Assembly: GCA_028867755.1 (NCBI GenBank)
Contig: JAGWFT010000001.1
Location: forward strand, 1,156,727-1,220,726
Direction of reading: 5' to 3'
Origin: Nitrososphaerota archaeon
Lineage (GTDB): Archaea; Thermoproteota; Nitrososphaeria; Nitrososphaerales; Nitrosopumilaceae
DNA length: 64,000 bases
Both the position numbers and the translations under genes were made by a program. Positions 1 through 64,000 of this stretch are shown in pieces. The first letter of the stretch is position 1. The number at the start of each line of letters is the position of its first letter. A model generated the notes under the pieces. The model was not told where the DNA came from, did not search any database, and worked only from the letters and a program-made list of their open reading frames with translations.

Positions 1-220
1 AATAAGCTACGTCCATCAAGTCTACTGATGATTTTGAATTTTCTGCACCTACATCTATTGGAGTCTTGTCTGTGTAAAGTTCTTGCCCCCAGACATTTAT
101 TCCAACATCAAGTGGAAGACAACTAAGAAATGATCTAACTGTCTTTGGTGCGATCTTGTCATCCAATTCTAGAATAATACTATTGATCTTTGGGAGATCG
201 ACCCTCACTTTATGCATCAT
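1..220 (-). CDS. Cyclophilin-like fold protein (DUF369/TM1367-like), 3' end runs off the window
   Basis: Manual translation from ATG at 220: MMHKVRVDLPKINSIILELDDKIAPKTVRSFLSCLPLDVGINVWGQELYT..; the APKT..F...LP and WGxELY motifs fit the family. Not in the ORF track. Confidence 0.7.
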   Translation of the reverse strand, partial: MMHKVRVDLPKINSIILELDDKIAPKTVRSFLSCLPLDVGINVWGQELYTDKTPIDVGAENSKSSVDLMDVAY

Positions 221-273
221 AATAAAAGCCTGTATGATTTAGAATAAATATCCCTTTTTCACCCATCAAAAAC

Positions 274-531
274 ATGGAAATTCACGTATACGACACATAT
301 GTAGAAGCAAAGGACGGCCATACGATGCATTTTGATGTCATCACAAGTGTAAAGGATCATCAAAAGGCAATCCAGTATGCAAGAGAATGGTTAAAGACAA
401 TAAACGAGGCAGATGCAAAAGTTACAACCGAAGAGTGTCAATTCTGCCACTCACAAGGTGCACCTCAGCCAATTGCCAATGAGATCCAGCAGAAAGGATA
501 CTTTATCCAGAAGATGGAAGGCTGTCCATAA
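274..531 (+). CDS. DUF2024 family protein
   Basis: HVYDTYV..MHFDV and C-x-F-C-H-S motifs. Confidence 0.75.
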   Translation: MEIHVYDTYVEAKDGHTMHFDVITSVKDHQKAIQYAREWLKTINEADAKVTTEECQFCHSQGAPQPIANEIQQKGYFIQKMEGCP

Positions 532-563
532 ACTATCTTTTTCAATTTTTAAACTCATTATTT

Positions 564-791
564 TTGAAAACTCTTTTTAGATCGCTCTATCCTCTCGATA
601 GTGTGGCAAAGAATAGCAAATACAACAAACTGACTGTAGAAGGCGACATTCAAACCAAGTGGATATGTGGGTGTTTTGAGACTGTTGATGGGTTCTTCAA
701 GTTTTGCACAGAACACACTAATGCAATGAAAAAAACAATAGAGGCTCAAATAGATGAGCTTGACATGACATTGATTGTGAATGACAAATAG
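564..791 (+). CDS. Small hypothetical protein with CxC...CxxH putative metal site
   Basis: WICGCF...FKFCTEH; start codon uncertain. Confidence 0.5.
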   Translation: MKTLFRSLYPLDSVAKNSKYNKLTVEGDIQTKWICGCFETVDGFFKFCTEHTNAMKKTIEAQIDELDMTLIVNDK

Positions 792-802
792 ACTGTGTTA
801 TC

Positions 803-2836
803 CTACAGAACAAAAATAGCAACAAATGCAGATACGAAAACTATTGCTACTGTGTTTAACAATTTAATGACAGTGTTTAGCGCAGGTCCTGCGGTGTCCT
901 TGTAAGGATCTCCTATTATATCTCCAACAATTGCTATCTTATGTTCTTCAGTTCCCTTTTGCTTGTTAATTTCCATGTATTTTTTGGCATTGTCCCACGC
1001 ACCACCAGTATTTGCCAGATGGAAGGCCAAGAAAATTCCTGTAATTACTGCACCCATTAAAAGTCCAACTACTGCAGATGGGCCCAGAATTATACCAAGT
1101 ACTATCGGTGCTGCAATTGTTATTGTTGCAGATTTCCAAAGCTCACGCAATGAAGCTACTGTTGCGACATCAACACATTTTGCATAGTCAGGTTTTGTCT
1201 CGTGGGTCAAAATTCCAGGAGATTCTTTGAATTGTCGTCTTACTTCTTCTACCATTTTAGAAGCTGCTCTTGCTACTGCAGAAATAAGCTGGCTTGTGAT
1301 AAAGAACGGCAACAGACCTCCTACAAGTAATCCAATAACTACTGCGGGATTTGAAAGACTATAATCAAAAACGTGATGAAATACTTTTCCTGCTTCATAT
1401 TGAAATGCTTGAATCATAGCTAGCGCAGCTAGACCTGCACTTGCAATTGCAAAACCTTTAGTCACAGCCTTTGTAGTATTTCCTACTGCATCAATTTCAT
1501 CTGTAACTTTACGATTTTCTTCGCCCATACCTGTCATCTCTACAATTCCACCTGCATTGTCACTGATAGGACCAAATGCATCTATACTCAACACGATTCC
1601 TGCAAGGCTTAGCATTGCCATAGCTGTAAGCGATGTGCCAAATATTCCGTAAAGTGTGGCTTGTGTAGGATCTGGTGCTGCAGACGATGCCAATACATAC
1701 GATGTAGCCAGAGCTATAACAATGGCAATCATGAATGGACCTGTTGAGCGCATTCCTTGTATGATTCCCATCAGTGTAAGTGATGCATACCCCCATTTTG
1801 CAGAGGCCGCAATTTCTTGGACTGGCTTGAATCTATAGCTTGTAAAATAATCTGTAATTCGCTGTATTACTGGTACCAGAATAACGCCTATCACAGTACT
1901 GCCAAATAACGCATATGCAATCTGGGTATGACCTAGAAAGAAATATGTGAAAACAAAATTAAGTGCAATTGCTATTGCAGCAGAAACATAAAATGCATTG
2001 GCAAGTGGCTTGTTTACGTCTGTCATCTTTCTTGGAGTTATGGTTGCAATGCCGATGATAGATGCAAATAATCCTGAAGCACCAACTAGCATAGGATAAA
2101 ACAAGTTCTGAGGAGTTCCAATCAGCCCAGCAATCAGTAACGATGCAAGCATTGTTACAATATATGATTCATAAATATCAGACCCCATACCAGCCGCGTC
2201 ACCTACATTATCTCCCACGTTATCAGCAATCGTTGCGGGGTTTCGCGGATCATCTTCTGGGATATTTGCTTCTACTTTTCCTACCAAGTCTGCACCCATG
2301 TCTGCAGCCTTTGTGAAGATTCCACCACCAACTCTGATAAACAATGCAATCAAGCTAGCACCTATACCAACTCCAGCAATTGTAATAGGACTTGGAAATG
2401 CAAAATAGAGTAAACTCATGCCCAAAAGAGCCATAGCAGGCACGGCAAGACCTACTGTTGCCCCACCCCTAAATGCAAGAGCAAAGGTATGTCCAAGGCC
2501 TTTCCCAGATGCATTTGCAGCTCTAACTGCTGCCTTTACTGTAATTTTGAGTGCGATTAATCCAGCAATAGCAGAAAGCCCAGCACCTACAGCAAAAGCA
2601 ATGCCGTTGGTAGATCCAATTGCAGCACCAATCAAGACTGCAAGACCTATGGCTATAGGAATAACAATTCTAAATTCTCTTCTTAAAAACGCCATTGCGC
2701 CTACCCCTACCGCATTTGAAATATCCAGCATCTGTTGAGTTCCAGGTTTTTGTTTAGATACCCATGTTGCAAGTACTGCTGCAATGATAAAAGATACGAT
2801 TGACGCACCGACAGGAATCATTTCTTTTAGCGTCAT
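803..2836 (-). CDS. hppA: Membrane-bound H+-translocating pyrophosphatase, K+-independent type
   Basis: GGGIFTKAADMGADLVGKVE, DNVGDNVGD, GNTTKA and GGAWDNAKK motifs; many TM segments. Confidence 0.97.
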   Translation of the reverse strand: MTLKEMIPVGASIVSFIIAAVLATWVSKQKPGTQQMLDISNAVGVGAMAFLRREFRIVIPIAIGLAVLIGAAIGSTNGIAFAVGAGLSAIAGLIALKITVKAAVRAANASGKGLGHTFALAFRGGATVGLAVPAMALLGMSLLYFAFPSPITIAGVGIGASLIALFIRVGGGIFTKAADMGADLVGKVEANIPEDDPRNPATIADNVGDNVGDAAGMGSDIYESYIVTMLASLLIAGLIGTPQNLFYPMLVGASGLFASIIGIATITPRKMTDVNKPLANAFYVSAAIAIALNFVFTYFFLGHTQIAYALFGSTVIGVILVPVIQRITDYFTSYRFKPVQEIAASAKWGYASLTLMGIIQGMRSTGPFMIAIVIALATSYVLASSAAPDPTQATLYGIFGTSLTAMAMLSLAGIVLSIDAFGPISDNAGGIVEMTGMGEENRKVTDEIDAVGNTTKAVTKGFAIASAGLAALAMIQAFQYEAGKVFHHVFDYSLSNPAVVIGLLVGGLLPFFITSQLISAVARAASKMVEEVRRQFKESPGILTHETKPDYAKCVDVATVASLRELWKSATITIAAPIVLGIILGPSAVVGLLMGAVITGIFLAFHLANTGGAWDNAKKYMEINKQKGTEEHKIAIVGDIIGDPYKDTAGPALNTVIKLLNTVAIVFVSAFVAIFVL

Positions 2837-2860
2837 CTGAAAGTAAAGCCCGGATGGGTT

Positions 2861-2872
2861 ATTTATATAAAT
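2861..2872 (-). promoter_or_regulatory. TATA-box-like element of hppA, probably a leaderless transcript
   Basis: Palindromic ATTTATATAAAT 25-36 nt upstream of the hppA ATG. Confidence 0.45.
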
Positions 2873-2935
2873 TTATTCTACTTTCTTCGTAGAATGTTAT
2901 AATGACACGGTTTAAAATTACTTTAAAAAGAATTT

Positions 2936-3340
2936 TTACACTCTTTTTTGGTATGGTTTAAAATTTTTTCCTGCCAAGCCTTGCCTTACAAGCTTGTTGA
3001 AGCGCTTTCCATGGCTTAGATAGGGAAATCGAAAATGAATGAGCTCGTGCACTATGGTATTTTCAAGTGTCTTGTCATCAGGTATCTTCTTAATATTGAC
3101 AAATACAAGATTGTGCTGCAAATATGACACCCCCAAGTATTTGTAAGCCGAAGTCCTCCTGCCCTGGGTAACTTCCTTTGGCATGTCAAGAACTTCTCTA
3201 GTTGTTAGTAACACTTGGGGTTCTGAAATTCCAAACCTGTTTGAATAGATCCCAACCTTTTCCAATATCTTAACTTTCAAGTCTAAATCATGTTTCATTG
3301 CTTCAGAATCTTTCGGAAATAGTTTAATTGGAATTGTCAA
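2936..3340 (-). CDS. SprT-like/YgjP (DUF45) zinc metallopeptidase domain protein
   Basis: TIVHELIH (HExxH) followed by LSHGKRF. Confidence 0.7.
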   Translation of the reverse strand: MTIPIKLFPKDSEAMKHDLDLKVKILEKVGIYSNRFGISEPQVLLTTREVLDMPKEVTQGRRTSAYKYLGVSYLQHNLVFVNIKKIPDDKTLENTIVHELIHFRFPYLSHGKRFNKLVRQGLAGKNFKPYQKRV

Positions 3341-3457
3341 ATATCGTACAAGAGTTTGTGTATTTTTCCAAGTTTACCAAAAAAGTGGTTAATTTAGGGT
3401 CAGAAATCGTGTAGTTTTAATCACTAGTCATACAGCCACCGGATCATCATACCCCAA

Positions 3458-3952
3458 TTAACTCATAGAATCCATAATCTTTATCGCCGTATTTCTTATC
3501 TGTTCGGTTACCTTCATTACAACTAGGCCTTCATTTGGCTGTCCATACATAATGACAGCATTTTCTGGAGCATACAAGGCAGCAGGCAGGACTAGCAGAT
3601 CTTCTTCGCCCTTTACAATTATTCTAACTGGAGCATCTGCGTGAAAGGCCTTTTTTATGGTCTCTATACTTTCGTTAGTAATCTCTGCTGCAGGGTTTAC
3701 ACACTCGAGAGTTGTTCTTATTTTTCCTAGAGGTAAATTTCTTTCGTGTCTTTTTTCTAAAGAATCTACAATTTGTAAGGATGGGGCTAGTCCAAATTTT
3801 ATCATCTTTTCAGTTGTTGCATCCCCAACTGTTATTAAGAAAGCATCGTTTGGCATGGTTCGTAAAATATTCTCTTTTGTTACTTCTGAATCTCTAATCA
3901 ATAATCCCATAGGTTTTTTGAGACTATCACGTAAACTGTCTGGCAAACGCAC
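3458..3952 (-). CDS. GTP-dependent dephospho-CoA kinase family (DUF359)
   Basis: LKKPMG, ITVGDATT, NPAAEI, GEEDLL and YGQPNEG motifs. Confidence 0.85.
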   Translation of the reverse strand: MRLPDSLRDSLKKPMGLLIRDSEVTKENILRTMPNDAFLITVGDATTEKMIKFGLAPSLQIVDSLEKRHERNLPLGKIRTTLECVNPAAEITNESIETIKKAFHADAPVRIIVKGEEDLLVLPAALYAPENAVIMYGQPNEGLVVMKVTEQIRNTAIKIMDSMS

Positions 3953-3978
3953 AAGATAATCTTTGTTTTATTCTATTT

Positions 3979-5061
3979 TTATGTAGCTACTTCTGCCTTC
4001 ATTTCTTCGCTAAGCTGGCTTGCAATCACGCTGCATCTTGCGGCTACATTTTTTGCCACAGTCATAAATGCTTGGGCATTAGGAGAGTTAGGATCGGTAA
4101 CAAGCACTGGCGTACCACTGTCAGAGCCTGCCATTATTCCAGGATTTAGTGGAATCCCGCCCAAGAACGGTAGATTATGTTTTTCACCCATTCTTCTTGC
4201 ACCGTCTTTACCAAAAATATAATGATCAGTATTGCAATTATTACATTTGAAGTAGCTCATGTTTTCTATCACACCGATAATTGGCACGTTGAGTTTTTGG
4301 AACATGCCAAAGGCCTTTACCGCCACATTGCTTGCAACCTCTTGTGGAGTCGTTACAACTACAATACCAGTAATAGGAATGGTTTGAGCCAGTGTCAGTG
4401 GAATATCTCCTGTTCCTGGAGGAAGATCTACGATTAGATAATCAAGATCAGTCCAGTTAGTATCTACCAAAAATTGTTTTAAAATTCCGGAAATTATGGG
4501 ACCACGATATATTGCAGCCTGATGTTCTTGATCAGCAAAGAATCCAAATGATACCACTTTTAATCCGTGCGAGTCTGCTGGTTGTAATTTATTATTTTCA
4601 ACTTCCATAGCAGCCTTTCCCATTCCTAGCATAAGTGGGACGCTTGGGCCGTAAATATCTGCATCAAGAATTCCAACTTTAGCCCCAGTTTTTACAAGAG
4701 CAAGTGCAAGATTTACAGAAACTGTTGTCTTGCCCACACCGCCCTTTCCGCTTGCAATGCCAATGATGTTTTTAACAGTTGGAAGCATCTCATCCATGCT
4801 AAGCGCACGTCCTTCCATTACCTTGGCAGTAACTTTGATGTCTGTTTTTGAGATGCCTGAAATTGTAGATATTGCCTTGCGCACATCCTGTTCTATCTCA
4901 TCATTGAAAGGGCATGCAGGTGTGGTTAGTTCCAAAGTAAACTTGATGTCACTACCATTAATCTCTAGATCCTTTATCATTCCCATTGAGACAATGTCTT
5001 TTTTGAGATCTGGATCAATTACTGTACTGAGTTTCTGCAAAACCTCGTCAACTGAGACCAT
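3979..5061 (-). CDS. mrp: Mrp/ApbC/Nbp35 Fe-S cluster carrier ATPase with N-terminal MIP18/DUF59 domain
   Basis: SGKGGVGKT, DADIYGPS, DLPPGTGD, ENMSYFxCxxC motifs; N-terminal DPDL..LTTPACP. Confidence 0.93.
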   Translation of the reverse strand: MVSVDEVLQKLSTVIDPDLKKDIVSMGMIKDLEINGSDIKFTLELTTPACPFNDEIEQDVRKAISTISGISKTDIKVTAKVMEGRALSMDEMLPTVKNIIGIASGKGGVGKTTVSVNLALALVKTGAKVGILDADIYGPSVPLMLGMGKAAMEVENNKLQPADSHGLKVVSFGFFADQEHQAAIYRGPIISGILKQFLVDTNWTDLDYLIVDLPPGTGDIPLTLAQTIPITGIVVVTTPQEVASNVAVKAFGMFQKLNVPIIGVIENMSYFKCNNCNTDHYIFGKDGARRMGEKHNLPFLGGIPLNPGIMAGSDSGTPVLVTDPNSPNAQAFMTVAKNVAARCSVIASQLSEEMKAEVAT

Positions 5062-5159
5062 ACAATTAAAAAATTCCTAGTACGATATTTAAACATAGGC
5101 AAAAATAGCATACAAGATATCCAAAGATTCATAAATTCAAATTCTGCCAGTTTTTTTGG

Positions 5160-5759
5160 ATGTTTTCTATATCAACCCTTACTGATGTAGTTAGAATTCC
5201 TCCGAAATTATTTGGCGAGTCACTGAAAAAGGCAGCCATTACAATTTTGAGAGAAAAATATGAGAGCATGATAAATCCTGAATTAGGTTATGTCATAATG
5301 ATCATGGATACCAAAGTCGAAAAAATGGGAAAAATTATTGCAGGAGATGGCGGTACTTATCACAGAGTAGAATTCACTGCACTCACATTCCATCCAAAAC
5401 TTCAAGAGATTGTAAGAGGTGAGATTGTTGAGATTACAGACTTTGGAGCATTTGTAAGAATTGGTGCAACAGATGCATTACTACACTTGTCACAAATAAT
5501 GGATGATTATCTAAAAAGCGATGTAAAATCAGGTATGATTTTGGCTAACCAGAGTGGAAGAACGATGAAGATAGGTACAACTCTTCGAGCAAGAATCACT
5601 GCAGTGTCATTAGGCAAGACTGCTGCAATGAAAGTAGGTATAACTTGCAGACAACCATTCCTTGGCGCAGACGAATGGATTGAAGAAGAGATAAAGAAAG
5701 CAAAAGCCCCTCCAGCACCACAAGCTGAGAAAGTTAAGAAGACCGTAGAAGCCAAGTGA
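5160..5759 (+). CDS. rpoE1: DNA-directed RNA polymerase subunit E' (Rpo7)
   Basis: VRIPP, GDGGTYH and S1 domain FGAFVRIG..DALLH. Confidence 0.95.
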   Translation: MFSISTLTDVVRIPPKLFGESLKKAAITILREKYESMINPELGYVIMIMDTKVEKMGKIIAGDGGTYHRVEFTALTFHPKLQEIVRGEIVEITDFGAFVRIGATDALLHLSQIMDDYLKSDVKSGMILANQSGRTMKIGTTLRARITAVSLGKTAAMKVGITCRQPFLGADEWIEEEIKKAKAPPAPQAEKVKKTVEAK

Positions 5760-5765
5760 TAAAAA

Positions 5766-5954
5766 ATGGTCAGAGAGATGGCATGCCGCAAGTGCAAATG
5801 TGTAACCATTGGAAAAGTATGTGCAGTTTGTAAATCAACAGACTTGACACCAGACTGGAGTGGAGCTGTTCTCATAGTAGATCCGATAAATTCGGTCATT
5901 GCAAAATCTTTAGGAATAACTGAAAAAGGAAAATACGCTCTCAAGGTAACTTAG
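5766..5954 (+). CDS. spt4: Transcription elongation factor Spt4 (RpoE'')
   Basis: ACRKC..CAVC zinc ribbon, WSG, GKYALKV; directly follows rpoE1. Confidence 0.92.
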   Translation: MVREMACRKCKCVTIGKVCAVCKSTDLTPDWSGAVLIVDPINSVIAKSLGITEKGKYALKVT

Positions 5955-5955
5955 A

Positions 5956-6783
5956 TTGCACAGTCGTGCAAAAAAGGCACTAGAAACATTTCTCAAAGAA
6001 GACATTGGCAAAGGCGACATTACAAGTAAGCTTCTTCCTCGAAAAGAAATTTCTGCAACCATAATTTCTCGCCAAAAAGGCATAGTTGCAGGGACAAAGC
6101 ATGCCAAAGAAATCTTTACTTTGAGAAATTGTAAGGTCAGAATTTTGAAAAATGATGGCGCAAAGATAGGACCTAACGATAAAATAATGACAATCTCTGG
6201 CTCGGCATATTCAGTCTTGTCATGTGAAAGGACTGCACTTAACTTGCTATCAAGGATGAGCGGAATAGCAACCCAGACAAACATGTTGGTAAGGATCATC
6301 AAAAGTGTAAATCCAAAAGTAGAACTCTACTCCACAAGAAAGACTGCACCCGGTTTGCGCATTTTTGACAAAGAAGCTGTTGAGATAGGAGGCGGTAAAA
6401 AACATCGTGTCTCACTTGATCAGATGGTCATGATAAAAGATAATCACCTAATGGTTGCAAAATCATTACAAGACTTGGTTCGTGCTGCAAAAAAACGATA
6501 TAATAGATTTGAGGTGGAAGTTGAAAACCTTGATGATGCAGTAATGGCTGCAAGAGAAGGAGCAACAATCATAATGCTTGACAATATGCCACCCAAAAAA
6601 ATCTCACATATTATTCAAGTCTTAAAATATCTTAGTCTTAGAAAGGGGATAAGAATTGAAGCATCTGGAGGAATAGATACATCAAATGTAAAGTCATACG
6701 CTAGAACTGGAGTAGACATGATCTCTATTGGGAGGTTAACTAGTTCTGCACCTGGATTAGACTTGAGTCTAGAAGTTAACTAA
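5956..6783 (+). CDS. nadC: Quinolinate phosphoribosyltransferase
   Basis: EDIGKGDITS, STRKTAPG, MIKDNH, LDNM, EASGGI. Confidence 0.95.
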   Translation: MHSRAKKALETFLKEDIGKGDITSKLLPRKEISATIISRQKGIVAGTKHAKEIFTLRNCKVRILKNDGAKIGPNDKIMTISGSAYSVLSCERTALNLLSRMSGIATQTNMLVRIIKSVNPKVELYSTRKTAPGLRIFDKEAVEIGGGKKHRVSLDQMVMIKDNHLMVAKSLQDLVRAAKKRYNRFEVEVENLDDAVMAAREGATIIMLDNMPPKKISHIIQVLKYLSLRKGIRIEASGGIDTSNVKSYARTGVDMISIGRLTSSAPGLDLSLEVN

Positions 6784-7714
6784 TTGCTAACATACGCTCA
6801 ATAGCCAGCTGTGCTCTTTGCGCAATGTTTTTTGGAACCTTGACTTCGTATTTTTCTTCCTTTAGTGACGAATGGACCTTGTCAAGTGTTATCATCTTCA
6901 TGTATTTGCAAACAGCAGAGTCGGACATTGGTATGAATTCTTTTTCTGGGTTTTGTTTTCTCATTCTGTATAGTATTCCTGTTTCTGTAGCTACAACGAA
7001 TGTCTTTCCGCTAGAATTCTTTGCATGATTCATCATTCCTTCTGTTGACAAGATCTGGACTTGTCTATTTCCATAGTCTCCACATGCAACATCATACATG
7101 ATAGATGATGTGCAGCTACATTCTGGATGAACCAAAAACTCAGCATTGGCATACTGGGCTAGTTTTTCTTGCACTTCTTGTGGTCGTATGCCTGCATGGA
7201 CATGACATTCCCCTGCCCAGATGTACATATTTTTCCTATCTGTCATTTTAGCAACATATGATCCAAGGAACATATCAGGTAAGAAGAGAATCTCTTTATT
7301 GGTTGGGATTGATTTCACTACGTTAACGGCATTTGACGAAGTGCAGCAATAATCAAGCTCAGCTTTTACCTCAGCAGATGTATTCACATATCCCACCGTT
7401 ACTGCTCCTGGATGTTCACTTTTCCACTTGCGTACCTGATCAGCATTGATAGTATCTGCAAGAGAACATCCCGCAGATAGGTCTGGAATAAGCACTTTCT
7501 TGTCAGGACACGTTATTGCTGCAGTTTCTGCCATGAAATGCACCCCGCAAAATAGAATTGTCTTATGATCAGTTTTTGCAGCTTGACGAGAAAGACCTAA
7601 CGAGTCACCTACATAATCTGCAATATCTTGCACTTCTGGCAGTTGATAATTATGAGCCAGAATTAGTACGTCCTTTTGTTCCTTTAGTTTAAGAATTTCT
7701 GATTTTAAGTCCAT
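6776..7714 (-). CDS. nadA: Quinolinate synthase
   Basis: LAHNYQ, FCGVHFMAET, AGCSLA, YVNTS, HPEC, CKYMK. Confidence 0.95.
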   Translation of the reverse strand: MDLKSEILKLKEQKDVLILAHNYQLPEVQDIADYVGDSLGLSRQAAKTDHKTILFCGVHFMAETAAITCPDKKVLIPDLSAGCSLADTINADQVRKWKSEHPGAVTVGYVNTSAEVKAELDYCCTSSNAVNVVKSIPTNKEILFLPDMFLGSYVAKMTDRKNMYIWAGECHVHAGIRPQEVQEKLAQYANAEFLVHPECSCTSSIMYDVACGDYGNRQVQILSTEGMMNHAKNSSGKTFVVATETGILYRMRKQNPEKEFIPMSDSAVCKYMKMITLDKVHSSLKEEKYEVKVPKNIAQRAQLAIERMLAIS

Positions 7715-7808
7715 TGTCCAGAATAGAGCTGGCTGTTCTTTCCATTTAAAGGGTCATGATGTTGACAAATTTTTGGTCGATAGAATACATTGTGGCAATA
7801 TTTGCCAT

Positions 7809-8627
7809 TCACGTACCTATGTGAATCTCTCCACCGCATATCTTCTTCAAACACTCTATTGCAGAAAGAATTGCAAGTCTGCTTGTTTTTGGGTTGCTCT
7901 CACTTGGGACATTTTCAATTTTTATGGAAAATTTTCCAAACTTTCCACTTGCTTGTATCTCATGAGTATTTTTATCAGTTTTAGGATCTGCAATTATTCG
8001 TACCATGGTTTTTGTACTTCCAATTCCAGCCAAACTGATAAGTGCTGCAACATTGATGTTTGCTGGAAATAATCTTACTGCATCTTGTGCAGTTCCTTCA
8101 TATATTACAGTAGATTTTTTTATTTCGTCTGGATTTATTTTTGAGGTCTCGAAAAATTTTGCACCTTTTAGTGCTTTTGGATTCTTGGTTGTAACTAAAA
8201 CTATAGAATCCAACTCATCTTTTACCGCCCTAATGCTATCAAGCCCAGCAATAGCTCCAGATGGAAGAAATATGCGTTTGTTAAAATCCTTGCAGCCTTC
8301 TAGAACTATCTCAAATATGGATTCATCTAACAGCGCACCAACACTCATTATCATTAGATCTTTTCTGTTTTGGAGAATAGATAGCGCATTGTCTCGTACT
8401 GCATCCTGAGAAGCAGCCTCTACTATCAGATCTACTGGAGACGCTGCTAATAGGCCAGCATTATCTGTTATTACAGGTTTATTTTTTAGTTTTGAAACTA
8501 ACTTTTGTGATGAATCTTTTGAAAAATCAAACACATGTGTAAGTTTAGCAGGAATTTTACCAGAATCTATAGCAATAGCTATTTCTGTCCCTATGGCACC
8601 ACAACCCAAAAGTCCTATCCTTTTCAA
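7809..8627 (-). CDS. nadX: L-aspartate dehydrogenase (NAD biosynthesis)
   Basis: IGLLGCGAIG, VEAAS, SGAIAGLD, FPANINVA, NPKTS. Start moved to TTG 8627; the track start at 8705 adds a non-homologous extension. Confidence 0.92.
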   Translation of the reverse strand: MKRIGLLGCGAIGTEIAIAIDSGKIPAKLTHVFDFSKDSSQKLVSKLKNKPVITDNAGLLAASPVDLIVEAASQDAVRDNALSILQNRKDLMIMSVGALLDESIFEIVLEGCKDFNKRIFLPSGAIAGLDSIRAVKDELDSIVLVTTKNPKALKGAKFFETSKINPDEIKKSTVIYEGTAQDAVRLFPANINVAALISLAGIGSTKTMVRIIADPKTDKNTHEIQASGKFGKFSIKIENVPSESNPKTSRLAILSAIECLKKICGGEIHIGT

Positions 8628-8740
8628 ACCAATACTTTTGGTAAACCACCTTGTTAAATCTGTTATCGGTTTTTCGTACACATAACACAAAATTGAATTA
8701 TACAATTTGCCAAGTTAATGGTGGAGTTTAAATCAAAGAA

Positions 8741-9616
8741 TTGGAGACACATGAATCTACACTTATAGAAAAATTTCTTTTCAGAATAGCAAAGCAATGG
8801 ATTGCTGGAGATACCATGAATGAAGCACTCCAGTCTGCAAAGACTGCAAACAAGAATGGGATGAGTGCCATAATCAATAGGCTTGGGGAACACATGGTGT
8901 CAAAAGAGCAGATCTGCAATGTTGTGTCAGAATATCTCACACTAGTCTCAAACTTGCGTAAATTCAAGGTAGATGGAGGCATATCAGTCAAGCCAACCCA
9001 AGTTGGAATGACTAGAAATGTTGAAGAGTGTACAGCCAATCTTGAAAAAATAATAGAAAAGGCCTCAATCTCGCAATCCTTTGTTTGGATAGATATGGAG
9101 TCTTCAGAGTATACTGATGATACCCTGAGGATCTACTTGAAACTATTTGAGAAATACGAGAGGTTTGGAATTGCAATACAGGCAAACCTCAAGCGAACTG
9201 AACAAGACTTGAAAAGGTTATTGGAACATGGTGCAAAAATTCGACTGGTAAAAGGCGCATATAGAGAAAATGGCAGAGTGGCGTACAAAACAAGACATGA
9301 AGTGGATGAGAACTACAAGAGGCTTACAAGAATGCTTTTTTTAGATGGTAACGAGTTTGCAATAGCAACTCATGATTCAAAGATGATCGAGATTGCCATA
9401 GATCTATCAAAGAAACATGAGAGAAAATTTGAGTTTCAGATGCTAAAGGGAATACGAGATGAGTTAAAGCCAATCTTGATCAAAAATGGCTTTTCCATAT
9501 CTGAATACATTCCATATGGAACCAACTGGCTACCCTATTCAATAAGACGACTAAAGGAAAGAAAATGTAACATACTGCTTCTTGGTAGTTCTTTTCTTCA
9601 CTCGCATCGTGTTTGA
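8741..9616 (+). CDS. putB: Monofunctional proline dehydrogenase
   Basis: ISVKPTQ, WIDMES, IQANL, RLVKGAY, IATHD, FQMLKGI, YIPYG..W..Y..RRL. Confidence 0.9.
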   Translation: METHESTLIEKFLFRIAKQWIAGDTMNEALQSAKTANKNGMSAIINRLGEHMVSKEQICNVVSEYLTLVSNLRKFKVDGGISVKPTQVGMTRNVEECTANLEKIIEKASISQSFVWIDMESSEYTDDTLRIYLKLFEKYERFGIAIQANLKRTEQDLKRLLEHGAKIRLVKGAYRENGRVAYKTRHEVDENYKRLTRMLFLDGNEFAIATHDSKMIEIAIDLSKKHERKFEFQMLKGIRDELKPILIKNGFSISEYIPYGTNWLPYSIRRLKERKCNILLLGSSFLHSHRV

Positions 9617-11187
9617 GTTTGTTCGCGCATAAATTGGAGCAAATAGTAAGCACCACCTGCTCCCTTACCTGAGATTCCAGATTCTTTCCACCCTACAAAA
9701 GGCTGGGCTCCAACCATTGCTCCAGTAGTGGCACTAGCTGCTCTGTTTGCATATGTGACTCCCGCCTCAATTCTATTGAAGAACGATTCAATCTCATTTT
9801 TGTCTTGACTGAAAATTCCTGCAGTGAGTCCATAATTGCTTTTGTTGGCCTCAGATATTGCTTCATCAAAACTATCAAATTCTTCCACACAAAGAAATGG
9901 AACAAATAGTTCTTCTTTTACTAGCTCGTGGTCTTTTGGAAGACCTATAACAATTGTAGGCTCGACAAAATTTCCGTCCTTGAATTTAGAGTCAGACAAA
10001 ACTGAACCACCACAAACTATCTTGCCATCTTTTTTTGCAATTTCTGACGCTCTTTGGAATTTTTTCAAAGCTGTCTCATTTATTACAGGACTAACAAACA
10101 CATCTTTTTCCCATGGCTTTCCTATCTTCAGTGCCTTGGTCTTTGCGACCAACTTTTCTACAAATTGATTTGCAATATCTTTTTGAACATAGACTCTTGA
10201 ACATGCACTACACTTCTGACCGCTATAACCAAATGCTGCCCTTAAGACCCCATCTGTTGCCTTTTCCAAGTCTGCTGTTTTTGTAATTATTGCAGGGTTC
10301 TTCCCGCCCATCTCTGAGATGAATGGCCTGGGCTCAGCCTCGACAAATTTATCAAAACCTGATACTCCTACCTCTTTTGAGCCAGTAAATGCAATTCCAT
10401 CTACAAGACGACTTTCTAAGATAGTTCTTCCCACGATACTGCCAGAACCTGTCACAAAATTTACTACAGCTGGAGGGAGTTTGTGATGTATGGCTTCAAT
10501 GAATTTGTATGCAGATATCGGAGAATCGCTTGATGGTTTCAATACTGCAGTATTGCCAGTGATCAGTGCACCAGAAGTCATTCCTATCGATATGGCAGAT
10601 GGAAAATTAAATGGAGATATTATTCCCCAAACACCATACGGTTTTAGAGTGCTGTATGTTTTTTCATTTTGGTTTGCGCTTTGGGTCTCCTTTGAAAAGC
10701 CGTGGTTTATCTCAAGTTGTTCTGCATAAAACCGCATAAAGTCTATCGCTTCATCTAAATCACCCATGGATTCTAGTCGGTTTTTACCATTTTCAAAACT
10801 CAGTATTGCTGCAAGATGAAATTTGTTCTGTGCAAAGGCATCTGCAACACCTCGAAATATTTCGACTCTTTTTTGGTATGGCGTAATAGACCACTTTGAA
10901 AATGCTTCTTTGGCAGACTCGATTGCATGTAAAACATCTTCCTTTGATGCTAGTGGAAAGTTTGCCAACACGAGGTTCTTGTCAGCCGGAGAGCGTACTT
11001 GAAACTGATTACTAGAAAATATCTCTTTTCCACCTATTATCATTGGATAACTTTTGCCAAAATCCTTTTTCACTTCCTCTATTGCTTGATCAAATTTACG
11101 ATGAAATTCATCAGTGGAATGACTAGCCACGTACGTGGGCCAAGTGTTTTCATTTTGGAACATGCCAATATTAGAACTGACCACCAT
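9598..11187 (-). CDS. pruA: Delta-1-pyrroline-5-carboxylate dehydrogenase (aldehyde dehydrogenase family)
   Basis: ISPFNFP, FTGS, EMGGKN, GYSGQKCSACSR, EELFVP, YGLTAG; adjacent to proline dehydrogenase. Confidence 0.85.
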   Translation of the reverse strand: MVVSSNIGMFQNENTWPTYVASHSTDEFHRKFDQAIEEVKKDFGKSYPMIIGGKEIFSSNQFQVRSPADKNLVLANFPLASKEDVLHAIESAKEAFSKWSITPYQKRVEIFRGVADAFAQNKFHLAAILSFENGKNRLESMGDLDEAIDFMRFYAEQLEINHGFSKETQSANQNEKTYSTLKPYGVWGIISPFNFPSAISIGMTSGALITGNTAVLKPSSDSPISAYKFIEAIHHKLPPAVVNFVTGSGSIVGRTILESRLVDGIAFTGSKEVGVSGFDKFVEAEPRPFISEMGGKNPAIITKTADLEKATDGVLRAAFGYSGQKCSACSRVYVQKDIANQFVEKLVAKTKALKIGKPWEKDVFVSPVINETALKKFQRASEIAKKDGKIVCGGSVLSDSKFKDGNFVEPTIVIGLPKDHELVKEELFVPFLCVEEFDSFDEAISEANKSNYGLTAGIFSQDKNEIESFFNRIEAGVTYANRAASATTGAMVGAQPFVGWKESGISGKGAGGAYYLLQFMREQTQTRCE

Positions 11188-11279
11188 AATTAGTTAGCTA
11201 GGGGATTGATTTTTCATTAACTTGTGGACAAAGATGTTTCAAACGAGAAACATTTTATCTCAGCAGATAAAGGTGTTTT

Positions 11280-12119
11280 ATGCTCAATACTGTTTATCGC
11301 GATGCCTTGAAGAAACGAGAGGAAGCAAAATCTATCTTCAAGGGAGAAACATTTGAACGCATAATCCAGGCGGCCAAAGAAAACTGGGTGGATTATTCTC
11401 CGCAGAAGAAGGATTCAGTTATTGCTGGTATAGATAGTAGTTATAACAGTACAAAGTTTCAAGGGCTTGAACTATGGGTGGTTACTGTGGTATCAATCAA
11501 ATCAGACGGTCAAATCATAACTGAGATGCACAACCAAGGGCTAGGTCAGCCTGCCCCAGAGCTTGAGACACAGGCAAGCAAGATGGAGGTAGATGCCTGC
11601 ATTGCTTCAATTGACAAGGCAGACTTGGTAACACTTGACGGTTCGCTTTATTCACAATTTCTCACAAGACAGTCTTCACTTGGTAGTTCTATCACTTTGG
11701 CAATCAAAAAGAGAGGAAACGTTGTTTTCATATCAAAGACATCATCAGCAAGAAAACAATTTGAAAAACTAGGCTCTGCAGCAGGAGATATCTTCTATTA
11801 CAATCATGCGGTAAAAAGACCTGGCTTTAGTAAGATATTTGTGGATAATTCTCTTGGACCAGGCAAAGTTGTGTCGTATGTCTATGCAAGACTTAGAGAT
11901 TCCACACCACTAATCAAGATCGAATTGCTTGGCTCCGGCACTAACGAGAATGACATCAAGTCTCTTTTGGACAGATTGACAAAAAATAGTGTTGGAGGAT
12001 ATCCGTATGCATTAAAGTTAGCACATGAGAATTGTAAGATAACCAATTCAGATTTATCCAGACTTGTTAGTCTATACGGACTGACAAATGAGATTGGTTC
12101 TAGGGAGGTATTGAATTGA
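11280..12119 (+). CDS. nurA: NurA 5'-3' nuclease
   Basis: AGIDSS, LDGSL, ISKTS, GYPYALKLAHE. Confidence 0.92.
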   Translation: MLNTVYRDALKKREEAKSIFKGETFERIIQAAKENWVDYSPQKKDSVIAGIDSSYNSTKFQGLELWVVTVVSIKSDGQIITEMHNQGLGQPAPELETQASKMEVDACIASIDKADLVTLDGSLYSQFLTRQSSLGSSITLAIKKRGNVVFISKTSSARKQFEKLGSAAGDIFYYNHAVKRPGFSKIFVDNSLGPGKVVSYVYARLRDSTPLIKIELLGSGTNENDIKSLLDRLTKNSVGGYPYALKLAHENCKITNSDLSRLVSLYGLTNEIGSREVLN

Positions 12120-13636
12120 TAATAGGTGTGGTAATTGGCGAATCAAAGCCAACCGAAGTAACAGCACAATCGTCAAAACCTCTTTCTGTTGGAGAATACG
12201 TCATAATTGATTCTCACGATGGCAAAATTCTTGGCCTAGTTGAAAAGTCTGCAATATCAAGCGAAGCACTTACAGATATTAGAAATTTTGATGAAGCAAT
12301 AGAAAGCAAAGAAGTTGCCGAGATTAATTCTAGAGATAAGAATTACAAAGTAAAAATAGGAATACTTGGACTTTTGGACAAGTTGCAAAAAGGACACATG
12401 ATGATTCCTGCAATTCCACCGCTTCCCGGAACTTCAATTCTCGAAACAACACAGCAAGACTTGGGAATGATATTTGGACCATCTAGAAACGATTGGATCA
12501 GAATAGGCTCACTCTTAAGAAATTCAGACATTGAGGCAAAAATAAACATTAACAAAATTGTATCACGACACTTGGCTATTCTTGCAATGACAGGAATGGG
12601 AAAGAGCAATCTTGTCTCACTCATAGCAAAACATGTTGCAACACTAAATGGTACACTCATCATATTTGACTATCACAATGACTATGAAAATCTAGATGTT
12701 TCCAAGATGAACTATATGATGGCAAAGATAAATCCTCGACTTTTGCCTGCAGACAAACTAGCCGAAGTCATAGAGATTCGTGAAAATGCAGACAAACAGC
12801 AAAGAGTCTTGCGAGAATCACTTACAGATTCAGTCAAACAGGCAAAAGAATTTTGGTCGTCTTTAGAAGAAAATGTTACTGCATTTGGTCATACTACAAA
12901 GGGTTATGCAGATAGTGCAAGCAGAGTTTTAGACAAGATAGATGATGCCAAGCATAGGTTTTCAGATATTCTAGATCCTGACTGCGGAGACCCTGTAGAT
13001 CTGATAAAGGAAGGCAGAGTAAACGTATTGAACATAGCAGAACTAAGCGAGCGACAAGCAAATGCTGGATTATCATACTATTTACAAGAACTATTACAGC
13101 AGAGAAAAGAATCAGTCTGGGAAAGAAAGGGCAAGTCTACACATAAAAGAAATTACAAGTTTCTTGCGCCAATATTTGTCATAATAGAAGAGGCTCATGT
13201 GTTCATACCAAAAGGAGAACACACAGATACCAAATATTGGGCCTCAAAGGTAGCAAGAGAAGGTCGTAAATTTGGAATTGGCCTTGGAGTAGTATCACAA
13301 AGACCAAGAAACATAGATCCCAATGTGCTCAGCCAGATGGGGTCTCTTGCAATAATGAAGATTGTACAAGACGATGATCAGCAACAGATAGCATCTGCTG
13401 CAGAGTCATTAAGTAAAGACCTCCTCTCTCAGCTCTCGTCTTTGAATATTGGCGATGCAGTGCTAATTGGACAGTGGGTAAACTTGCCTTCCATAGTTCA
13501 CATAGACGAAATAAAGAGTAAAAAATCTGGCTCTGATCTTGATGCAGTTTCAGAATGGAACCAGACAGACAAATTCAAAGACATTGGAAAGGAAACAACA
13601 CAAGGGCTAATCCAAAAAGACTTGCTGCTTGATTGA
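12116..13636 (+). CDS. herA: HerA bipolar DNA helicase
   Basis: N-terminal HAS barrel, RHLAILAMTGMGKS, IEEAH, REGRKFG, SQRP. Confidence 0.95.
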   Translation: MIIGVVIGESKPTEVTAQSSKPLSVGEYVIIDSHDGKILGLVEKSAISSEALTDIRNFDEAIESKEVAEINSRDKNYKVKIGILGLLDKLQKGHMMIPAIPPLPGTSILETTQQDLGMIFGPSRNDWIRIGSLLRNSDIEAKININKIVSRHLAILAMTGMGKSNLVSLIAKHVATLNGTLIIFDYHNDYENLDVSKMNYMMAKINPRLLPADKLAEVIEIRENADKQQRVLRESLTDSVKQAKEFWSSLEENVTAFGHTTKGYADSASRVLDKIDDAKHRFSDILDPDCGDPVDLIKEGRVNVLNIAELSERQANAGLSYYLQELLQQRKESVWERKGKSTHKRNYKFLAPIFVIIEEAHVFIPKGEHTDTKYWASKVAREGRKFGIGLGVVSQRPRNIDPNVLSQMGSLAIMKIVQDDDQQQIASAAESLSKDLLSQLSSLNIGDAVLIGQWVNLPSIVHIDEIKSKKSGSDLDAVSEWNQTDKFKDIGKETTQGLIQKDLLLD

Positions 13637-14792
13637 GATGATTTTTTCACACATTTCTGATACACATCTTGGTTTTGTACAATATCACTCAGAAGAACGT
13701 GAAGAAGACATCTACCGTGCATTTAAACAAGCCATAGACATTTCAATAAAAGACCATGTGGATTTTGTAATTTTCGCAGGAGATATTTTTCATGTGCCAA
13801 ATCCAAGTGGAAAGGCAATAGTAGTGCTAGCAAATGCCCTAAAGAGGCTAAAACAAAACAACATAGATTCATTTTTCATCTTGGGGGAGCATGACATTAG
13901 TAGAATAAGAGGCGTTCCTGTTCCATGGGTCTACCACAATCTAGAATTTTCCAAATACATCGGAAACGGCAAATCAGTTCTATACAAAGATGTCCTGATC
14001 CACGGATTTGACAAGAAAAGAAAAAGCGAGATCCACATATTTGAAGAAGAGTTTTCAAAAGCAGATGCAGAGGCGAAAAATCACAGAGGACACAAGATAC
14101 TGGTGCTACATCAAGGAATTTCAGAAATAAACAAATTTGCAGGAGAGATAAATTCAACAGATCTCCCAAAAAATTTTACATATTATGCGATGGGGCATCT
14201 TCATGACAAAAACCTAAAAAAGTTTGCACATCTTGGAGGTCCCTTGGCATACCCAGGCTCTATTGAGATTACATCAAGTGAGACAATAAAAGAAACAGAA
14301 AAAGGGTTTTTTGAAGTGGATATATCAAAGGCTGAAGCATCGCCAAACTGGATTAAACTAGATACAAGGCCACAGGTCTCTTCGAGGATCTCAGTTGACA
14401 AGCTTTCTGATGAGATCAGCACACTTTCTGAGAAGATTAAATCATATAACAGAAAACCAATAGTTGAGATAAGAATAACTGGAGATGTTTTAGAGCCAGG
14501 ATTTATCCAAACACAGATCTCACGACTATCTGAACTAACCCTGCGGTGTTTTTGGAAGCATGTTTCGCCTGATCAAAACAATGGTTCAGTATTCATTGAA
14601 AGACCAATAAAGATAGAAGACGAGATATACAAAATAGCAAAAGATATTCTTGGTTCAACTGAGCTTGCAAATTTTGCCATAAATGAGTTACTGCCGCTTC
14701 TCTCAAAAGGAAACATCGAAGAGGCAAATGTTGCAATCAATGAAAACTTTGTACAATTCAAAAAGGGAATGAGGAATGCTACGATCAGTTGA
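13629..14792 (+). CDS. mre11: Mre11 nuclease
   Basis: HISDTHLG, AGDIFH, GEHD, GHLH, YPGS metallophosphoesterase motifs. Confidence 0.93.
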   Translation: MIEMIFSHISDTHLGFVQYHSEEREEDIYRAFKQAIDISIKDHVDFVIFAGDIFHVPNPSGKAIVVLANALKRLKQNNIDSFFILGEHDISRIRGVPVPWVYHNLEFSKYIGNGKSVLYKDVLIHGFDKKRKSEIHIFEEEFSKADAEAKNHRGHKILVLHQGISEINKFAGEINSTDLPKNFTYYAMGHLHDKNLKKFAHLGGPLAYPGSIEITSSETIKETEKGFFEVDISKAEASPNWIKLDTRPQVSSRISVDKLSDEISTLSEKIKSYNRKPIVEIRITGDVLEPGFIQTQISRLSELTLRCFWKHVSPDQNNGSVFIERPIKIEDEIYKIAKDILGSTELANFAINELLPLLSKGNIEEANVAINENFVQFKKGMRNATIS

Positions 14793-16854
14793 GATAGCGA
14801 ATTTTCTCTCTCATTCAAACACTAGGCTAGAGTTTGAAAATGGAGTGACAGTATTTGTTGGACCAAATGGAGCTGGCAAGTCTAGCATAATAGATGCCAT
14901 AACATTTGCGTTGTTTGGAGAACACATTAGAAAGTCTACAAAAGGCCTATTGCGCAGGGGAAGCAGTCAAGCATACGCCAAAGTAGAGTTCTCCATAGGA
15001 AACAGACAATTCAAGGCAGTTCGTAAAATAGACACAAAAGGAACTGTATCAGCTCAGCTTTATGAAAAAATTAACGGAGAGACAGTTCCACTTGCTGCAG
15101 GTGAGCGAAAACAATTTGGTGAATCCATGACACAGACAATAGAATCTCTAATAGGGCTTGATTTTGAGAAACTCAAAGTAGCATCCATTGTACAGCAAGG
15201 TGAGCTACAATCAATCATTGAAGCAGACCCAAAAAAATTCAAAGAACTTGTCAATGCAATAATTGGAATAGACAAGCTTGATACTGCATATGAAATTATG
15301 AGAAAAACCATTGATGCGTTTAGAATGTCTGTGAGAACAAGAATAGACTATGATGATACCAACATAGAGTCTCTACAAACCAAGACAGACTCGATATCAA
15401 AAGAAATTGCATCCTTGGAGCCCCAAAAGAGCAAACTTGAAGAAGAAAAGGCAATTCAGGAACGAGAATTTACTACACTACAGAGCAAGATAGAGAGCGA
15501 GGCACCAAAAGAGCTAAAGATAAAAGAGATAGAAAGTAGAAAAGATGAACTTGCTCTATATCTAAGAAATGCTGTAACATCCATCAAAAGAGAGATTGCC
15601 GAGAAGGAGCGAAAATTTGCAGATTGCTCTAATAGCTTACCAATTTTATCCCTCAAGCCACAGATAGAATCCGAGTCAAGACAAATACAACATGACATTG
15701 AACAAATACGAATAGAATCAACAGACATAGGCGAAAAGATAGCCAAGATAAAAGGACAGCAAGAGATTGCTGGCAAGTTGCATATGATAGATGGCAAATG
15801 TCCTGTATGTGATTCCAAAGTAGACCACATCAATCCCTTGTTTGAAGAAGAACACTTACGTGCAGAACTTGATATTCTTGGAAAAAAGATGGTAGTTCTC
15901 TCTCAAGAAGAAGTTGTTATTCAAAACAAGAAAAAAGAGATAGATGCAAAGACTCAACAGATCATAAAGGCAGAAAGCGTCCTGTCCTCAAACAACATAA
16001 AAAACCAAAATGACTTGGTAAGATTAAAAGAAGAAATTTCAAGTTTACAAACTAATATCAAACAAGTACCCCTCGAGGTCAGCACAACAGGAAATCTAAT
16101 GCAATTTGCAATAGATGAATATTCAACTGATGCAATCAGAACTATATCATCACTAATAGAAGAGACAAAAGACTTTGATGTTGCAAATTTTAGAAATCTC
16201 AAATCAAAACTAGAACCACAGCGAAAACTTCTCAATACAATATATCAAGAACTTGGTGCAATGACCAATAGGCTAAAGTCACATAAAGAAGAATCAGAAA
16301 AAATTTCACAGATACTAGGAGAGTTGCATTATGTAAGACAATACGTCTCAAGTCTTGAGACCATCAGAGGCCAGATTTACAATAGAGATGGCCCTGTTGC
16401 TACAAGTCTTCGCTCGTGGGCACTTGGAATGATATCGCAGAAAGCCTCAGAGTACTTGGCTACATTTAACGTAAAGATTCAGAGAATCAACCTAGAGGAC
16501 AAGGCAAGAGATATTGGAATTACGTGTTACTCTGGTAACACAACACTGGATTTAGAATCATTGAGCGGTGGAGAAAAGGTCAGTGTAGCACTTGCATTGC
16601 GCCTTGGCATGGCTCACCTCATGGGTTCGTCTCACCTGAATTTTATCATTCTTGACGAGCCGACAACACATTTGGACCAAGAGAGAAGAAAGTCTCTTGT
16701 AAGTGTGCTCTCACAGGCTTTTGAATCAAATGTGGATGCAATATCGCAGTTTATCATAATTACACATGACTCTGAAATCTTTGAAAACTCTAACATTAAT
16801 GCAATATATGATTTCAAATCAACACAAGAAGGAACACTGGTTACTCCAATTTAG
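14776..16854 (+). CDS. rad50: Rad50 ATPase (short coiled coil)
   Basis: GPNGAGKSS, Q-loop, CPVC zinc hook, LSGGE, ILDEPT, IITH. Confidence 0.95.
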   Translation: MLRSVEIANFLSHSNTRLEFENGVTVFVGPNGAGKSSIIDAITFALFGEHIRKSTKGLLRRGSSQAYAKVEFSIGNRQFKAVRKIDTKGTVSAQLYEKINGETVPLAAGERKQFGESMTQTIESLIGLDFEKLKVASIVQQGELQSIIEADPKKFKELVNAIIGIDKLDTAYEIMRKTIDAFRMSVRTRIDYDDTNIESLQTKTDSISKEIASLEPQKSKLEEEKAIQEREFTTLQSKIESEAPKELKIKEIESRKDELALYLRNAVTSIKREIAEKERKFADCSNSLPILSLKPQIESESRQIQHDIEQIRIESTDIGEKIAKIKGQQEIAGKLHMIDGKCPVCDSKVDHINPLFEEEHLRAELDILGKKMVVLSQEEVVIQNKKKEIDAKTQQIIKAESVLSSNNIKNQNDLVRLKEEISSLQTNIKQVPLEVSTTGNLMQFAIDEYSTDAIRTISSLIEETKDFDVANFRNLKSKLEPQRKLLNTIYQELGAMTNRLKSHKEESEKISQILGELHYVRQYVSSLETIRGQIYNRDGPVATSLRSWALGMISQKASEYLATFNVKIQRINLEDKARDIGITCYSGNTTLDLESLSGGEKVSVALALRLGMAHLMGSSHLNFIILDEPTTHLDQERRKSLVSVLSQAFESNVDAISQFIIITHDSEIFENSNINAIYDFKSTQEGTLVTPI

Positions 16855-17345
16855 CCGCCAGTCATCTTTGCAAATTTTTCGTTCTTGCAAAGACTTTCCA
16901 TGAATTTTAGGTTAGATAGTGCAACTACTGCAGAATCACGTACCTGTTCACTTGAATCCAAGAGCGCTTTTTGTAGTGTCTCCTTTGCGTCCTGAGATCC
17001 AATAACTCCAAGGGCAACAGCAGCTTCGTGTCGTACAAACAGACTAGGATCGTTGCGTGTTGCATCTTCTAGTGGACCTATTCCGCTTCTCAGACACATC
17101 TGCCCCAGAGAAAACGCCGCCTCGTGTCTTACCAACTCGTTAGAATCATTCTTTAGTATATTTGCAATATACGGAACAACATCTTCTCCGCCCATATCTA
17201 CCAGTATGCAAACAGCTCTGCATCTAATTACAAAATCTTTGTCACCTAATAGAGTAACAAAGTATTGCTTGTCCTTTTTTTCATATCTTTCTTCCATTTC
17301 AGATAGGAGCTCAAGGCGGCCATTAGGAATAAGTTCCATGCACAC
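16851..17345 (-). CDS. HEAT-repeat (PBS lyase-like) protein resembling one half of deoxyhypusine hydroxylase
   Basis: About 4 HEAT repeats; RHEAAFSLGQM and RHEAAVALGVIG. Confidence 0.8.
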   Translation of the reverse strand: MCMELIPNGRLELLSEMEERYEKKDKQYFVTLLGDKDFVIRCRAVCILVDMGGEDVVPYIANILKNDSNELVRHEAAFSLGQMCLRSGIGPLEDATRNDPSLFVRHEAAVALGVIGSQDAKETLQKALLDSSEQVRDSAVVALSNLKFMESLCKNEKFAKMTGG

Positions 17346-17379
17346 AATTTTATAATCGCATATTTATTTCAATGACTAG

Positions 17380-17838
17380 ATGAGTCGATTACGATACTGG
17401 AAATTAACAGTGGAGGATCTCAGAAAGGCGCAGTATGATCCAAAAAAGGTTCTCATCTGGGAAATAAAATGTACCATAGATGAGCAAGGTACACATTTTG
17501 GAGTATTTTGTTACAGAAACGGTACTCCGTGGGATTATGCATCTATCCACGGAATTGTCTTTTATCACAATCAAATAAGCAAAGAAGAGATAGACAAAAT
17601 AACAAATTTCCTAAAGGGCAAGTTTGGTGGCGAACCAGCAGAAAAGGGTAGCAGGATATTTTTGAAGGACTCAAAGGAGATCTATCAACCAAAGGAGATA
17701 GCAGACTTGGCAGTTCAGCTGGGAGATACTTTTGAGGCAAGCACAGAACTAACGGTAGAACTTGAGAACTTTACAATTCCTGAGCAGGAACAAAGCAACT
17801 TGCCTTCAAGCAAAATTCTCCCCATACCTGGCAAGTAG
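17380..17838 (+). CDS. Hypothetical protein
   Basis: 152-aa ORF with protein-like composition filling the gap before tatC. Confidence 0.75.
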   Translation: MSRLRYWKLTVEDLRKAQYDPKKVLIWEIKCTIDEQGTHFGVFCYRNGTPWDYASIHGIVFYHNQISKEEIDKITNFLKGKFGGEPAEKGSRIFLKDSKEIYQPKEIADLAVQLGDTFEASTELTVELENFTIPEQEQSNLPSSKILPIPGK

Positions 17839-17872
17839 ATAAATAGGGTTTTGACAAATTCAAAGATCTCTG

Positions 17873-18670
17873 ATGGATAAGTCAATGACAATCATGGAGC
17901 ATCTAGATGAGCTAAGAAAGCGAGTCTTCAGGATGGTCATTGCAGTTGGAATTATTACTTTCTTTATTCTAGGATTTCATTTGACGCCATATACCTACAA
18001 TGGAATACATCTTTACTATCCAACTTTTAGTCCCTTTGACAACATAGCAGCACAGGCTACTGTATCCATGAAACATCATCTGCTTCCTCCTACGGTACAA
18101 TTAATTCAAACAGCCCCAGGGCAAGCATTTTTTGCTCAATTTTATGTTGCAGTTTTGCTTGGCATCGCAATAGGAATGCCAGTAATAGTAAAGGAATTCA
18201 TTGGATTTCTAACGCCAGCACTTGGCAAAAAAGAGATCCACATAATAAAATCAATCACTGCACCTGCAATTGGTCTTTTTGCAGCAGGTTGCATATTTTC
18301 ATATTTTGTTGTCACGCCATACACGCTAGCATTTCTCTACAAGTATGGAGAATCTGCAGGTCTTCTTACTTTTCTTAACATAGTAGATTTTATCACATTT
18401 GTATTGCAGTTTGCACTTGCATTTGGCGTATCATTTCAGCTACCGCTAATAATGTATGCAGTGACTGCTTCAGGAATGGTTGGTGAGAAATTCTGGAGAA
18501 ACAACATAAAGTGGGCCGTAATTGCAATGGTAATTTTAGGAGCTGCAATAACACCTGACGGCAGTGGTGTGACCATGTGGTTTGTTGCAGGACCTCTCAT
18601 AGTTCTATACCTAGTAGGCATGTTCCTCTCAGAGAGACATGCAAATCAGATTGCAACACTTAAATCTTAA
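17873..18670 (+). CDS. tatC: Twin-arginine translocase subunit TatC
   Basis: EHLDELRKR, FGVSFQLP, AAITPD; 6 TM segments. Confidence 0.93.
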   Translation: MDKSMTIMEHLDELRKRVFRMVIAVGIITFFILGFHLTPYTYNGIHLYYPTFSPFDNIAAQATVSMKHHLLPPTVQLIQTAPGQAFFAQFYVAVLLGIAIGMPVIVKEFIGFLTPALGKKEIHIIKSITAPAIGLFAAGCIFSYFVVTPYTLAFLYKYGESAGLLTFLNIVDFITFVLQFALAFGVSFQLPLIMYAVTASGMVGEKFWRNNIKWAVIAMVILGAAITPDGSGVTMWFVAGPLIVLYLVGMFLSERHANQIATLKS

Positions 18671-18691
18671 TCTGCCGCATTAAGAGCACTC

Positions 18692-18868
18692 ATGGCATAT
18701 GAGAATCTAATAATTGCAGTAGTGATTATCGGTGTATTGATTTTTGGAGCAAAGAAGATCCCTGAACTAGCTCGAACATTTGGAAAAGCCAAAGGCGAAT
18801 ATGAGAAAGGAAGAATTGAAGCAGACAAAGAGCTAAAAGAGTTCAAGGACAAAGAAGAACTCAAGTAA
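18692..18868 (+). CDS. tatA: Twin-arginine translocase subunit TatA (58 aa, below the track cut-off)
   Basis: Manual translation MAYENLIIAVVIIGVLIFGAKKIPELARTFGKAKGEYEKG..: TM helix, FG hinge, amphipathic helix; follows tatC. Confidence 0.93.
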   Translation: MAYENLIIAVVIIGVLIFGAKKIPELARTFGKAKGEYEKGRIEADKELKEFKDKEELK

Positions 18869-18904
18869 AGAACGCTTTTTACCCATACAAAAATAGATAT
18901 CCAC

Positions 18905-19996
18905 ATGATCAAAAGATCAGAGATTCAAAAAATAGTAAGAGAGTACTCTGATCTTTCCATAGGTGTTCTTGGCAGCCATTCTGCTCTTGAGATAATGGAT
19001 GGCGCCAAAGACGAAAATTTCAAGACTAGAGTAGTATGCCAAAAAGGCAGAGAGGTTCCGTATAAGAGATTTTCAAGAATCGCAGACGAAATTATCATGG
19101 TAAACAAGTTCAAAGACATGCTTTCTGCCAAGATGCAATCAAAATTTAGGGCATCGAGTACCATAATAGTACCACACCGAGCTCTTACTGCATATCTTGG
19201 ATATAATGCAGTAGAGAACAAATTCAACGTACCATTGTTTGGAAATCGTGCACTATTTCAGGCAGAAGAACGCTCATACAAGAAAAACCAATATTATTTG
19301 CTACAAAAGGCCAAGATTAGGTTACCGCGAATCTTCAAAAACCCAAAGGACATAGATAGGCCTGTCATAGTTAAGGTTCAAGAAAAAACACGTAAGCTGG
19401 AAAGGGCCTTTTTTATCGCAACATCTTATGCAGATTACAAAGATAAGACAGAGAAGAAGATAAGGCAGGGGCTAATCTCAAAAGAAGCATTAAAGATTGC
19501 AAGCATAGAGGAATTTGTAGTTGGAACCTACTTTAATTTCAATTATTTCCATACACCGATATCAGACGAGGTAGATTTTCTTGGAATTGAAAGAAGATTG
19601 CAGACAAATGTTCATGATTTTGTTTCATTGCCTGCAAAGCAGCAACTTGAGATAGGCATGGAATTACAAAATATAGAAGTAGGCCATACACCTGCCAGCA
19701 TACGAGAATCGCTGCTAGAAAAAGTCATAGAAGCAGGAGACAGGTTTGTTGCAGCAGTAAGAAGAGAATACGCCCCAGGCATCATAGGTCCGTTTTCACT
19801 TCAGAGTGTCATTACACGAGATCTTGAGATATTGGTGTATGATGTATCCCTTAGAGTTCCAGGCAATCCAATTCTTGCAACTACCAGTCCCTATACAAAG
19901 TACAAATACGGAACAACTTTTGGCGTTGGCAGAAGGATAGCTATGGAGATAAGAAAAGCTCAGCAAGAAGGCAAGATCGAACAAATAGTAACCTAG
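18905..19996 (+). CDS. purP: 5-formaminoimidazole-4-carboxamide ribonucleotide synthetase family (ATP-grasp, DUF1297)
   Basis: VLGSHSAL, GNRAL..AEER, EVGHTP, GPFSLQ, GRRIAMEI. Confidence 0.88.
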   Translation: MIKRSEIQKIVREYSDLSIGVLGSHSALEIMDGAKDENFKTRVVCQKGREVPYKRFSRIADEIIMVNKFKDMLSAKMQSKFRASSTIIVPHRALTAYLGYNAVENKFNVPLFGNRALFQAEERSYKKNQYYLLQKAKIRLPRIFKNPKDIDRPVIVKVQEKTRKLERAFFIATSYADYKDKTEKKIRQGLISKEALKIASIEEFVVGTYFNFNYFHTPISDEVDFLGIERRLQTNVHDFVSLPAKQQLEIGMELQNIEVGHTPASIRESLLEKVIEAGDRFVAAVRREYAPGIIGPFSLQSVITRDLEILVYDVSLRVPGNPILATTSPYTKYKYGTTFGVGRRIAMEIRKAQQEGKIEQIVT

Positions 19997-20418
19997 GCTT
20001 CCATTTTTTCTTTTAAGAGATTTTTTCTGACAAGTATTGGTATGTTATAAAATGATGCTAGTGCGATGGCATCAGAAGCTCTGTAATTTCGCATGACAAG
20101 ATCATTTTTTCCTGTAAAGTAGAGATTGGCACGCAATACGCTTCCGCTTTCGTACACCTTTATCCTAACAAGAACAAGCTCATTGATTTCAGCAATCTCT
20201 TCAATCATGTTGTATATTGTAGGAATTGCACCTCTTTCTCCTTCAATAAAATTTGTGATGTGTCGTGCAACTTCTCCTGAAAAAGCTCTCATATGGAATT
20301 CTTTACCGTTATCAGCATGCAATACAACTAGCCCTTCTACTCCATATGGATCAACAAAACCAACGTAAGTTATCTTAGTCTCTGCATAATCAGAATCCTG
20401 AGGCTCGTCTATCTTCAC
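19993..20418 (-). CDS. Bifunctional nuclease domain protein (DUF151)
   Basis: RASDAIALA motif and family-like layout. Confidence 0.8.
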   Translation of the reverse strand: MKIDEPQDSDYAETKITYVGFVDPYGVEGLVVLHADNGKEFHMRAFSGEVARHITNFIEGERGAIPTIYNMIEEIAEINELVLVRIKVYESGSVLRANLYFTGKNDLVMRNYRASDAIALASFYNIPILVRKNLLKEKMEA

Positions 20419-20505
20419 GGCTGGTTTCTATCAAGCGTCATTGCAGATAAATACTTTGAAAAAAACAGATAGAATTTAATGTCACCATACATCGTTTTTT
20501 ACTAG

Positions 20506-21348
20506 TTGGAAAAACAGAGTACAGTGCATCGTTCACATCGAGTACTTATCATTATTGGATTTTTAGCAATTGCAGTATCTTTTCTTGCATACTCAAGAAA
20601 CAATGAGATCACTGTAACTCCGGCTGCCATGCCTGCACTACGAAATCTAGCACTAGCAACCTATGTAGTCTTGTTCACTTCATTTGGTGCAATAGGCTGG
20701 GGACTGTACAAATTTTACAAAGCCAAAACAGAATTTCCTGACGCATCAACTGCCTCGATAATTTCCAACGCGATAAACAACAAGAGAGCAAAACAGATCT
20801 TTATCATAAGTGCTATAGGATATGGAATATTTTTTGGGTTAACGTCTGGAATAATCCTTTACAAACCAGAGATCAATGCTACGGATTATGGCTTTCCAAC
20901 TCCCCCACATATTGAGCTCTCACCTTGTTGTGATCTGCCAGGCTATATGCCAATGATATTTGCCTTTTTCACAGAACATGTAGGATTACAGATTGCTCCA
21001 CTAAACTTGGTTCTTCTTGTTGCAGTATCTTTTCTTGTGGGACTGAATTTTTCCCTCTCGGCTACTGCATTTACAGTTGCAAGAAGTGCAGGAAAATTGG
21101 GCGCATTTGGTGCGATAACAGGGCTCTTTGTGGGTTGTCCGACTTGTGCAGGTACAGCCTTTACAATGCTTTTTGGCCTCGGAGCTAGTGCGACCAGTGT
21201 TACATTGTTCTTGACAAGCTATGAAGCCCAGTTACAAACAATATTCATAGCTGCTTCAATTCCTATCTTGCTTGCTACACCTTTCATAATGGCAAGAAAG
21301 ATAAGAAAAACACAGAATGGAAGTTGTGCGTTAGAACCTAAGCAGTAG
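20506..21348 (+). CDS. Polytopic membrane protein with CxxC motif
   Basis: About 6 hydrophobic segments; GCPTCAG, CC and C-terminal GSC. Confidence 0.75.
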   Translation: MEKQSTVHRSHRVLIIIGFLAIAVSFLAYSRNNEITVTPAAMPALRNLALATYVVLFTSFGAIGWGLYKFYKAKTEFPDASTASIISNAINNKRAKQIFIISAIGYGIFFGLTSGIILYKPEINATDYGFPTPPHIELSPCCDLPGYMPMIFAFFTEHVGLQIAPLNLVLLVAVSFLVGLNFSLSATAFTVARSAGKLGAFGAITGLFVGCPTCAGTAFTMLFGLGASATSVTLFLTSYEAQLQTIFIAASIPILLATPFIMARKIRKTQNGSCALEPKQ

Positions 21349-21592
21349 ATTTTGTGACCTGCGGGGTTTTCCAGTCACCTATATTGTAACCATCTTGCCT
21401 GAGATATTTGAGAGTGAGTTTGTAGACTAGTTCATCATGATCAGATGTCTCAAGAATTTCTGTCCATGAAACCACCCCAGTTTGTTCGATCTTTTTTGCA
21501 AGTTGAGAGGATACCGATTGTGCTATTTCCTTGCATTGGTCAAACGTTTTGCCATTTTTGTAGGCTCTAGTGCGAGTATCACAGGCATCCAT
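21338..21592 (-). CDS. Hypothetical protein
   Basis: Likely start ATG 21592 (MDACDTRTRAYKNGK..). Confidence 0.7.
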   Translation of the reverse strand: MDACDTRTRAYKNGKTFDQCKEIAQSVSSQLAKKIEQTGVVSWTEILETSDHDELVYKLTLKYLRQDGYNIGDWKTPQVTKSTA

Positions 21593-21683
21593 GGCGTAAA
21601 GAGTACAAGACCCAAATAAAAAGTTCAATTTTTCATCTAATCAATAGAAGAGTTTTAAACCAAATGAGATTTTATTTTATCAA

Positions 21684-22592
21684 GTGCCATCAGAGAATAA
21701 CCAGAAATTTATCAACATAAATCCCTTCAATGCGTTTTTGTGGACATTTCGTCGAAATGAAAATGATGTCATAAATCTATATGATGCTCTTTCTTCCCTA
21801 ATGCAAATTTCTACTGGAAGCAATATGCTCAACTTTGGATACTGGAATGAAAATACGACTAACCCCTATGAAGCACAAACTGCACTTTGTAAAACTATTG
21901 CAAATATGTCTGAACTAGAATCTGCAAGAAATGTATTGGATGTCGGAAGTGGATTTTCTGAACCTGCAGTCATATGGAAATCAGAGTTTCCTCATATCAA
22001 AATTTCTTGCTTAAACGTAAATCCAAAACAACTCAGTTTTGCCTCAAAAGTTCTCAAAAATAATACATCAGGTAAGATAAGTTCGAACTCATCAGAAATC
22101 AATCTTGTCAACTCTACGGCTACAAAATTACCATTTGCAAACAAGTCCATGGACAGAATAATTGCATTAGAGTCTGCCCAACATTTCAAGCCATTTTCTG
22201 AATTTGTGTCAGAATGCAAGAGAGTTTTAAAGGACAAAGGTATTCTGTCATTAGCCATACCGACACTATCAGGATCAACAAAGTCTTTAGAAATTTTCAA
22301 GCTTGGGATACTTTCCTTTACATGGTCATCAGAACATTACAATCTTGAAAATGTCCAAAAGATGGTTTTGGATGTGGGTTTTGATGTTGTTTCTACAAAA
22401 TTAGTAGGCACAGATGTATACGAGCCACTTGCTGATTATTACATAAAAAACAGAGAGATGCTAAGATCAAAGATACTGCTTCAATATTCGCCCTATGTTG
22501 AGAAGATCCTCTTCAATTCATTGTTAAAAATGAGAAAAGTGTGTGAAAACAAGACCATAGATTATGTTCTTTTAAAGTGTGTCTTACAATAA
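21684..22592 (+). CDS. Class I SAM-dependent methyltransferase (sterol/tocopherol MT-like)
   Basis: MLNFGYW, VLDVGSGFS, ATKLPFAN, ALESAQHF. Confidence 0.85.
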   Translation: MPSENNQKFININPFNAFLWTFRRNENDVINLYDALSSLMQISTGSNMLNFGYWNENTTNPYEAQTALCKTIANMSELESARNVLDVGSGFSEPAVIWKSEFPHIKISCLNVNPKQLSFASKVLKNNTSGKISSNSSEINLVNSTATKLPFANKSMDRIIALESAQHFKPFSEFVSECKRVLKDKGILSLAIPTLSGSTKSLEIFKLGILSFTWSSEHYNLENVQKMVLDVGFDVVSTKLVGTDVYEPLADYYIKNREMLRSKILLQYSPYVEKILFNSLLKMRKVCENKTIDYVLLKCVLQ

Positions 22593-22610
22593 AGAACAAA
22601 CCCTTATTTT

Positions 22611-22685
22611 CTGGTATGATGTGGTGATATCATAATACCAGTTTGTCTGGTACCCACTGCGTAGAGTAATTTCTACGCAGGTGCC
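22611..22685. other. Intergenic cluster of overlapping inverted repeats (candidate structured RNA or regulatory element)
   Basis: CTGGTA (22611, 22647) and TACCAG (22636); TATGATGT/ATATCATA; CTGCGTAGA (22657)/TCTACGCAG (22672). Confidence 0.45.
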
Positions 22686-22756
22686 ATTTTATTATTAACC
22701 AATGCATCCCAGATCGGAGAAAAAGAATTATTAGCACATTTTAGCTAGTTTGAGGT

Positions 22757-22921
22757 ATGGGCCTGTTTAAAAAAAAGGAAACCCCCGAAACAAAATGTAA
22801 AGAGTGTGGTCTTGAATTCAATGACCCAGTACGTTTAGACAGACATATGAAAAAAGCCCACCGTCACGCGCCACAAAGGAAAACCGATGAGCAAGGTTTC
22901 ACCACTGGCGGCATGTGGTAA
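22757..22921 (+). CDS. Small C2H2 zinc-finger protein (54 aa, not in track)
   Basis: MGLFKKKETPETKCKECGLEFNDPVRLDRHMKKAH..; GAGGT RBS-like motif just before ATG. Confidence 0.8.
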   Translation: MGLFKKKETPETKCKECGLEFNDPVRLDRHMKKAHRHAPQRKTDEQGFTTGGMW

Positions 22922-22965
22922 GACTACGATAGGTATAATTCACGTTTCAAACGGCTATAGTAAAG

Positions 22966-23592
22966 TTGGTTACTGCAGAGATACTTGGTAATTTGACGAA
23001 TTTTATAATTCAGACTATATCAAACTCTGGTTACATGGGAATTTTCCTCCTCATGGTTGCCGAAAGTGCGCTTATTCCAATACCAAGTGAGGTCATCATG
23101 CCGTTTTCAGGATATCTTGTCTCAACGGGAAAGTTCAATGTTGTATTTGTCATCATTGCAGGGTCCATAGGAAATCTGGTGGGTGGGCTTATTGCATATT
23201 TTGTAGGATCATACCTTGGAAGGGGGTTTATCTTAAAATATGGCAAGTATGTTTTGCTCAAAAAATCACACTTGGAATTTGCTGAATCTTACTTTAAAAA
23301 ATACGGAGATAGATCAACTTTCATCAGTAGGCTTTTGCCAGCGATAAGGACATACGTTTCTTTACCTGCTGGAGTTGCCAAAATGAACCTAAAGAAATTC
23401 GCAGTTTTTACTCTTGTAGGCTCCATAATATGGAGTACTGCTTTAACATATGTTGGCATAGCATTAGGCGAGGAATGGAACAGCATCAGAAAGTATTCTA
23501 ATTATTTTGATGCAATAGTCGTAATAGTCATAATAATTGCCATTATTGTATACTGGAAGAAAAAAAAGACTACACCAGCCGATGATTCTTAA
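22966..23592 (+). CDS. DedA family membrane protein
   Basis: ESALIPIPSEVIMPFSG, YG....F.SRLLPAIRTYVSLPAG. Confidence 0.92.
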   Translation: MVTAEILGNLTNFIIQTISNSGYMGIFLLMVAESALIPIPSEVIMPFSGYLVSTGKFNVVFVIIAGSIGNLVGGLIAYFVGSYLGRGFILKYGKYVLLKKSHLEFAESYFKKYGDRSTFISRLLPAIRTYVSLPAGVAKMNLKKFAVFTLVGSIIWSTALTYVGIALGEEWNSIRKYSNYFDAIVVIVIIIAIIVYWKKKKTTPADDS

Positions 23593-23860
23593 AGTGAGTT
23601 AGCTCTTCAAGTATGATTTTGAACATTGTTTCCTTGTCAAGTAAAACGCATGGAATGTCGTTCTCCTTGCATGCCTTGCCAACCTCAGTATCTTCAGTTA
23701 CCATTATCATGCCATTTTCTTCAGCATATCTTATCACCGAATAGTCACTAGTAAGCTTCTTTCCTTCTGTAATCAGTTTTTTTACGCTAAATGCATTATA
23801 CCCAAATTCCTTGAGCTTTATGTCCATTCCGTCATACATCTCATCAACTAGCACTTTCAT
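23570..23860 (-). CDS. DUF5615/Mut7-C PIN-like domain protein
   Basis: MKVLVDEM..L...GY, D..VI.YA.E....VT.D pattern. Confidence 0.75.
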   Translation of the reverse strand: MKVLVDEMYDGMDIKLKEFGYNAFSVKKLITEGKKLTSDYSVIRYAEENGMIMVTEDTEVGKACKENDIPCVLLDKETMFKIILEELTHFKNHRLV

Positions 23861-24134
23861 ATTGTAACCTCAAAAGAGCGTGTTATTTTTACCATATGAA
23901 TATAAAATAGCCTTTGATGATTTAGTTAATATAAAAATGAAAATGGCGTAATCTTACTATTGCATATACGACGTTATTACCTAGATAATAATTATTTGGA
24001 ATTTAATTAGAATAATACTCTTCCAATATTTCTATCATATTAGAAATTTTTTCAGTACTGATTTTTGATATAATTTGTAGATCTATATTGAAAAGGCGTA
24101 TATACTTGCCATTCTGCTCCCTAGGTAGATCATC

Positions 24135-24929
24135 ATGAACACGCAAGTCTTTAATGGTTCAAGTGAAACCCTTGGTGAAGTTCAATTAGAATGCAAAGAT
24201 CTAGCCTATTCATATTCAAGCTCTCACGTTATTTTCAAGGATATCAACATCAAGACATATACTGATGAGCTAGTAGCAATAGTGGGCCCTTCAGGTACGG
24301 GAAAATCAACTTTAATTAGAGTACTTGCAAACCTGATTCCGCCTACTGCAGGCCATGTGTTTCTAAATGGTATTGAAGTAAAAGCCCCGTCTTCTCAGAT
24401 CTCACTTGTTCACCAATCTATCGCTACTTTTCCGTGGATGACAGCTCTTGATAACGTCAAGATAGTTTTACGAAACAAGGTCAAAGATGATGAAGCCACC
24501 GAGATAGCAAAAAAAATGATTACCTTGGTGGGATTACAGGGACATGAAGACAATTACCCCAAAGAAATGAGCGGTGGAATGAGACAAAGAATAGCTATTG
24601 CAAGGGCACTAGCAGCTTCTCCAACTATAATGTTGATGGACGAGCCCTTTGTGCATCTTGATGAACTTACAGCAAACTCACTTAGAAGTGAGATCTATTC
24701 GATTGTCTTCAACCCTGAAAACGATCTAAAATCAGTAATTCTTGTATCACATAATTTACATGAAGTGGTCCAATTGGCTGATAGAGTTTACGTGATGGGC
24801 GGTACACCTGCACAAATTATAAATGAAATCAAAATTGATTTGCCCCGACCAAGATCGGAGGAAGAACCCATATTTTATGAATATGTCAAAATGTTGTACA
24901 ATGATCTAATACCAAAAGAATCACGGTGA
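24135..24929 (+). CDS. ABC transporter ATPase, NitT/TauT type
   Basis: [30 protein letters not shown]. Confidence 0.93.
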
Positions 24930-24936
24930 TTGATGA

Positions 24937-26565
24937 TTGGAATTAGACACTATAGCTCTTGCTACCCTCGCAAGTTTGGGCAGAGTTATGGCTTTGATTC
25001 TAGTTTCCATAGTTAGCGGCTGGTTTCTTTCCTATGTCGCAATAAAGAGTCGAAAATTCGAAAACATCTACATTTCATTTGTAAACATATTTGAGTCAAT
25101 TCCAGTGATAGGTTTTCTCCCAATCGTTTTGGTAGTCTTCATTTCAGGACTTGGAGGAACGCTGGGAGTAGAGGTTGCCGCAGACTTTCTTGTCTTTGAT
25201 GCAATAGTCTGGAACATCTGGATTGGACAATATCAAGCATTCAAGACAATTCCACAACCTCTCATAGAAGTTTCTGAAAACTATGGTTTTGGATGGTGGG
25301 GTAAGATGAAAAGCCTTTACATACCGTTTTCATATCCAAGGGTTTCATCTGATATATTTCCAAGTTTTGCTGATGCATTGTTCTACATCATGATAAGCGA
25401 GGTATTTTCAGTTGGAATAACTGCATACAAGGTCTTTGGTATTGGCACCTTGATAGTTCAAGCTACGTCCGCAGGAGATCTAAATAGTGTGTATGAGTGC
25501 TTGGGTGTTCTGGCAATAGGAGTTGTTTTGATTACTCTGGCATTTAGCAATTTCAGCAAGTATGCGGTTGCAAAATATGGCCTCAATACATCAACAGAGA
25601 TTAAACGACACGTACGTTACTGGAGACCTCACATCATAAGATGGCGTCCTACCGCCAGTCCAACATTTCAGTTTGCACGATACACCACTAAAATGAGAGC
25701 CGGAAGAGAAAACATACAATCAGCAATGACCAAAGTGCGGGCAAGCCACTCATTTGAAAGAACAGGAAAATACATCGGTACGGCAATAGCGTGGCTCTTT
25801 CTCATCTTCATCGGATATTCGTCAATTCAAGTTATGTTATCTGTCCCTCACTCACAGTGGATTAACTACTTTGCACAGACACCAAATCTTTTGTATCAGA
25901 TGGGAATTGACTACATAAGGGTACTTGTTGTTACAGTAGTCTCGTTTGTCTTTGCAATATCACTTGGATACTACCTTACAGTTCATAAGAGAATAAGCAT
26001 AGCGTCGCTGCCAATAATACAAACAATCTCAGCTTTTCCAGCACCTGCTTATTTTCCACTAGTCTTTGCTGCAACAGCATCATTTTTAGCACATACTATA
26101 CCATTTGCAGAAACTGAGATCTTTGTCATGATCTTGTGTTTTCTTGGTACGTTTTACTATGTATTTTTTGGATTCTGGGTTGGAGTAAGAGCTATACCAG
26201 TAGAGTTTCTAGAATTGACACAAAATTACAAGATAGGCTTTTTCACCAAGATGAGGAGGATAATTATTCCAGCAACTTTTCCGTATCTAGTTACTGGCCT
26301 TTCAAGTACGATTAACAGTGCATGGGGTGGATTGGCAGTAGCCGAGTACTGGCCTAACATCTTCGGGAACCAAACTCTACAGGTACATACAGGCATGATG
26401 AAAATAATCTCTGCAGGTCTTGTCAATGGGAATATAGGACTTGCAGCTTGGGCCTCATTACTATTTGCCATCGTAGTTGGCGTTTACAGCATAGTATTTA
26501 CAAGAAATCTAATGGATCTTGCGCGCAAAAAGTACGTAATAGAAGAGGGGATCTACGCCGCATAA
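24937..26565 (+). CDS. ABC transporter permease with two fused membrane domains (NitT/TauT type)
   Basis: Two EAA-like loops (..ENYGFGWWGKMKSLYIP; ..NYKIGFFTKMRRIIIPA); about 12 TM. Confidence 0.85.
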   Translation: MELDTIALATLASLGRVMALILVSIVSGWFLSYVAIKSRKFENIYISFVNIFESIPVIGFLPIVLVVFISGLGGTLGVEVAADFLVFDAIVWNIWIGQYQAFKTIPQPLIEVSENYGFGWWGKMKSLYIPFSYPRVSSDIFPSFADALFYIMISEVFSVGITAYKVFGIGTLIVQATSAGDLNSVYECLGVLAIGVVLITLAFSNFSKYAVAKYGLNTSTEIKRHVRYWRPHIIRWRPTASPTFQFARYTTKMRAGRENIQSAMTKVRASHSFERTGKYIGTAIAWLFLIFIGYSSIQVMLSVPHSQWINYFAQTPNLLYQMGIDYIRVLVVTVVSFVFAISLGYYLTVHKRISIASLPIIQTISAFPAPAYFPLVFAATASFLAHTIPFAETEIFVMILCFLGTFYYVFFGFWVGVRAIPVEFLELTQNYKIGFFTKMRRIIIPATFPYLVTGLSSTINSAWGGLAVAEYWPNIFGNQTLQVHTGMMKIISAGLVNGNIGLAAWASLLFAIVVGVYSIVFTRNLMDLARKKYVIEEGIYAA

Positions 26566-26708
26566 ACCAAAAGCAGATGAGTAATCCACGATTAATAAGA
26601 TTCAATGTTTTAAACTAATCTCTTATTTTGTTTCCATTTATTTTATGAAATTCGATCAACTTCAATAAAACTGACTCTAATTAGGCATAAATTCAAAATA
26701 TCTCTATT

Positions 26709-28481
26709 TTGTATAGAAAATCAAAGGTTCATAAATCGAATTCACTAACTCTCGGAGAATTGCAGACCGTGAAAGAATTTGGAACCCTAGAGTATGTTTT
26801 AGACACATATTCAAAAAACTGGACTTGGAAACTAACTGGCTCAAGAGCTGTTAGCATGGTTGCTCGAGTTATACCCCAGGCGTGGTATGGAGATGGTCCT
26901 GATGAAGCAATAGTACCTGATACAGAACACAATGTTCAGAAAATTAAATGGATAATGGAGACCTATCCTCTTGAGATAAGATCTAGAAACATTTGGCAGA
27001 GAAAGACAAGGCACATGAAAGTACCAAAAAGAAAATGGACGAGAATAGAAAAATTACGAAAAGCAAATCCAGATGAACAATTTAGGGGGACTCTGCTTAA
27101 TTTCCAAAGAGAGGGATTAGACTTTTTGCTAAAATCTTCCGGTAATGCACTATTAGCTGACGAGATGGGATTGGGCAAAACTGTGCAAACCTTAGCATAT
27201 CTTGCAACAGAAAGACAAACATTTCCAGCTCTTATTGTTGCCCCTCTTGTGACTTTGAGCAACTGGCAAAGAGAGATTCAAAAGTTTCTCAAAAGAAGAA
27301 GCAGAAACGGAAGAATAATTGATTTAGAGTATCCGACATCAGTTTTAATTCGTACTGGAAAATCACAGGAGATAGGCAAGCATGACATTTACATCATAAA
27401 CTATGATCTACTGTACAAGAGACTAGATGATCTTTCCAAGTTGAACATAAAGACTCTTGTGTGCGACGAGGTCCAACATCTCCGTTCAAAATCAACCAAG
27501 AAATATTCTGCCGTAAAAAAACTTGCTACAATGGAATCTGTAAAATATAGAATTGGATTGTCTGGTACTCCAATCTATAACAGAGGTTCAGAGATTTGGC
27601 CCATAGTAGACATACTTAGACCTGGTCTACTTGGAAGCTTTGAGGAGTTTTGCGAATATTTTTGCTATGTTAACGAAAAAGGCAAGGCGATAGTTCTTGA
27701 AAACAAGCGCGCTAGCCTAGGAGAAGAATTAAGAAAGCATGTAATGTTAAGGCGCAAAAAATCAGATGTACTAAAAGAGTTGAAAGAAAAGGTACGATAC
27801 AAGGAATTCATAGAATCTGATATCAACTATTATCATGCCGAGCTTGATAAGATATGGAAGAGATTAGAGGAAGAGCAAAAGGCCGCAACTTCAGCATTTG
27901 ATAAGTTTTCATCATACAAAAGGGCAATCCAGAGTGAGAGACAGGCAGCAGGAGCTGCTAAAGTTCCCCATGTTATCGAGTTTGTCAAAAACATTATGGA
28001 GATAGAAGAGAGTGTTGTAGTATTTTGTCATCACAAGGCAATTCATGGATTGTTGCACAAGAGCCTTCATGAGTATTCACCATCTTCAATCATAGGAGGA
28101 CAAACAGACAAGGACAGACAAAATAACATAGACAGGTTCCAAAATGGAGAGACAAAGCTAATGATAGCAGGACTCAGAGCAGGTAATGTTGGAATCAACC
28201 TTAGCAGAGCAAGATATGTCATATTTGCAGAACTTGATTGGAGCCCGGCAATTCACAGACAGGCCGAAGATAGACTACATAGAATAGGCCAGAAAAACAC
28301 GGTATTTGCATATTACCTGATAGGCAATGGGACGCTAGATGATCACGTGGCAAATGTACTAGTTGACAAGAGTTATGAGATTGATGCCATCATGGATGAG
28401 AAAGAAGAGCCTTTTGAGAACAAAGACAAGGCAGAGCTTATCTTGGCTCAAATTCATGACAAGCTTTCAGCCAAACGCTAG
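26709..28481 (+). CDS. SNF2-family ATPase, SMARCAL1/ZRANB3-like
   Basis: LADEMGLGKT, DEVQ, SGTP, AELDWSPAIHRQAEDRLHRIGQ. Confidence 0.9.
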   Translation: MYRKSKVHKSNSLTLGELQTVKEFGTLEYVLDTYSKNWTWKLTGSRAVSMVARVIPQAWYGDGPDEAIVPDTEHNVQKIKWIMETYPLEIRSRNIWQRKTRHMKVPKRKWTRIEKLRKANPDEQFRGTLLNFQREGLDFLLKSSGNALLADEMGLGKTVQTLAYLATERQTFPALIVAPLVTLSNWQREIQKFLKRRSRNGRIIDLEYPTSVLIRTGKSQEIGKHDIYIINYDLLYKRLDDLSKLNIKTLVCDEVQHLRSKSTKKYSAVKKLATMESVKYRIGLSGTPIYNRGSEIWPIVDILRPGLLGSFEEFCEYFCYVNEKGKAIVLENKRASLGEELRKHVMLRRKKSDVLKELKEKVRYKEFIESDINYYHAELDKIWKRLEEEQKAATSAFDKFSSYKRAIQSERQAAGAAKVPHVIEFVKNIMEIEESVVVFCHHKAIHGLLHKSLHEYSPSSIIGGQTDKDRQNNIDRFQNGETKLMIAGLRAGNVGINLSRARYVIFAELDWSPAIHRQAEDRLHRIGQKNTVFAYYLIGNGTLDDHVANVLVDKSYEIDAIMDEKEEPFENKDKAELILAQIHDKLSAKR

Positions 28482-28486
28482 ATTCT

Positions 28487-28660
28487 TTATTCTTCGCGTA
28501 TCTCGTATTTGTCAAAAAAGTCTTGTCCTTCTCCCAGTCCTTGTTTGAGAAATGACTCTAGTTTTTTTATTACATCTGCACGATTCATTCTTCCTTCTGT
28601 AGATACATAATATTCTGCATGTGACTCGCGAAATTTCTTGTAGTTTATCCCTTTTGTCAT
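28487..28660 (-). CDS. Small hypothetical protein (57 aa, not in track)
   Basis: Manual translation MTKGINYKKFRESHAEYYVSTEGRMNRADVIKKLESFLKQGLGEGQDFFDKYEIREE; fits the gap without overlaps. Confidence 0.6.
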   Translation of the reverse strand: MTKGINYKKFRESHAEYYVSTEGRMNRADVIKKLESFLKQGLGEGQDFFDKYEIREE

Positions 28661-28698
28661 CACATATCATACTACGGAATAATATATAATAAGAGATC

Positions 28699-29436
28699 TT
28701 ATCGTCGCAGTTTTTTTGCTTTTTCAATACACTTGGTGCCTTCGCTTTTTCTTTCTAGTTTGAGTAAAAGATTTCCCTTGTTATACCAAGCATTGGCAAA
28801 ATCTGGATCAAACTTTGTTGCCTTGTCAAACGATTCCAGTGCTTCATCGTATCTTTTTAGATTGTAAAGACAGACACCATTTAGGTTCCATATTGCTGCA
28901 TGTCTTGGGTTAATTACCAGTGCTTTGTCAAAGGACTCCAATGCTTCATCATACCTTTTCATGTCAGAAAGGCAAATACCCTTGAGGTTCCACGCACTCA
29001 TAGAGTTAGGTTCGATCTCAAGCACTTTATCATAGCATACCAATGCTTCCTCGTGTCTTTTCAGATTGGAGAGGCAGTCTCCTTTCCTAAGCCATGCATT
29101 TGTGTATCTGGGTAATTGCATAGTCACTTTGTCATAGTATGCAACAGCCTCATCATACTTGCGGCTGGCAAAAAGCGCTTCAGCTTGATCATACAATGAT
29201 ACAGCATCCTCAGGATACAAATCAGCAAATTTTTTGCTTGATTTTGCCTCTACTTTGTGTTGATTTCGTAATGTGTGGTATGCATCTGCAATTAGTTTGA
29301 ATTGAACATCATCTTTTTTTGAAGAATTCTTATCAGGATGGTATTGAAGTACAAGTTTTCGATATGCTGCCTGTATCTCTTTCATAGACGAGTCTGACTT
29401 TATACCCAGAATCTCATAACATTTTGAGATATTCAA
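28699..29436 (-). CDS. DnaJ-domain plus TPR-repeat protein
   Basis: J domain with HPD (QYHPDKN), then about 5 TPRs (W..KG..L..L.R..EA...D). Confidence 0.9.
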   Translation of the reverse strand: MNISKCYEILGIKSDSSMKEIQAAYRKLVLQYHPDKNSSKKDDVQFKLIADAYHTLRNQHKVEAKSSKKFADLYPEDAVSLYDQAEALFASRKYDEAVAYYDKVTMQLPRYTNAWLRKGDCLSNLKRHEEALVCYDKVLEIEPNSMSAWNLKGICLSDMKRYDEALESFDKALVINPRHAAIWNLNGVCLYNLKRYDEALESFDKATKFDPDFANAWYNKGNLLLKLERKSEGTKCIEKAKKLRR

Positions 29437-29716
29437 TGCGTATCACCTTTCAGAGCATTCAGCTCTAAATCTAGTTTGCAAAAACTTCCATTAAATTGGG
29501 CTTCCACGACATAACATTACTAATTTTAGCATGTATAAATGTAAAAACTTCTACTTTATGTAACATTTAACAATAATCCAAACTATATGGATGAAATTTT
29601 ACTTGTGTTGAATTTTCTTTAATTCAAAGTATCAAAAAAATTATTCCTAAGAAATAAATTTAAAAATATTTTAGCGAAGTGAAATGGTAAATCAAACAAT
29701 AAGTGAACTTGTCAAA

Positions 29717-29848
29717 ATGGCTGATAGGATAGTAATTGACCAAGTAAAGGGAAAGAAAGTGACTTTGAAGATAAGCTGGTTTGATCTCAAAGGAGCAAGA
29801 AAATCAAAAAAGTTTTTGCTAGAAGAAAAGGAAAAGATCGAGTTTTAG
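29717..29848 (+). CDS. Small basic hypothetical protein (43 aa, not in track)
   Basis: MADRIVIDQVKGKKVTLKISWFDLKGARKSKKFLLEEKEKIEF; AT-rich promoter-like upstream, T-rich downstream. Confidence 0.6.
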   Translation: MADRIVIDQVKGKKVTLKISWFDLKGARKSKKFLLEEKEKIEF

Positions 29849-30341
29849 ATCTTACCTAATCACCTTTTTTGTTTTATTTGCGATCTGATTTTTATTAAAA
29901 AATTCCTCTTGTTTCATAGAATAAAAATTTTGTTCATAAATCAGTCCTAGTACTAATATAAACAAAAAAGATATTTCCAAGCACGGCGAACTTTCTTGTT
30001 TGTGAAGACAAGAACTCAGACTCACCACCATGGTCTGAACGATCTACCCCCCACAGACAAGGAACGCCTACATTTGATGAGCCAGGCATTGTACGAACAG
30101 ACGCCATGAGACAGAAGGGCAAGTCTTGTTACATATTTTTTATAACATCTAGCGAAATGCCCAAAACTTGTGATGACGTAATATCATTTGATGAGCTTTG
30201 TGCTCTATAACAGAAAAAAAGGCATGTATAGAAAGTTGTTTGTACTGTATTCTAGTGATTATGAAATAGATGACGATGAAGACTAATACAATAATAAAAC
30301 CATCAATAAACGTCATAAATAAGATATGTTTCATTTTATCC

Positions 30342-30578
30342 ATGAATAAACACGAAACCAACAAAAAACTTCTTGATAAATTTACTCTAAGCCAGTTACA
30401 TGATTTTTGCAAGACACATAAAAGAGAGATGAGCGCAATTGACTATAATGACAGAGTAATTCTTGGCGAATCAGATCCTGAAATAATAAAGAAACGATTC
30501 ATCCCATACATGGTTGGCTTTTTTGATCAATCTGAAATCGTAGAATACGCTAGAAAATTCCAAATAAAGATAGACTAG
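30342..30578 (+). CDS. Hypothetical protein, apparent distant paralog of 47907-48251
   Basis: Likely start ATG 30342; LLDKF..QL..FC and C-terminal SEI..YA.K..I shared with 47907 ORF. Confidence 0.6.
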   Translation: MNKHETNKKLLDKFTLSQLHDFCKTHKREMSAIDYNDRVILGESDPEIIKKRFIPYMVGFFDQSEIVEYARKFQIKID

Positions 30579-30596
30579 TTCTGAGAAATTAAATCC

Positions 30597-31253
30597 CTAC
30601 TGCCCTAACGAAGACTGGTTATTTCCTGTAGAATTTGTTGCATTAATAGACTTGGTAGAATTGTCTCCCATTCCAATATTACCTGAATATAACAGTCCTG
30701 CTACAGACATTCGTGCTTGAACCAGCATCAGTTGTTGCTTGACATCTCCATAATTTTGTGTCAACTGACAATCCCACTTGCCTTTTCCAAATACAAGATT
30801 TGAAAATTCTTCAAGGTTGTAATTTTTCTCATAAGAATATGGTATTAACCCCAACACCTTGGTTTTTATCAAAAGCGTTGAATTAAAATCAGTGCCAGTT
30901 TCATTTGATATGGTCCAATCGACAAATGTCTTCATGGCATCAAAGTCTACAAAACTTAATGTTCCCTGTAACTTTTCTTGGGAATAAGGTTGGATGGTTT
31001 TTCCTGTCATCTCAAGTGAACCATAATCATTTGAGATACCATGCATGTCAGATTCTATGCTCTCAACAGTTACAGGCACAAAAGACGGGTTACACACAGC
31101 CAAATTAACATCTATTTCAGATGCACTAACTTGACCTAGTCCGCCTCCAGCAAACTCGAGGCCTCTTGCTGACTGGGACACTTCAATGTATAGTCCTGTT
31201 ATTACCACTGCCATTATCACACCAAATATTGCCAGAGATCTTTTCAAAACCAC
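30597..31253 (-). CDS. Membrane-anchored LEA_2-like Ig-fold protein
   Basis: N-terminal TM; V.L.V.NPS.VPVTVESIE pattern. Confidence 0.6.
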   Translation of the reverse strand: MVLKRSLAIFGVIMAVVITGLYIEVSQSARGLEFAGGGLGQVSASEIDVNLAVCNPSFVPVTVESIESDMHGISNDYGSLEMTGKTIQPYSQEKLQGTLSFVDFDAMKTFVDWTISNETGTDFNSTLLIKTKVLGLIPYSYEKNYNLEEFSNLVFGKGKWDCQLTQNYGDVKQQLMLVQARMSVAGLLYSGNIGMGDNSTKSINATNSTGNNQSSLGQ

Positions 31254-31503
31254 ACTAGATTATCCAAATGTCAATAAATTTCTTGATGGAGTCTGAGAGA
31301 AAAAACACTAAAAAAACAAATTGCAACTCTAAATGCCGCAATCAAAAAACTAGAAACAAAATAGAAATTCTTCAGATTCACGTATTTACCTCAAGTGAGA
31401 TAAAAGACCAAAGCAATGACGGAAACCTTGAATTGTCAGTCTATTCCCGGTTGTTCATGGATACGTTGTTTGTGTCGATGATCTGTATGAGGAATACCAT
31501 ACC

Positions 31504-31758
31504 ATGAAACGTGGATACGGTATCCTGATAACTGGCGCAGGAATGCTAGTTATTGGTCGTTTTCTTTCACAATGGATAGTAAACAGCATACCCACCATCA
31601 ATCCCTCACACTCATCCATGATGGCAGACGCCCAATATCACATGTTGTCATGGAGTAACCAACTAGATACAATCAGCCAGTGGGGGATAATTGTTCTTGT
31701 CATAGGCGGATTTGTGACTGTACTTGATAGAATAAAAAAACCAAAGACATCTCTCTAA
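31504..31758 (+). CDS. Small 2-TM membrane protein
   Basis: Two hydrophobic helices and a basic C-terminal tail. Confidence 0.65.
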   Translation: MKRGYGILITGAGMLVIGRFLSQWIVNSIPTINPSHSSMMADAQYHMLSWSNQLDTISQWGIIVLVIGGFVTVLDRIKKPKTSL

Positions 31759-31780
31759 ATCCTTAAATCAAATTACGGAT

Positions 31781-32050
31781 ATGTTACATAACATGTCTGC
31801 AAAAACAATCGGAATTATACTGGCCGGTTTTGTCGGCGGTGTGATCGCAATAGGAATTGCAATGTCAGCTGGATCCGGATGGGAGCAGCCAGGTACGTAT
31901 ACAGGAGTAAGCAATGCAGCACACACTGTAAACGACTCTGCACATTGTTATGCATTTCAGACTGGATGTAGTGTTTCAAACTATGGTACAACCACATCTG
32001 CTTCAGACAATAGTGGAGCAGCTTTAAGTGGCAGTTATGGCGGCCCATAG
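31781..32050 (+). CDS. Small membrane-anchored/secreted Ser-Gly-rich protein
   Basis: N-terminal TM; HCYAFQTGC cysteine pair. Confidence 0.6.
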   Translation: MLHNMSAKTIGIILAGFVGGVIAIGIAMSAGSGWEQPGTYTGVSNAAHTVNDSAHCYAFQTGCSVSNYGTTTSASDNSGAALSGSYGGP

Positions 32051-32125
32051 ATAAAATCCTAATTATTTTTTAGTTTGAACTGTTAGTTGGCACAGTTTTT
32101 CAAGCAGTTTTCTTAATTACGTAGA

Positions 32126-32287
32126 TTAGTGTTTTATCGAAAGAATCTTGTCGCATTCTTTGCATATGATAAGATTTTCTTTTTTATCAATGCTATCAGA
32201 ACCGCATCTTATACAGATAAGAATGTGCTTTCTTGAGTTTTTCATGCCAAAAAAGTTCAAAAGATCATGCTTACGACTTGATGCCAT
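32126..32287 (-). CDS. Small zinc-ribbon protein
   Basis: CIRC...CKEC; likely start at ATG 32287 or a later Met. Confidence 0.5.
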   Translation of the reverse strand: MASSRKHDLLNFFGMKNSRKHILICIRCGSDSIDKKENLIICKECDKILSIKH

Positions 32288-32578
32288 TTGTACCAAGATC
32301 GAATAGTCACGATATAATTTAATCACTAGGTATGCATTGAATTGCACTGCAAACATTTTAGAGATTTCTGACTACAGGCAAAAGATTTGGTGCTGGGATC
32401 TAAAAAATATGTCTCCATGCCTATTTTAAATAATAAACATGGAGGTAGCGAATGATTGTTTAGCCGATTAAGTTGGGCTAGAGTCTGTAATCGCTCGGAG
32501 GTAAGCTCTGACACTTGGTTTTTGCATCGTATAATTAGTTTTAAAGATTCAATTCAAATTGTTACAGCTATAAATCAA

Positions 32579-32797
32579 TTATAGTTTAACGCCTTTTTTG
32601 GAATTTTTTAACTTTTTCTTGTCAAGTTGTCTGATTCCAAAACCTGCAAAAAAGAGCAGCCATCCAAAAATTGTTACAGTTCCCAAGGTACCTTTTATAG
32701 ACTGGAAGTTTGCTGCGTTTGAAAAAGCTGAAGAGAGTATCCAGTTTACAACCTGCATAGCAAGACCAATTGCCATGATGATTGTACCACGTTGCAT
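32579..32797 (-). CDS. Small 2-TM membrane protein
   Basis: Two hydrophobic helices, Lys-rich tail; resembles 31504 ORF. Confidence 0.65.
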   Translation of the reverse strand: MQRGTIIMAIGLAMQVVNWILSSAFSNAANFQSIKGTLGTVTIFGWLLFFAGFGIRQLDKKKLKNSKKGVKL

Positions 32798-32910
32798 ACA
32801 GTCATAGATTTCATACAGATCTTAAAGGTTCCTCAATAAATTACGAAGCAATTTAGAATATGGACTCCATCTAGCCCCACCTTAAAATACGATTTCTGTG
32901 TAATTATATC

Positions 32911-33264
32911 ATGCAAGGTTCAAGTGCGCTAGATAATTATGATTTAAGAAAAGCACATCAAGCTTTGAAAATGCTTCTTATCGATAGAAGTAATGAGTTT
33001 CGCATACTTGCTCTAGGCATAGGGTATCCAATCAATACCAAAGACTGGGAATTAATAGTCCTGAATTTTTGCCTTGACTTTATAGAGTGTTTTCATACAT
33101 GGTCAGATGATAATCCGCCTGATCATTATCATATTCACAAGTGTATGACACAGATGAGGCAGATGGCTAGAGGAAAATCAACCATGACTGAAGTCACACA
33201 TCTTCAAAATACCGCATACCTAATTGCAGAGGATTTTAAAGCAATTTACAAGAGAATGGAATAG
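32911..33264 (+). CDS. Hypothetical protein
   Basis: 117-aa ORF with clean start and stop. Confidence 0.75.
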   Translation: MQGSSALDNYDLRKAHQALKMLLIDRSNEFRILALGIGYPINTKDWELIVLNFCLDFIECFHTWSDDNPPDHYHIHKCMTQMRQMARGKSTMTEVTHLQNTAYLIAEDFKAIYKRME

Positions 33265-33326
33265 GGCCTTTTTAGAAATTTAACATAGTGATTCTTTTTA
33301 CATTTTAGACTCAAGTTTACTCTTTT

Positions 33327-33509
33327 TTATCGAATAAGATAGAAACAATTCCATTTCATATGAGGAATTGATTGCATACTAGGCTGTACACAGTGTAGGA
33401 TGTAATGTTCTGGCATATGTGGCGTTACAAGGAAATGCACTGTAGCAATTGCAGTTCCTATTCCAATTAATACTGAAATTATTGATATCGCAATAACCGA
33501 TTTATTCAC
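33327..33509 (-). CDS. Small membrane-anchored protein
   Basis: N-terminal TM followed by His/Cys-containing tail. Confidence 0.5.
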   Translation of the reverse strand: MNKSVIAISIISVLIGIGTAIATVHFLVTPHMPEHYILHCVQPSMQSIPHMKWNCFYLIR

Positions 33510-33610
33510 AATATAATTACGTCAGCATTAACTTTAAGGATTCTTCAACAAATCATAACGCATTCTATAACGTAGTGTTGATGTGTTTTCGCAGAGCAGG
33601 CAGACTAATG

Positions 33611-34270
33611 TCAGCTGACACTTTCTTGATACGAGCTTGAAACCTGACCATCGTATAGCGCTTCAAGTGCACCTTCATCGCATTCTGAAATTTGCGAGAT
33701 AGTTGGATCAACCTCTGGGTACATGATATCACCATACAAGGTAGAGTGCCCAAGACCCAATGCATGACCAAACTCGTGTCTTACTACCGCACCAAATTCT
33801 TCATCGGTAAGATGATCTACTTGAAATATAACGATACGTGCGTTTGTTACCATTTCACCCGTTCGAGTAAACGTAGTCAGACCAGAATATCCTAGTTCAT
33901 TCTTGTCTGTTGTCAATATGATAGTTATCTGAGATATATCATTAGACGAGTTTGTTATCTTGATGTTCTCTGGAACAAAAAATAAATGATGATTAGCAGA
34001 GGCCTTGAGCAGTACTCCTTCCCAACCTATGAAGACCAACTTTCCATCGTGCTCATAAGAACCTGTTGAGAATATGGCTTCTTTTAGCATGTTAATTTTA
34101 TCAGTAGATACTGGCTGGTTTGCAACAATCTTGATTAGTAATGGGTTATTGTTTGGTACCACAAGAGGAAAATGTGTGGTTATTTTGTCGTATTCTTGTT
34201 GAGACCAGACATTTGTAGGAATGATGCACAAGAATGCAAAAACTGGAACAAGAAAGACTGATTTCCACAT
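33611..34270 (-). CDS. Secreted matrixin/M10-like zinc metalloprotease
   Basis: Signal peptide; HEFGHALGLGHS metzincin motif; Met-turn IMYP. Confidence 0.88.
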   Translation of the reverse strand: MWKSVFLVPVFAFLCIIPTNVWSQQEYDKITTHFPLVVPNNNPLLIKIVANQPVSTDKINMLKEAIFSTGSYEHDGKLVFIGWEGVLLKASANHHLFFVPENIKITNSSNDISQITIILTTDKNELGYSGLTTFTRTGEMVTNARIVIFQVDHLTDEEFGAVVRHEFGHALGLGHSTLYGDIMYPEVDPTISQISECDEGALEALYDGQVSSSYQESVS

Positions 34271-34388
34271 TTGGAAAATAGATCGTGATAAACAAGATAG
34301 GATCCATTGTGTAATAGTAAGTTACATACTGCAAATGATGTCTTTGTTTTACAGAATGAGACAAAGTTTGACGTTGTAATGGTTTTTC

Positions 34389-34681
34389 TTACCTTTGAGA
34401 GTCATTAGTAATCTGAAAATTTCTTATTCCATTCGTTTGACCATTTCCTAATGAAAGGGACTGGAAGTATAATGAAAATCACCAAACCACCAATTAGACC
34501 ATAAGGCCATGGAAAAATTATTTGAAGAACTATGCTAGATGCCAATGTTATGGGTATGAAAATCAGTCCAAACACAAGCTTTTCAATTCTATAAAATGCA
34601 TAAATCCAAACATACGGTAGCAAACAAAGAATGGTTTGTACATTTACATTCACAGGTTCTTGTTTTACCATTGAGAGTCAT
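34389..34681. repeat. 17-bp direct repeat (1 mismatch) bracketing gene 34405-34671
   Basis: TTACCTTTGAGAGTCAT at 34389-34405 and TTACCATTGAGAGTCAT at 34665-34681. Confidence 0.6.
34405..34671 (-). CDS. Small membrane protein
   Basis: About 3 TM segments; start overlaps stop of upstream nuclease gene. Confidence 0.65.
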   Translation of the reverse strand: MVKQEPVNVNVQTILCLLPYVWIYAFYRIEKLVFGLIFIPITLASSIVLQIIFPWPYGLIGGLVIFIILPVPFIRKWSNEWNKKFSDY

Positions 34682-35186
34682 CCATTTCGTCCAACATCTC
34701 GTAATCCTGCCGTACTGTATTCCAAAATATCTCTACATCTTCAGGAGAATCAGTGACATTTGGAATTCTACATATTAAAAGCGGAATCGTTACATTTTTT
34801 GAATTTCCATACTGGTTTTGAGTTAGTCTACTTTTTCCAGTCTTGACCTCTACCCATTTGAAATCCTCTGCTTTTACATCATCAAGAATTCTCGGATTAT
34901 CACTCTCATATGCCTTGCAAGCAAGAAAATCATAAACAAATGAGGGATTTGCTTCACTGTTGTTTGATGGTACTGCCAAACTTTGGATTTCATTTCTTAG
35001 TTCCGAAGGAATTTTTACCATTATTCTTTCAAATCCAAACTTGAATTCCAATCTGTCATTTTGAATCTTATTTTTGTAAATTTGTTCTAAAGATGTGTAT
35101 GCCCATCCACGTTGTGCACAATATTCTTTGTAATAGCATTCGCCAAGAGATCCTTTCAATTCATTTGTGATCTCAACTTTACCCAT
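34665..35186 (-). CDS. PD-(D/E)xK nuclease-fold protein
   Basis: GSLGE, FVYDF, WVEVKTGKSRLTQNQ pattern. Confidence 0.6.
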   Translation of the reverse strand: MGKVEITNELKGSLGECYYKEYCAQRGWAYTSLEQIYKNKIQNDRLEFKFGFERIMVKIPSELRNEIQSLAVPSNNSEANPSFVYDFLACKAYESDNPRILDDVKAEDFKWVEVKTGKSRLTQNQYGNSKNVTIPLLICRIPNVTDSPEDVEIFWNTVRQDYEMLDEMDDSQW

Positions 35187-35265
35187 TGTAAAGTAGCAGA
35201 ACTTCTAAACCATAACCTTTACGACAACAGCATGTTTCTACGAGTAAAAAGGGGGTAAACCATTT

Positions 35266-37458
35266 TTACTCTTTATCCACAAACTCGTCTGCTGTCGGAG
35301 GCTCTGGGCTCAGACCCTTTCTCTTGCGAAGATCACCTATTATAGTAGGCAAGATAGAGTTTGGAACTGGCGTCCAAGCTTTAAAGTGCGTGTTCCACAT
35401 TGCTTTTCCGGCAGTCTGTCCACGCATTATCTCTGACAAGTCAAATGTCTCAGATGCAGGAATCTCTCCTGTTATAATATTTACAACACCTTTTTGCTCC
35501 ATGTTTAACACTTTTCCTCTCTTTCCTGATATCACACCTGCAACGTTGCCGATTAGTTCCTGTGGTATTCTAACCTCGATTCCAAGTGTTGGCTCTAGCA
35601 GTACAGGCTGGGCAAGCAACATGGACCCCATGCATGCACGTCTTGATGCAGGACCTAGTTGTGAAAGACCCCTGTGTGCCGGGTCCTCGTGAGGAACAAA
35701 ATGGTGGAATGTAAACTTGCATCCTCTTACCTGTTCTCTTGTCAAAGGTCCTTCCTTCATGGTATCATCAAATCCTGACAGTATGGAATCAGTTGATTCC
35801 TGAACAAACTGGACACCTTTTGTGCCATCAACCATAACATTTCCTCTAGTATCAAATCTCATTACACGCTTGGCATCATCTCCATCCCAGCCAGCATCTT
35901 TCAATATTTTCTGTACTTCCTTTTTGTCCTTGTACTCGTTTAGTGTTCCGTTTCGTATCATCTCGGCAACTTTCTCGTCGAGCGGTTCGACTTTCATGAA
36001 TATCTTGTTGTGTCTGTTTGGTGACTTGGCCATGATGGGTCCTGCAGATCCTCGAATTGTCTCTCTGTAATTGATCAAGGGCTGCGAAGTAACGATATCC
36101 ACCTTGGCATCAGCAATCAGTGCAGTTGCAATCTCAAGGTGAAGCACACCCATGCCAGCAATCACAGTCTCTCCGCTTTCCTCGTTTATCTTTACTACCA
36201 AGTTGGGGTCTTCAATTGTAATTCTGTTTAATGCCTCGACTAGTTTTGGCAAGTCTTTTGGATGCTTTGGCTCTACTGCAATTTGCACAACTGGTTCTGA
36301 CACATACTGGATTCCCTCAAATGTATGAACACCTGGCACTGTAGATATTGTCTGGCCTGCTCTTGCATGTTCCAGTCCGAGAAGCGCTGGAATGTTTCCC
36401 GCTGCAAGCTCGCCCACCATCTCTCTTTGGTTGCCCATGAAAAAGTTGACAGACTGGATTCTTCCTTCTCGCTTTGTATCAATGATATGAATTCTATCAC
36501 CGTCTTTTATTCTTCCAGAAAATAATCTTCCTATTGCAACAGGACCTGCAGCTGGGTCAACTGTCATGTTTACAATCATCATTATAGCAGGACCATTATC
36601 GTCACAGTTTAGCAATGCCTTTCCGATATCAGATTCAAGGTCGCCTTTCCATATTTTTGGAATTCTGTACTTTTGTGCAACATCAGGCGGAGGATGGTGC
36701 TTTACTACCATTCCAAGAACTGCGTCATATAGTGGAGCCTTTTCTGCAAGGGCCTTGATATCGCCCCCTTCAGAATATGCAGTATAGATGTCTTTGAATG
36801 ATATTCCTTTCTTTTTCATTACATCTGCATTAAATCCCCACTTGTCCTTTGCAGAACCAAATGAGACACTGCCATCCTGAATGCTTACCTTCCACTTGTC
36901 CTTGTATTCGGGCTCTGCATAAATCTCAATTAATCTATTAAAGTTGGTAATAATCTCAAGTAGCCATTCTTGCATCTTTTCTGGAGGCAGTCTTAGCTCC
37001 TTTATGAGACGGTCAATCTTGTTGATATAAAGTACTGGTCTGACCCTCTCCTCTAGTGCTTGACGAGTTACTGTTTCTGTCTGTGTCATGATGCCTTCTA
37101 CGGAATCTGATACCACAACTGCACCATCGATTGCCCTAAGGCTTCTAGTTACACGACCTGTAAAGTCAATGTGTCCTGGAGTATCAATCATGTTAATGAC
37201 ATATTCTTGATTATCTTTTTCATAAAGTAAAGTAACATTTGCCTGAACAATTGTCATCTGTCTGTCTTGCTCTAGTTTCATAGAATCAAGTGCAAGGGCT
37301 TGGCCTGCCACAGATGGGCTGATGATACCGCTTGATGCAAGAAGACTGTCACTCATGGTGGTCTTGCCGTGATCTACGTGAGCTATCACACCAAAATTTC
37401 TGATAAGTTTCTTATCTCCAATAATTTTGAGAATCTGGTCAGTCGCCTTGAATTTCAT
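35266..37458 (-). CDS. fusA: Translation elongation factor EF-2
   Basis: AHVDHGKTT, DTPGH, NKID; diphthamide loop HEDPAHRG. Confidence 0.98.
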   Translation of the reverse strand: MKFKATDQILKIIGDKKLIRNFGVIAHVDHGKTTMSDSLLASSGIISPSVAGQALALDSMKLEQDRQMTIVQANVTLLYEKDNQEYVINMIDTPGHIDFTGRVTRSLRAIDGAVVVSDSVEGIMTQTETVTRQALEERVRPVLYINKIDRLIKELRLPPEKMQEWLLEIITNFNRLIEIYAEPEYKDKWKVSIQDGSVSFGSAKDKWGFNADVMKKKGISFKDIYTAYSEGGDIKALAEKAPLYDAVLGMVVKHHPPPDVAQKYRIPKIWKGDLESDIGKALLNCDDNGPAIMMIVNMTVDPAAGPVAIGRLFSGRIKDGDRIHIIDTKREGRIQSVNFFMGNQREMVGELAAGNIPALLGLEHARAGQTISTVPGVHTFEGIQYVSEPVVQIAVEPKHPKDLPKLVEALNRITIEDPNLVVKINEESGETVIAGMGVLHLEIATALIADAKVDIVTSQPLINYRETIRGSAGPIMAKSPNRHNKIFMKVEPLDEKVAEMIRNGTLNEYKDKKEVQKILKDAGWDGDDAKRVMRFDTRGNVMVDGTKGVQFVQESTDSILSGFDDTMKEGPLTREQVRGCKFTFHHFVPHEDPAHRGLSQLGPASRRACMGSMLLAQPVLLEPTLGIEVRIPQELIGNVAGVISGKRGKVLNMEQKGVVNIITGEIPASETFDLSEIMRGQTAGKAMWNTHFKAWTPVPNSILPTIIGDLRKRKGLSPEPPTADEFVDKE

Positions 37459-37734
37459 GTTTTAGCTAAATCCTTTTCTAGCCGCTATTAAACGTTAAGA
37501 ATTACACAATTCATCAATAGATCATAGAAGAACTGATGTTTCAGTCTTTTTTCTTCAATAAAGAAACAATCTTTCTTGCATTTCTTCTTTGTATGTAATG
37601 ATGTCAACCCAAAACAAAAAACAAAACTTGTTACTGAGGATTTTTTAGTTTTAGGGCTTGCATTGTTTCTTTTTCAAATGCAGAGACAGAACACATGACT
37701 TGGATATTTATAATAGGGCCAAAAATCCTACCTT

Positions 37735-38556
37735 ATGGAAATAACAATTGGCCATACTCCAGATTCTGATGATGCATTCATGTTTTATGCAATGCTTACT
37801 GACAAGGTCACATCTCCACACTTTACAGTCAAACATGTCGTAGAAGATATCGAGACTTTGAACAAGCGAGCCCTAAACCACGAGCTTGATGTCACAGCAG
37901 TTTCCGCACATGCTTGCGCATACCTCAAAGAATACACCATATTACGAAGTGGGGGAAGTTTTGGCAAGGGTTATGGCCCAATAGTAATTTCAAAGCAAGA
38001 CATTTCACCTGATAAGTTACGTCACTCCAAGATAGCAATTCCTGGAAAGATGACATCTGCATTTCTTTTGTTACAGTTGATGATTGGCAAGTTTGATTAC
38101 GTTGAGATGAAATTCAGTGACATACCAGACGCTGTTTTAAGAGGCGATGTAGATGCAGGGCTTGTCATACATGAGACCCAGATAACGTATGAGCAAAACA
38201 AGCTTGTAAAAATAATGGATGCAGGCGAGTGGTGGCGAAATAGCACAGGAGGTCTTCCAGTTCCGCTTGGGGTAAATGTAATGAGCAATCATTTTGGTCC
38301 TGACATGATAAAAAAATTTGATGCATTTTTCAAAGAGTCAATTGTTTATGGAATGGCGCGCGTTAGTGATGCACTAGATTATGCAATGCAGTACAGCCGA
38401 GGACAGCCAAGAGACCTTATTGAAAGATTTGTCCGCATGTATGTCAATGATATCACAATTGAGATGGGAATACTAGGCGAGCATGCAACACGAAGTCTAT
38501 TTCAACTCGGAATAGAAAAAGGGCTCATTCCGGAATTTGATCTAAGATTTGCATAA
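37735..38556 (+). CDS. mqnD: 1,4-dihydroxy-6-naphthoate synthase
   Basis: GHTPDSDDAFMFYA, GYGP, AIPG..TSA, LVIHE, LPVPLG. Confidence 0.9.
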   Translation: MEITIGHTPDSDDAFMFYAMLTDKVTSPHFTVKHVVEDIETLNKRALNHELDVTAVSAHACAYLKEYTILRSGGSFGKGYGPIVISKQDISPDKLRHSKIAIPGKMTSAFLLLQLMIGKFDYVEMKFSDIPDAVLRGDVDAGLVIHETQITYEQNKLVKIMDAGEWWRNSTGGLPVPLGVNVMSNHFGPDMIKKFDAFFKESIVYGMARVSDALDYAMQYSRGQPRDLIERFVRMYVNDITIEMGILGEHATRSLFQLGIEKGLIPEFDLRFA

Positions 38557-38613
38557 GACAAAATTGATCATTAATGGTTAATTAGGAGATACACACTAGT
38601 TACAAATACAGCG

Positions 38614-38892
38614 ATGGACAAGCGAATACTTCTTCTTGGCATTGCAATGCTTGCAGCAGGTGGATTGTCATGGTTTTACTTTAACAGCGTCATACCTATG
38701 AGTACACCTAACATGACAGAAGAGGAGACGAATGCTTTCTATCAAGCCCAAGCAGTAAACATTGGACTGACAAACATTTCTGAGATGGTAGCAGGGCTTG
38801 GATTTTTCATAACACTTATCAGCTTTGGCTTGAGGCGCAGGAAAAAGGGCGGGGTTGGAAAACCAGTTACACAAAAACCTGCAGAGGTCTAG
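38614..38892 (+). CDS. Small 2-TM membrane protein
   Basis: Two hydrophobic helices and a basic tail. Confidence 0.7.
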   Translation: MDKRILLLGIAMLAAGGLSWFYFNSVIPMSTPNMTEEETNAFYQAQAVNIGLTNISEMVAGLGFFITLISFGLRRRKKGGVGKPVTQKPAEV

Positions 38893-40031
38893 AATTTTTT
38901 CAATATATTGAAGAGTGTGTCTCGTTGTGCCGCGTCTCTTCCAATTTCCTTTATCATGTTTGCAAGCTCTAAGATAGAAGAGTTGGTTCCCTTGCCAGCT
39001 GCACGGTATATCTCTTCAGAAAATGCAGTGCCTACCAAGTCACTTCCACCATAAGTTAGTGCCACCTGAGCCAGTTTCTTTCCCAGTGCAACCCAGTAGA
39101 CAGATATGTTGTCTAGTTGCTGCGCCAACATTAGCCTTGAGACAGCAATGACTCTAAGATCATATGTTGACGGGCTCTCAGATTTTACAAGACCTTCTTT
39201 TTCAAGTTCCGTGTTTTCTAGACTAAATTTGAGAGGAATTAGAGTTATGAAGCCGCTCGTTCTTTTTTGGACCTCTCTTAATTTTACCAAATGATCTATA
39301 ATATGTTCTGGTTTTTCAATGTGGCCAAAAAGCATGGTAGCGTTGCTCTTTATCCCTAAATTGTGCGCCTGCTCAATTGTATCAAGCCACTCTTGTCCAG
39401 AACATTTTCCTCTTACTATCTTATTTCGAATTTCTGGATGAAACAGCTCTGCACCACCACCAGGCATAGTATCAAGCCCAGATGCCTTGAATCTTTCAAG
39501 TATTTCTTTTACAGAATTTTTTGTCAGTTTTGATAAAAAGAATATCTCTGCAGCAGTTAGAGCCTTTATGTTCATTTCAGGATGACTCTTTTTTATTGTC
39601 CTGAACATTTCTTCATAATATTCTAAAGGCAGTTCAGGATGAAAACCACCAACAATGTGCACCTCTGTTGCGCCCATCTCTTTTGCCTTGCCAACTCTAG
39701 CCTCGATGTCTTGCGGCGTTAGCGTATAAGCATCGCTTTCATTTCCTTTTCTATAAAATGCGCACATCTGACAGCTTGCAGCACAAACATTTGTGTAATT
39801 CAGATAATAAGATGCAGTAAAAGTTACAGTCTTTCCTTTTTGCTTCTGTCGTACCAAGTCGGCTGCAGCACCCAACATGTAAAGATTATCGTAAGACATT
39901 AGCTCAAGGCCATCATCATACGAGAGTTCCTCTCCAGAGATGGCTTTTTCAAGCGCTTTTGAATCCCTGACTAGTTTTTCTAACACGTCTTTTGTTGATT
40001 TTGATATCAATATAAAAGTAAACAGAGCCAT
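38889..40031 (-). CDS. mqnE: Radical SAM enzyme of the CofH/MqnC/MqnE family, most like aminofutalosine synthase MqnE
   Basis: TNVCAASCQMCAF, PGGGAE, TMLFGHIE, YWVALG..AQ.AL..G..DL.GT; near mqnD. Confidence 0.78.
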   Translation of the reverse strand: MALFTFILISKSTKDVLEKLVRDSKALEKAISGEELSYDDGLELMSYDNLYMLGAAADLVRQKQKGKTVTFTASYYLNYTNVCAASCQMCAFYRKGNESDAYTLTPQDIEARVGKAKEMGATEVHIVGGFHPELPLEYYEEMFRTIKKSHPEMNIKALTAAEIFFLSKLTKNSVKEILERFKASGLDTMPGGGAELFHPEIRNKIVRGKCSGQEWLDTIEQAHNLGIKSNATMLFGHIEKPEHIIDHLVKLREVQKRTSGFITLIPLKFSLENTELEKEGLVKSESPSTYDLRVIAVSRLMLAQQLDNISVYWVALGKKLAQVALTYGGSDLVGTAFSEEIYRAAGKGTNSSILELANMIKEIGRDAAQRDTLFNILKKF

Positions 40032-40074
40032 ACCCTTTCGCTAGCTTATTCTATTGCTCGTACTTGAGAAGATC

Positions 40075-40473
40075 ATGAAATTGCACCACATTGGTGTTGT
40101 AGTACCAAGCATACAAGCCTCCCTTGGAGAACTAAAAAGATACATGAACTTTCAAAGCATCAGTTTGCCTACACCTGTAGGAAGTAGAAAGGTAAACGTG
40201 TGTTTTTTAAAAATTGGAGAGCCATTTTTAGAACTAATAGAGCCTTCGTCACCTGATTCTTCCATAATGGACTTTGCCTCAAAGGGTGGAGGAATACATC
40301 ACCTATGTTTTGAAGTAGATGACATAGAAAAGGAACTAGACGACATGACAAGAAAAGGAGCGACCGTACTTGTAAAACCTGTAGAAGGTTTTGACAAGAG
40401 ACGGATTGCCTTTGTTGACCTTAATATGAAAAACACAAAGTGTGGACTAGTCGAATTCTTAGAATCCAAATAG
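40075..40473 (+). CDS. VOC/glyoxalase protein (methylmalonyl-CoA epimerase-like)
   Basis: HHIGVVV, ELIEP, GIHHLCFEV, VEFLE; start moved to ATG 40075. Confidence 0.8.
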   Translation: MKLHHIGVVVPSIQASLGELKRYMNFQSISLPTPVGSRKVNVCFLKIGEPFLELIEPSSPDSSIMDFASKGGGIHHLCFEVDDIEKELDDMTRKGATVLVKPVEGFDKRRIAFVDLNMKNTKCGLVEFLESK

Positions 40474-40548
40474 AGTATGATACTAATCACACCAGTACTA
40501 TAGAATTGCCATACCATTAAGTTAGACCCGTTTAAAAAATAGATTATC

Positions 40549-40965
40549 TTGGTAGATGCAGAAATACGCCAAAGTAAGTTTCACGACATATCTCATTTTG
40601 GACTAAGATTGGCAATAGGTGTGATCTTTATTGCAGCTGGCTTTGCTAAATTTGATCCTAGCTTTAATTCCTATCTACCACAGATGAGCCTTCCTACACA
40701 GCTGCAGTATCTTTTTGCCTTGGAGGAATTTATTCCCGGTATTTTGATAATCGTTGGGGTATTGACAAGAATTTCTGCATCAGTTCTCTCACTTGTGATG
40801 CTTGGCGTAATATTTTACATCGACAAGGCATCACAATTCATAGGTCCAAATGGTGCCGAGCTTCCAGTAATACTTCTTGCAGCTTCGCTAGTAATAATAA
40901 CAATTGGTCCTGGAAGAATCTCCATATCACATCTAGTCAAAAAAATTCCACGGTTTCTACAGTAA
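40549..40965 (+). CDS. DoxX family membrane protein
   Basis: LRLAIG.IF..G..KF, E...G.L...G..TR, GPGRISI. Confidence 0.88.
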   Translation: MVDAEIRQSKFHDISHFGLRLAIGVIFIAAGFAKFDPSFNSYLPQMSLPTQLQYLFALEEFIPGILIIVGVLTRISASVLSLVMLGVIFYIDKASQFIGPNGAELPVILLAASLVIITIGPGRISISHLVKKIPRFLQ

Positions 40966-41033
40966 GCTACAAAAAATCTGGTTGTTCATCTTTCATGGGT
41001 GAAAAATACAGGATAGTATAATTTTAGTTCGAT

Positions 41034-42446
41034 TTAGAATCGTGGCGTAAATCTTAGCTTGTTCTTTGCCGATATTGCAATTATCGATATGATAGAGATT
41101 ACAAGAATGATTGGTGCAATAGAGCCAAACTCTGGAACAAACGTAGTGCTTTTTACAAACATGATATCGTTACTTCCGGGATTGGCCTGCTGCCATGCTA
41201 AGTATACTGTATTTGACGATGTGGCCATTATGTTATACCACGAGCCAGATGTGCCACTGTTCACATCAATGGGAGCTTCAAAGGTATTTCCATCGTCTGC
41301 ACTTTTAGATATGTAAATATCATAATGACCTGCAGTGTTGTCTACCCAGCTTGTGTACACATTATTGCCATCCACAGATATTTGTGGCCAGCCAGACGCG
41401 CCGGGATTGCTACTTATGTTAATTGGAGTTCCAAACGTTTGTCCTCCATCAGTGCTTTTTGCAAAAAGAATATCATAGTTTTTGTCTGATATAGCACTAG
41501 TCCATGCTACGTAAATCTTGTCTCCTACAACAACAAATTGTTGATATCCTGAATCTTGCTGGTTTCCGCTCACATTAACTGGTTTTGTAAATGTTACCCC
41601 TCCGTCAGTACTCTTTGAAAATAAGATGTCAAAGTTTCCAAAAGTATTATCCATCCAAACTACGTTGACGTTATTTCCATTTATCGTCATTTGTGGAGCC
41701 CCAGAATCTCCTTTATCATTACTAACATTTGTCATAGTACCAAAGGTAGTTCCAGAATCGTTACTACTACTTAGAAACACATCAAAATTCTTTTCACTGT
41801 TATCTTCCCATATCAAGTAGACATGGTTTTCAGTAGCAAAGATTTTTGGAATTCCAGAATTACCGCCATGACTAGTTATGGTAGTTGGCATTCCAAACGT
41901 AGCACCGTCATCATCACTTTTTGCAAAAATTACGTTAGTAACGTCGCCTGTGGTTCTTTCTATCCATGTAACATAAACATGGTTATTAGATATTGCAAGT
42001 TGTGGAAAAGCCGAGTCTTTAGAAATGTCGCTGATTCCAATTGCACGGTTAAAAGTTGCTCCATCATCATCGCTTTTTGCAAATACAACACTTGATTTGT
42101 TTGCTAGAAAAGATTGCCAGACTGCATATACTTTGCCTTGAGACTCTGCAATTCTTAGATTATCCATAGCCCCAGAGTTTATGTTTTCTAGGTTGATGTT
42201 GTTTCCAAAGGAAGCACCGCCGTCATTGCTTTTTGCAAGCATCACACCGTATTTTCCGGCCGCATCATACACCCATCCAACATACACGTTGTTTCCTGAA
42301 GCTACCAGTTGAGGCAACGTGGAATTGCTGTTAGGAGAGCTGATACTTGCAGGGTTTGTAAATCCAGTAGGATTAGAATCTGCAAAAGCATGAGATACTG
42401 ATACAGCAAAAACTGAGATCAAAAGAACATAGAGAAGTTTTTTCAT
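41034..42446 (-). CDS. Secreted Asp-box (BNR) beta-propeller protein with PEFG-CTERM sorting tail
   Basis: Signal peptide; seven S-x-D-x-G-x-x-F repeats; C-terminal VPEFG, TM and basic tail. Confidence 0.85.
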   Translation of the reverse strand: MKKLLYVLLISVFAVSVSHAFADSNPTGFTNPASISSPNSNSTLPQLVASGNNVYVGWVYDAAGKYGVMLAKSNDGGASFGNNINLENINSGAMDNLRIAESQGKVYAVWQSFLANKSSVVFAKSDDDGATFNRAIGISDISKDSAFPQLAISNNHVYVTWIERTTGDVTNVIFAKSDDDGATFGMPTTITSHGGNSGIPKIFATENHVYLIWEDNSEKNFDVFLSSSNDSGTTFGTMTNVSNDKGDSGAPQMTINGNNVNVVWMDNTFGNFDILFSKSTDGGVTFTKPVNVSGNQQDSGYQQFVVVGDKIYVAWTSAISDKNYDILFAKSTDGGQTFGTPINISSNPGASGWPQISVDGNNVYTSWVDNTAGHYDIYISKSADDGNTFEAPIDVNSGTSGSWYNIMATSSNTVYLAWQQANPGSNDIMFVKSTTFVPEFGSIAPIILVISIISIIAISAKNKLRFTPRF

Positions 42447-42494
42447 GCATAGAATCTTTGTTGTACATTATAAGATAGTTTGGCCTAGTGACAG

Positions 42495-42887
42495 TTACAG
42501 AATTGTTCCATCCACTATTAGGTTTAGTTCTATGCTAGTCTTTGTGTTTACAGTGTTTGCGATATGAGATACAAGGATGATATCCTTGTGTTCGCTGCCA
42601 AGTAACACACTTGTCTTAACTTTGACAGGTTTGAACTCGGTGCTTGGTCCCAACATGAGACTTGGTAGAAGAGATATTATGGATAGATCGTTAGTTGCAG
42701 CCCGTATCTTGTAAGCAGTGGTATCAGTAAAGTATACTCCCCCTCTAGTGGTTGGTTTTCGTACAGGAATTTTTGACTTTACGATAGAAACATTCTGAAG
42801 ATTGAAAATCTTTTCATCAATGTGTAAAGCACATTTTAGGTTAGGAATTTGCACTATCTGCTCCATTATTTCCTCGTTGACTTCCAC
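42495..42887 (-). CDS. Hypothetical protein
   Basis: 130-aa ORF; PTTRGGVYF motif. Confidence 0.7.
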   Translation of the reverse strand: MEVNEEIMEQIVQIPNLKCALHIDEKIFNLQNVSIVKSKIPVRKPTTRGGVYFTDTTAYKIRAATNDLSIISLLPSLMLGPSTEFKPVKVKTSVLLGSEHKDIILVSHIANTVNTKTSIELNLIVDGTIL

Positions 42888-42978
42888 AAAGCGTACATGC
42901 GTTATAACATGTAATAATCTTGCTTTTTGTGGGAATGTTAAGATAGTTTCAGGATTGCATTCTCATAGGTCATGACAC

Positions 42979-44487
42979 TTGAAAAATTATGAGATTGATG
43001 CAGCATGGCAATATCACGATGGAACAAAACATCCAAACGGAATACTTCTTAATAGAGCCCACTTGTACCATCCAACAAATAGACCTACACCATTCAAGTT
43101 TTACAGAGATGCTGTTCAGATCAAGATTGTACTTGATAAACAACAAAGCACAGTTTCTGCCCTTGATGCAATCTCAGACAAAATCAAAAAAGAAAAAACA
43201 AATTTTATTCCTGATATACATGTGCTCTCAAAGATACTTTTCTTCTCAGGAGGAATTACAAAAACTCTCAAATTTCCCACTCTAGGCGAGATAGAATTTC
43301 GAGCAGCATCATGTACAGGTGCACTTTACCATATCGAGATCTACATCATATGCTCTGATATTCCAGGACTTGAGGCAGGAGTATACCATTTTGACCCACA
43401 AAATCTCACCCTTACAGTATTAAGAAAAGGTGATTATCGCAGAACTATCATAAATGCAACAGCAGGCGAGTCCTTTACGTCTAGCACACCTTTGATGTTG
43501 GTCTTCACTGACATATTTTCAAGAAACTCTGTCAAATATCAAGCAAGAGAATATCGTCATGCATTTTGGGATTGTGGGACAATTCTTTCAAATGCTCTTG
43601 CAATCTCAAATACACAGAAAATTCCATACAAGTTGATACTTGGTTTTGTTGATTCAGAGATAAATTCATTTCTTGGTCTTGATACAAAAAAGGAAGCAGC
43701 GTTGGCTATTTTATCACTTGGTCATGCTGATAATGAAATTCCACAGCCGCCACCACTAGGCAAGATTGCAGAGCAAGTGTCATCAGAGTATGACAGAGAG
43801 TTTTCTGCCATCAATGACATGCAAGAATCATCGTCTCTGGAAAACTATCAAGAAGTTAGATCTTGGAGAAAAGAGATGGCCCTAGAAACACATCAAAAAA
43901 ATCCAACATCGACTACTCTGGAAGAAGAAATTACAGTAGATGACAGCCTAGAATCTATCATTTTCAGGCGTGGATCCACACGTAAATTTTCCTGTGATTC
44001 AATATCGCTTGAACAATTATCAACCATACTGAAAAGGTCCACAAATGGAATCATTGCAGACTTTGAAGAGAGTAAAAACATCAATGACATTTACTTGATT
44101 GCAAATGCCGTAGACGGACTAGAGCAGGGTTCATACTTTTACAACAAAGAGCACAGATCGTTAGAACTTTTAAAGAAAGGAGATTTCAGAGACGTGTCAG
44201 GACATTTGGGTCTTGACCAAAATTTACCATATGATGCAGCTGTTGTGATATTTTTTATGACAAATCTTCAGAAAGTTTTAGAGTGTTTTGGTAATCGAGG
44301 GTACAGAGTGGCACAGATGGATGCAAGCATAATGGGCGGAAAAATGTATCTTGCCGCTTATGCTCTTCACATCGGAGCTACTGGGCTTACGTTTTATGAC
44401 GATGAGGTGACAGAGTTTTTCTTGCCTCACGCTAACAACAAAAACACCATGTTCATGATTGCCATAGGCAAAAAGATCAAGATATAG
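42979..44487 (+). CDS. SagB/ThcOx-type FMN dehydrogenase with two nitroreductase domains
   Basis: RAASCTGALY, KYQAREYRH..WDCG, RRGSTRKF, GNRGYR, GATGLTFYDDE. Confidence 0.85.
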   Translation: MKNYEIDAAWQYHDGTKHPNGILLNRAHLYHPTNRPTPFKFYRDAVQIKIVLDKQQSTVSALDAISDKIKKEKTNFIPDIHVLSKILFFSGGITKTLKFPTLGEIEFRAASCTGALYHIEIYIICSDIPGLEAGVYHFDPQNLTLTVLRKGDYRRTIINATAGESFTSSTPLMLVFTDIFSRNSVKYQAREYRHAFWDCGTILSNALAISNTQKIPYKLILGFVDSEINSFLGLDTKKEAALAILSLGHADNEIPQPPPLGKIAEQVSSEYDREFSAINDMQESSSLENYQEVRSWRKEMALETHQKNPTSTTLEEEITVDDSLESIIFRRGSTRKFSCDSISLEQLSTILKRSTNGIIADFEESKNINDIYLIANAVDGLEQGSYFYNKEHRSLELLKKGDFRDVSGHLGLDQNLPYDAAVVIFFMTNLQKVLECFGNRGYRVAQMDASIMGGKMYLAAYALHIGATGLTFYDDEVTEFFLPHANNKNTMFMIAIGKKIKI

Positions 44488-44557
44488 TCAAACATCGCAA
44501 GAGACCTCAAACCAATTCTCAATCCTTATATCTCTACCATCAAATTCAACATGGGGT

Positions 44558-44761
44558 ATGCTAGTCAAGACAAGGTACGTGATACTTGCATTGCTTATTC
44601 TAATTCCATCATTTGTCAATCTTGGAGTTCCAATCTATAACAGAGAGTCACCAGAGTTTTTAGGAATGCCGTTTTTTTACTGGTTCCAAACTTTTTGGTT
44701 ATTTGCATCAGCAGGTTTCTACATTGCTTTTGCACGCATAAGAGGAAAGCAAAATGATTAG
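44558..44761 (+). CDS. DUF3311 small membrane protein (partner of SSS permease)
   Basis: P.FLGMPFFYWFQ..W motif; overlaps start of the symporter gene. Confidence 0.85.
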   Translation: MLVKTRYVILALLILIPSFVNLGVPIYNRESPEFLGMPFFYWFQTFWLFASAGFYIAFARIRGKQND

Positions 44762-46262
44762 CTCAGAACTAATCATCACATTTGTTTCTCTTTTTATTTT
44801 GTTTATTGCACTAGGATTTTACGGAAAATATTGGAGAAGAGGAGATCTCAATCACGTACACGAGTGGTCCCTTGCCGGAAGAAAGCTTGGTACTACGTTG
44901 GTTTTCTTTCTCATAGGAGCTGACCTTTACACAGCATATAGTTTTGTTGCCATTCCATCTGGAGTTTTTGCCAAGGGATCACTCTATTTTTTTGCAATAC
45001 CATATGTCATGCTGACTTTTGCAGTGGCACTTGTAACCATGCCAAGATTGTGGACTCTGGCAAGAGAGAAAGGATACATTACAGCTTCAGATTTTGTCAA
45101 GGACAGGTTTGGCAGCACCACACTTGCAATAATGATAGCCATCACTGGCATTGTTGCAGAATTGCCATACATAGCACTTCAGATAATAGGTATGAGGGCA
45201 GTCTTGACCGTTATGCTTGCAGGCTACGCCAATGCCCAAATTGTAGAGGAAATTTCGCTTTTGATCTCTTTTATCATCTTGGCTGCTTTCACATATACAA
45301 GCGGCCTACGCGGAGCCACACTTACAGCCGTGTTCAAGGATATCCTGATCTGGGTTACAGTTATTGCAGTAATCATAATAGTTCCAATTAGTATCGGTGG
45401 ATTCCAACATGCTTTCAGTCAAGTAAAGGCAAACTATGTTACTCTTCCTTCGTCTTTGATGCCTGCCTATGCAACACTAATTCTTGGCAGTGCATTGGCA
45501 CTCTATCTTTATCCTCATGCAATAAATGGTGTGCTAAGTGCTCAGAGTGCTCAAAAGCTTCGTACGAGTACAGCCCTGCTTCCTCTCTATGGGGTCGGAC
45601 TTGCAGTACTTGCATTGATGGGCATACTAGTATTTGCAGTTCCTAATGCAATGAATTTCCTTTCAGGATTTCCAGAAAGTTCACGTGGAGTATTAGTTGT
45701 GCCATCTCTGATAATGTTTACAATGCCAGGATGGTTTGCAGGTATTGCATTACTTGGAATTTTTGTTGGCGGCCTTGTACCTGCAGCGATAATGGCAATG
45801 GCTCAAGCAAACTTGCTTACAAGAAATATAATAAAAGAATTAAAGCCAAACATGAAAGCTAGTTCAGAGATTCGAATTACCAAAATATCATCAACAGCTT
45901 TTAAATTCCTAGCGCTTGGGTTTGTTTTTGTAGTCCCTGCAACATATGCCATATCTTTGCAACTACTTGGCGGAATATTGATTGCACAGATATTGCCAGC
46001 AGTTCTTTGCGGTTTATACGTCAAGTCTCTGAAAAAAATTCCGCTCATCATAGGCTTGCTTGTTGGAATAAGTTCTGGAATTTACATGGTAGAAGATGTA
46101 AATAATTTTGGGGCTCTAACAGTATCACTTTTCAATACAACTTTTGGTACAATTTACATTGCTGTGATATCACTTGCCATCAATCTTGCAATATCATTTG
46201 GTGGAAGTTACATATCAAATAAAAGACAAGCGTCAAAAACAGAAAATCAAGATACAGTTTGA
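44754..46262 (+). CDS. Solute:sodium symporter (SSS) family permease
   Basis: EWSLAGR.LG, GADLYTAYSF, YT..SGLRG; about 13 TM. Confidence 0.92.
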   Translation: MISSELIITFVSLFILFIALGFYGKYWRRGDLNHVHEWSLAGRKLGTTLVFFLIGADLYTAYSFVAIPSGVFAKGSLYFFAIPYVMLTFAVALVTMPRLWTLAREKGYITASDFVKDRFGSTTLAIMIAITGIVAELPYIALQIIGMRAVLTVMLAGYANAQIVEEISLLISFIILAAFTYTSGLRGATLTAVFKDILIWVTVIAVIIIVPISIGGFQHAFSQVKANYVTLPSSLMPAYATLILGSALALYLYPHAINGVLSAQSAQKLRTSTALLPLYGVGLAVLALMGILVFAVPNAMNFLSGFPESSRGVLVVPSLIMFTMPGWFAGIALLGIFVGGLVPAAIMAMAQANLLTRNIIKELKPNMKASSEIRITKISSTAFKFLALGFVFVVPATYAISLQLLGGILIAQILPAVLCGLYVKSLKKIPLIIGLLVGISSGIYMVEDVNNFGALTVSLFNTTFGTIYIAVISLAINLAISFGGSYISNKRQASKTENQDTV

Positions 46263-46302
46263 TTGCAATATAAAGAATGAAAAGACTTGAGAAATTTCTA
46301 AT

Positions 46303-46863
46303 CTACTCGTATTCCATTAGTTTTTTCTCTTCTAGAAGAGTATGCAAATTATGAACTGCCCTATATACTTCAGATTCTTTCTTTGTGCCAGTACAGACTA
46401 GTTTACCAGACGCGAAGATTAGAACGACTGATCTTGGGTCAAGCATTCTATGTATCAATCCTGGAAATTGCTCTGGCTCATACATGCTTCTTGGAAGACT
46501 GCGTGCAGCTCTTTCAAGATGTACTTTGCCACCAAGGCTTACAGATGCCACAATGTTTTGAATGGTTATCTCAGGATCATTTTTGATTTTTATCTTGCCT
46601 TTTCGAAGTTTTTGAACTACAGTTCTTACTGCATTGATAGCTGCATCTTCAGATTTAGAACCAGTACAGACCATCTTGCCTGAACTGAAGATTAGTGTTG
46701 CAGTCTTTGGAGATTTTAATCTAAAGACCAATCCTGGAAATTGCTCTGGGTGGTACTCCACATCCGGAAATGTTTTTGTGATTTCAACAAGATCGATTTT
46801 TTGATCGACGGAAGCAGAGGCAACAACATTTACGATATCTACGATCGGTTTTGTTTGCGGCAC
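46303..46863 (-). CDS. tbp: TATA-box-binding protein
   Basis: Two repeats, NVVAS..YHPEQFPGL..IFSSGK and NIVAS..YEPEQFPGL..IFASGK. Confidence 0.98.
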   Translation of the reverse strand: MPQTKPIVDIVNVVASASVDQKIDLVEITKTFPDVEYHPEQFPGLVFRLKSPKTATLIFSSGKMVCTGSKSEDAAINAVRTVVQKLRKGKIKIKNDPEITIQNIVASVSLGGKVHLERAARSLPRSMYEPEQFPGLIHRMLDPRSVVLIFASGKLVCTGTKKESEVYRAVHNLHTLLEEKKLMEYE

Positions 46864-46975
46864 TGGTATGGGTACAATTTAGTACCATATATACCAATTA
46901 CATCCTCTACGCAGGAAAAATTGAAAAAATGCCACCCATGCCATACAGTAGAGATCAAATTACTAGATCCATTTC

Positions 46976-47314
46976 CTAGTATGAGGCGCACGAGACTGTT
47001 CCACTGATCTTTTCTGTGTCTTTATCTCGGGATATTTCATAAATTGTGTCAAGTGTCATCAGTCCGACAACTCTTAACTTGTGATTGTTTTCTTTTGCCA
47101 TCTCAAAGCCATATTTTTGGCCAAGTGTAAATTGCTTTTTGTCCAAATCCACCCCATGTTTGTATTCAACAACAATTTCTGCATGAGGCTCAACATCAGT
47201 GAATTTTCTTTCGTAGTACATGGCTTGCATGGCAAGTTCAGGCTCAATTTTTTGTAGTCTATTTTTTATATCTTCTAAGAACTCATCGTATTCTGCCTCA
47301 ATTAGTTGAGACAT
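46976..47314 (-). CDS. Hypothetical protein
   Basis: 112-aa ORF upstream of tbp. Confidence 0.7.
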   Translation of the reverse strand: MSQLIEAEYDEFLEDIKNRLQKIEPELAMQAMYYERKFTDVEPHAEIVVEYKHGVDLDKKQFTLGQKYGFEMAKENNHKLRVVGLMTLDTIYEISRDKDTEKISGTVSCASY

Positions 47315-47549
47315 ACTATCAATACGGTAGAATCTTATTTAAATTTGTCAACCTATAACGTCGGTTCAGATAATGTAAAGATAAAAGTTACTCAGAAATT
47401 AGCAGACATGGTTATCAATCATTTACAATAATGATATCGTATGACAGTCCTGTACCTACCGAAAACAAGTGAGTTTGATGCCGAAGGTTCAGATATTCCC
47501 CAGTATATAATACACAATATCCTCAAAGCCAATGAAATGGAATTGAAAA

Positions 47550-47795
47550 ATGATAGGAATTCAAAAAAGAAGTATAGCTAACTGGTGTAATCACAATACA
47601 GACTTTCTTATAGCAATAGGTGGATTATTGATTCTAGCATATACCAAAGTCTCAGAAATATATCCAAATCACATCATGATTTGGCAAGATATAGAATTTT
47701 GGACGCTTTTAATAGGAGTGATTATGTTATCAATAGGAATGTCTGCTCTTGCCTGCCATAGAATTTTGTTGAGACGCCAAGGCTTTTTTAGCTAA
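47550..47795 (+). CDS. Small 2-TM membrane protein
   Basis: Two hydrophobic segments. Confidence 0.5.
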   Translation: MIGIQKRSIANWCNHNTDFLIAIGGLLILAYTKVSEIYPNHIMIWQDIEFWTLLIGVIMLSIGMSALACHRILLRRQGFFS

Positions 47796-47906
47796 ATAAA
47801 GCAAACATTCTTCTCATCATAGCAAAAGCACACAAAAACCCAAAATAATACAAGTTAGAATGATCTTAATGAGTTATATTCTGCAAGAAAAGAGTTCTCA
47901 AAATAA

Positions 47907-48251
47907 ATGAATTTTGGAAAAATATTTGGCGATAAAAAATCTGATAACCCTAGTAAAAATCTAGAAGAGATTTACAAGATAAAAGAAGAAATCGAGAAAG
48001 AAGACAAGATATTTGAAAAAGAATTGCCTGCAAAATATGCTTTATTGCAAAAATTTGACATGGTTCACTTGAAGACATTATGCGATGAGTTGCTTGGAAG
48101 AGGGCCTCCAGATGACGAATACGATGATCCTAAGAGTGGAGAAAAGAAAATGCTACCACAATACAAAGAAGACTATATACATTTCATTGTGGACGAATTA
48201 AGACTGTCCGAGATAAAGGACTATGCAATAAAGAAGAAGATTTTTGTCTGA
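47907..48251 (+). CDS. Hypothetical protein
   Basis: 114-aa ORF; similar to 30342 ORF. Confidence 0.75.
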   Translation: MNFGKIFGDKKSDNPSKNLEEIYKIKEEIEKEDKIFEKELPAKYALLQKFDMVHLKTLCDELLGRGPPDDEYDDPKSGEKKMLPQYKEDYIHFIVDELRLSEIKDYAIKKKIFV

Positions 48252-48284
48252 AGAATTTTAAGAACATCAAGAACTAGACTAAGA

Positions 48285-49748
48285 CTAGCTCTTTGGAATG
48301 ACAAGATCAAGAAAGATCGTTTTTGTTACAATCCCATCAGATGCACTAATCCCTAGTGTATAGTTACCAGGAGGGGCAGAATAGTTTCTCAAAACAAGTT
48401 GCGCACCATGGCTAGAAGAAAGATCAATGGTATCAGGGGATAGTTTTACATCAATATTCTCAAACCCGGCATTAGAAACCATAGAGCTTGATGCATTTAG
48501 AAATACATGGTTTGTGCTGTAGGGACTCTGGCCTGTAATCTTTAGATTTACAGATACTTCTTTTGAGGCATCTGGGCTTAGGACAACTTTGTTTGTATCT
48601 GCAGATATGGAGAAAGGCACCTGCACATGTCCATCAATCTTTCCCATTTTATCAGTATTCCATTCAGAAAACCACAGTATCATGTTGTCACGAGGATCTG
48701 TGGCTATGTTAAGAGGATATGTCAGATAACCATCTTTGGGCCTAGATGGAATCTCATATTCTATCATGGTTTTGTTTACTGTATCAAAATATGCAACCTT
48801 GTTTCCTTCGTGTTCATTGAACCACAAACCTGTACCATTGTCAACACCTCTTATCCAAAATGGCAAAGTTGTCGCATGATACACATTTTGTGAGGTTGGA
48901 TATCGTATGACCTGGTTAGTCGCAAGGTCGTATTCTGTAAGGAAACTTGTGCCATGCTCTGTTAACCACATCGAATCACCGTTAACAATAACATCTGTCG
49001 GCGATGAAAGTTGTGTCTGGTTATCTATTGGAATTTCTTTTATTTTTGCAATTCTAGTCACAGTGCCATTTTCATGTTCTATATTATACTCAATAATCTT
49101 TTGAGTTGTTATCTCTGTTACCCATAACAAATCATTTTGTAAGAACAGTCCTGCCGGTGCAGTTTCATTTCCAGTGTCAAAGGCAGATGTTTGGTATCCA
49201 GTTTGTGCATTAGCATTTTTTTCTATGACATTTAAGGTATTTCCACTCAGTGTGGTATACCACACATTACCACTGCCTGAATCTACCTTCATTTGAAATG
49301 CAGACCCTGTTGCCGAAGAAATAGAGCGAAAACTGCCAGTAGTAGAGTCAAACCTCCAAACTGATTTAGTTCCTAGCGGTGAAAACCATATGATTCCATC
49401 TTTGTCTGAAACTACAGTCCACACCATAGTAGTATTCTGGCCAGGATTCTGGTACAAAGTATTACCATCTTTTATCTCATAACTTTTTAGCTGTTCTGAA
49501 TTTTGATCAAAGCTGTAAAGCAAATCAGATTTGGAAGATGTGACCCATACTGTTCCTTGTTTGTCTACAATCAGTCCGTTAGGCGCAGTATTATCAGGCA
49601 ATGAATATTCCTTCAGATATGGATTCTCACTTGGTGTTGTGTTTAGGACAGACTCAGTTTGTTGAATGTTTATTTTTTGTGATACAGCACATACCGCAAC
49701 AATACCAATTATTATTACCATTATTGCGACTCTTTTTTTAGATATCAA
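48285..49748 (-). CDS. Membrane-anchored Vgb (virginiamycin B lyase)-like beta-propeller with C-terminal Ig-like domain
   Basis: N-terminal TM; repeated P.GL..D..G.VW.T and EY..P blades; TEHG and NEHEG motifs. Confidence 0.8.
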   Translation of the reverse strand: MISKKRVAIMVIIIGIVAVCAVSQKINIQQTESVLNTTPSENPYLKEYSLPDNTAPNGLIVDKQGTVWVTSSKSDLLYSFDQNSEQLKSYEIKDGNTLYQNPGQNTTMVWTVVSDKDGIIWFSPLGTKSVWRFDSTTGSFRSISSATGSAFQMKVDSGSGNVWYTTLSGNTLNVIEKNANAQTGYQTSAFDTGNETAPAGLFLQNDLLWVTEITTQKIIEYNIEHENGTVTRIAKIKEIPIDNQTQLSSPTDVIVNGDSMWLTEHGTSFLTEYDLATNQVIRYPTSQNVYHATTLPFWIRGVDNGTGLWFNEHEGNKVAYFDTVNKTMIEYEIPSRPKDGYLTYPLNIATDPRDNMILWFSEWNTDKMGKIDGHVQVPFSISADTNKVVLSPDASKEVSVNLKITGQSPYSTNHVFLNASSSMVSNAGFENIDVKLSPDTIDLSSSHGAQLVLRNYSAPPGNYTLGISASDGIVTKTIFLDLVIPKS

Positions 49749-49874
49749 ATTGACATTCCTTGAAAATTCATATCATACTTTCTTTATTAGTGTCTCGAAG
49801 GTTCTGTTCTTGGTTCAAAGACAGGTACGAAAACATAGCCAAATATAATATACTAAAACTGCCTAACCCACACA

Positions 49875-50390
49875 GTGCAAAAAAAATATCTGCTTTTAGT
49901 AGTCTATTTTAGTTTCTTTGTAGGCCTTGTTACTTATGAGATAATGCATCCGCCGTTTAGTACAGATGCTGCAAAAGTTGGCAACTATCAAGTTGAGGTA
50001 TCCACAACTCCTTCGGTACCTGACATAGGAAAGGATACAAAGATTCACTTTCTAGTGTTAGACCAAAATGGTGCCCAAGTTGACAAAATTAGAATGGGTT
50101 TGCAGATCTATCATGATGATGAATTGACAAAAGAATTTCCGCCAGATAATTATCCGGGAATATGGGATGTGGATTATGTATTTCAAGAGCCTGGAAATCA
50201 CGTGTTTAGAATTACCCTTTTTGATATGCATACTGGTGATGTAAACTCGTATGCGTTTAACATAACAACACTTAGCTTGTACACATCAATTTTTGTAGTT
50301 TTAGTAATTGCCGGAGTTGGTGGAGCTTCTGGCATAGTCATAGCAATATGGATATTTGCCAAACGAACAAGACCAAGTTTTAGGTATTAA
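49875..50390 (+). CDS. Membrane protein with YtkA/FixH-like Ig domain
   Basis: TM, beta-rich domain (V..TPS.P..G...F.V.D; Y.F.EPG.H), TM. Confidence 0.6.
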   Translation: MQKKYLLLVVYFSFFVGLVTYEIMHPPFSTDAAKVGNYQVEVSTTPSVPDIGKDTKIHFLVLDQNGAQVDKIRMGLQIYHDDELTKEFPPDNYPGIWDVDYVFQEPGNHVFRITLFDMHTGDVNSYAFNITTLSLYTSIFVVLVIAGVGGASGIVIAIWIFAKRTRPSFRY

Positions 50391-50396
50391 TTAAAA

Positions 50397-50515
50397 GGCG
50401 TGGCCCCCTAATGTAGGACACTTGGAGATTACCTCCATTTGAACAACGCCTTTGCGTTTGGTTCGCACAATAGCTCCTACAGGGCCACGCTGCGTTAAGC
50501 CATTCTTAGTGGCTT
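50397..50515. ncRNA. Candidate structured non-coding RNA (five helices)
   Basis: GCGTGGCCC/GGGCCACGC, TGTAGGA/TCCTACA, TGGAG/CTCCA, GAAC-AACGC/GCGTT-GTTC, AAGCCA/TGGCTT; about 52% GC versus about 13% GC in the next 120 nt. Confidence 0.55.
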
Positions 50516-50711
50516 TACGAACATGTAGCATAATAAATTTCATCATATTTAAGAATTCATTTAAAAAAATATAAATTAAATTTTAATTGACTAATTTATT
50601 ATTAATATACTCTTAATTTTATCAAAATTTTATCGATTAACCTTACTTTTAGCCATAAGAGTTTGGCTCGGAGACAGATATGAGATACAACAAACTTTAG
50701 GCATCAGGATA

Positions 50712-50906
50712 CTACTCTAACATTGTCCAAAACCTAGAGTACCTAAAAAGACCGACCCATCCAGATATGAAAAATATTAACGATATCGCAAATAGGGTAT
50801 AGAGATCTCTTTTACGATGTGCAAGATCCATGTTGAGAAAAATAAACGCACCCATTCCAATTAATCCAAAAAATAGGAGCAATCTTCCAAACCTTTTCCA
50901 ATTCAA
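50712..50906 (-). CDS. Small 2-TM membrane protein
   Basis: Two hydrophobic helices. Confidence 0.55.
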   Translation of the reverse strand: MNWKRFGRLLLFFGLIGMGAFIFLNMDLAHRKRDLYTLFAISLIFFISGWVGLFRYSRFWTMLE

Positions 50907-51000
50907 TTACAGAACGAATAGTAACTCAGATATAAAATGGATCTGGCACCAAGCCAGAGACTAAACTATGAAATTAATTTAGAAAGTAAATTCAGTAAAG

Positions 51001-51456
51001 TTACACAATACCGCATTTTGTATAGTATTGCTGGTGGTATTCCTCTGCCTTGTAGAACTCGTGGGCTGGCAGTATCTGGGTTACAATCTTCTTTTTAATA
51101 TTTCCCGAATTTTGGAGTTGTTCTTTTGATTGTATTGCCTCTTTTTCTTGTCCCTGATCGTGGCAGAATATCACTGACCTGTACTGAGTGCCTACATCAG
51201 GGCCTTGTCTGTTCATCGAGGTAGGGTCATGAGAATTCCAGAAGACACCCAATAGATTAGCATATGATATAACAGAGGGATCAAACTCAACCTGTACCAC
51301 TTCGGCATGCCCGGTTTGGTCGGTGCAAACATCATCATAGGTGGGATTCTTCATGCTACCTCCCATGTATCCCACAGCTGTTGATGTCACGCCCTTGATC
51401 TTTTGGAATTCATGCTCAACGCACCAAAAACATCCAGCACCAAAAGTGGCTTTCAT
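51001..51456 (-). CDS. msrA: Peptide methionine sulfoxide reductase A
   Basis: GAGCFW, GHAEVV, RQGPDVGTQYRS, AEEYHQQY. Confidence 0.97.
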   Translation of the reverse strand: MKATFGAGCFWCVEHEFQKIKGVTSTAVGYMGGSMKNPTYDDVCTDQTGHAEVVQVEFDPSVISYANLLGVFWNSHDPTSMNRQGPDVGTQYRSVIFCHDQGQEKEAIQSKEQLQNSGNIKKKIVTQILPAHEFYKAEEYHQQYYTKCGIV

Positions 51457-51486
51457 AGATAGACTTTGCGACTACAGAATTAAATC

Positions 51487-52749
51487 CTATCGGAGAAGCG
51501 GATAAAACAATTGTGCAATATCACTGCCAGTAGTGTTTCCTTCAGACCATGCACAGATGCCAGATTTATCAACAGACAAGCTTTGACCCTGCGATTCAGG
51601 TATAGAGATTATTTTATTTGAATCAAGGAACTGAAGTGCTGCCTTAAAATCACTATCTTGGATATTTCCACTACACCAAAAACCTGTCAGATTTTTCACC
51701 CAAGAAGGAATTAGGATGTTTTCTTGGTGTAACGTTACAGAAAATGACCTTAAAACAGAATTTCCATCTTGGTTTGTTGCAGAACAAGTAACTGTTGTTG
51801 TACCAATAGGAAAGAGTGAGCCAGATGACGGAAAACAGTCTGGGCCTACTAGTCCTTGAAGTACAGTGAAATTAAGAAAATCTACACGAGTTCCAGTAGT
51901 ACTTGTAGTTTGAATAACAACATTACGAACATCAGGAGCATTTGACGGTGGTGCTACTGTCGGTGCAGCACTTTGGTAGTGTGTTCCAATTCTTACAAAT
52001 ATGCTTGATTCTGACGGTACTGGTTGTGAGTTATCTCCAAATGTAAATTCCAAAGTAGAGCCAATCTCAACTGGGAATCCGTCGATTGACCTTGGTATCT
52101 TAAAAGTTGCTGCAAATGTATCAGTATTTGCACCAGTCTCTCGCAGAGAGCCAGTGCCAATATCAAATGCAGGATCTGCAAGCGTGGTACTCACACCTTG
52201 CATATTGACTTGAACAAGGCTTAGTGGAATATCGTCTGGCACTTGAGAATCCAAATTATAATTTGGTGCATAAACTTGTAACGTGAAATACTGTCCTATG
52301 TTTGCACTCTGATCTGATGATTGTGCACCTGAATTTGATTGCTGGTACCCAGGGATGGAATTAGGTACGGAGCTAGGTATAGAATTGAGAACAACTGATT
52401 GTGTTATTGTTTGTGGATGCCCAGAATAATCCGCGCGTTGGTGATATGTCAAAAGCACTACATCCCCATCTTGTAGCGGGTTACCATTGACAGAAGAAGG
52501 CAGAGTGAGCTCAAGTTGAAACACACCAGTGTCAATGCCAGTCTCCACCATGTCAGAGGGGCCAGATATTGGAGTCCCATTAATAGTAAAATCAACTAAA
52601 CCATCTGTTGAGACAGTCATGACTCCCCTATGATCAGTAACCAGATTTTCATCTGTAATGTAAAATGTCAAAACAGAACCAGGAGTAGTTGGCTCTGCAT
52701 AACAAAGAGAGAGCGGTACAAAAAGCAGAGCGAGTGCAAGATATCTCAT
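51487..52749 (-). CDS. Secreted surface protein with S-layer-like segments, HYR-like domain and thaumarchaeal IPxW C-terminal domain
   Basis: Signal peptide from ATG 52749; ETG..TG.F and ETG.NT.TF motifs; FPIGTTTVTCSAT; IPSWVKN..FW..G.I.D.DF. Confidence 0.7.
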   Translation of the reverse strand: MRYLALALLFVPLSLCYAEPTTPGSVLTFYITDENLVTDHRGVMTVSTDGLVDFTINGTPISGPSDMVETGIDTGVFQLELTLPSSVNGNPLQDGDVVLLTYHQRADYSGHPQTITQSVVLNSIPSSVPNSIPGYQQSNSGAQSSDQSANIGQYFTLQVYAPNYNLDSQVPDDIPLSLVQVNMQGVSTTLADPAFDIGTGSLRETGANTDTFAATFKIPRSIDGFPVEIGSTLEFTFGDNSQPVPSESSIFVRIGTHYQSAAPTVAPPSNAPDVRNVVIQTTSTTGTRVDFLNFTVLQGLVGPDCFPSSGSLFPIGTTTVTCSATNQDGNSVLRSFSVTLHQENILIPSWVKNLTGFWCSGNIQDSDFKAALQFLDSNKIISIPESQGQSLSVDKSGICAWSEGNTTGSDIAQLFYPLLR

Positions 52750-52806
52750 GACATGAAATACATCTGCAGAAGTATAACTATGTCTCATAATGGTGTCTAT
52801 TGTCAT

Positions 52807-53313
52807 TTAACTATCACGGTTTGTGAGTTTTGTGATAAGCTTGGTTTTTGACTTGTTTGCAGGTTTTGGTTCATCCAAGAATCTTTTGGCGTTGATAATT
52901 ATCTTATTCAAAATAGGCCTTATCAATTTCATATCGTTTGGTGATAAACCCTTGTACAGTACTTTTCGTAATTGAAGAATTATTTCTATAATTGAATCAA
53001 CTATGGATTCAGATTTTTTTGTAAGGTACAGCCTGTTATGCCTTCTGTCATGTGGATCCGGCTTTCGTTCAAGTAGACCATTTTCTTCCATTTTGTCTAT
53101 TACAGGCACCAGAGTACTGCTATCAACATAGATTTTGTCTGCAAGTTCTCTTTGGCTTAGCCCATCAAAGAGGTTTAGCGCCAAAATAACCTTCCATTGG
53201 CTTGGCGTGAGCCCTAGTTTGGCCTTGATCTCATACTCTGCAACACCTTCCAATGATTTTGATGTAAGTAATATCAATGTGCCAATACTGTCTTTTAGAT
53301 CTAGTTTACGCAT
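52807..53313 (-). CDS. MarR family transcriptional regulator
   Basis: LSQRELA..D.STL..ID.ME..GL.ER..D..DRR...LYLT. Confidence 0.93.
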   Translation of the reverse strand: MRKLDLKDSIGTLILLTSKSLEGVAEYEIKAKLGLTPSQWKVILALNLFDGLSQRELADKIYVDSSTLVPVIDKMEENGLLERKPDPHDRRHNRLYLTKKSESIVDSIIEIILQLRKVLYKGLSPNDMKLIRPILNKIIINAKRFLDEPKPANKSKTKLITKLTNRDS

Positions 53314-53319
53314 GCTTTA

Positions 53320-53368
53320 TGTTATATCAAGTGTTATATTAAGTGGTATACAAACGATTTGTATACCA
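53320..53368. promoter_or_regulatory. Putative MarR operator: perfect 11-3-11 palindrome plus tandem 12-bp repeats
   Basis: TGGTATACAAA-CGA-TTTGTATACCA at 53344-53368; TGTTATATCAAG and TGTTATATTAAG at 53320-53343. Confidence 0.7.
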
Positions 53369-53486
53369 ACAAGTTATATACTCTCAAGTGGAACATAATT
53401 CATGAGAAACCCTCTGAGTCATGTCATCATTTCTGAAATGGTTGCAGCAGTAATTTTGCAGGATATCAATATACCAGCATTTCAGC

Positions 53487-54068
53487 ATGAAAACCCAACA
53501 ACGTCTGCATATGAGCCATATCATGCCAAAACATAATCCCACATTTAGATCAAGAAACATTATTTTCTTTTTGATAGCATTTGTTATACTGATTCCAAGT
53601 ATCCCACTATCTTATGCAGACCGTGTAATTGATGTCCAAACAGTGGCAAATGTAAAAGAGCAATCTTTGCTTTCAACAATATCAAATCTACAAAATTATC
53701 CACAAATCTTTCCTGACAATATCAAATCTGTCAAACTGTTGGACAACAAGACAAACCTAGTTGAGATGAATGCCGGTGTAAATGGTATTTTCTTTGATAC
53801 CCAAGCTGTGTATCAACAGACCCCAGATGGCAAGTACATAGTTCAGGTTGTATCAGGAGACCTCAAAGGAACCACGATGACAACAGAGCTAAACAAAACA
53901 TGGGGTTTTGATGGCTCGCCTGGAATGGGAACCAAGGCCAACATTAGTTTGGATTTGAAGACATCGGGTTTTCTCTCATGGATGCTAGGTTTTGTTCCAG
54001 ATGATTCACTTAATTACGCACTCCAAAATGGATTTAGCAAGTTCGTAGACTATGCACAACAGGACTAG
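53487..54068 (+). CDS. Secreted SRPBCC/polyketide-cyclase-like protein
   Basis: Hydrophobic signal; S.L.NYPQIFP..IKSV..L pattern. Confidence 0.55.
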   Translation: MKTQQRLHMSHIMPKHNPTFRSRNIIFFLIAFVILIPSIPLSYADRVIDVQTVANVKEQSLLSTISNLQNYPQIFPDNIKSVKLLDNKTNLVEMNAGVNGIFFDTQAVYQQTPDGKYIVQVVSGDLKGTTMTTELNKTWGFDGSPGMGTKANISLDLKTSGFLSWMLGFVPDDSLNYALQNGFSKFVDYAQQD

Positions 54069-54078
54069 AGTCTAGTAA

Positions 54079-54579
54079 TCAGCTAGCTTTGTGTAGTTTT
54101 GGCTTTAGTTTGGAATTTTTTTTCAAAAGTTCTAGGGCAAGCGCTTTGTTGTTTAATGCAATATCGTATTTTTTGTCAATTTTAAGAGCAGAGTTGAAAC
54201 ACTTGATGGCATCTTTTAGCAACCCAAGTTCGCCAAGTGACAGTCCCTTGTATGCAATTGCCATTGCATATTTTGGTTGAATTTTGAGTACTTTGTCATA
54301 GCAATCAATTGCATCGTAATGCTTGCCCATAGTATGCAGTGCAGAGCCTTTATTCACAAGTGCATCCACATTTTTAGTGTCTATTTCAAGGGCCAGATCA
54401 TAGCATTTGACTGACTGTTTTACTTTGCCCAGATTTTGGAGTGTGACTCCTTTATTTATCAAGGCAGATATATTGCCAGGTTCCTTGTACAGGACAAGAT
54501 CATAGTATTCTAATGCAAGCGTATACTCGCCTTCTTCACACAATTCATAGGCATCGTTTAGAAGAGAGGAATGGCGCAT
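54079..54579 (-). CDS. TPR-repeat protein
   Basis: About 4 TPRs (AL.NKG..L..LG....AI.C.D.AL). Confidence 0.9.
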   Translation of the reverse strand: MRHSSLLNDAYELCEEGEYTLALEYYDLVLYKEPGNISALINKGVTLQNLGKVKQSVKCYDLALEIDTKNVDALVNKGSALHTMGKHYDAIDCYDKVLKIQPKYAMAIAYKGLSLGELGLLKDAIKCFNSALKIDKKYDIALNNKALALELLKKNSKLKPKLHKAS

Positions 54580-54741
54580 CTTTTCGTACTATAAAATATC
54601 AAGATAATTATTCTTTTAGTTGGATTACATACGTTACCATTGTCTAATCTCTAGAATTATTCGTAAAACAAGTCAATTTGGTAAAACCAATGAAGGAAAA
54701 TCCCAAATTCACAACAGTCTTTAAGGGACTTTTAGTGCGAG

Positions 54742-55389
54742 ATGCTAATGCCTACGATAGTCTTTGATTTTGATGGTACCATAGCAGACACCATGTCTGT
54801 CGTGATAAAAATAGCCAACAAGTTTTCTGACCATTATGGATATCGCAAGATACCTCTAAGTGATCTTCCAAAACTTCGAGAAAAAAGACCTAGTGAGGTA
54901 TTAAAGCACTTGGGAATCTCAATTTTTAAACTTCCCATTGTTGTAAGAAAAATAAGATTTGAAATGAATAAAGAAATAGTCCACCTGCAGACTGCCATAG
55001 AAATCAAGGACACTCTTTTAAATCTCAAAAAAAATGGATGTGTGCTTGGAATATTGACTACAAATTCAAGGGAAAATGTAACAGAATTTTTGAAAAATAA
55101 CGATCTTCAATTGTTTGATTTTGTCTATACAGGAAGAGCTGTATATGGCAAGGCAAGACTGCTCAAAAAATTGATGAAAGAAAAAACAATCCCACACAAA
55201 GATCCGATTTATGTCGGAGATGAGATAAGAGATGTAGAGGCAGCAAAAAAGGCCGGAATCAGAGTAATTGGGGTGGCATGGGGATACAACACAAAAGCGG
55301 CTCTCCAAAAGGCAAATCCCGATTATATTGTAGAAAAACCAGAAGAACTTCAGGAGATTATTTTAAACAATAGCCAGCCTCAGACCTAG
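54742..55389 (+). CDS. HAD-superfamily hydrolase (phosphoglycolate phosphatase-like)
   Basis: FDFDGTIAD, LTTN, K, YVGDEIRD..AA. Confidence 0.92.
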   Translation: MLMPTIVFDFDGTIADTMSVVIKIANKFSDHYGYRKIPLSDLPKLREKRPSEVLKHLGISIFKLPIVVRKIRFEMNKEIVHLQTAIEIKDTLLNLKKNGCVLGILTTNSRENVTEFLKNNDLQLFDFVYTGRAVYGKARLLKKLMKEKTIPHKDPIYVGDEIRDVEAAKKAGIRVIGVAWGYNTKAALQKANPDYIVEKPEELQEIILNNSQPQT

Positions 55390-55431
55390 GGCACAGGTTT
55401 TTAGAGACACTGGGGGCATCACGTAATTAAA

Positions 55432-55635
55432 TTGAGTTTGGATGTAACGAAGGAAGAAAAAAATGCACTTACCCCAGATTCAGGATTTAACCTATGCGGG
55501 ATTGACTATTTTGAGCCACTTGGAAGGAGGCTTTACCTCATAGAGCGTTACGAACGATACCAAGACGCACTCAAGGCAAAACAAGAAAGAGAAAATCCTA
55601 ATGAATATCTCATTCTTTACAAAGGGGCTCCGTGA
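55432..55635 (+). CDS. Hypothetical protein
   Basis: 67-aa ORF in a same-strand run. Confidence 0.6.
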   Translation: MSLDVTKEEKNALTPDSGFNLCGIDYFEPLGRRLYLIERYERYQDALKAKQERENPNEYLILYKGAP

Positions 55636-55682
55636 TTTGAAAATTATCATACTATCAATGAATTGATTTAATACTAAATTAC

Positions 55683-55985
55683 TTGGATTGGGATTTTGTG
55701 TCGTTGAGTCCTGAGTTTAAAAAATATCTGGAAGAAACAATTCATGGCATAATAGTTGGAATCCCTGCACTGAAAAAAGAATATCCAAAGTTCAAAAATG
55801 ACTGGAAGTTTGATAGCGAGTTTGATTTCTTGTACGGATGCATAGTTGGACAAATACTTGGAGCAAGCCTAACTGCTTTTAAAATTATTCATAATCGGGA
55901 AGCAAAGTCAGATGAAATTTTATCGATTGGTGAGCTGGTAGAATCATATTTTCCATTGATTCGCGATGAGATACAAAGTGTTTGA
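55683..55985 (+). CDS. Hypothetical protein
   Basis: 100-aa helical-looking ORF. Confidence 0.7.
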   Translation: MDWDFVSLSPEFKKYLEETIHGIIVGIPALKKEYPKFKNDWKFDSEFDFLYGCIVGQILGASLTAFKIIHNREAKSDEILSIGELVESYFPLIRDEIQSV

Positions 55986-56022
55986 TTTGTTTTATGATTT
56001 TAATTATGATTTGATTTAATTT

Positions 56023-56286
56023 CTATTTGCCTTTTTTAGGTTCTGGTTTTTTGTGCATCTCCTTGAAGATTCGTACTGCTTCAAGGTGCGAACAATTTGC
56101 CTTTAGTCCCTTACCATGATGAAATTTGTAAAAATTCTTGAATCCTTCGCATTCACAGGTTTCTGAAGTTACAAAATAAGACTTGGTAGGGTCACTTGAT
56201 GATTTTATCTGATAGAGATCGTCTTCTATTTTGACTACGCCGTCCTTAGCTAATGCCTTTGCTTTTTTTATCGTGTTTGCACTCAT
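56023..56286 (-). CDS. SWIM zinc-finger protein
   Basis: CxC...CxH (CECEGF..ANCSH). Confidence 0.75.
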   Translation of the reverse strand: MSANTIKKAKALAKDGVVKIEDDLYQIKSSSDPTKSYFVTSETCECEGFKNFYKFHHGKGLKANCSHLEAVRIFKEMHKKPEPKKGK

Positions 56287-56371
56287 GTTTTAGCAGTTAT
56301 AGTTACTTGTTAAAAAACACTTGAAAACCGTAGTATAATTGCAGTTCAGATTATTTACGCACTGACTAGTC

Positions 56372-56611
56372 TTAACACTGTGCAAGAAGAATTAGTGTAG
56401 AGCGTACCCCATCTATTCTTCTGATCTTTTCAGAAACTGTACTGTTGATTTCATCTATTGTTTTAGACTCTATTTCTGCCACTATATCATAATGACCTTC
56501 AGTGCCTCGCGCTTCCTTTACTCTGTCTACAGATTTCAACTCTTCAAGTACTTGTTCTTCTTGTCCATAATCACATGCGATCATAACATACGCGGTTGTC
56601 ATGGCATTCAT
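56372..56611 (-). CDS. Stand-alone Lrp/AsnC ligand-binding (RAM) domain protein
   Basis: AYV.I..V.E....G.YDIVA....I..I.GV.ST..L. Confidence 0.88.
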   Translation of the reverse strand: MNAMTTAYVMIACDYGQEEQVLEELKSVDRVKEARGTEGHYDIVAEIESKTIDEINSTVSEKIRRIDGVRSTLILLAQC

Positions 56612-56734
56612 ACAGCATCATAATATTTCAAGGAGTCTGTGCAAACATTATCAGTATAGAAAAACACGATTGAAAGCTATCTTGGTTCACAATACCTAAC
56701 CTTTTATGGTAATAAGATAATCATTAGACTTGCA

Positions 56735-56932
56735 ATGAAGAGCGATGATGATGATGAGTCTGAGATCATGAAAGGCATGTTCGAAGAGATAATGAAGATG
56801 ATTCGCCAAAAACAGATCAAAGTTGAATCCATCGTACAAAAGGCCGCAGAGCATGACATGATTTCTCAGGAGTCACTTGGTAGGATTTACAAAACACTTG
56901 ACGAATACGGCAAGAAAAAACAATGGATGTAA
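56735..56932 (+). CDS. Small hypothetical protein
   Basis: 65-aa ORF. Confidence 0.6.
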   Translation: MKSDDDDESEIMKGMFEEIMKMIRQKQIKVESIVQKAAEHDMISQESLGRIYKTLDEYGKKKQWM

Positions 56933-56979
56933 TTTAATACAAGGAATTAAGATTCATGTTTTTTGATCGCCTAATACGA

Positions 56980-57342
56980 TCACAGTTTCATGTTAAGACT
57001 TTTTATCTTCTTAATTATTGCATTATGGTTTGAATTGGGCTCTGTTGACAATATAAGCAGACCATCATCTAAAAAGAGAGTAATCAATTTCACTTTTTCC
57101 TTGGATGTTATCATCCAGTTTGTCTTGCCTAGCGCTTCGTTAAACATGTCTTCCCATGAGGCTTTCATAGAGGCTTGATAATGTGCCATGCTGCTTAGTT
57201 CTTCATCAAGTAGTGGTGTAGCATTTGCACTTCTAGCAAAAGAGATCAGCTTCCTATCCTTTATCCTACCTACAAAACGAACAGAGTTGTCTAGTCCTAA
57301 GATCTGTGTGCACGAATCTATCTGCTTGAAGCTTTGAGTCAA
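56980..57342 (-). CDS. Roadblock/profilin-like (DUF6659-like) protein
   Basis: I..LD..VRFVG.I...; LG...W......KV..IT pattern. Confidence 0.65.
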   Translation of the reverse strand: MTQSFKQIDSCTQILGLDNSVRFVGRIKDRKLISFARSANATPLLDEELSSMAHYQASMKASWEDMFNEALGKTNWMITSKEKVKLITLFLDDGLLILSTEPNSNHNAIIKKIKSLNMKL

Positions 57343-57432
57343 TTCTTAACGTGGCATTTTAGAAAAGGAAATTTAATTCTATTGCATGATTGTAGTTATA
57401 TAGGCCTTGATCGCAATCAGTTAAAAATTATG

Positions 57433-57639
57433 TTATGTCCATAGTTTTGGATCTTTTTTCCAGATGCGAACGCCATCAACAAAAACCTGTTTTTCCTCTT
57501 CAAATACAGTATGCCACTTGCCATCATGGGGAAACATGGTGTTCATTTCCTTGACTTTTTTGTTGGTTGGAGCAGTATTCATTAGTGCCCCCCATCGCAT
57601 GTTTGGAATTTTTGGCATTATCTCATTTATGTCGCGCAT
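57433..57639 (-). CDS. Small hypothetical protein
   Basis: 68-aa ORF (MPKIPNMRWGALMN..WHTV). Confidence 0.7.
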   Translation of the reverse strand: MRDINEIMPKIPNMRWGALMNTAPTNKKVKEMNTMFPHDGKWHTVFEEEKQVFVDGVRIWKKDPKLWT

Positions 57640-57787
57640 GTCTTTGCTATTTCCAGGCTTCCTTTAATTGCTATCTGATGCATATACACATTAGTGAAAT
57701 AAAAAATTGACCAAGATATTGTCCTATTTTTATAAATTCCAGTTTTTACATGCAGATCTTTATTACTTTGATTGACGAATTATATTT

Positions 57788-57919
57788 ATGAGAAAAGAAT
57801 TCTGCCACATTTGTAAAGAGGGAGGCAAGCAGTGCGTCGATGTAGATACCAAAGAAGAAGTCTACATGATGATGTATAAAGTAAGATGTTCAAAATGTGG
57901 AGCACCTTTGGTGACCTGA
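57788..57919 (+). CDS. Small zinc-ribbon protein (43 aa, not in track)
   Basis: MRKEFCHICKEGGKQCVDVDTKEEVYMMMYKVRCSKCGAPLVT; two CxxC motifs. Confidence 0.7.
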   Translation: MRKEFCHICKEGGKQCVDVDTKEEVYMMMYKVRCSKCGAPLVT

Positions 57920-57990
57920 CTCCCTCGTTATTTTGTGACTAGTTTAGAAGATTACCAGTCAATTAATCCTCTACTGTTGTAATAGATATC

Positions 57991-58566
57991 ATGACAACAA
58001 TAGTAGGAATCAAGACAAGAGATGGAGTAGTCCTAGGCTCAGATAAAAGAGCAAGCAAAGGATTTTTCATCGGATCAAAAATAGTCCAAAAGATTGCCAA
58101 GATGGATGAAACACTGGCAGTGGCAATAGCAGGCCAACTCTCTGATGCAGAATACATAATCAAAGTTGCAAAAGCAGAGAGAAGATTGATGGAGCTCAGA
58201 AGGGGATTTTCTCTAACTGTCAAAGAATCAACTAGGTTGATTGCAAATCTAGCATATTCTGGCTTGAGAAACTATCAACCATACTATGTAGAGTTGCTAG
58301 TGGCAGGAGTAGACCAGCATGGCTCTCATGTATATGCAGCCGACATGAGTGGTGCAATCACAGAAGAAGATTTTGCCTCGTCAGGTTCTGGATCTCCTAT
58401 CGCATATGGAGTACTAGAAAGTCTATACAACAAGGAGATCAAAAACGAACAAGCAAAAGAAATTGCTTCGCGAGCTGTTGCTGCTGCAATGGAAAGAGAT
58501 CCAGGCTCAGGTAACGGCATAGATGTACTGGCAATACCTGCCATACCAAGGGAGGTTACAGCATAA
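57991..58566 (+). CDS. psmB: 20S proteasome beta-type subunit without propeptide
   Basis: MTTIVGI, D17/K33 equivalents (SDKRAS..QKI), SSGSGS, RDPGSG; in-frame TAA at 57964 and no earlier start. Confidence 0.9.
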   Translation: MTTIVGIKTRDGVVLGSDKRASKGFFIGSKIVQKIAKMDETLAVAIAGQLSDAEYIIKVAKAERRLMELRRGFSLTVKESTRLIANLAYSGLRNYQPYYVELLVAGVDQHGSHVYAADMSGAITEEDFASSGSGSPIAYGVLESLYNKEIKNEQAKEIASRAVAAAMERDPGSGNGIDVLAIPAIPREVTA

Positions 58567-59234
58567 TGTCAGACTCTGGTCCAAATTCTGGAAGGTTTCC
58601 TTTCTATGGACCTCAAGGCAGACTTGTTCTAGTAGACAGTGCACTAGAAGCAGTAAGCCGGGGATCAACTACCATAGGAATCAAGACTCCAAAGTTTGCC
58701 ATAATTTCAAGCCAGATAAAACCAACGCATCCATTGATAGAACCATCTGAGAAGATATTCTCAATTGATTATCATGTTGGAGCTACAGGTGCTGGATACA
58801 TTGGAGACATCTTGCAGCTAATTGATGCACTAAGACTTGAAGCTCAAAAGCACAAGTTGACATATGAAAGTCCGATAGATACAGACTCGCTGGCAAAACA
58901 TCTTAGCACATATCTACACAACTACACAACATATGCCGTAAGACCACAGGCTGCCTCAATAATACTAGCTGGGGCAGACGAAACAGGCATACAGCTATAC
59001 CAGATTGACCCAAGTGGCACTTTCTTTAGGGGTGCAGGCTTTGCTATAGGCCAGTCATCTGAGACAGCACTTGACGTCATAACAAGAGAATACAGTGCGG
59101 ATCTTACCCAGAAACAAGCAATTGGGCTTGCAGAAAAGGCAATAGAAAAAGCATTAGGAGAAAAACCAGTTGTTGAGACAGGAGTTGTTCTTGCAGACGA
59201 GAAGACGTTTCACAAGATTCCGTTTGGCAAGTAA
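58566..59234 (+). CDS. psmA: Divergent 20S proteasome alpha-type subunit
   Basis: FYGPQGRL..A.EAV.RGSTTIGI, EKIF.ID.HVG, VRP, DPSG, AIG; TAATG overlap with beta gene. Confidence 0.82.
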   Translation: MSDSGPNSGRFPFYGPQGRLVLVDSALEAVSRGSTTIGIKTPKFAIISSQIKPTHPLIEPSEKIFSIDYHVGATGAGYIGDILQLIDALRLEAQKHKLTYESPIDTDSLAKHLSTYLHNYTTYAVRPQAASIILAGADETGIQLYQIDPSGTFFRGAGFAIGQSSETALDVITREYSADLTQKQAIGLAEKAIEKALGEKPVVETGVVLADEKTFHKIPFGK

Positions 59235-59247
59235 AACCTACCCACCA

Positions 59248-59262
59248 TTTTTTATTTTTTTT
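59248..59262 (+). terminator. Archaeal oligo-T terminator of the proteasome operon
   Basis: TTTTTTATTTTTTTT 14 nt after the stop codon. Confidence 0.55.
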
Positions 59263-59369
59263 AAATAGTATAATAAAAAATAACTTTTATCCCATTAACA
59301 GTAAATTAGGTTATTTAATCATCAGAAATAGAGTTTGAAGAAACTTTGGTAATTTTCGAAAAACTCTAG

Positions 59370-60089
59370 TTAATTGTACTGGCTAAAAGAATCCGTGCCG
59401 CTTTTTCCACCAGATATGGTTTTCTGGAACACTTTGGTTATCTGCTCAAATATCCTATAGGCACTTATCATGGCCTCTGCTTTGTTTTTGTCTCCTGTCG
59501 CGTTACTTTCCACTATTGCGTACCTTGACATTATTTTGAGGTTGACCTGAAACATGTCACCGTTAGACCATTGTAATACATAGTCTCCATCTCCATCTAT
59601 CAACCCTATCCAGCGTAGATTGCCAAACCATTTTCCAACCAACTTGTTTACAATTTCTTCAACCTCAATTGTAGTAGGAATATACAATTGGAGCACTTGG
59701 GAAAACTGTAAGTGTTGTTTTGATATTTTTCGAGACAAATTCTCAAGATCTAGCCTAGACCTCTTGACTAGAATTGATCTAAGATTCTTGCTTAATCGAT
59801 AACCCGTTTGAGTTTTCTCCACAAGATTGGAATTTTCTAATCTATGCAACGATCTAGATAGGCTTTGCTGGTGCATCCCAAGTTTTCTTGCAAGACCATT
59901 GAAGGTATATTGATTATCAGCCAAATCATTGTCTTGGTTTAGTATCGATAAAACTTTCTTGTCGTTTTCTTGAAAATCGTCAAGAGACATTCCAGAATCA
60001 TCATCAATTACAATTTGTACAGTCTTGTAATCTAGCGTTATCTCTTTTTCCTTTTTATCTTCAATTTCAGGTTCAATTTTATTTTCCAT
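59370..60089 (-). CDS. Winged-helix DNA-binding protein with C-terminal domain
   Basis: FNGLARKLGMHQQSLSRSLHRLE...VEK...GY.L. Confidence 0.75.
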   Translation of the reverse strand: MENKIEPEIEDKKEKEITLDYKTVQIVIDDDSGMSLDDFQENDKKVLSILNQDNDLADNQYTFNGLARKLGMHQQSLSRSLHRLENSNLVEKTQTGYRLSKNLRSILVKRSRLDLENLSRKISKQHLQFSQVLQLYIPTTIEVEEIVNKLVGKWFGNLRWIGLIDGDGDYVLQWSNGDMFQVNLKIMSRYAIVESNATGDKNKAEAMISAYRIFEQITKVFQKTISGGKSGTDSFSQYN

Positions 60090-60152
60090 CTTTCTTACCT
60101 CATAATGATCTCTTTACTTATTTAAGGGTAAACAGTATTACATCTCAAAAAT

Positions 60153-60342
60153 TGTCATGCTCCCTTGTGTACATATCCAAGAACATTTCATAATCTGTTA
60201 TTGTGCAATTCATTGATAAAATGACTAGGAGTGATTAAACCTAGTCACATGTCAATTTGGCCAAAATCTATTTACAATATAACATACAGAAATGTCAGCT
60301 AACCCGCACTATGCATGACATACATGTCATGCAACAGAGCGG
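60153..60342. promoter_or_regulatory. Cluster of TGTCA/TGACA boxes and palindromes upstream of the wHTH gene
   Basis: TGACTAGG-N10-CCTAGTCA (60222-60247), TTTGGCCAAA (60256-60265), TGCATGACA-N4-TGTCATGCA (60312-60333); TGTCA also at 60153, 60250, 60293. Confidence 0.45.
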
Positions 60343-60474
60343 ATCAGGGATGAACTGCCAGAAAACTACTAAATATAATCATCATTAGAAATACAGTATG
60401 CACTTTTTTCATAACATGTTTTTTCCCAGTAACATTTTAAGATATTTTGGCATAGTAATCAAACAAGATTAAGA

Positions 60475-61191
60475 TTAGTTTTTGCGTGTTATGGCTACAA
60501 CAGCTATGACCACACCAGCAACTCCTACGCCTATACCTACTATGCTTATCATAAACAACATGTCAGTTGTGTTCTTTACTTCCTCAAACGACTTTGCTAC
60601 ATTAGCATATCCTTGTGCCGCAACATTGGCATCGTTTGCAGCCTTACTTATCTCAGACGATAGCTGATTTATGACTTGAGAATTAGCATAGGTTTGGTCA
60701 GATGTTGTTGGCGTAGATTGAGAAGATGAGGCTCCATTTGAAGGCGGGAAAGATCCTGCAGGCTGATAGTATGTACTTTTATCCTCTACTTCATCCAGTG
60801 GAAAACCTGCGTTTATTGTCTGACCATTTATAGTTCCGTTCATGATGATTTGATACGATCCAATCTTTGTTGGGATTATTGTTGTATCATACTCATCTGG
60901 TGTGTCATCATTTGGAGTGAATTTCAAGGTATTTTGCAGGCCACCGTACGTTATTACAACAGTCATGTTGTCAAGTCCTGTCTGACTTATTGGTGTTGTA
61001 GTATTTCCAGATACTGTATCAATAAAGATTTGGACTGTGTTAGTGTCTCCAACAAGCGGGGGCTCGTTTGTCAAGCCAACTTTGATGTATATGTTGCCAA
61101 AATTTTTTTCTACATGGGCACTAGCATAATGGGTCATCATAGGAATCGCAAGAAGAGATATGAGTAATGGTATGACTAGAATCTGTTTCAT
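60475..61191 (-). CDS. Exported membrane-anchored protein with predicted mature N-terminal His (YcnI-like topology)
   Basis: Likely start ATG 61191; signal ending ASA|HVEK; beta-rich domain, Ser/Thr linker, C-terminal TM. Confidence 0.7.
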   Translation of the reverse strand: MKQILVIPLLISLLAIPMMTHYASAHVEKNFGNIYIKVGLTNEPPLVGDTNTVQIFIDTVSGNTTTPISQTGLDNMTVVITYGGLQNTLKFTPNDDTPDEYDTTIIPTKIGSYQIIMNGTINGQTINAGFPLDEVEDKSTYYQPAGSFPPSNGASSSQSTPTTSDQTYANSQVINQLSSEISKAANDANVAAQGYANVAKSFEEVKNTTDMLFMISIVGIGVGVAGVVIAVVAITRKN

Positions 61192-61198
61192 TTGCAGA

Positions 61199-64000
61199 TC
61201 ACTTTTTTTCTTCATATAAAATGTCTTTTGGTACAACTACAGAATGTATAGATACATTGTTCGAATCAAATTTTTGTACATTTTTGATACTATTATCAAG
61301 ATCTATCTTTGCTCTCGTATAGAAAAATGAAGAAACTACTACAAAACCTGCTATCATGGGTGTTACAAATCCAGCATAACTTAGACTATTGTTTGAGATG
61401 ATACTGTTTGCAAGGACAGTAGATCCTCCCGCAGTTACATTTTCAGTTATTAAACCAAGCGAATGAGATCTTTGTTCTGCAATCACCACTCCTTTATCAG
61501 TGAAGACTAGCCATTGAGTAAACGAGTTTTTTGATGGTATATCGATTTGTACATATTGCCCGTTGTTTGGATCAAGTGTAGTTATTTTATCATATGTGTG
61601 CTGTGCTATCCATAGATAGTCATTATTATCAATGGTCATGCCAAATGGCAAATTTGATGGATTTTGGTCCAATGTATATTGTTTGAATAGGTGGATGAGA
61701 GAATAAAACACAAGCAGGCCATGACCTTCGTGTTCTGTAACATACACCACTCCATCACGTGGGGCTTCAATAATTCCAGTTAGATCTGCCTGAGTTGCAT
61801 TTATTTTTGGATCATGTTGTGTTATACTACTATTTGTTGGATTTATTTCAGCTATCTGACCAGACCCGCTTTCTACAATCCATATCACTCCAGAATCTTG
61901 TGCCGTTGTGATTCCAAGTGGTTCAGAACCATTAGGCAGGCTTAAGACAGTAAAAGTTTCTGCCTGAGAATCGAATTTTAATACCTTATCTTCATTTGCG
62001 GCAATTAGCCATGGATTATTCATCTTGTCTATTGTCAAACCAGATATGATTCCACTTGTTGGAATTTTATATTGTTTGTTAGAGTCATCGTTTGGGCTAT
62101 AATTTCCCAAGATCTTCGTAATCGGGTCAACGTACCAGATATTATTTTTCCCATCCAAAGCCATCCATGTTATTATGTTTGTGCCGCTTATCTTTTGCTC
62201 AGAAAACCGTTTAGACTCAAGATCAAATCCAAATATTCTCCCACTTGATATTTTAGAATCTCCCACCCATACCATATCTCGGCTCTTGTCATATACAGGA
62301 TACAGCGGCAACGACGTGTTATCTAAAATTGTATATTCTTTTACATTAAATGAGAGTTGGTTAATGGTTGGCTTTAGGTAGAAAACAAATGAGGTTGCAA
62401 TCTCTGTTGAGTTGGCCTCATTTTGAAAGCCGTTTATTGCAACTTTCCAGTTGCCTCCTATACCAAAAGGAACGGTTGTGGAAAAAGAACCCATCCCTGT
62501 CTTTTGCATAACTATTTTTGGCATGGAGATTCCATTATCAATCTGAGTTAGTGCCAATTCAGCAGATTCCATATCCAATTGCTGCATAGAAGGATCAAGA
62601 AATGTTATTGTAAAGTTGTTGTTTCCAAGACCAAATGGAGTAATGACCATGGTTATCTTATTTCCATCTACATTCTTGGCATCGGTGTAAAGGCTGTTTT
62701 GTGTGCCTACAAGTGGAGATATTGCAAATACATTTGGTATTGCATTGTGTTGGCTTGGAAATTCATTGCCAGGAGTTCCTGAATTGGTAAGAACCGCAAC
62801 AGATGCAAGCAACGCTATTCCAAGTATTGCCTCAATCTTTACAACCAGAGACGACGCTGATTCCAATGACGAGATCTGAGAATGTGAATTACCATCAGTT
62901 GTGATAGTTGTGGCAAGCAACCTAGATGTGCGTTTATGAATAACCAGCTGAGTGTATGCGCCAGACGATATCATAGCAGCGGCAAGCAAAAGCTTTACCA
63001 TCAATATCTTTCCGTATGTAGATGCAAGCGTAAGTGTCAAGTTATTTTCAAGTAAATACAACAAGAACGGCCCTGTTATAGCTACAACTCCGAGTAAGGA
63101 CACGGTCAGAATTGAAAACCTTGGAATCAGAATCGATATTGCAGAAAGAAATGTACAGTTATTTTTCAATTGTTTTAGTATTGGAAATACTAGAAATGCA
63201 AGATAGAAGACTCCACCAATCCACAAGGAAGCAACTACGTTGTGCACAAAATCAAGTAGTATGGCATACCATCCACCAACAGCAGCTCCATGTCCAACAA
63301 GGCTTGTTGTGAGTAACTCCCCAATACCGATTATAAAAAGTGTCCAGACAAACGAAGTTGGTATTTTCCCATCTCGTGTTCTAAGATAAACTATAGCCGA
63401 TATACCAAGAAGTGCAGCCGAGATGACAAAACGGATCATCATCGTATTACCAAATTTTGTTGCAAACGCATTATCTAACCCACTACCTATGGCGTTTGCC
63501 TCAGCCAATACCATCCCAAAATCTGATAATATAAGAATGATAGAGCCTATCAATGCCCATTTGGCCATTTTTTTATCAAGTAATTTTCTACTTTCTGAAA
63601 GAGAATCATATAACCATCGCATATTTTTTATTGGCCCCCACAACCATAGCGTTGCCGCAGTTACACCTACCACAATTACTTGGCCAACAAGTGTAGGAAA
63701 TCTAGCAATAGCATCAGGTATTGATATTTCGGTTGCAATGTTTGACGATATCTGTGCAGAATTTTGTGAGACTTTAGCATTGACTCCAAATGCAAAACCT
63801 GGTGTGGTTACGTGTCCATCTGTCTCATCTAAAACTTTGGTAGTTACTGTATAAACGCCATTTGGAAGACCATCTTTTAGAGATGTTGCCAAACCCGTAT
63901 GGTCCGAATTTGTATAGTGTAAATCATTATTTTGGACTTGATTTCCATTAGGACCAAGAACCTCGATATGGCTGTATTTGATATCTACCGGATCACTGAA
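61199..64000 (-). CDS. CopC-CopD-YtkA-Vgb propeller fusion (copper uptake/resistance); 5' end lies beyond the window
   Basis: Frame stays open to base 64000 (FSDPVDIKYSHIEVLGPNGNQV.., CopC-like); CopD motifs HNVVASLWIGG, PRFS, STYG..LMVK; Ig domain; propeller repeats; C-terminal TM. Confidence 0.85.
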   Translation of the reverse strand, partial: FSDPVDIKYSHIEVLGPNGNQVQNNDLHYTNSDHTGLATSLKDGLPNGVYTVTTKVLDETDGHVTTPGFAFGVNAKVSQNSAQISSNIATEISIPDAIARFPTLVGQVIVVGVTAATLWLWGPIKNMRWLYDSLSESRKLLDKKMAKWALIGSIILILSDFGMVLAEANAIGSGLDNAFATKFGNTMMIRFVISAALLGISAIVYLRTRDGKIPTSFVWTLFIIGIGELLTTSLVGHGAAVGGWYAILLDFVHNVVASLWIGGVFYLAFLVFPILKQLKNNCTFLSAISILIPRFSILTVSLLGVVAITGPFLLYLLENNLTLTLASTYGKILMVKLLLAAAMISSGAYTQLVIHKRTSRLLATTITTDGNSHSQISSLESASSLVVKIEAILGIALLASVAVLTNSGTPGNEFPSQHNAIPNVFAISPLVGTQNSLYTDAKNVDGNKITMVITPFGLGNNNFTITFLDPSMQQLDMESAELALTQIDNGISMPKIVMQKTGMGSFSTTVPFGIGGNWKVAINGFQNEANSTEIATSFVFYLKPTINQLSFNVKEYTILDNTSLPLYPVYDKSRDMVWVGDSKISSGRIFGFDLESKRFSEQKISGTNIITWMALDGKNNIWYVDPITKILGNYSPNDDSNKQYKIPTSGIISGLTIDKMNNPWLIAANEDKVLKFDSQAETFTVLSLPNGSEPLGITTAQDSGVIWIVESGSGQIAEINPTNSSITQHDPKINATQADLTGIIEAPRDGVVYVTEHEGHGLLVFYSLIHLFKQYTLDQNPSNLPFGMTIDNNDYLWIAQHTYDKITTLDPNNGQYVQIDIPSKNSFTQWLVFTDKGVVIAEQRSHSLGLITENVTAGGSTVLANSIISNNSLSYAGFVTPMIAGFVVVSSFFYTRAKIDLDNSIKNVQKFDSNNVSIHSVVVPKDILYEEKK

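Follow-up and report, generated by a model that had tools for sequence, protein, structure and literature searches.

The DNA analysed here, a stretch of 64,000 nucleotides (the window), belongs to the genome of a soil ammonia-oxidising archaeon (Nitrosotalea; 1.64 Mb, 99.95% complete). It contains a beta-type and an alpha-type proteasome gene, here called beta3 and alpha2, whose stop and start codons overlap by one base (TAATG at 58564-58568). This overlap, an oligo-T tract behind alpha2 and a 43-aa double-CxxC gene beginning upstream and ending 71 nt before the beta3 start had been read from the letters in a preliminary description, and all are confirmed here. Two palindromes and a winged-helix gene on the opposite strand, c1, complete the locus (Table 1). 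In current databases these genes appear simply as proteasome subunits or as hypothetical proteins, which makes what distinguishes them invisible in annotation, and our literature search found no description of the beta3-alpha2 pair or its module.

Table 1. Features of the beta3-alpha2 locus, in window coordinates.
Feature	Position	Strand	Remarks
Zinc-ribbon ORF, 43 aa, lineage-restricted	57788..57919	+	CHIC and CSKC motifs; coding conservation in a Nitrosotalea subclade only
27-bp imperfect palindrome GTGACTAG-N12-CCAGTCA, proposed operator of beta3-alpha2	57935..57961	+	30.3 bits; ends 30 nt before beta ATG
AT-rich box AATTAAT, probable TATA box	57961..57967	+	Promoter role judged from position
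beta3, catalytic beta-type subunit without propeptide, 191 aa	57991..58566	+	PF00227, 160.5 bits
alpha2, alpha-type subunit with remodelled N-terminus, 222 aa	58566..59234	+	PF00227, 146 bits
T-rich tract 3' of alpha2 stop, likely archaeal transcription stop	59248..59262	+	Read from sequence; function inferred
c1, winged-helix (MarR/ArsR-like) protein, proposed module regulator	59370..60089	-	Neighbour in 20/21 distant loci
Second palindrome GTGACTAG-N12-CTAGTCA, then TTTTATCAA	60222..60248	-	32.1 bits; 133 nt upstream of c1 ATG, c1 strand

The zinc-ribbon gene had been put forward as an accessory factor of the pair. We reject it as a partner, since it lacks conservation and is placed ahead of the promoter: tblastn recovers it at 6 of 11 other Nitrosotalea loci and at none in other families, it is present at 20 of the 80 named loci, and the conserved promoter and operator of beta3 sit between this ORF and the beta3 start.

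beta3 shares the catalytic set of canonical archaeal beta subunits but differs from them in having no propeptide. As first described, the protein begins M-T-T-I-V-G; an in-frame TAA (57964-57966) lies 27 nt upstream, with no ATG, GTG or TTG between it and the start, and alignment to the A. fulgidus beta subunit (1J2Q) locates Thr1, Asp17, Lys33, Gly47, Ser129, Asp166 and Ser169. This set, with Asp or Glu at position 17, is invariant in 18-19 orthologues. All 19 of 19 orthologues have an M/V/L-TT start, in which the start codon abuts Thr1, the frames upstream of their starts are short or closed, and an autocleaved propeptide (Gly-1/Thr1) is absent in every one of the 19 examined. Constraint on the protein is strong, with a mean column identity of 72% across three classes. 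beta3 exceeds the PF00227 cut-off of 22.4 bits by a wide margin and reaches 202.5 bits with TIGR03634, the archaeal beta (PsmB, MEROPS T1) equivalog model, short of its cut-off of 224. Removal of the start Met, which we infer, would by itself expose the nucleophile Thr1, and beta3 would then need no autocatalytic maturation. The HslV protein of E. coli starts M-T-T-I-V, as beta3 does, and N-terminal acetylation could block an exposed Thr1 in vivo (compare yeast propeptide deletions). In HslV, Anbu and BPH, Thr1 becomes exposed through loss of the Met, with no propeptide (PMC5666114 for Anbu).

The partner subunit, alpha2, has the N-terminus MSDSGPNSGRFPFYGPQGRLVLVDSA. Its PF00227 domain begins at residue 30, behind an N-terminal extension, and there is no Thr1 nucleophile; GRLVLVDSALEAV aligns to the H0 region. 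The Tyr8/Asp9/Tyr26 gate cluster is regarded as a general feature of archaeal and eukaryotic proteasomes. Of the open-gate residues Tyr8, Asp9, Pro17 and Tyr26, alpha2 keeps Pro17 alone: the Tyr-Asp of the YDR motif is absent while its Arg is kept, and the Tyr26 position is taken by Ser, as it is by Ser, Ala or Arg across the Nitrososphaeria. The Lys66 equivalent of the HbYX pocket is retained as the invariant column K63, in the motif EKIF. The preliminary description had noted the absence of the YDR motif and the Tyr26 equivalent and the retention of Pro17 and the pocket Lys, and the alignments agree with it. The alpha N-terminal signature PF10584 (YDR...FSPDGRL.QVEYA) gives no match at E up to 1 in alpha2 from Nitrosotalea, from Nitrososphaera-like genomes or from Caldarchaeales, compared with 50.6 bits for the canonical alpha and 39.7 bits for the alpha2 of Methanomethylicaceae. 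Since the Methanomethylicaceae protein still has YDR and Tyr26, the gate change is a feature of the Nitrososphaeria branch and not of the whole module. The altered N-terminus is not decayed, but carries a conserved motif of its own, G-R-[YF]-P-[YF]-F-Y-G-P. This motif has taken the place of the Tyr8/Asp9/Tyr26 cluster, and a particle gated by alpha2 would not be expected to follow the canonical open-gate mechanism. The core fold is kept, with 34-41% identity to canonical alphas and scores of 157-167 bits across archaeal alpha models; with TIGR03633 alpha2 reaches 157.1 bits, short of the 287.35 cut-off, and the bacterial alpha model TIGR03691 gives no match.

A profile search finds five PF00227 genes in the host genome, namely three canonical genes and the beta3-alpha2 pair. 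Given 99.95% completeness, this count makes the pair a second set, and bears out the earlier proposal of an atypical beta-alpha pair besides the canonical one. The canonical alpha has YDR (GYDR...QVEYA), the canonical active beta has a propeptide and then G|TTT, and in the second canonical beta Ala replaces Thr1; with a single alpha, a single active beta and a further beta that lacks Thr1, this is the Thermoproteota form of the canonical 20S proteasome. These three genes are mutually unlinked, whereas those of the pair overlap. Every pair carrier checked has five PF00227 genes per genome, and the canonical set is retained in all genomes that have the pair.

The pair is present in 75 of 301 genomes of the order and 44 of 401 genomes of the phylum. 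Its carriers include every Nitrosotalea, many Nitrososphaeraceae, Nitrosomirales, Caldarchaeales and Methanomethylicaceae; among the marine Nitrosopumilaceae searched it was not found. Synteny across these relatives, a matter raised at the outset, is constant in both adjacency and order. The beta gene immediately precedes the alpha gene in 32 of the 33 loci with both genes, at gaps of -5 to 66 nt, the one exception being L035, where the alpha match is split. Among named species loci, alpha2 directly follows beta3 in 79 of 80, including all 76 with enough contig, and neither gene turned up alone at loci with sufficient contig. A strain-level loss of the propeptide and of the usual alpha N-terminus is ruled out, both being fixed features of a conserved clade.

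In the trees, alpha2 (SH-aLRT 96) and beta3 (99) each form a single clade outside the canonical clades, and the inner branching orders of the two clades agree. The deep position of alpha2, which the tree puts outside every canonical alpha sampled, is not robust. By the AU test (p-AU 0.145), a topology grouping alpha2 with Nitrososphaeria canonical alphas is not rejected, nor is a later origin within Nitrososphaeria, and we therefore claim no age for alpha2. A profile search of 1.84 billion representatives separates full-length alpha2 clusters, at 337-339 bits, from the rest, at 204 bits or less, apart from one plant protein. This protein, P0196, is the best-scoring representative, but it consists of two tandem canonical alpha domains that double its score and is no relative of alpha2.

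The third component of the module is c1 and not the zinc-ribbon gene. c1 adjoins the pair at nearly all distant loci (Table 1), and the counts of its family across the phylum equal those of beta3. All 19 of the 19 aligned homologues match a winged-helix family. In Pfam the host protein matches HTH_5 (24.9 bits, cut-off 22) and MarR_2 (26.9 bits) over the winged-helix part only, and its predicted model (mean pLDDT 78.6) resembles MarR-type chains at a structural Z of about 9. While c1 has the winged helix in common with MarR/ArsR-type regulators, it is set apart by its C-terminal domain, a conserved alpha/beta domain of ~95 aa (beta-alpha-beta4-alpha) that belongs to no Pfam family. For this domain, Foldseek against the PDB returned nothing at E up to 0.001, and a wide structural search gave middling matches (Z 8.2-8.7), the best being KA1 of 5IRI (Z 8.7) and others including METTL16 VCR, COR and phosphoglucomutase C-terminal domains. 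In the ESM Atlas, the c1 architecture matches only unnamed archaeal regulators, a group confined to archaea.

In most Nitrosotalea loci, and in several of the Nitrososphaeraceae, the 27-bp palindrome recurs ~55 nt upstream of the beta ATG, and AGTCAATTAAT is invariant across 21 aligned Nitrosotalea upstream regions. Palindromic sites of this kind fit a dimeric regulator. The AATTAAT box is centred 27 nt ahead of the ATG, a spacing that points to a leaderless or near-leaderless transcript. The pattern GTGACYRG-N9-13-YRGTCA occurs just twice in the genome, each time within the module, and its reversed control not at all. When a matrix built from other genomes was scanned over the 1.64-Mb host genome, the c1-side site came top and was joined by the beta3-side site at the scores given in Table 1, the next independent site scoring 14.6 bits. 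This last site falls inside a 386-aa ORF, and the scan yielded no further credible operator that would point to a wider regulon. The c1-side palindrome is unusually far from the c1 ATG. The same half-sites occur upstream of c1 in one Caldarchaeales genome, and Methanomethylicaceae have a different conserved motif at that place. A c1 dimer most likely binds the 27-bp palindrome, whose beta3-side copy is in contact with the probable BRE/TATA region of the pair's promoter.

We favour, with moderate confidence, a three-part module of beta3, alpha2 and c1 that stands beside the canonical genes and works as follows. The module probably builds a second protein-degrading particle that is switched separately. 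beta3 and alpha2, the latter translationally coupled to the former, would be made in matched amounts and co-assemble into a 20S-type particle, all of whose beta sites would be active. Control of the operon would rest with c1, in the simplest case a repressor that also regulates itself and is freed by some signal; both the direction of this regulation and the signal are put forward tentatively. The constant linkage and coupling of the two genes suggest that beta3 and alpha2 need each other rather than canonical partners, and we infer assembly as a separate particle from features of this kind. A self-contained particle, as suggested at the outset, would also fit the shared inheritance and agreeing trees of the two genes. 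Complex prediction for alpha2 with beta3 returned a score of 0.01 and a mark of 0.32, values that speak neither for nor against binding. Through its Lys66 pocket, the place where C-terminal HbYX tails are received, the particle could still dock the Cdc48-type or PAC2-type HbYX proteins of the host, among which are two Cdc48 paralogues with the ends YYR and FYG and a PAC2 paralogue with the end IYG. For PAN, a possible activator, the host genome gave no match above the cut-off (best 318 versus 500 bits). As for the wider proposition, the chances seem to us evenly balanced that several Thermoproteota lineages, among them the soil ammonia oxidisers, Caldarchaeales and Methanomethylicaceae, run two 20S-type proteases, a housekeeping one and a separately switched particle of alpha2 and beta3 only, the second with no autoprocessing, only active beta sites, a gate independent of Tyr8/Asp9/Tyr26 and a dedicated regulator family.

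The most serious competitor to a separate particle is that beta3 and alpha2 are alternative subunits, swapped into the canonical rings under some condition to give hybrid particles. Every carrier has kept the three canonical genes with which they would mix, the canonical particles of this phylum already combine a beta that has Thr1 with a second type that lacks it, and the core fold of alpha2 is conserved. However, linkage and translational coupling of the two genes are constant, neither was seen alone where enough contig remains, and the clade topologies of alpha2 and beta3 match. None of these points is decisive, and we regard hybrid particles as unlikely but worth keeping in mind. Extra paralogues beside a standard set are found elsewhere, in the alpha2 of Haloferax volcanii, the heat-induced second beta of Pyrococcus furiosus and the subunits of the vertebrate immunoproteasome. 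These are presumably condition-specific, and the present pair may resemble them in this respect; unlike the pair, which is inherited and lost as a unit of alpha and beta with its regulator, they enter the standard particle singly.

Alternatively, there may be no 20S-type barrel, with beta3 oligomerising with itself into a protease of the HslV, Anbu or BPH kind, and alpha2 acting as a cap, chaperone or inhibitor instead of a gated ring. The propeptide-less M-T-T start is common to beta3, HslV and Anbu, and the alpha N-terminal signature gives no match in Nitrososphaeria alpha2. We nevertheless consider this arrangement improbable: against the 202.5 bits of beta3 with the archaeal beta model stand only 20.9 bits with the HslV model TIGR03692 (cut-off 157.75) and 20.1 with NF003964 (cut-off 137), and HslV, Anbu and BPH are without an alpha-type partner, whereas alpha2 scores with archaeal alpha models, keeps H0-region residues and Lys66, and retains the full alpha signature in Methanomethylicaceae. 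A duplicate decaying without a function of its own would account for both genes falling under the curated equivalog cut-offs and for the loss of the pair from many lineages. It is hard to reconcile with open frames that are intact across three classes, invariant catalytic residues, a conserved regulator and operator that travel with the pair, and a between-class identity of 58-67% for beta3 versus 40-57% for the canonical subunits of the same genomes; we give it almost no weight.

Among the known systems close to the module is the canonical archaeal 20S proteasome (PsmA/PsmB; T. acidophilum 1PMA, A. fulgidus 1J2Q), whose subunits are the best solved matches and share with it the PF00227 fold, the beta catalytic set and the H0 region, Pro17 and Lys66 of alpha. 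The differences lie in linked genes where the canonical ones are dispersed, the missing propeptide, the Nitrososphaeria gate region, a regulator and operator of its own, separate clades and equivalog scores below the cut-offs. The beta-then-alpha order is that of the actinobacterial prcB-prcA operon; with the bacterial beta equivalog model, however, beta3 reaches 72.8 bits (cut-off 191.9), and alpha2 has no bacterial alpha match. Bacterial proteasome betas carry long propeptides.

Gating, the docking of activators and assembly are studied in archaeal proteasomes as a simple model, and a naturally occurring pair in which propeptide and canonical gate cluster are gone but the HbYX pocket is kept offers a direct test of which features are needed. 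If our preferred reading of a separate particle is correct, ammonia-oxidising and methanogenic archaea would have a second, independently switched machine for protein quality control, which would matter for their handling of stress in soil and hot springs. The c1 regulator and its proposed 27-bp site would constitute a compact, testable archaeal control circuit. In other archaea, the c1 regulator family adjoins HtrA-type protease and Cdc48 genes.

The genome holds five PF00227 genes (1.64 Mb, 99.95% complete), three of them unlinked and canonical, which bears out the preliminary claim that the adjacent beta and alpha genes of the window, here beta3 and alpha2, are an extra, second proteasome set. 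The names carried by near-identical proteins mark the organism as a Candidatus Nitrosotalea. The canonical genes encode one alpha and two betas, an active one whose propeptide ends with G directly before TTTVG and another with Ala at the Thr1 position. Among sampled Thermoproteota, position 1 of this last beta type is always Ala, Gly or Ser, which means that an ordinary particle in the phylum combines an active beta with an inactive one. Five PF00227 genes were found in each of five carriers of the pair checked, from four families, and three in other Thermoproteota. Separately, three marine-type Nitrosopumilaceae without the pair (G039, G060 and G080; loci L068/L069, L072/L074 and L076/L077), about 1.6 Mb in size, have two canonical-type alphas, one with GYDR and the other with GYDM...MYSPDGRIYQVEYA, in what looks like a lineage-specific alpha duplication.

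The sequence features described earlier for this locus were all confirmed. Within the window, beta3 opens with M-T-T-I-V-G and thus has no propeptide, as had been described; an in-frame TAA lies 27 nt 5' of its start with zero start codons between, its stop shares one base with the alpha2 ATG, and a T-rich tract follows alpha2. Both subunits match PF00227 (beta3 160.5 bits, alpha2 146 bits) and score below the cut-offs of the NCBI archaeal equivalog models (202.5 bits against 224 for beta, 157 against 287 for alpha). In each of the 19 beta3 orthologues, M/V/L-Thr-Thr is the very start of the protein. Thr after a start Met permits removal of the Met. For this reason, and with Anbu as a precedent (PMC5666114), Thr1 of beta3 should be exposed by Met removal. 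In a 2,009,313-bp single-contig Thermoproteota genome (G342, locus L083), the canonical active beta apparently starts M-TTTVG, and active betas without a propeptide may thus occur outside the beta3 clade.

At E values up to 1e-45, alpha2 orthologues were found in 75 of the 301 genomes of the order. Carriers include all sampled Nitrosotalea, one sister genus, 43 of 73 genomes of a Nitrososphaeraceae-like family and several smaller families; the same search found none in the remaining 66 genomes of the family to which the window belongs, among them the marine-type genomes with two canonical-type alphas. A phylum-wide search of 401 genomes also found beta3 orthologues, 58-67% identical and with matches beginning at residue 1, in 25/32 Methanomethylicaceae and 12/17 Caldarchaeales genomes. 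Alpha2 follows beta3 in 79 of 80 named species loci (76/76 where the contig is long enough), and in 32 of 33 loci with both genes the beta precedes the alpha at a spacing of -5 to 66 nt, the exception (L035) having a split alpha match. The Nitrosotalea sample comprises 12 loci, counting the window's own (L006); three of these (L007, L010 and L015) were taken from the unpublished genomes G010, G011 and G017, and unpublished G010, G130 and G281 enter the order-wide count. Unpublished genomes are the sole basis of no claim.

A phylogeny of 96 sequences, alpha and beta together (IQ-TREE, LG+C20, quick search) resolves five groups, in which alpha2 and beta3 each form a single clade (SH-aLRT 96 and 99) separate from canonical alpha, beta1 and beta2. 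Both clades have the same inner order, with Methanomethylicaceae first, then Caldarchaeales and Nitrososphaerales subclades. Their stems are long, and a topology in which alpha2 joins the canonical Nitrososphaeria alphas was not rejected by an AU test (p 0.145); we therefore claim a distinct, co-evolving pair and no age for it. When 1.84 billion representatives were searched with a profile, a clear gap separated full-length alpha2 clusters, at 337-339 bits, from the rest, at 204 bits or below. An apparent top match proved to be a plant tandem-alpha artefact.

Neighbour clustering of 21 distant loci of the pair yielded one further conserved gene, the putative regulator c1, in 20 of them. Its product has a winged-helix domain and a ~95-aa C-terminal domain in which Trp, Arg and Trp residues are invariant. 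In Methanomethylicaceae, Caldarchaeales, Nitrosomirales and several other families c1 immediately precedes the pair, in the same orientation; in Nitrosotalea and Nitrososphaera it is downstream and convergent. This linkage and a shared putative operator place c1 with the proteasome module rather than with the neighbouring copper module, of which it had also been read as the third gene. In the same 401-genome sample, c1 and beta3 have equal family counts, with c1 homologues also in 14 further genomes of two other families. Four such loci (L195, L197, L198 and L200), without the pair, encode homologues 28-35% identical. In three of them (3/4 loci of one family) the next gene, in the same orientation, encodes an HtrA-type trypsin-PDZ protease, and in the fourth (1/2 loci of the second family) the homologue is convergent to a Cdc48 ATPase gene; the c1 family may have a general link with protein quality control.

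The putative operator, GTGACYRG-N9-13-YRGTCA, has exactly two matches in the whole genome and zero for the reversed control. A scoring matrix derived from 61 sites in other genomes gives these two copies 30.3 and 32.1 bits, and the best remaining independent site, which is intragenic, reaches 14.6 bits. GTGAC-N-GTCA joined to AATTAAT is kept upstream of beta3 in all Nitrosotalea, with or without the zinc-ribbon ORF (the small double-CxxC ORF before beta3), and the motif also precedes beta3 or c1 in Nitrososphaeraceae and c1 in one Caldarchaeales genome. The right half-site of the beta3 copy touches the probable BRE/TATA, which would fit repression of beta3-alpha2. Between the c1-side copy and the c1 ATG, a 17-codon ORF starts ~30 nt past the AT-rich box; it could encode a leader peptide or have arisen by chance.

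Coordinates of the module, its surroundings and possible partners
Feature	Position	Strand	Remark
Double-CxxC (zinc-ribbon) ORF	57788-57919	+	43 aa; ends 71 nt before beta3
Putative operator copy	57935-57961	+	pattern match; matrix 30.3 bits
beta3	57991-58566	+	
alpha2	58566-59234	+	
T-rich tract	59248-59262		
c1	59370-60089	-	
17-codon ORF	60139-60192	-	
Putative operator copy, upstream of c1	60222-60248	-	on c1 strand; pattern match; matrix 32.1 bits
Lrp/AsnC ligand-binding-domain gene	56372-56611	-	79 aa, stand-alone
Cdc48-type double-AAA ATPases (four)	contig C24: 479858-481405, 917867-919534, 254109-255704, 1151905-1153518		
PAC2 genes (four)	C24:674422, C24:247905, C24:1137640, C35:265575		

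We consider a separately regulated second 20S-type particle of alpha2 and beta3 the most likely reading, and a probable one. Its main rival, that alpha2 and beta3 are alternative subunits built into canonical rings, is a serious possibility of clearly lower probability. A non-barrel architecture is improbable. Between classes, none of the five genes is as well conserved as beta3 (about 61-66% identical versus 40-57% for the canonical ones), with its Thr1, Asp17, Lys33, Gly47, Ser129, Asp166 and Ser169 invariant, and that the pair is a decaying duplicate is very hard to credit. A literature search found no paper describing the beta3-alpha2 pair, and the carrying lineages are absent from the text of a survey of new proteasome homologues (PMC8665760).

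A second particle would have a modified gate. In all Nitrososphaeria, alpha2 has the conserved N-terminal motif G-R-[YF]-P-[YF]-F-Y-G-P-x-G-R-L-x-x-V-D-[SA]-A, keeps Arg10, Pro17, Gly19 and Lys66, and lacks Tyr8, Asp9 and Tyr26. The PF10584 alpha signature has no match in these proteins and is matched by canonical alpha and by Methanomethylicaceae alpha2; the gate change therefore arose within the history of the module and has been retained since. A partner may dock at the retained Lys66 pocket. The genome has no PAN above cut-off, four Cdc48-type ATPases, two with HbYX-like tails (YYR and FYG), and four PAC2-family proteins, one ending IYG.

The zinc-ribbon ORF had been proposed as an accessory of the pair, and this did not hold: it is present in 6/11 genus loci, 20/80 named loci and 0 other families, with the pair's probable promoter downstream of it. 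The ORF is genuinely coding, is confined to a Nitrosotalea subclade, and lies outside the module. Elsewhere, a metallo-beta-lactamase-fold gene adjoins the module in 8 Methanomethylicaceae and Caldarchaeales loci (within L030-L039), divergent from c1 in the former and beyond alpha2 in two of the latter. The Lrp/AsnC-type gene of the window precedes the pair by 1.4 kb, and a homologue lies directly 3' of alpha2 in three Caldarchaeales loci (L031-L033); this proximity may be chance.
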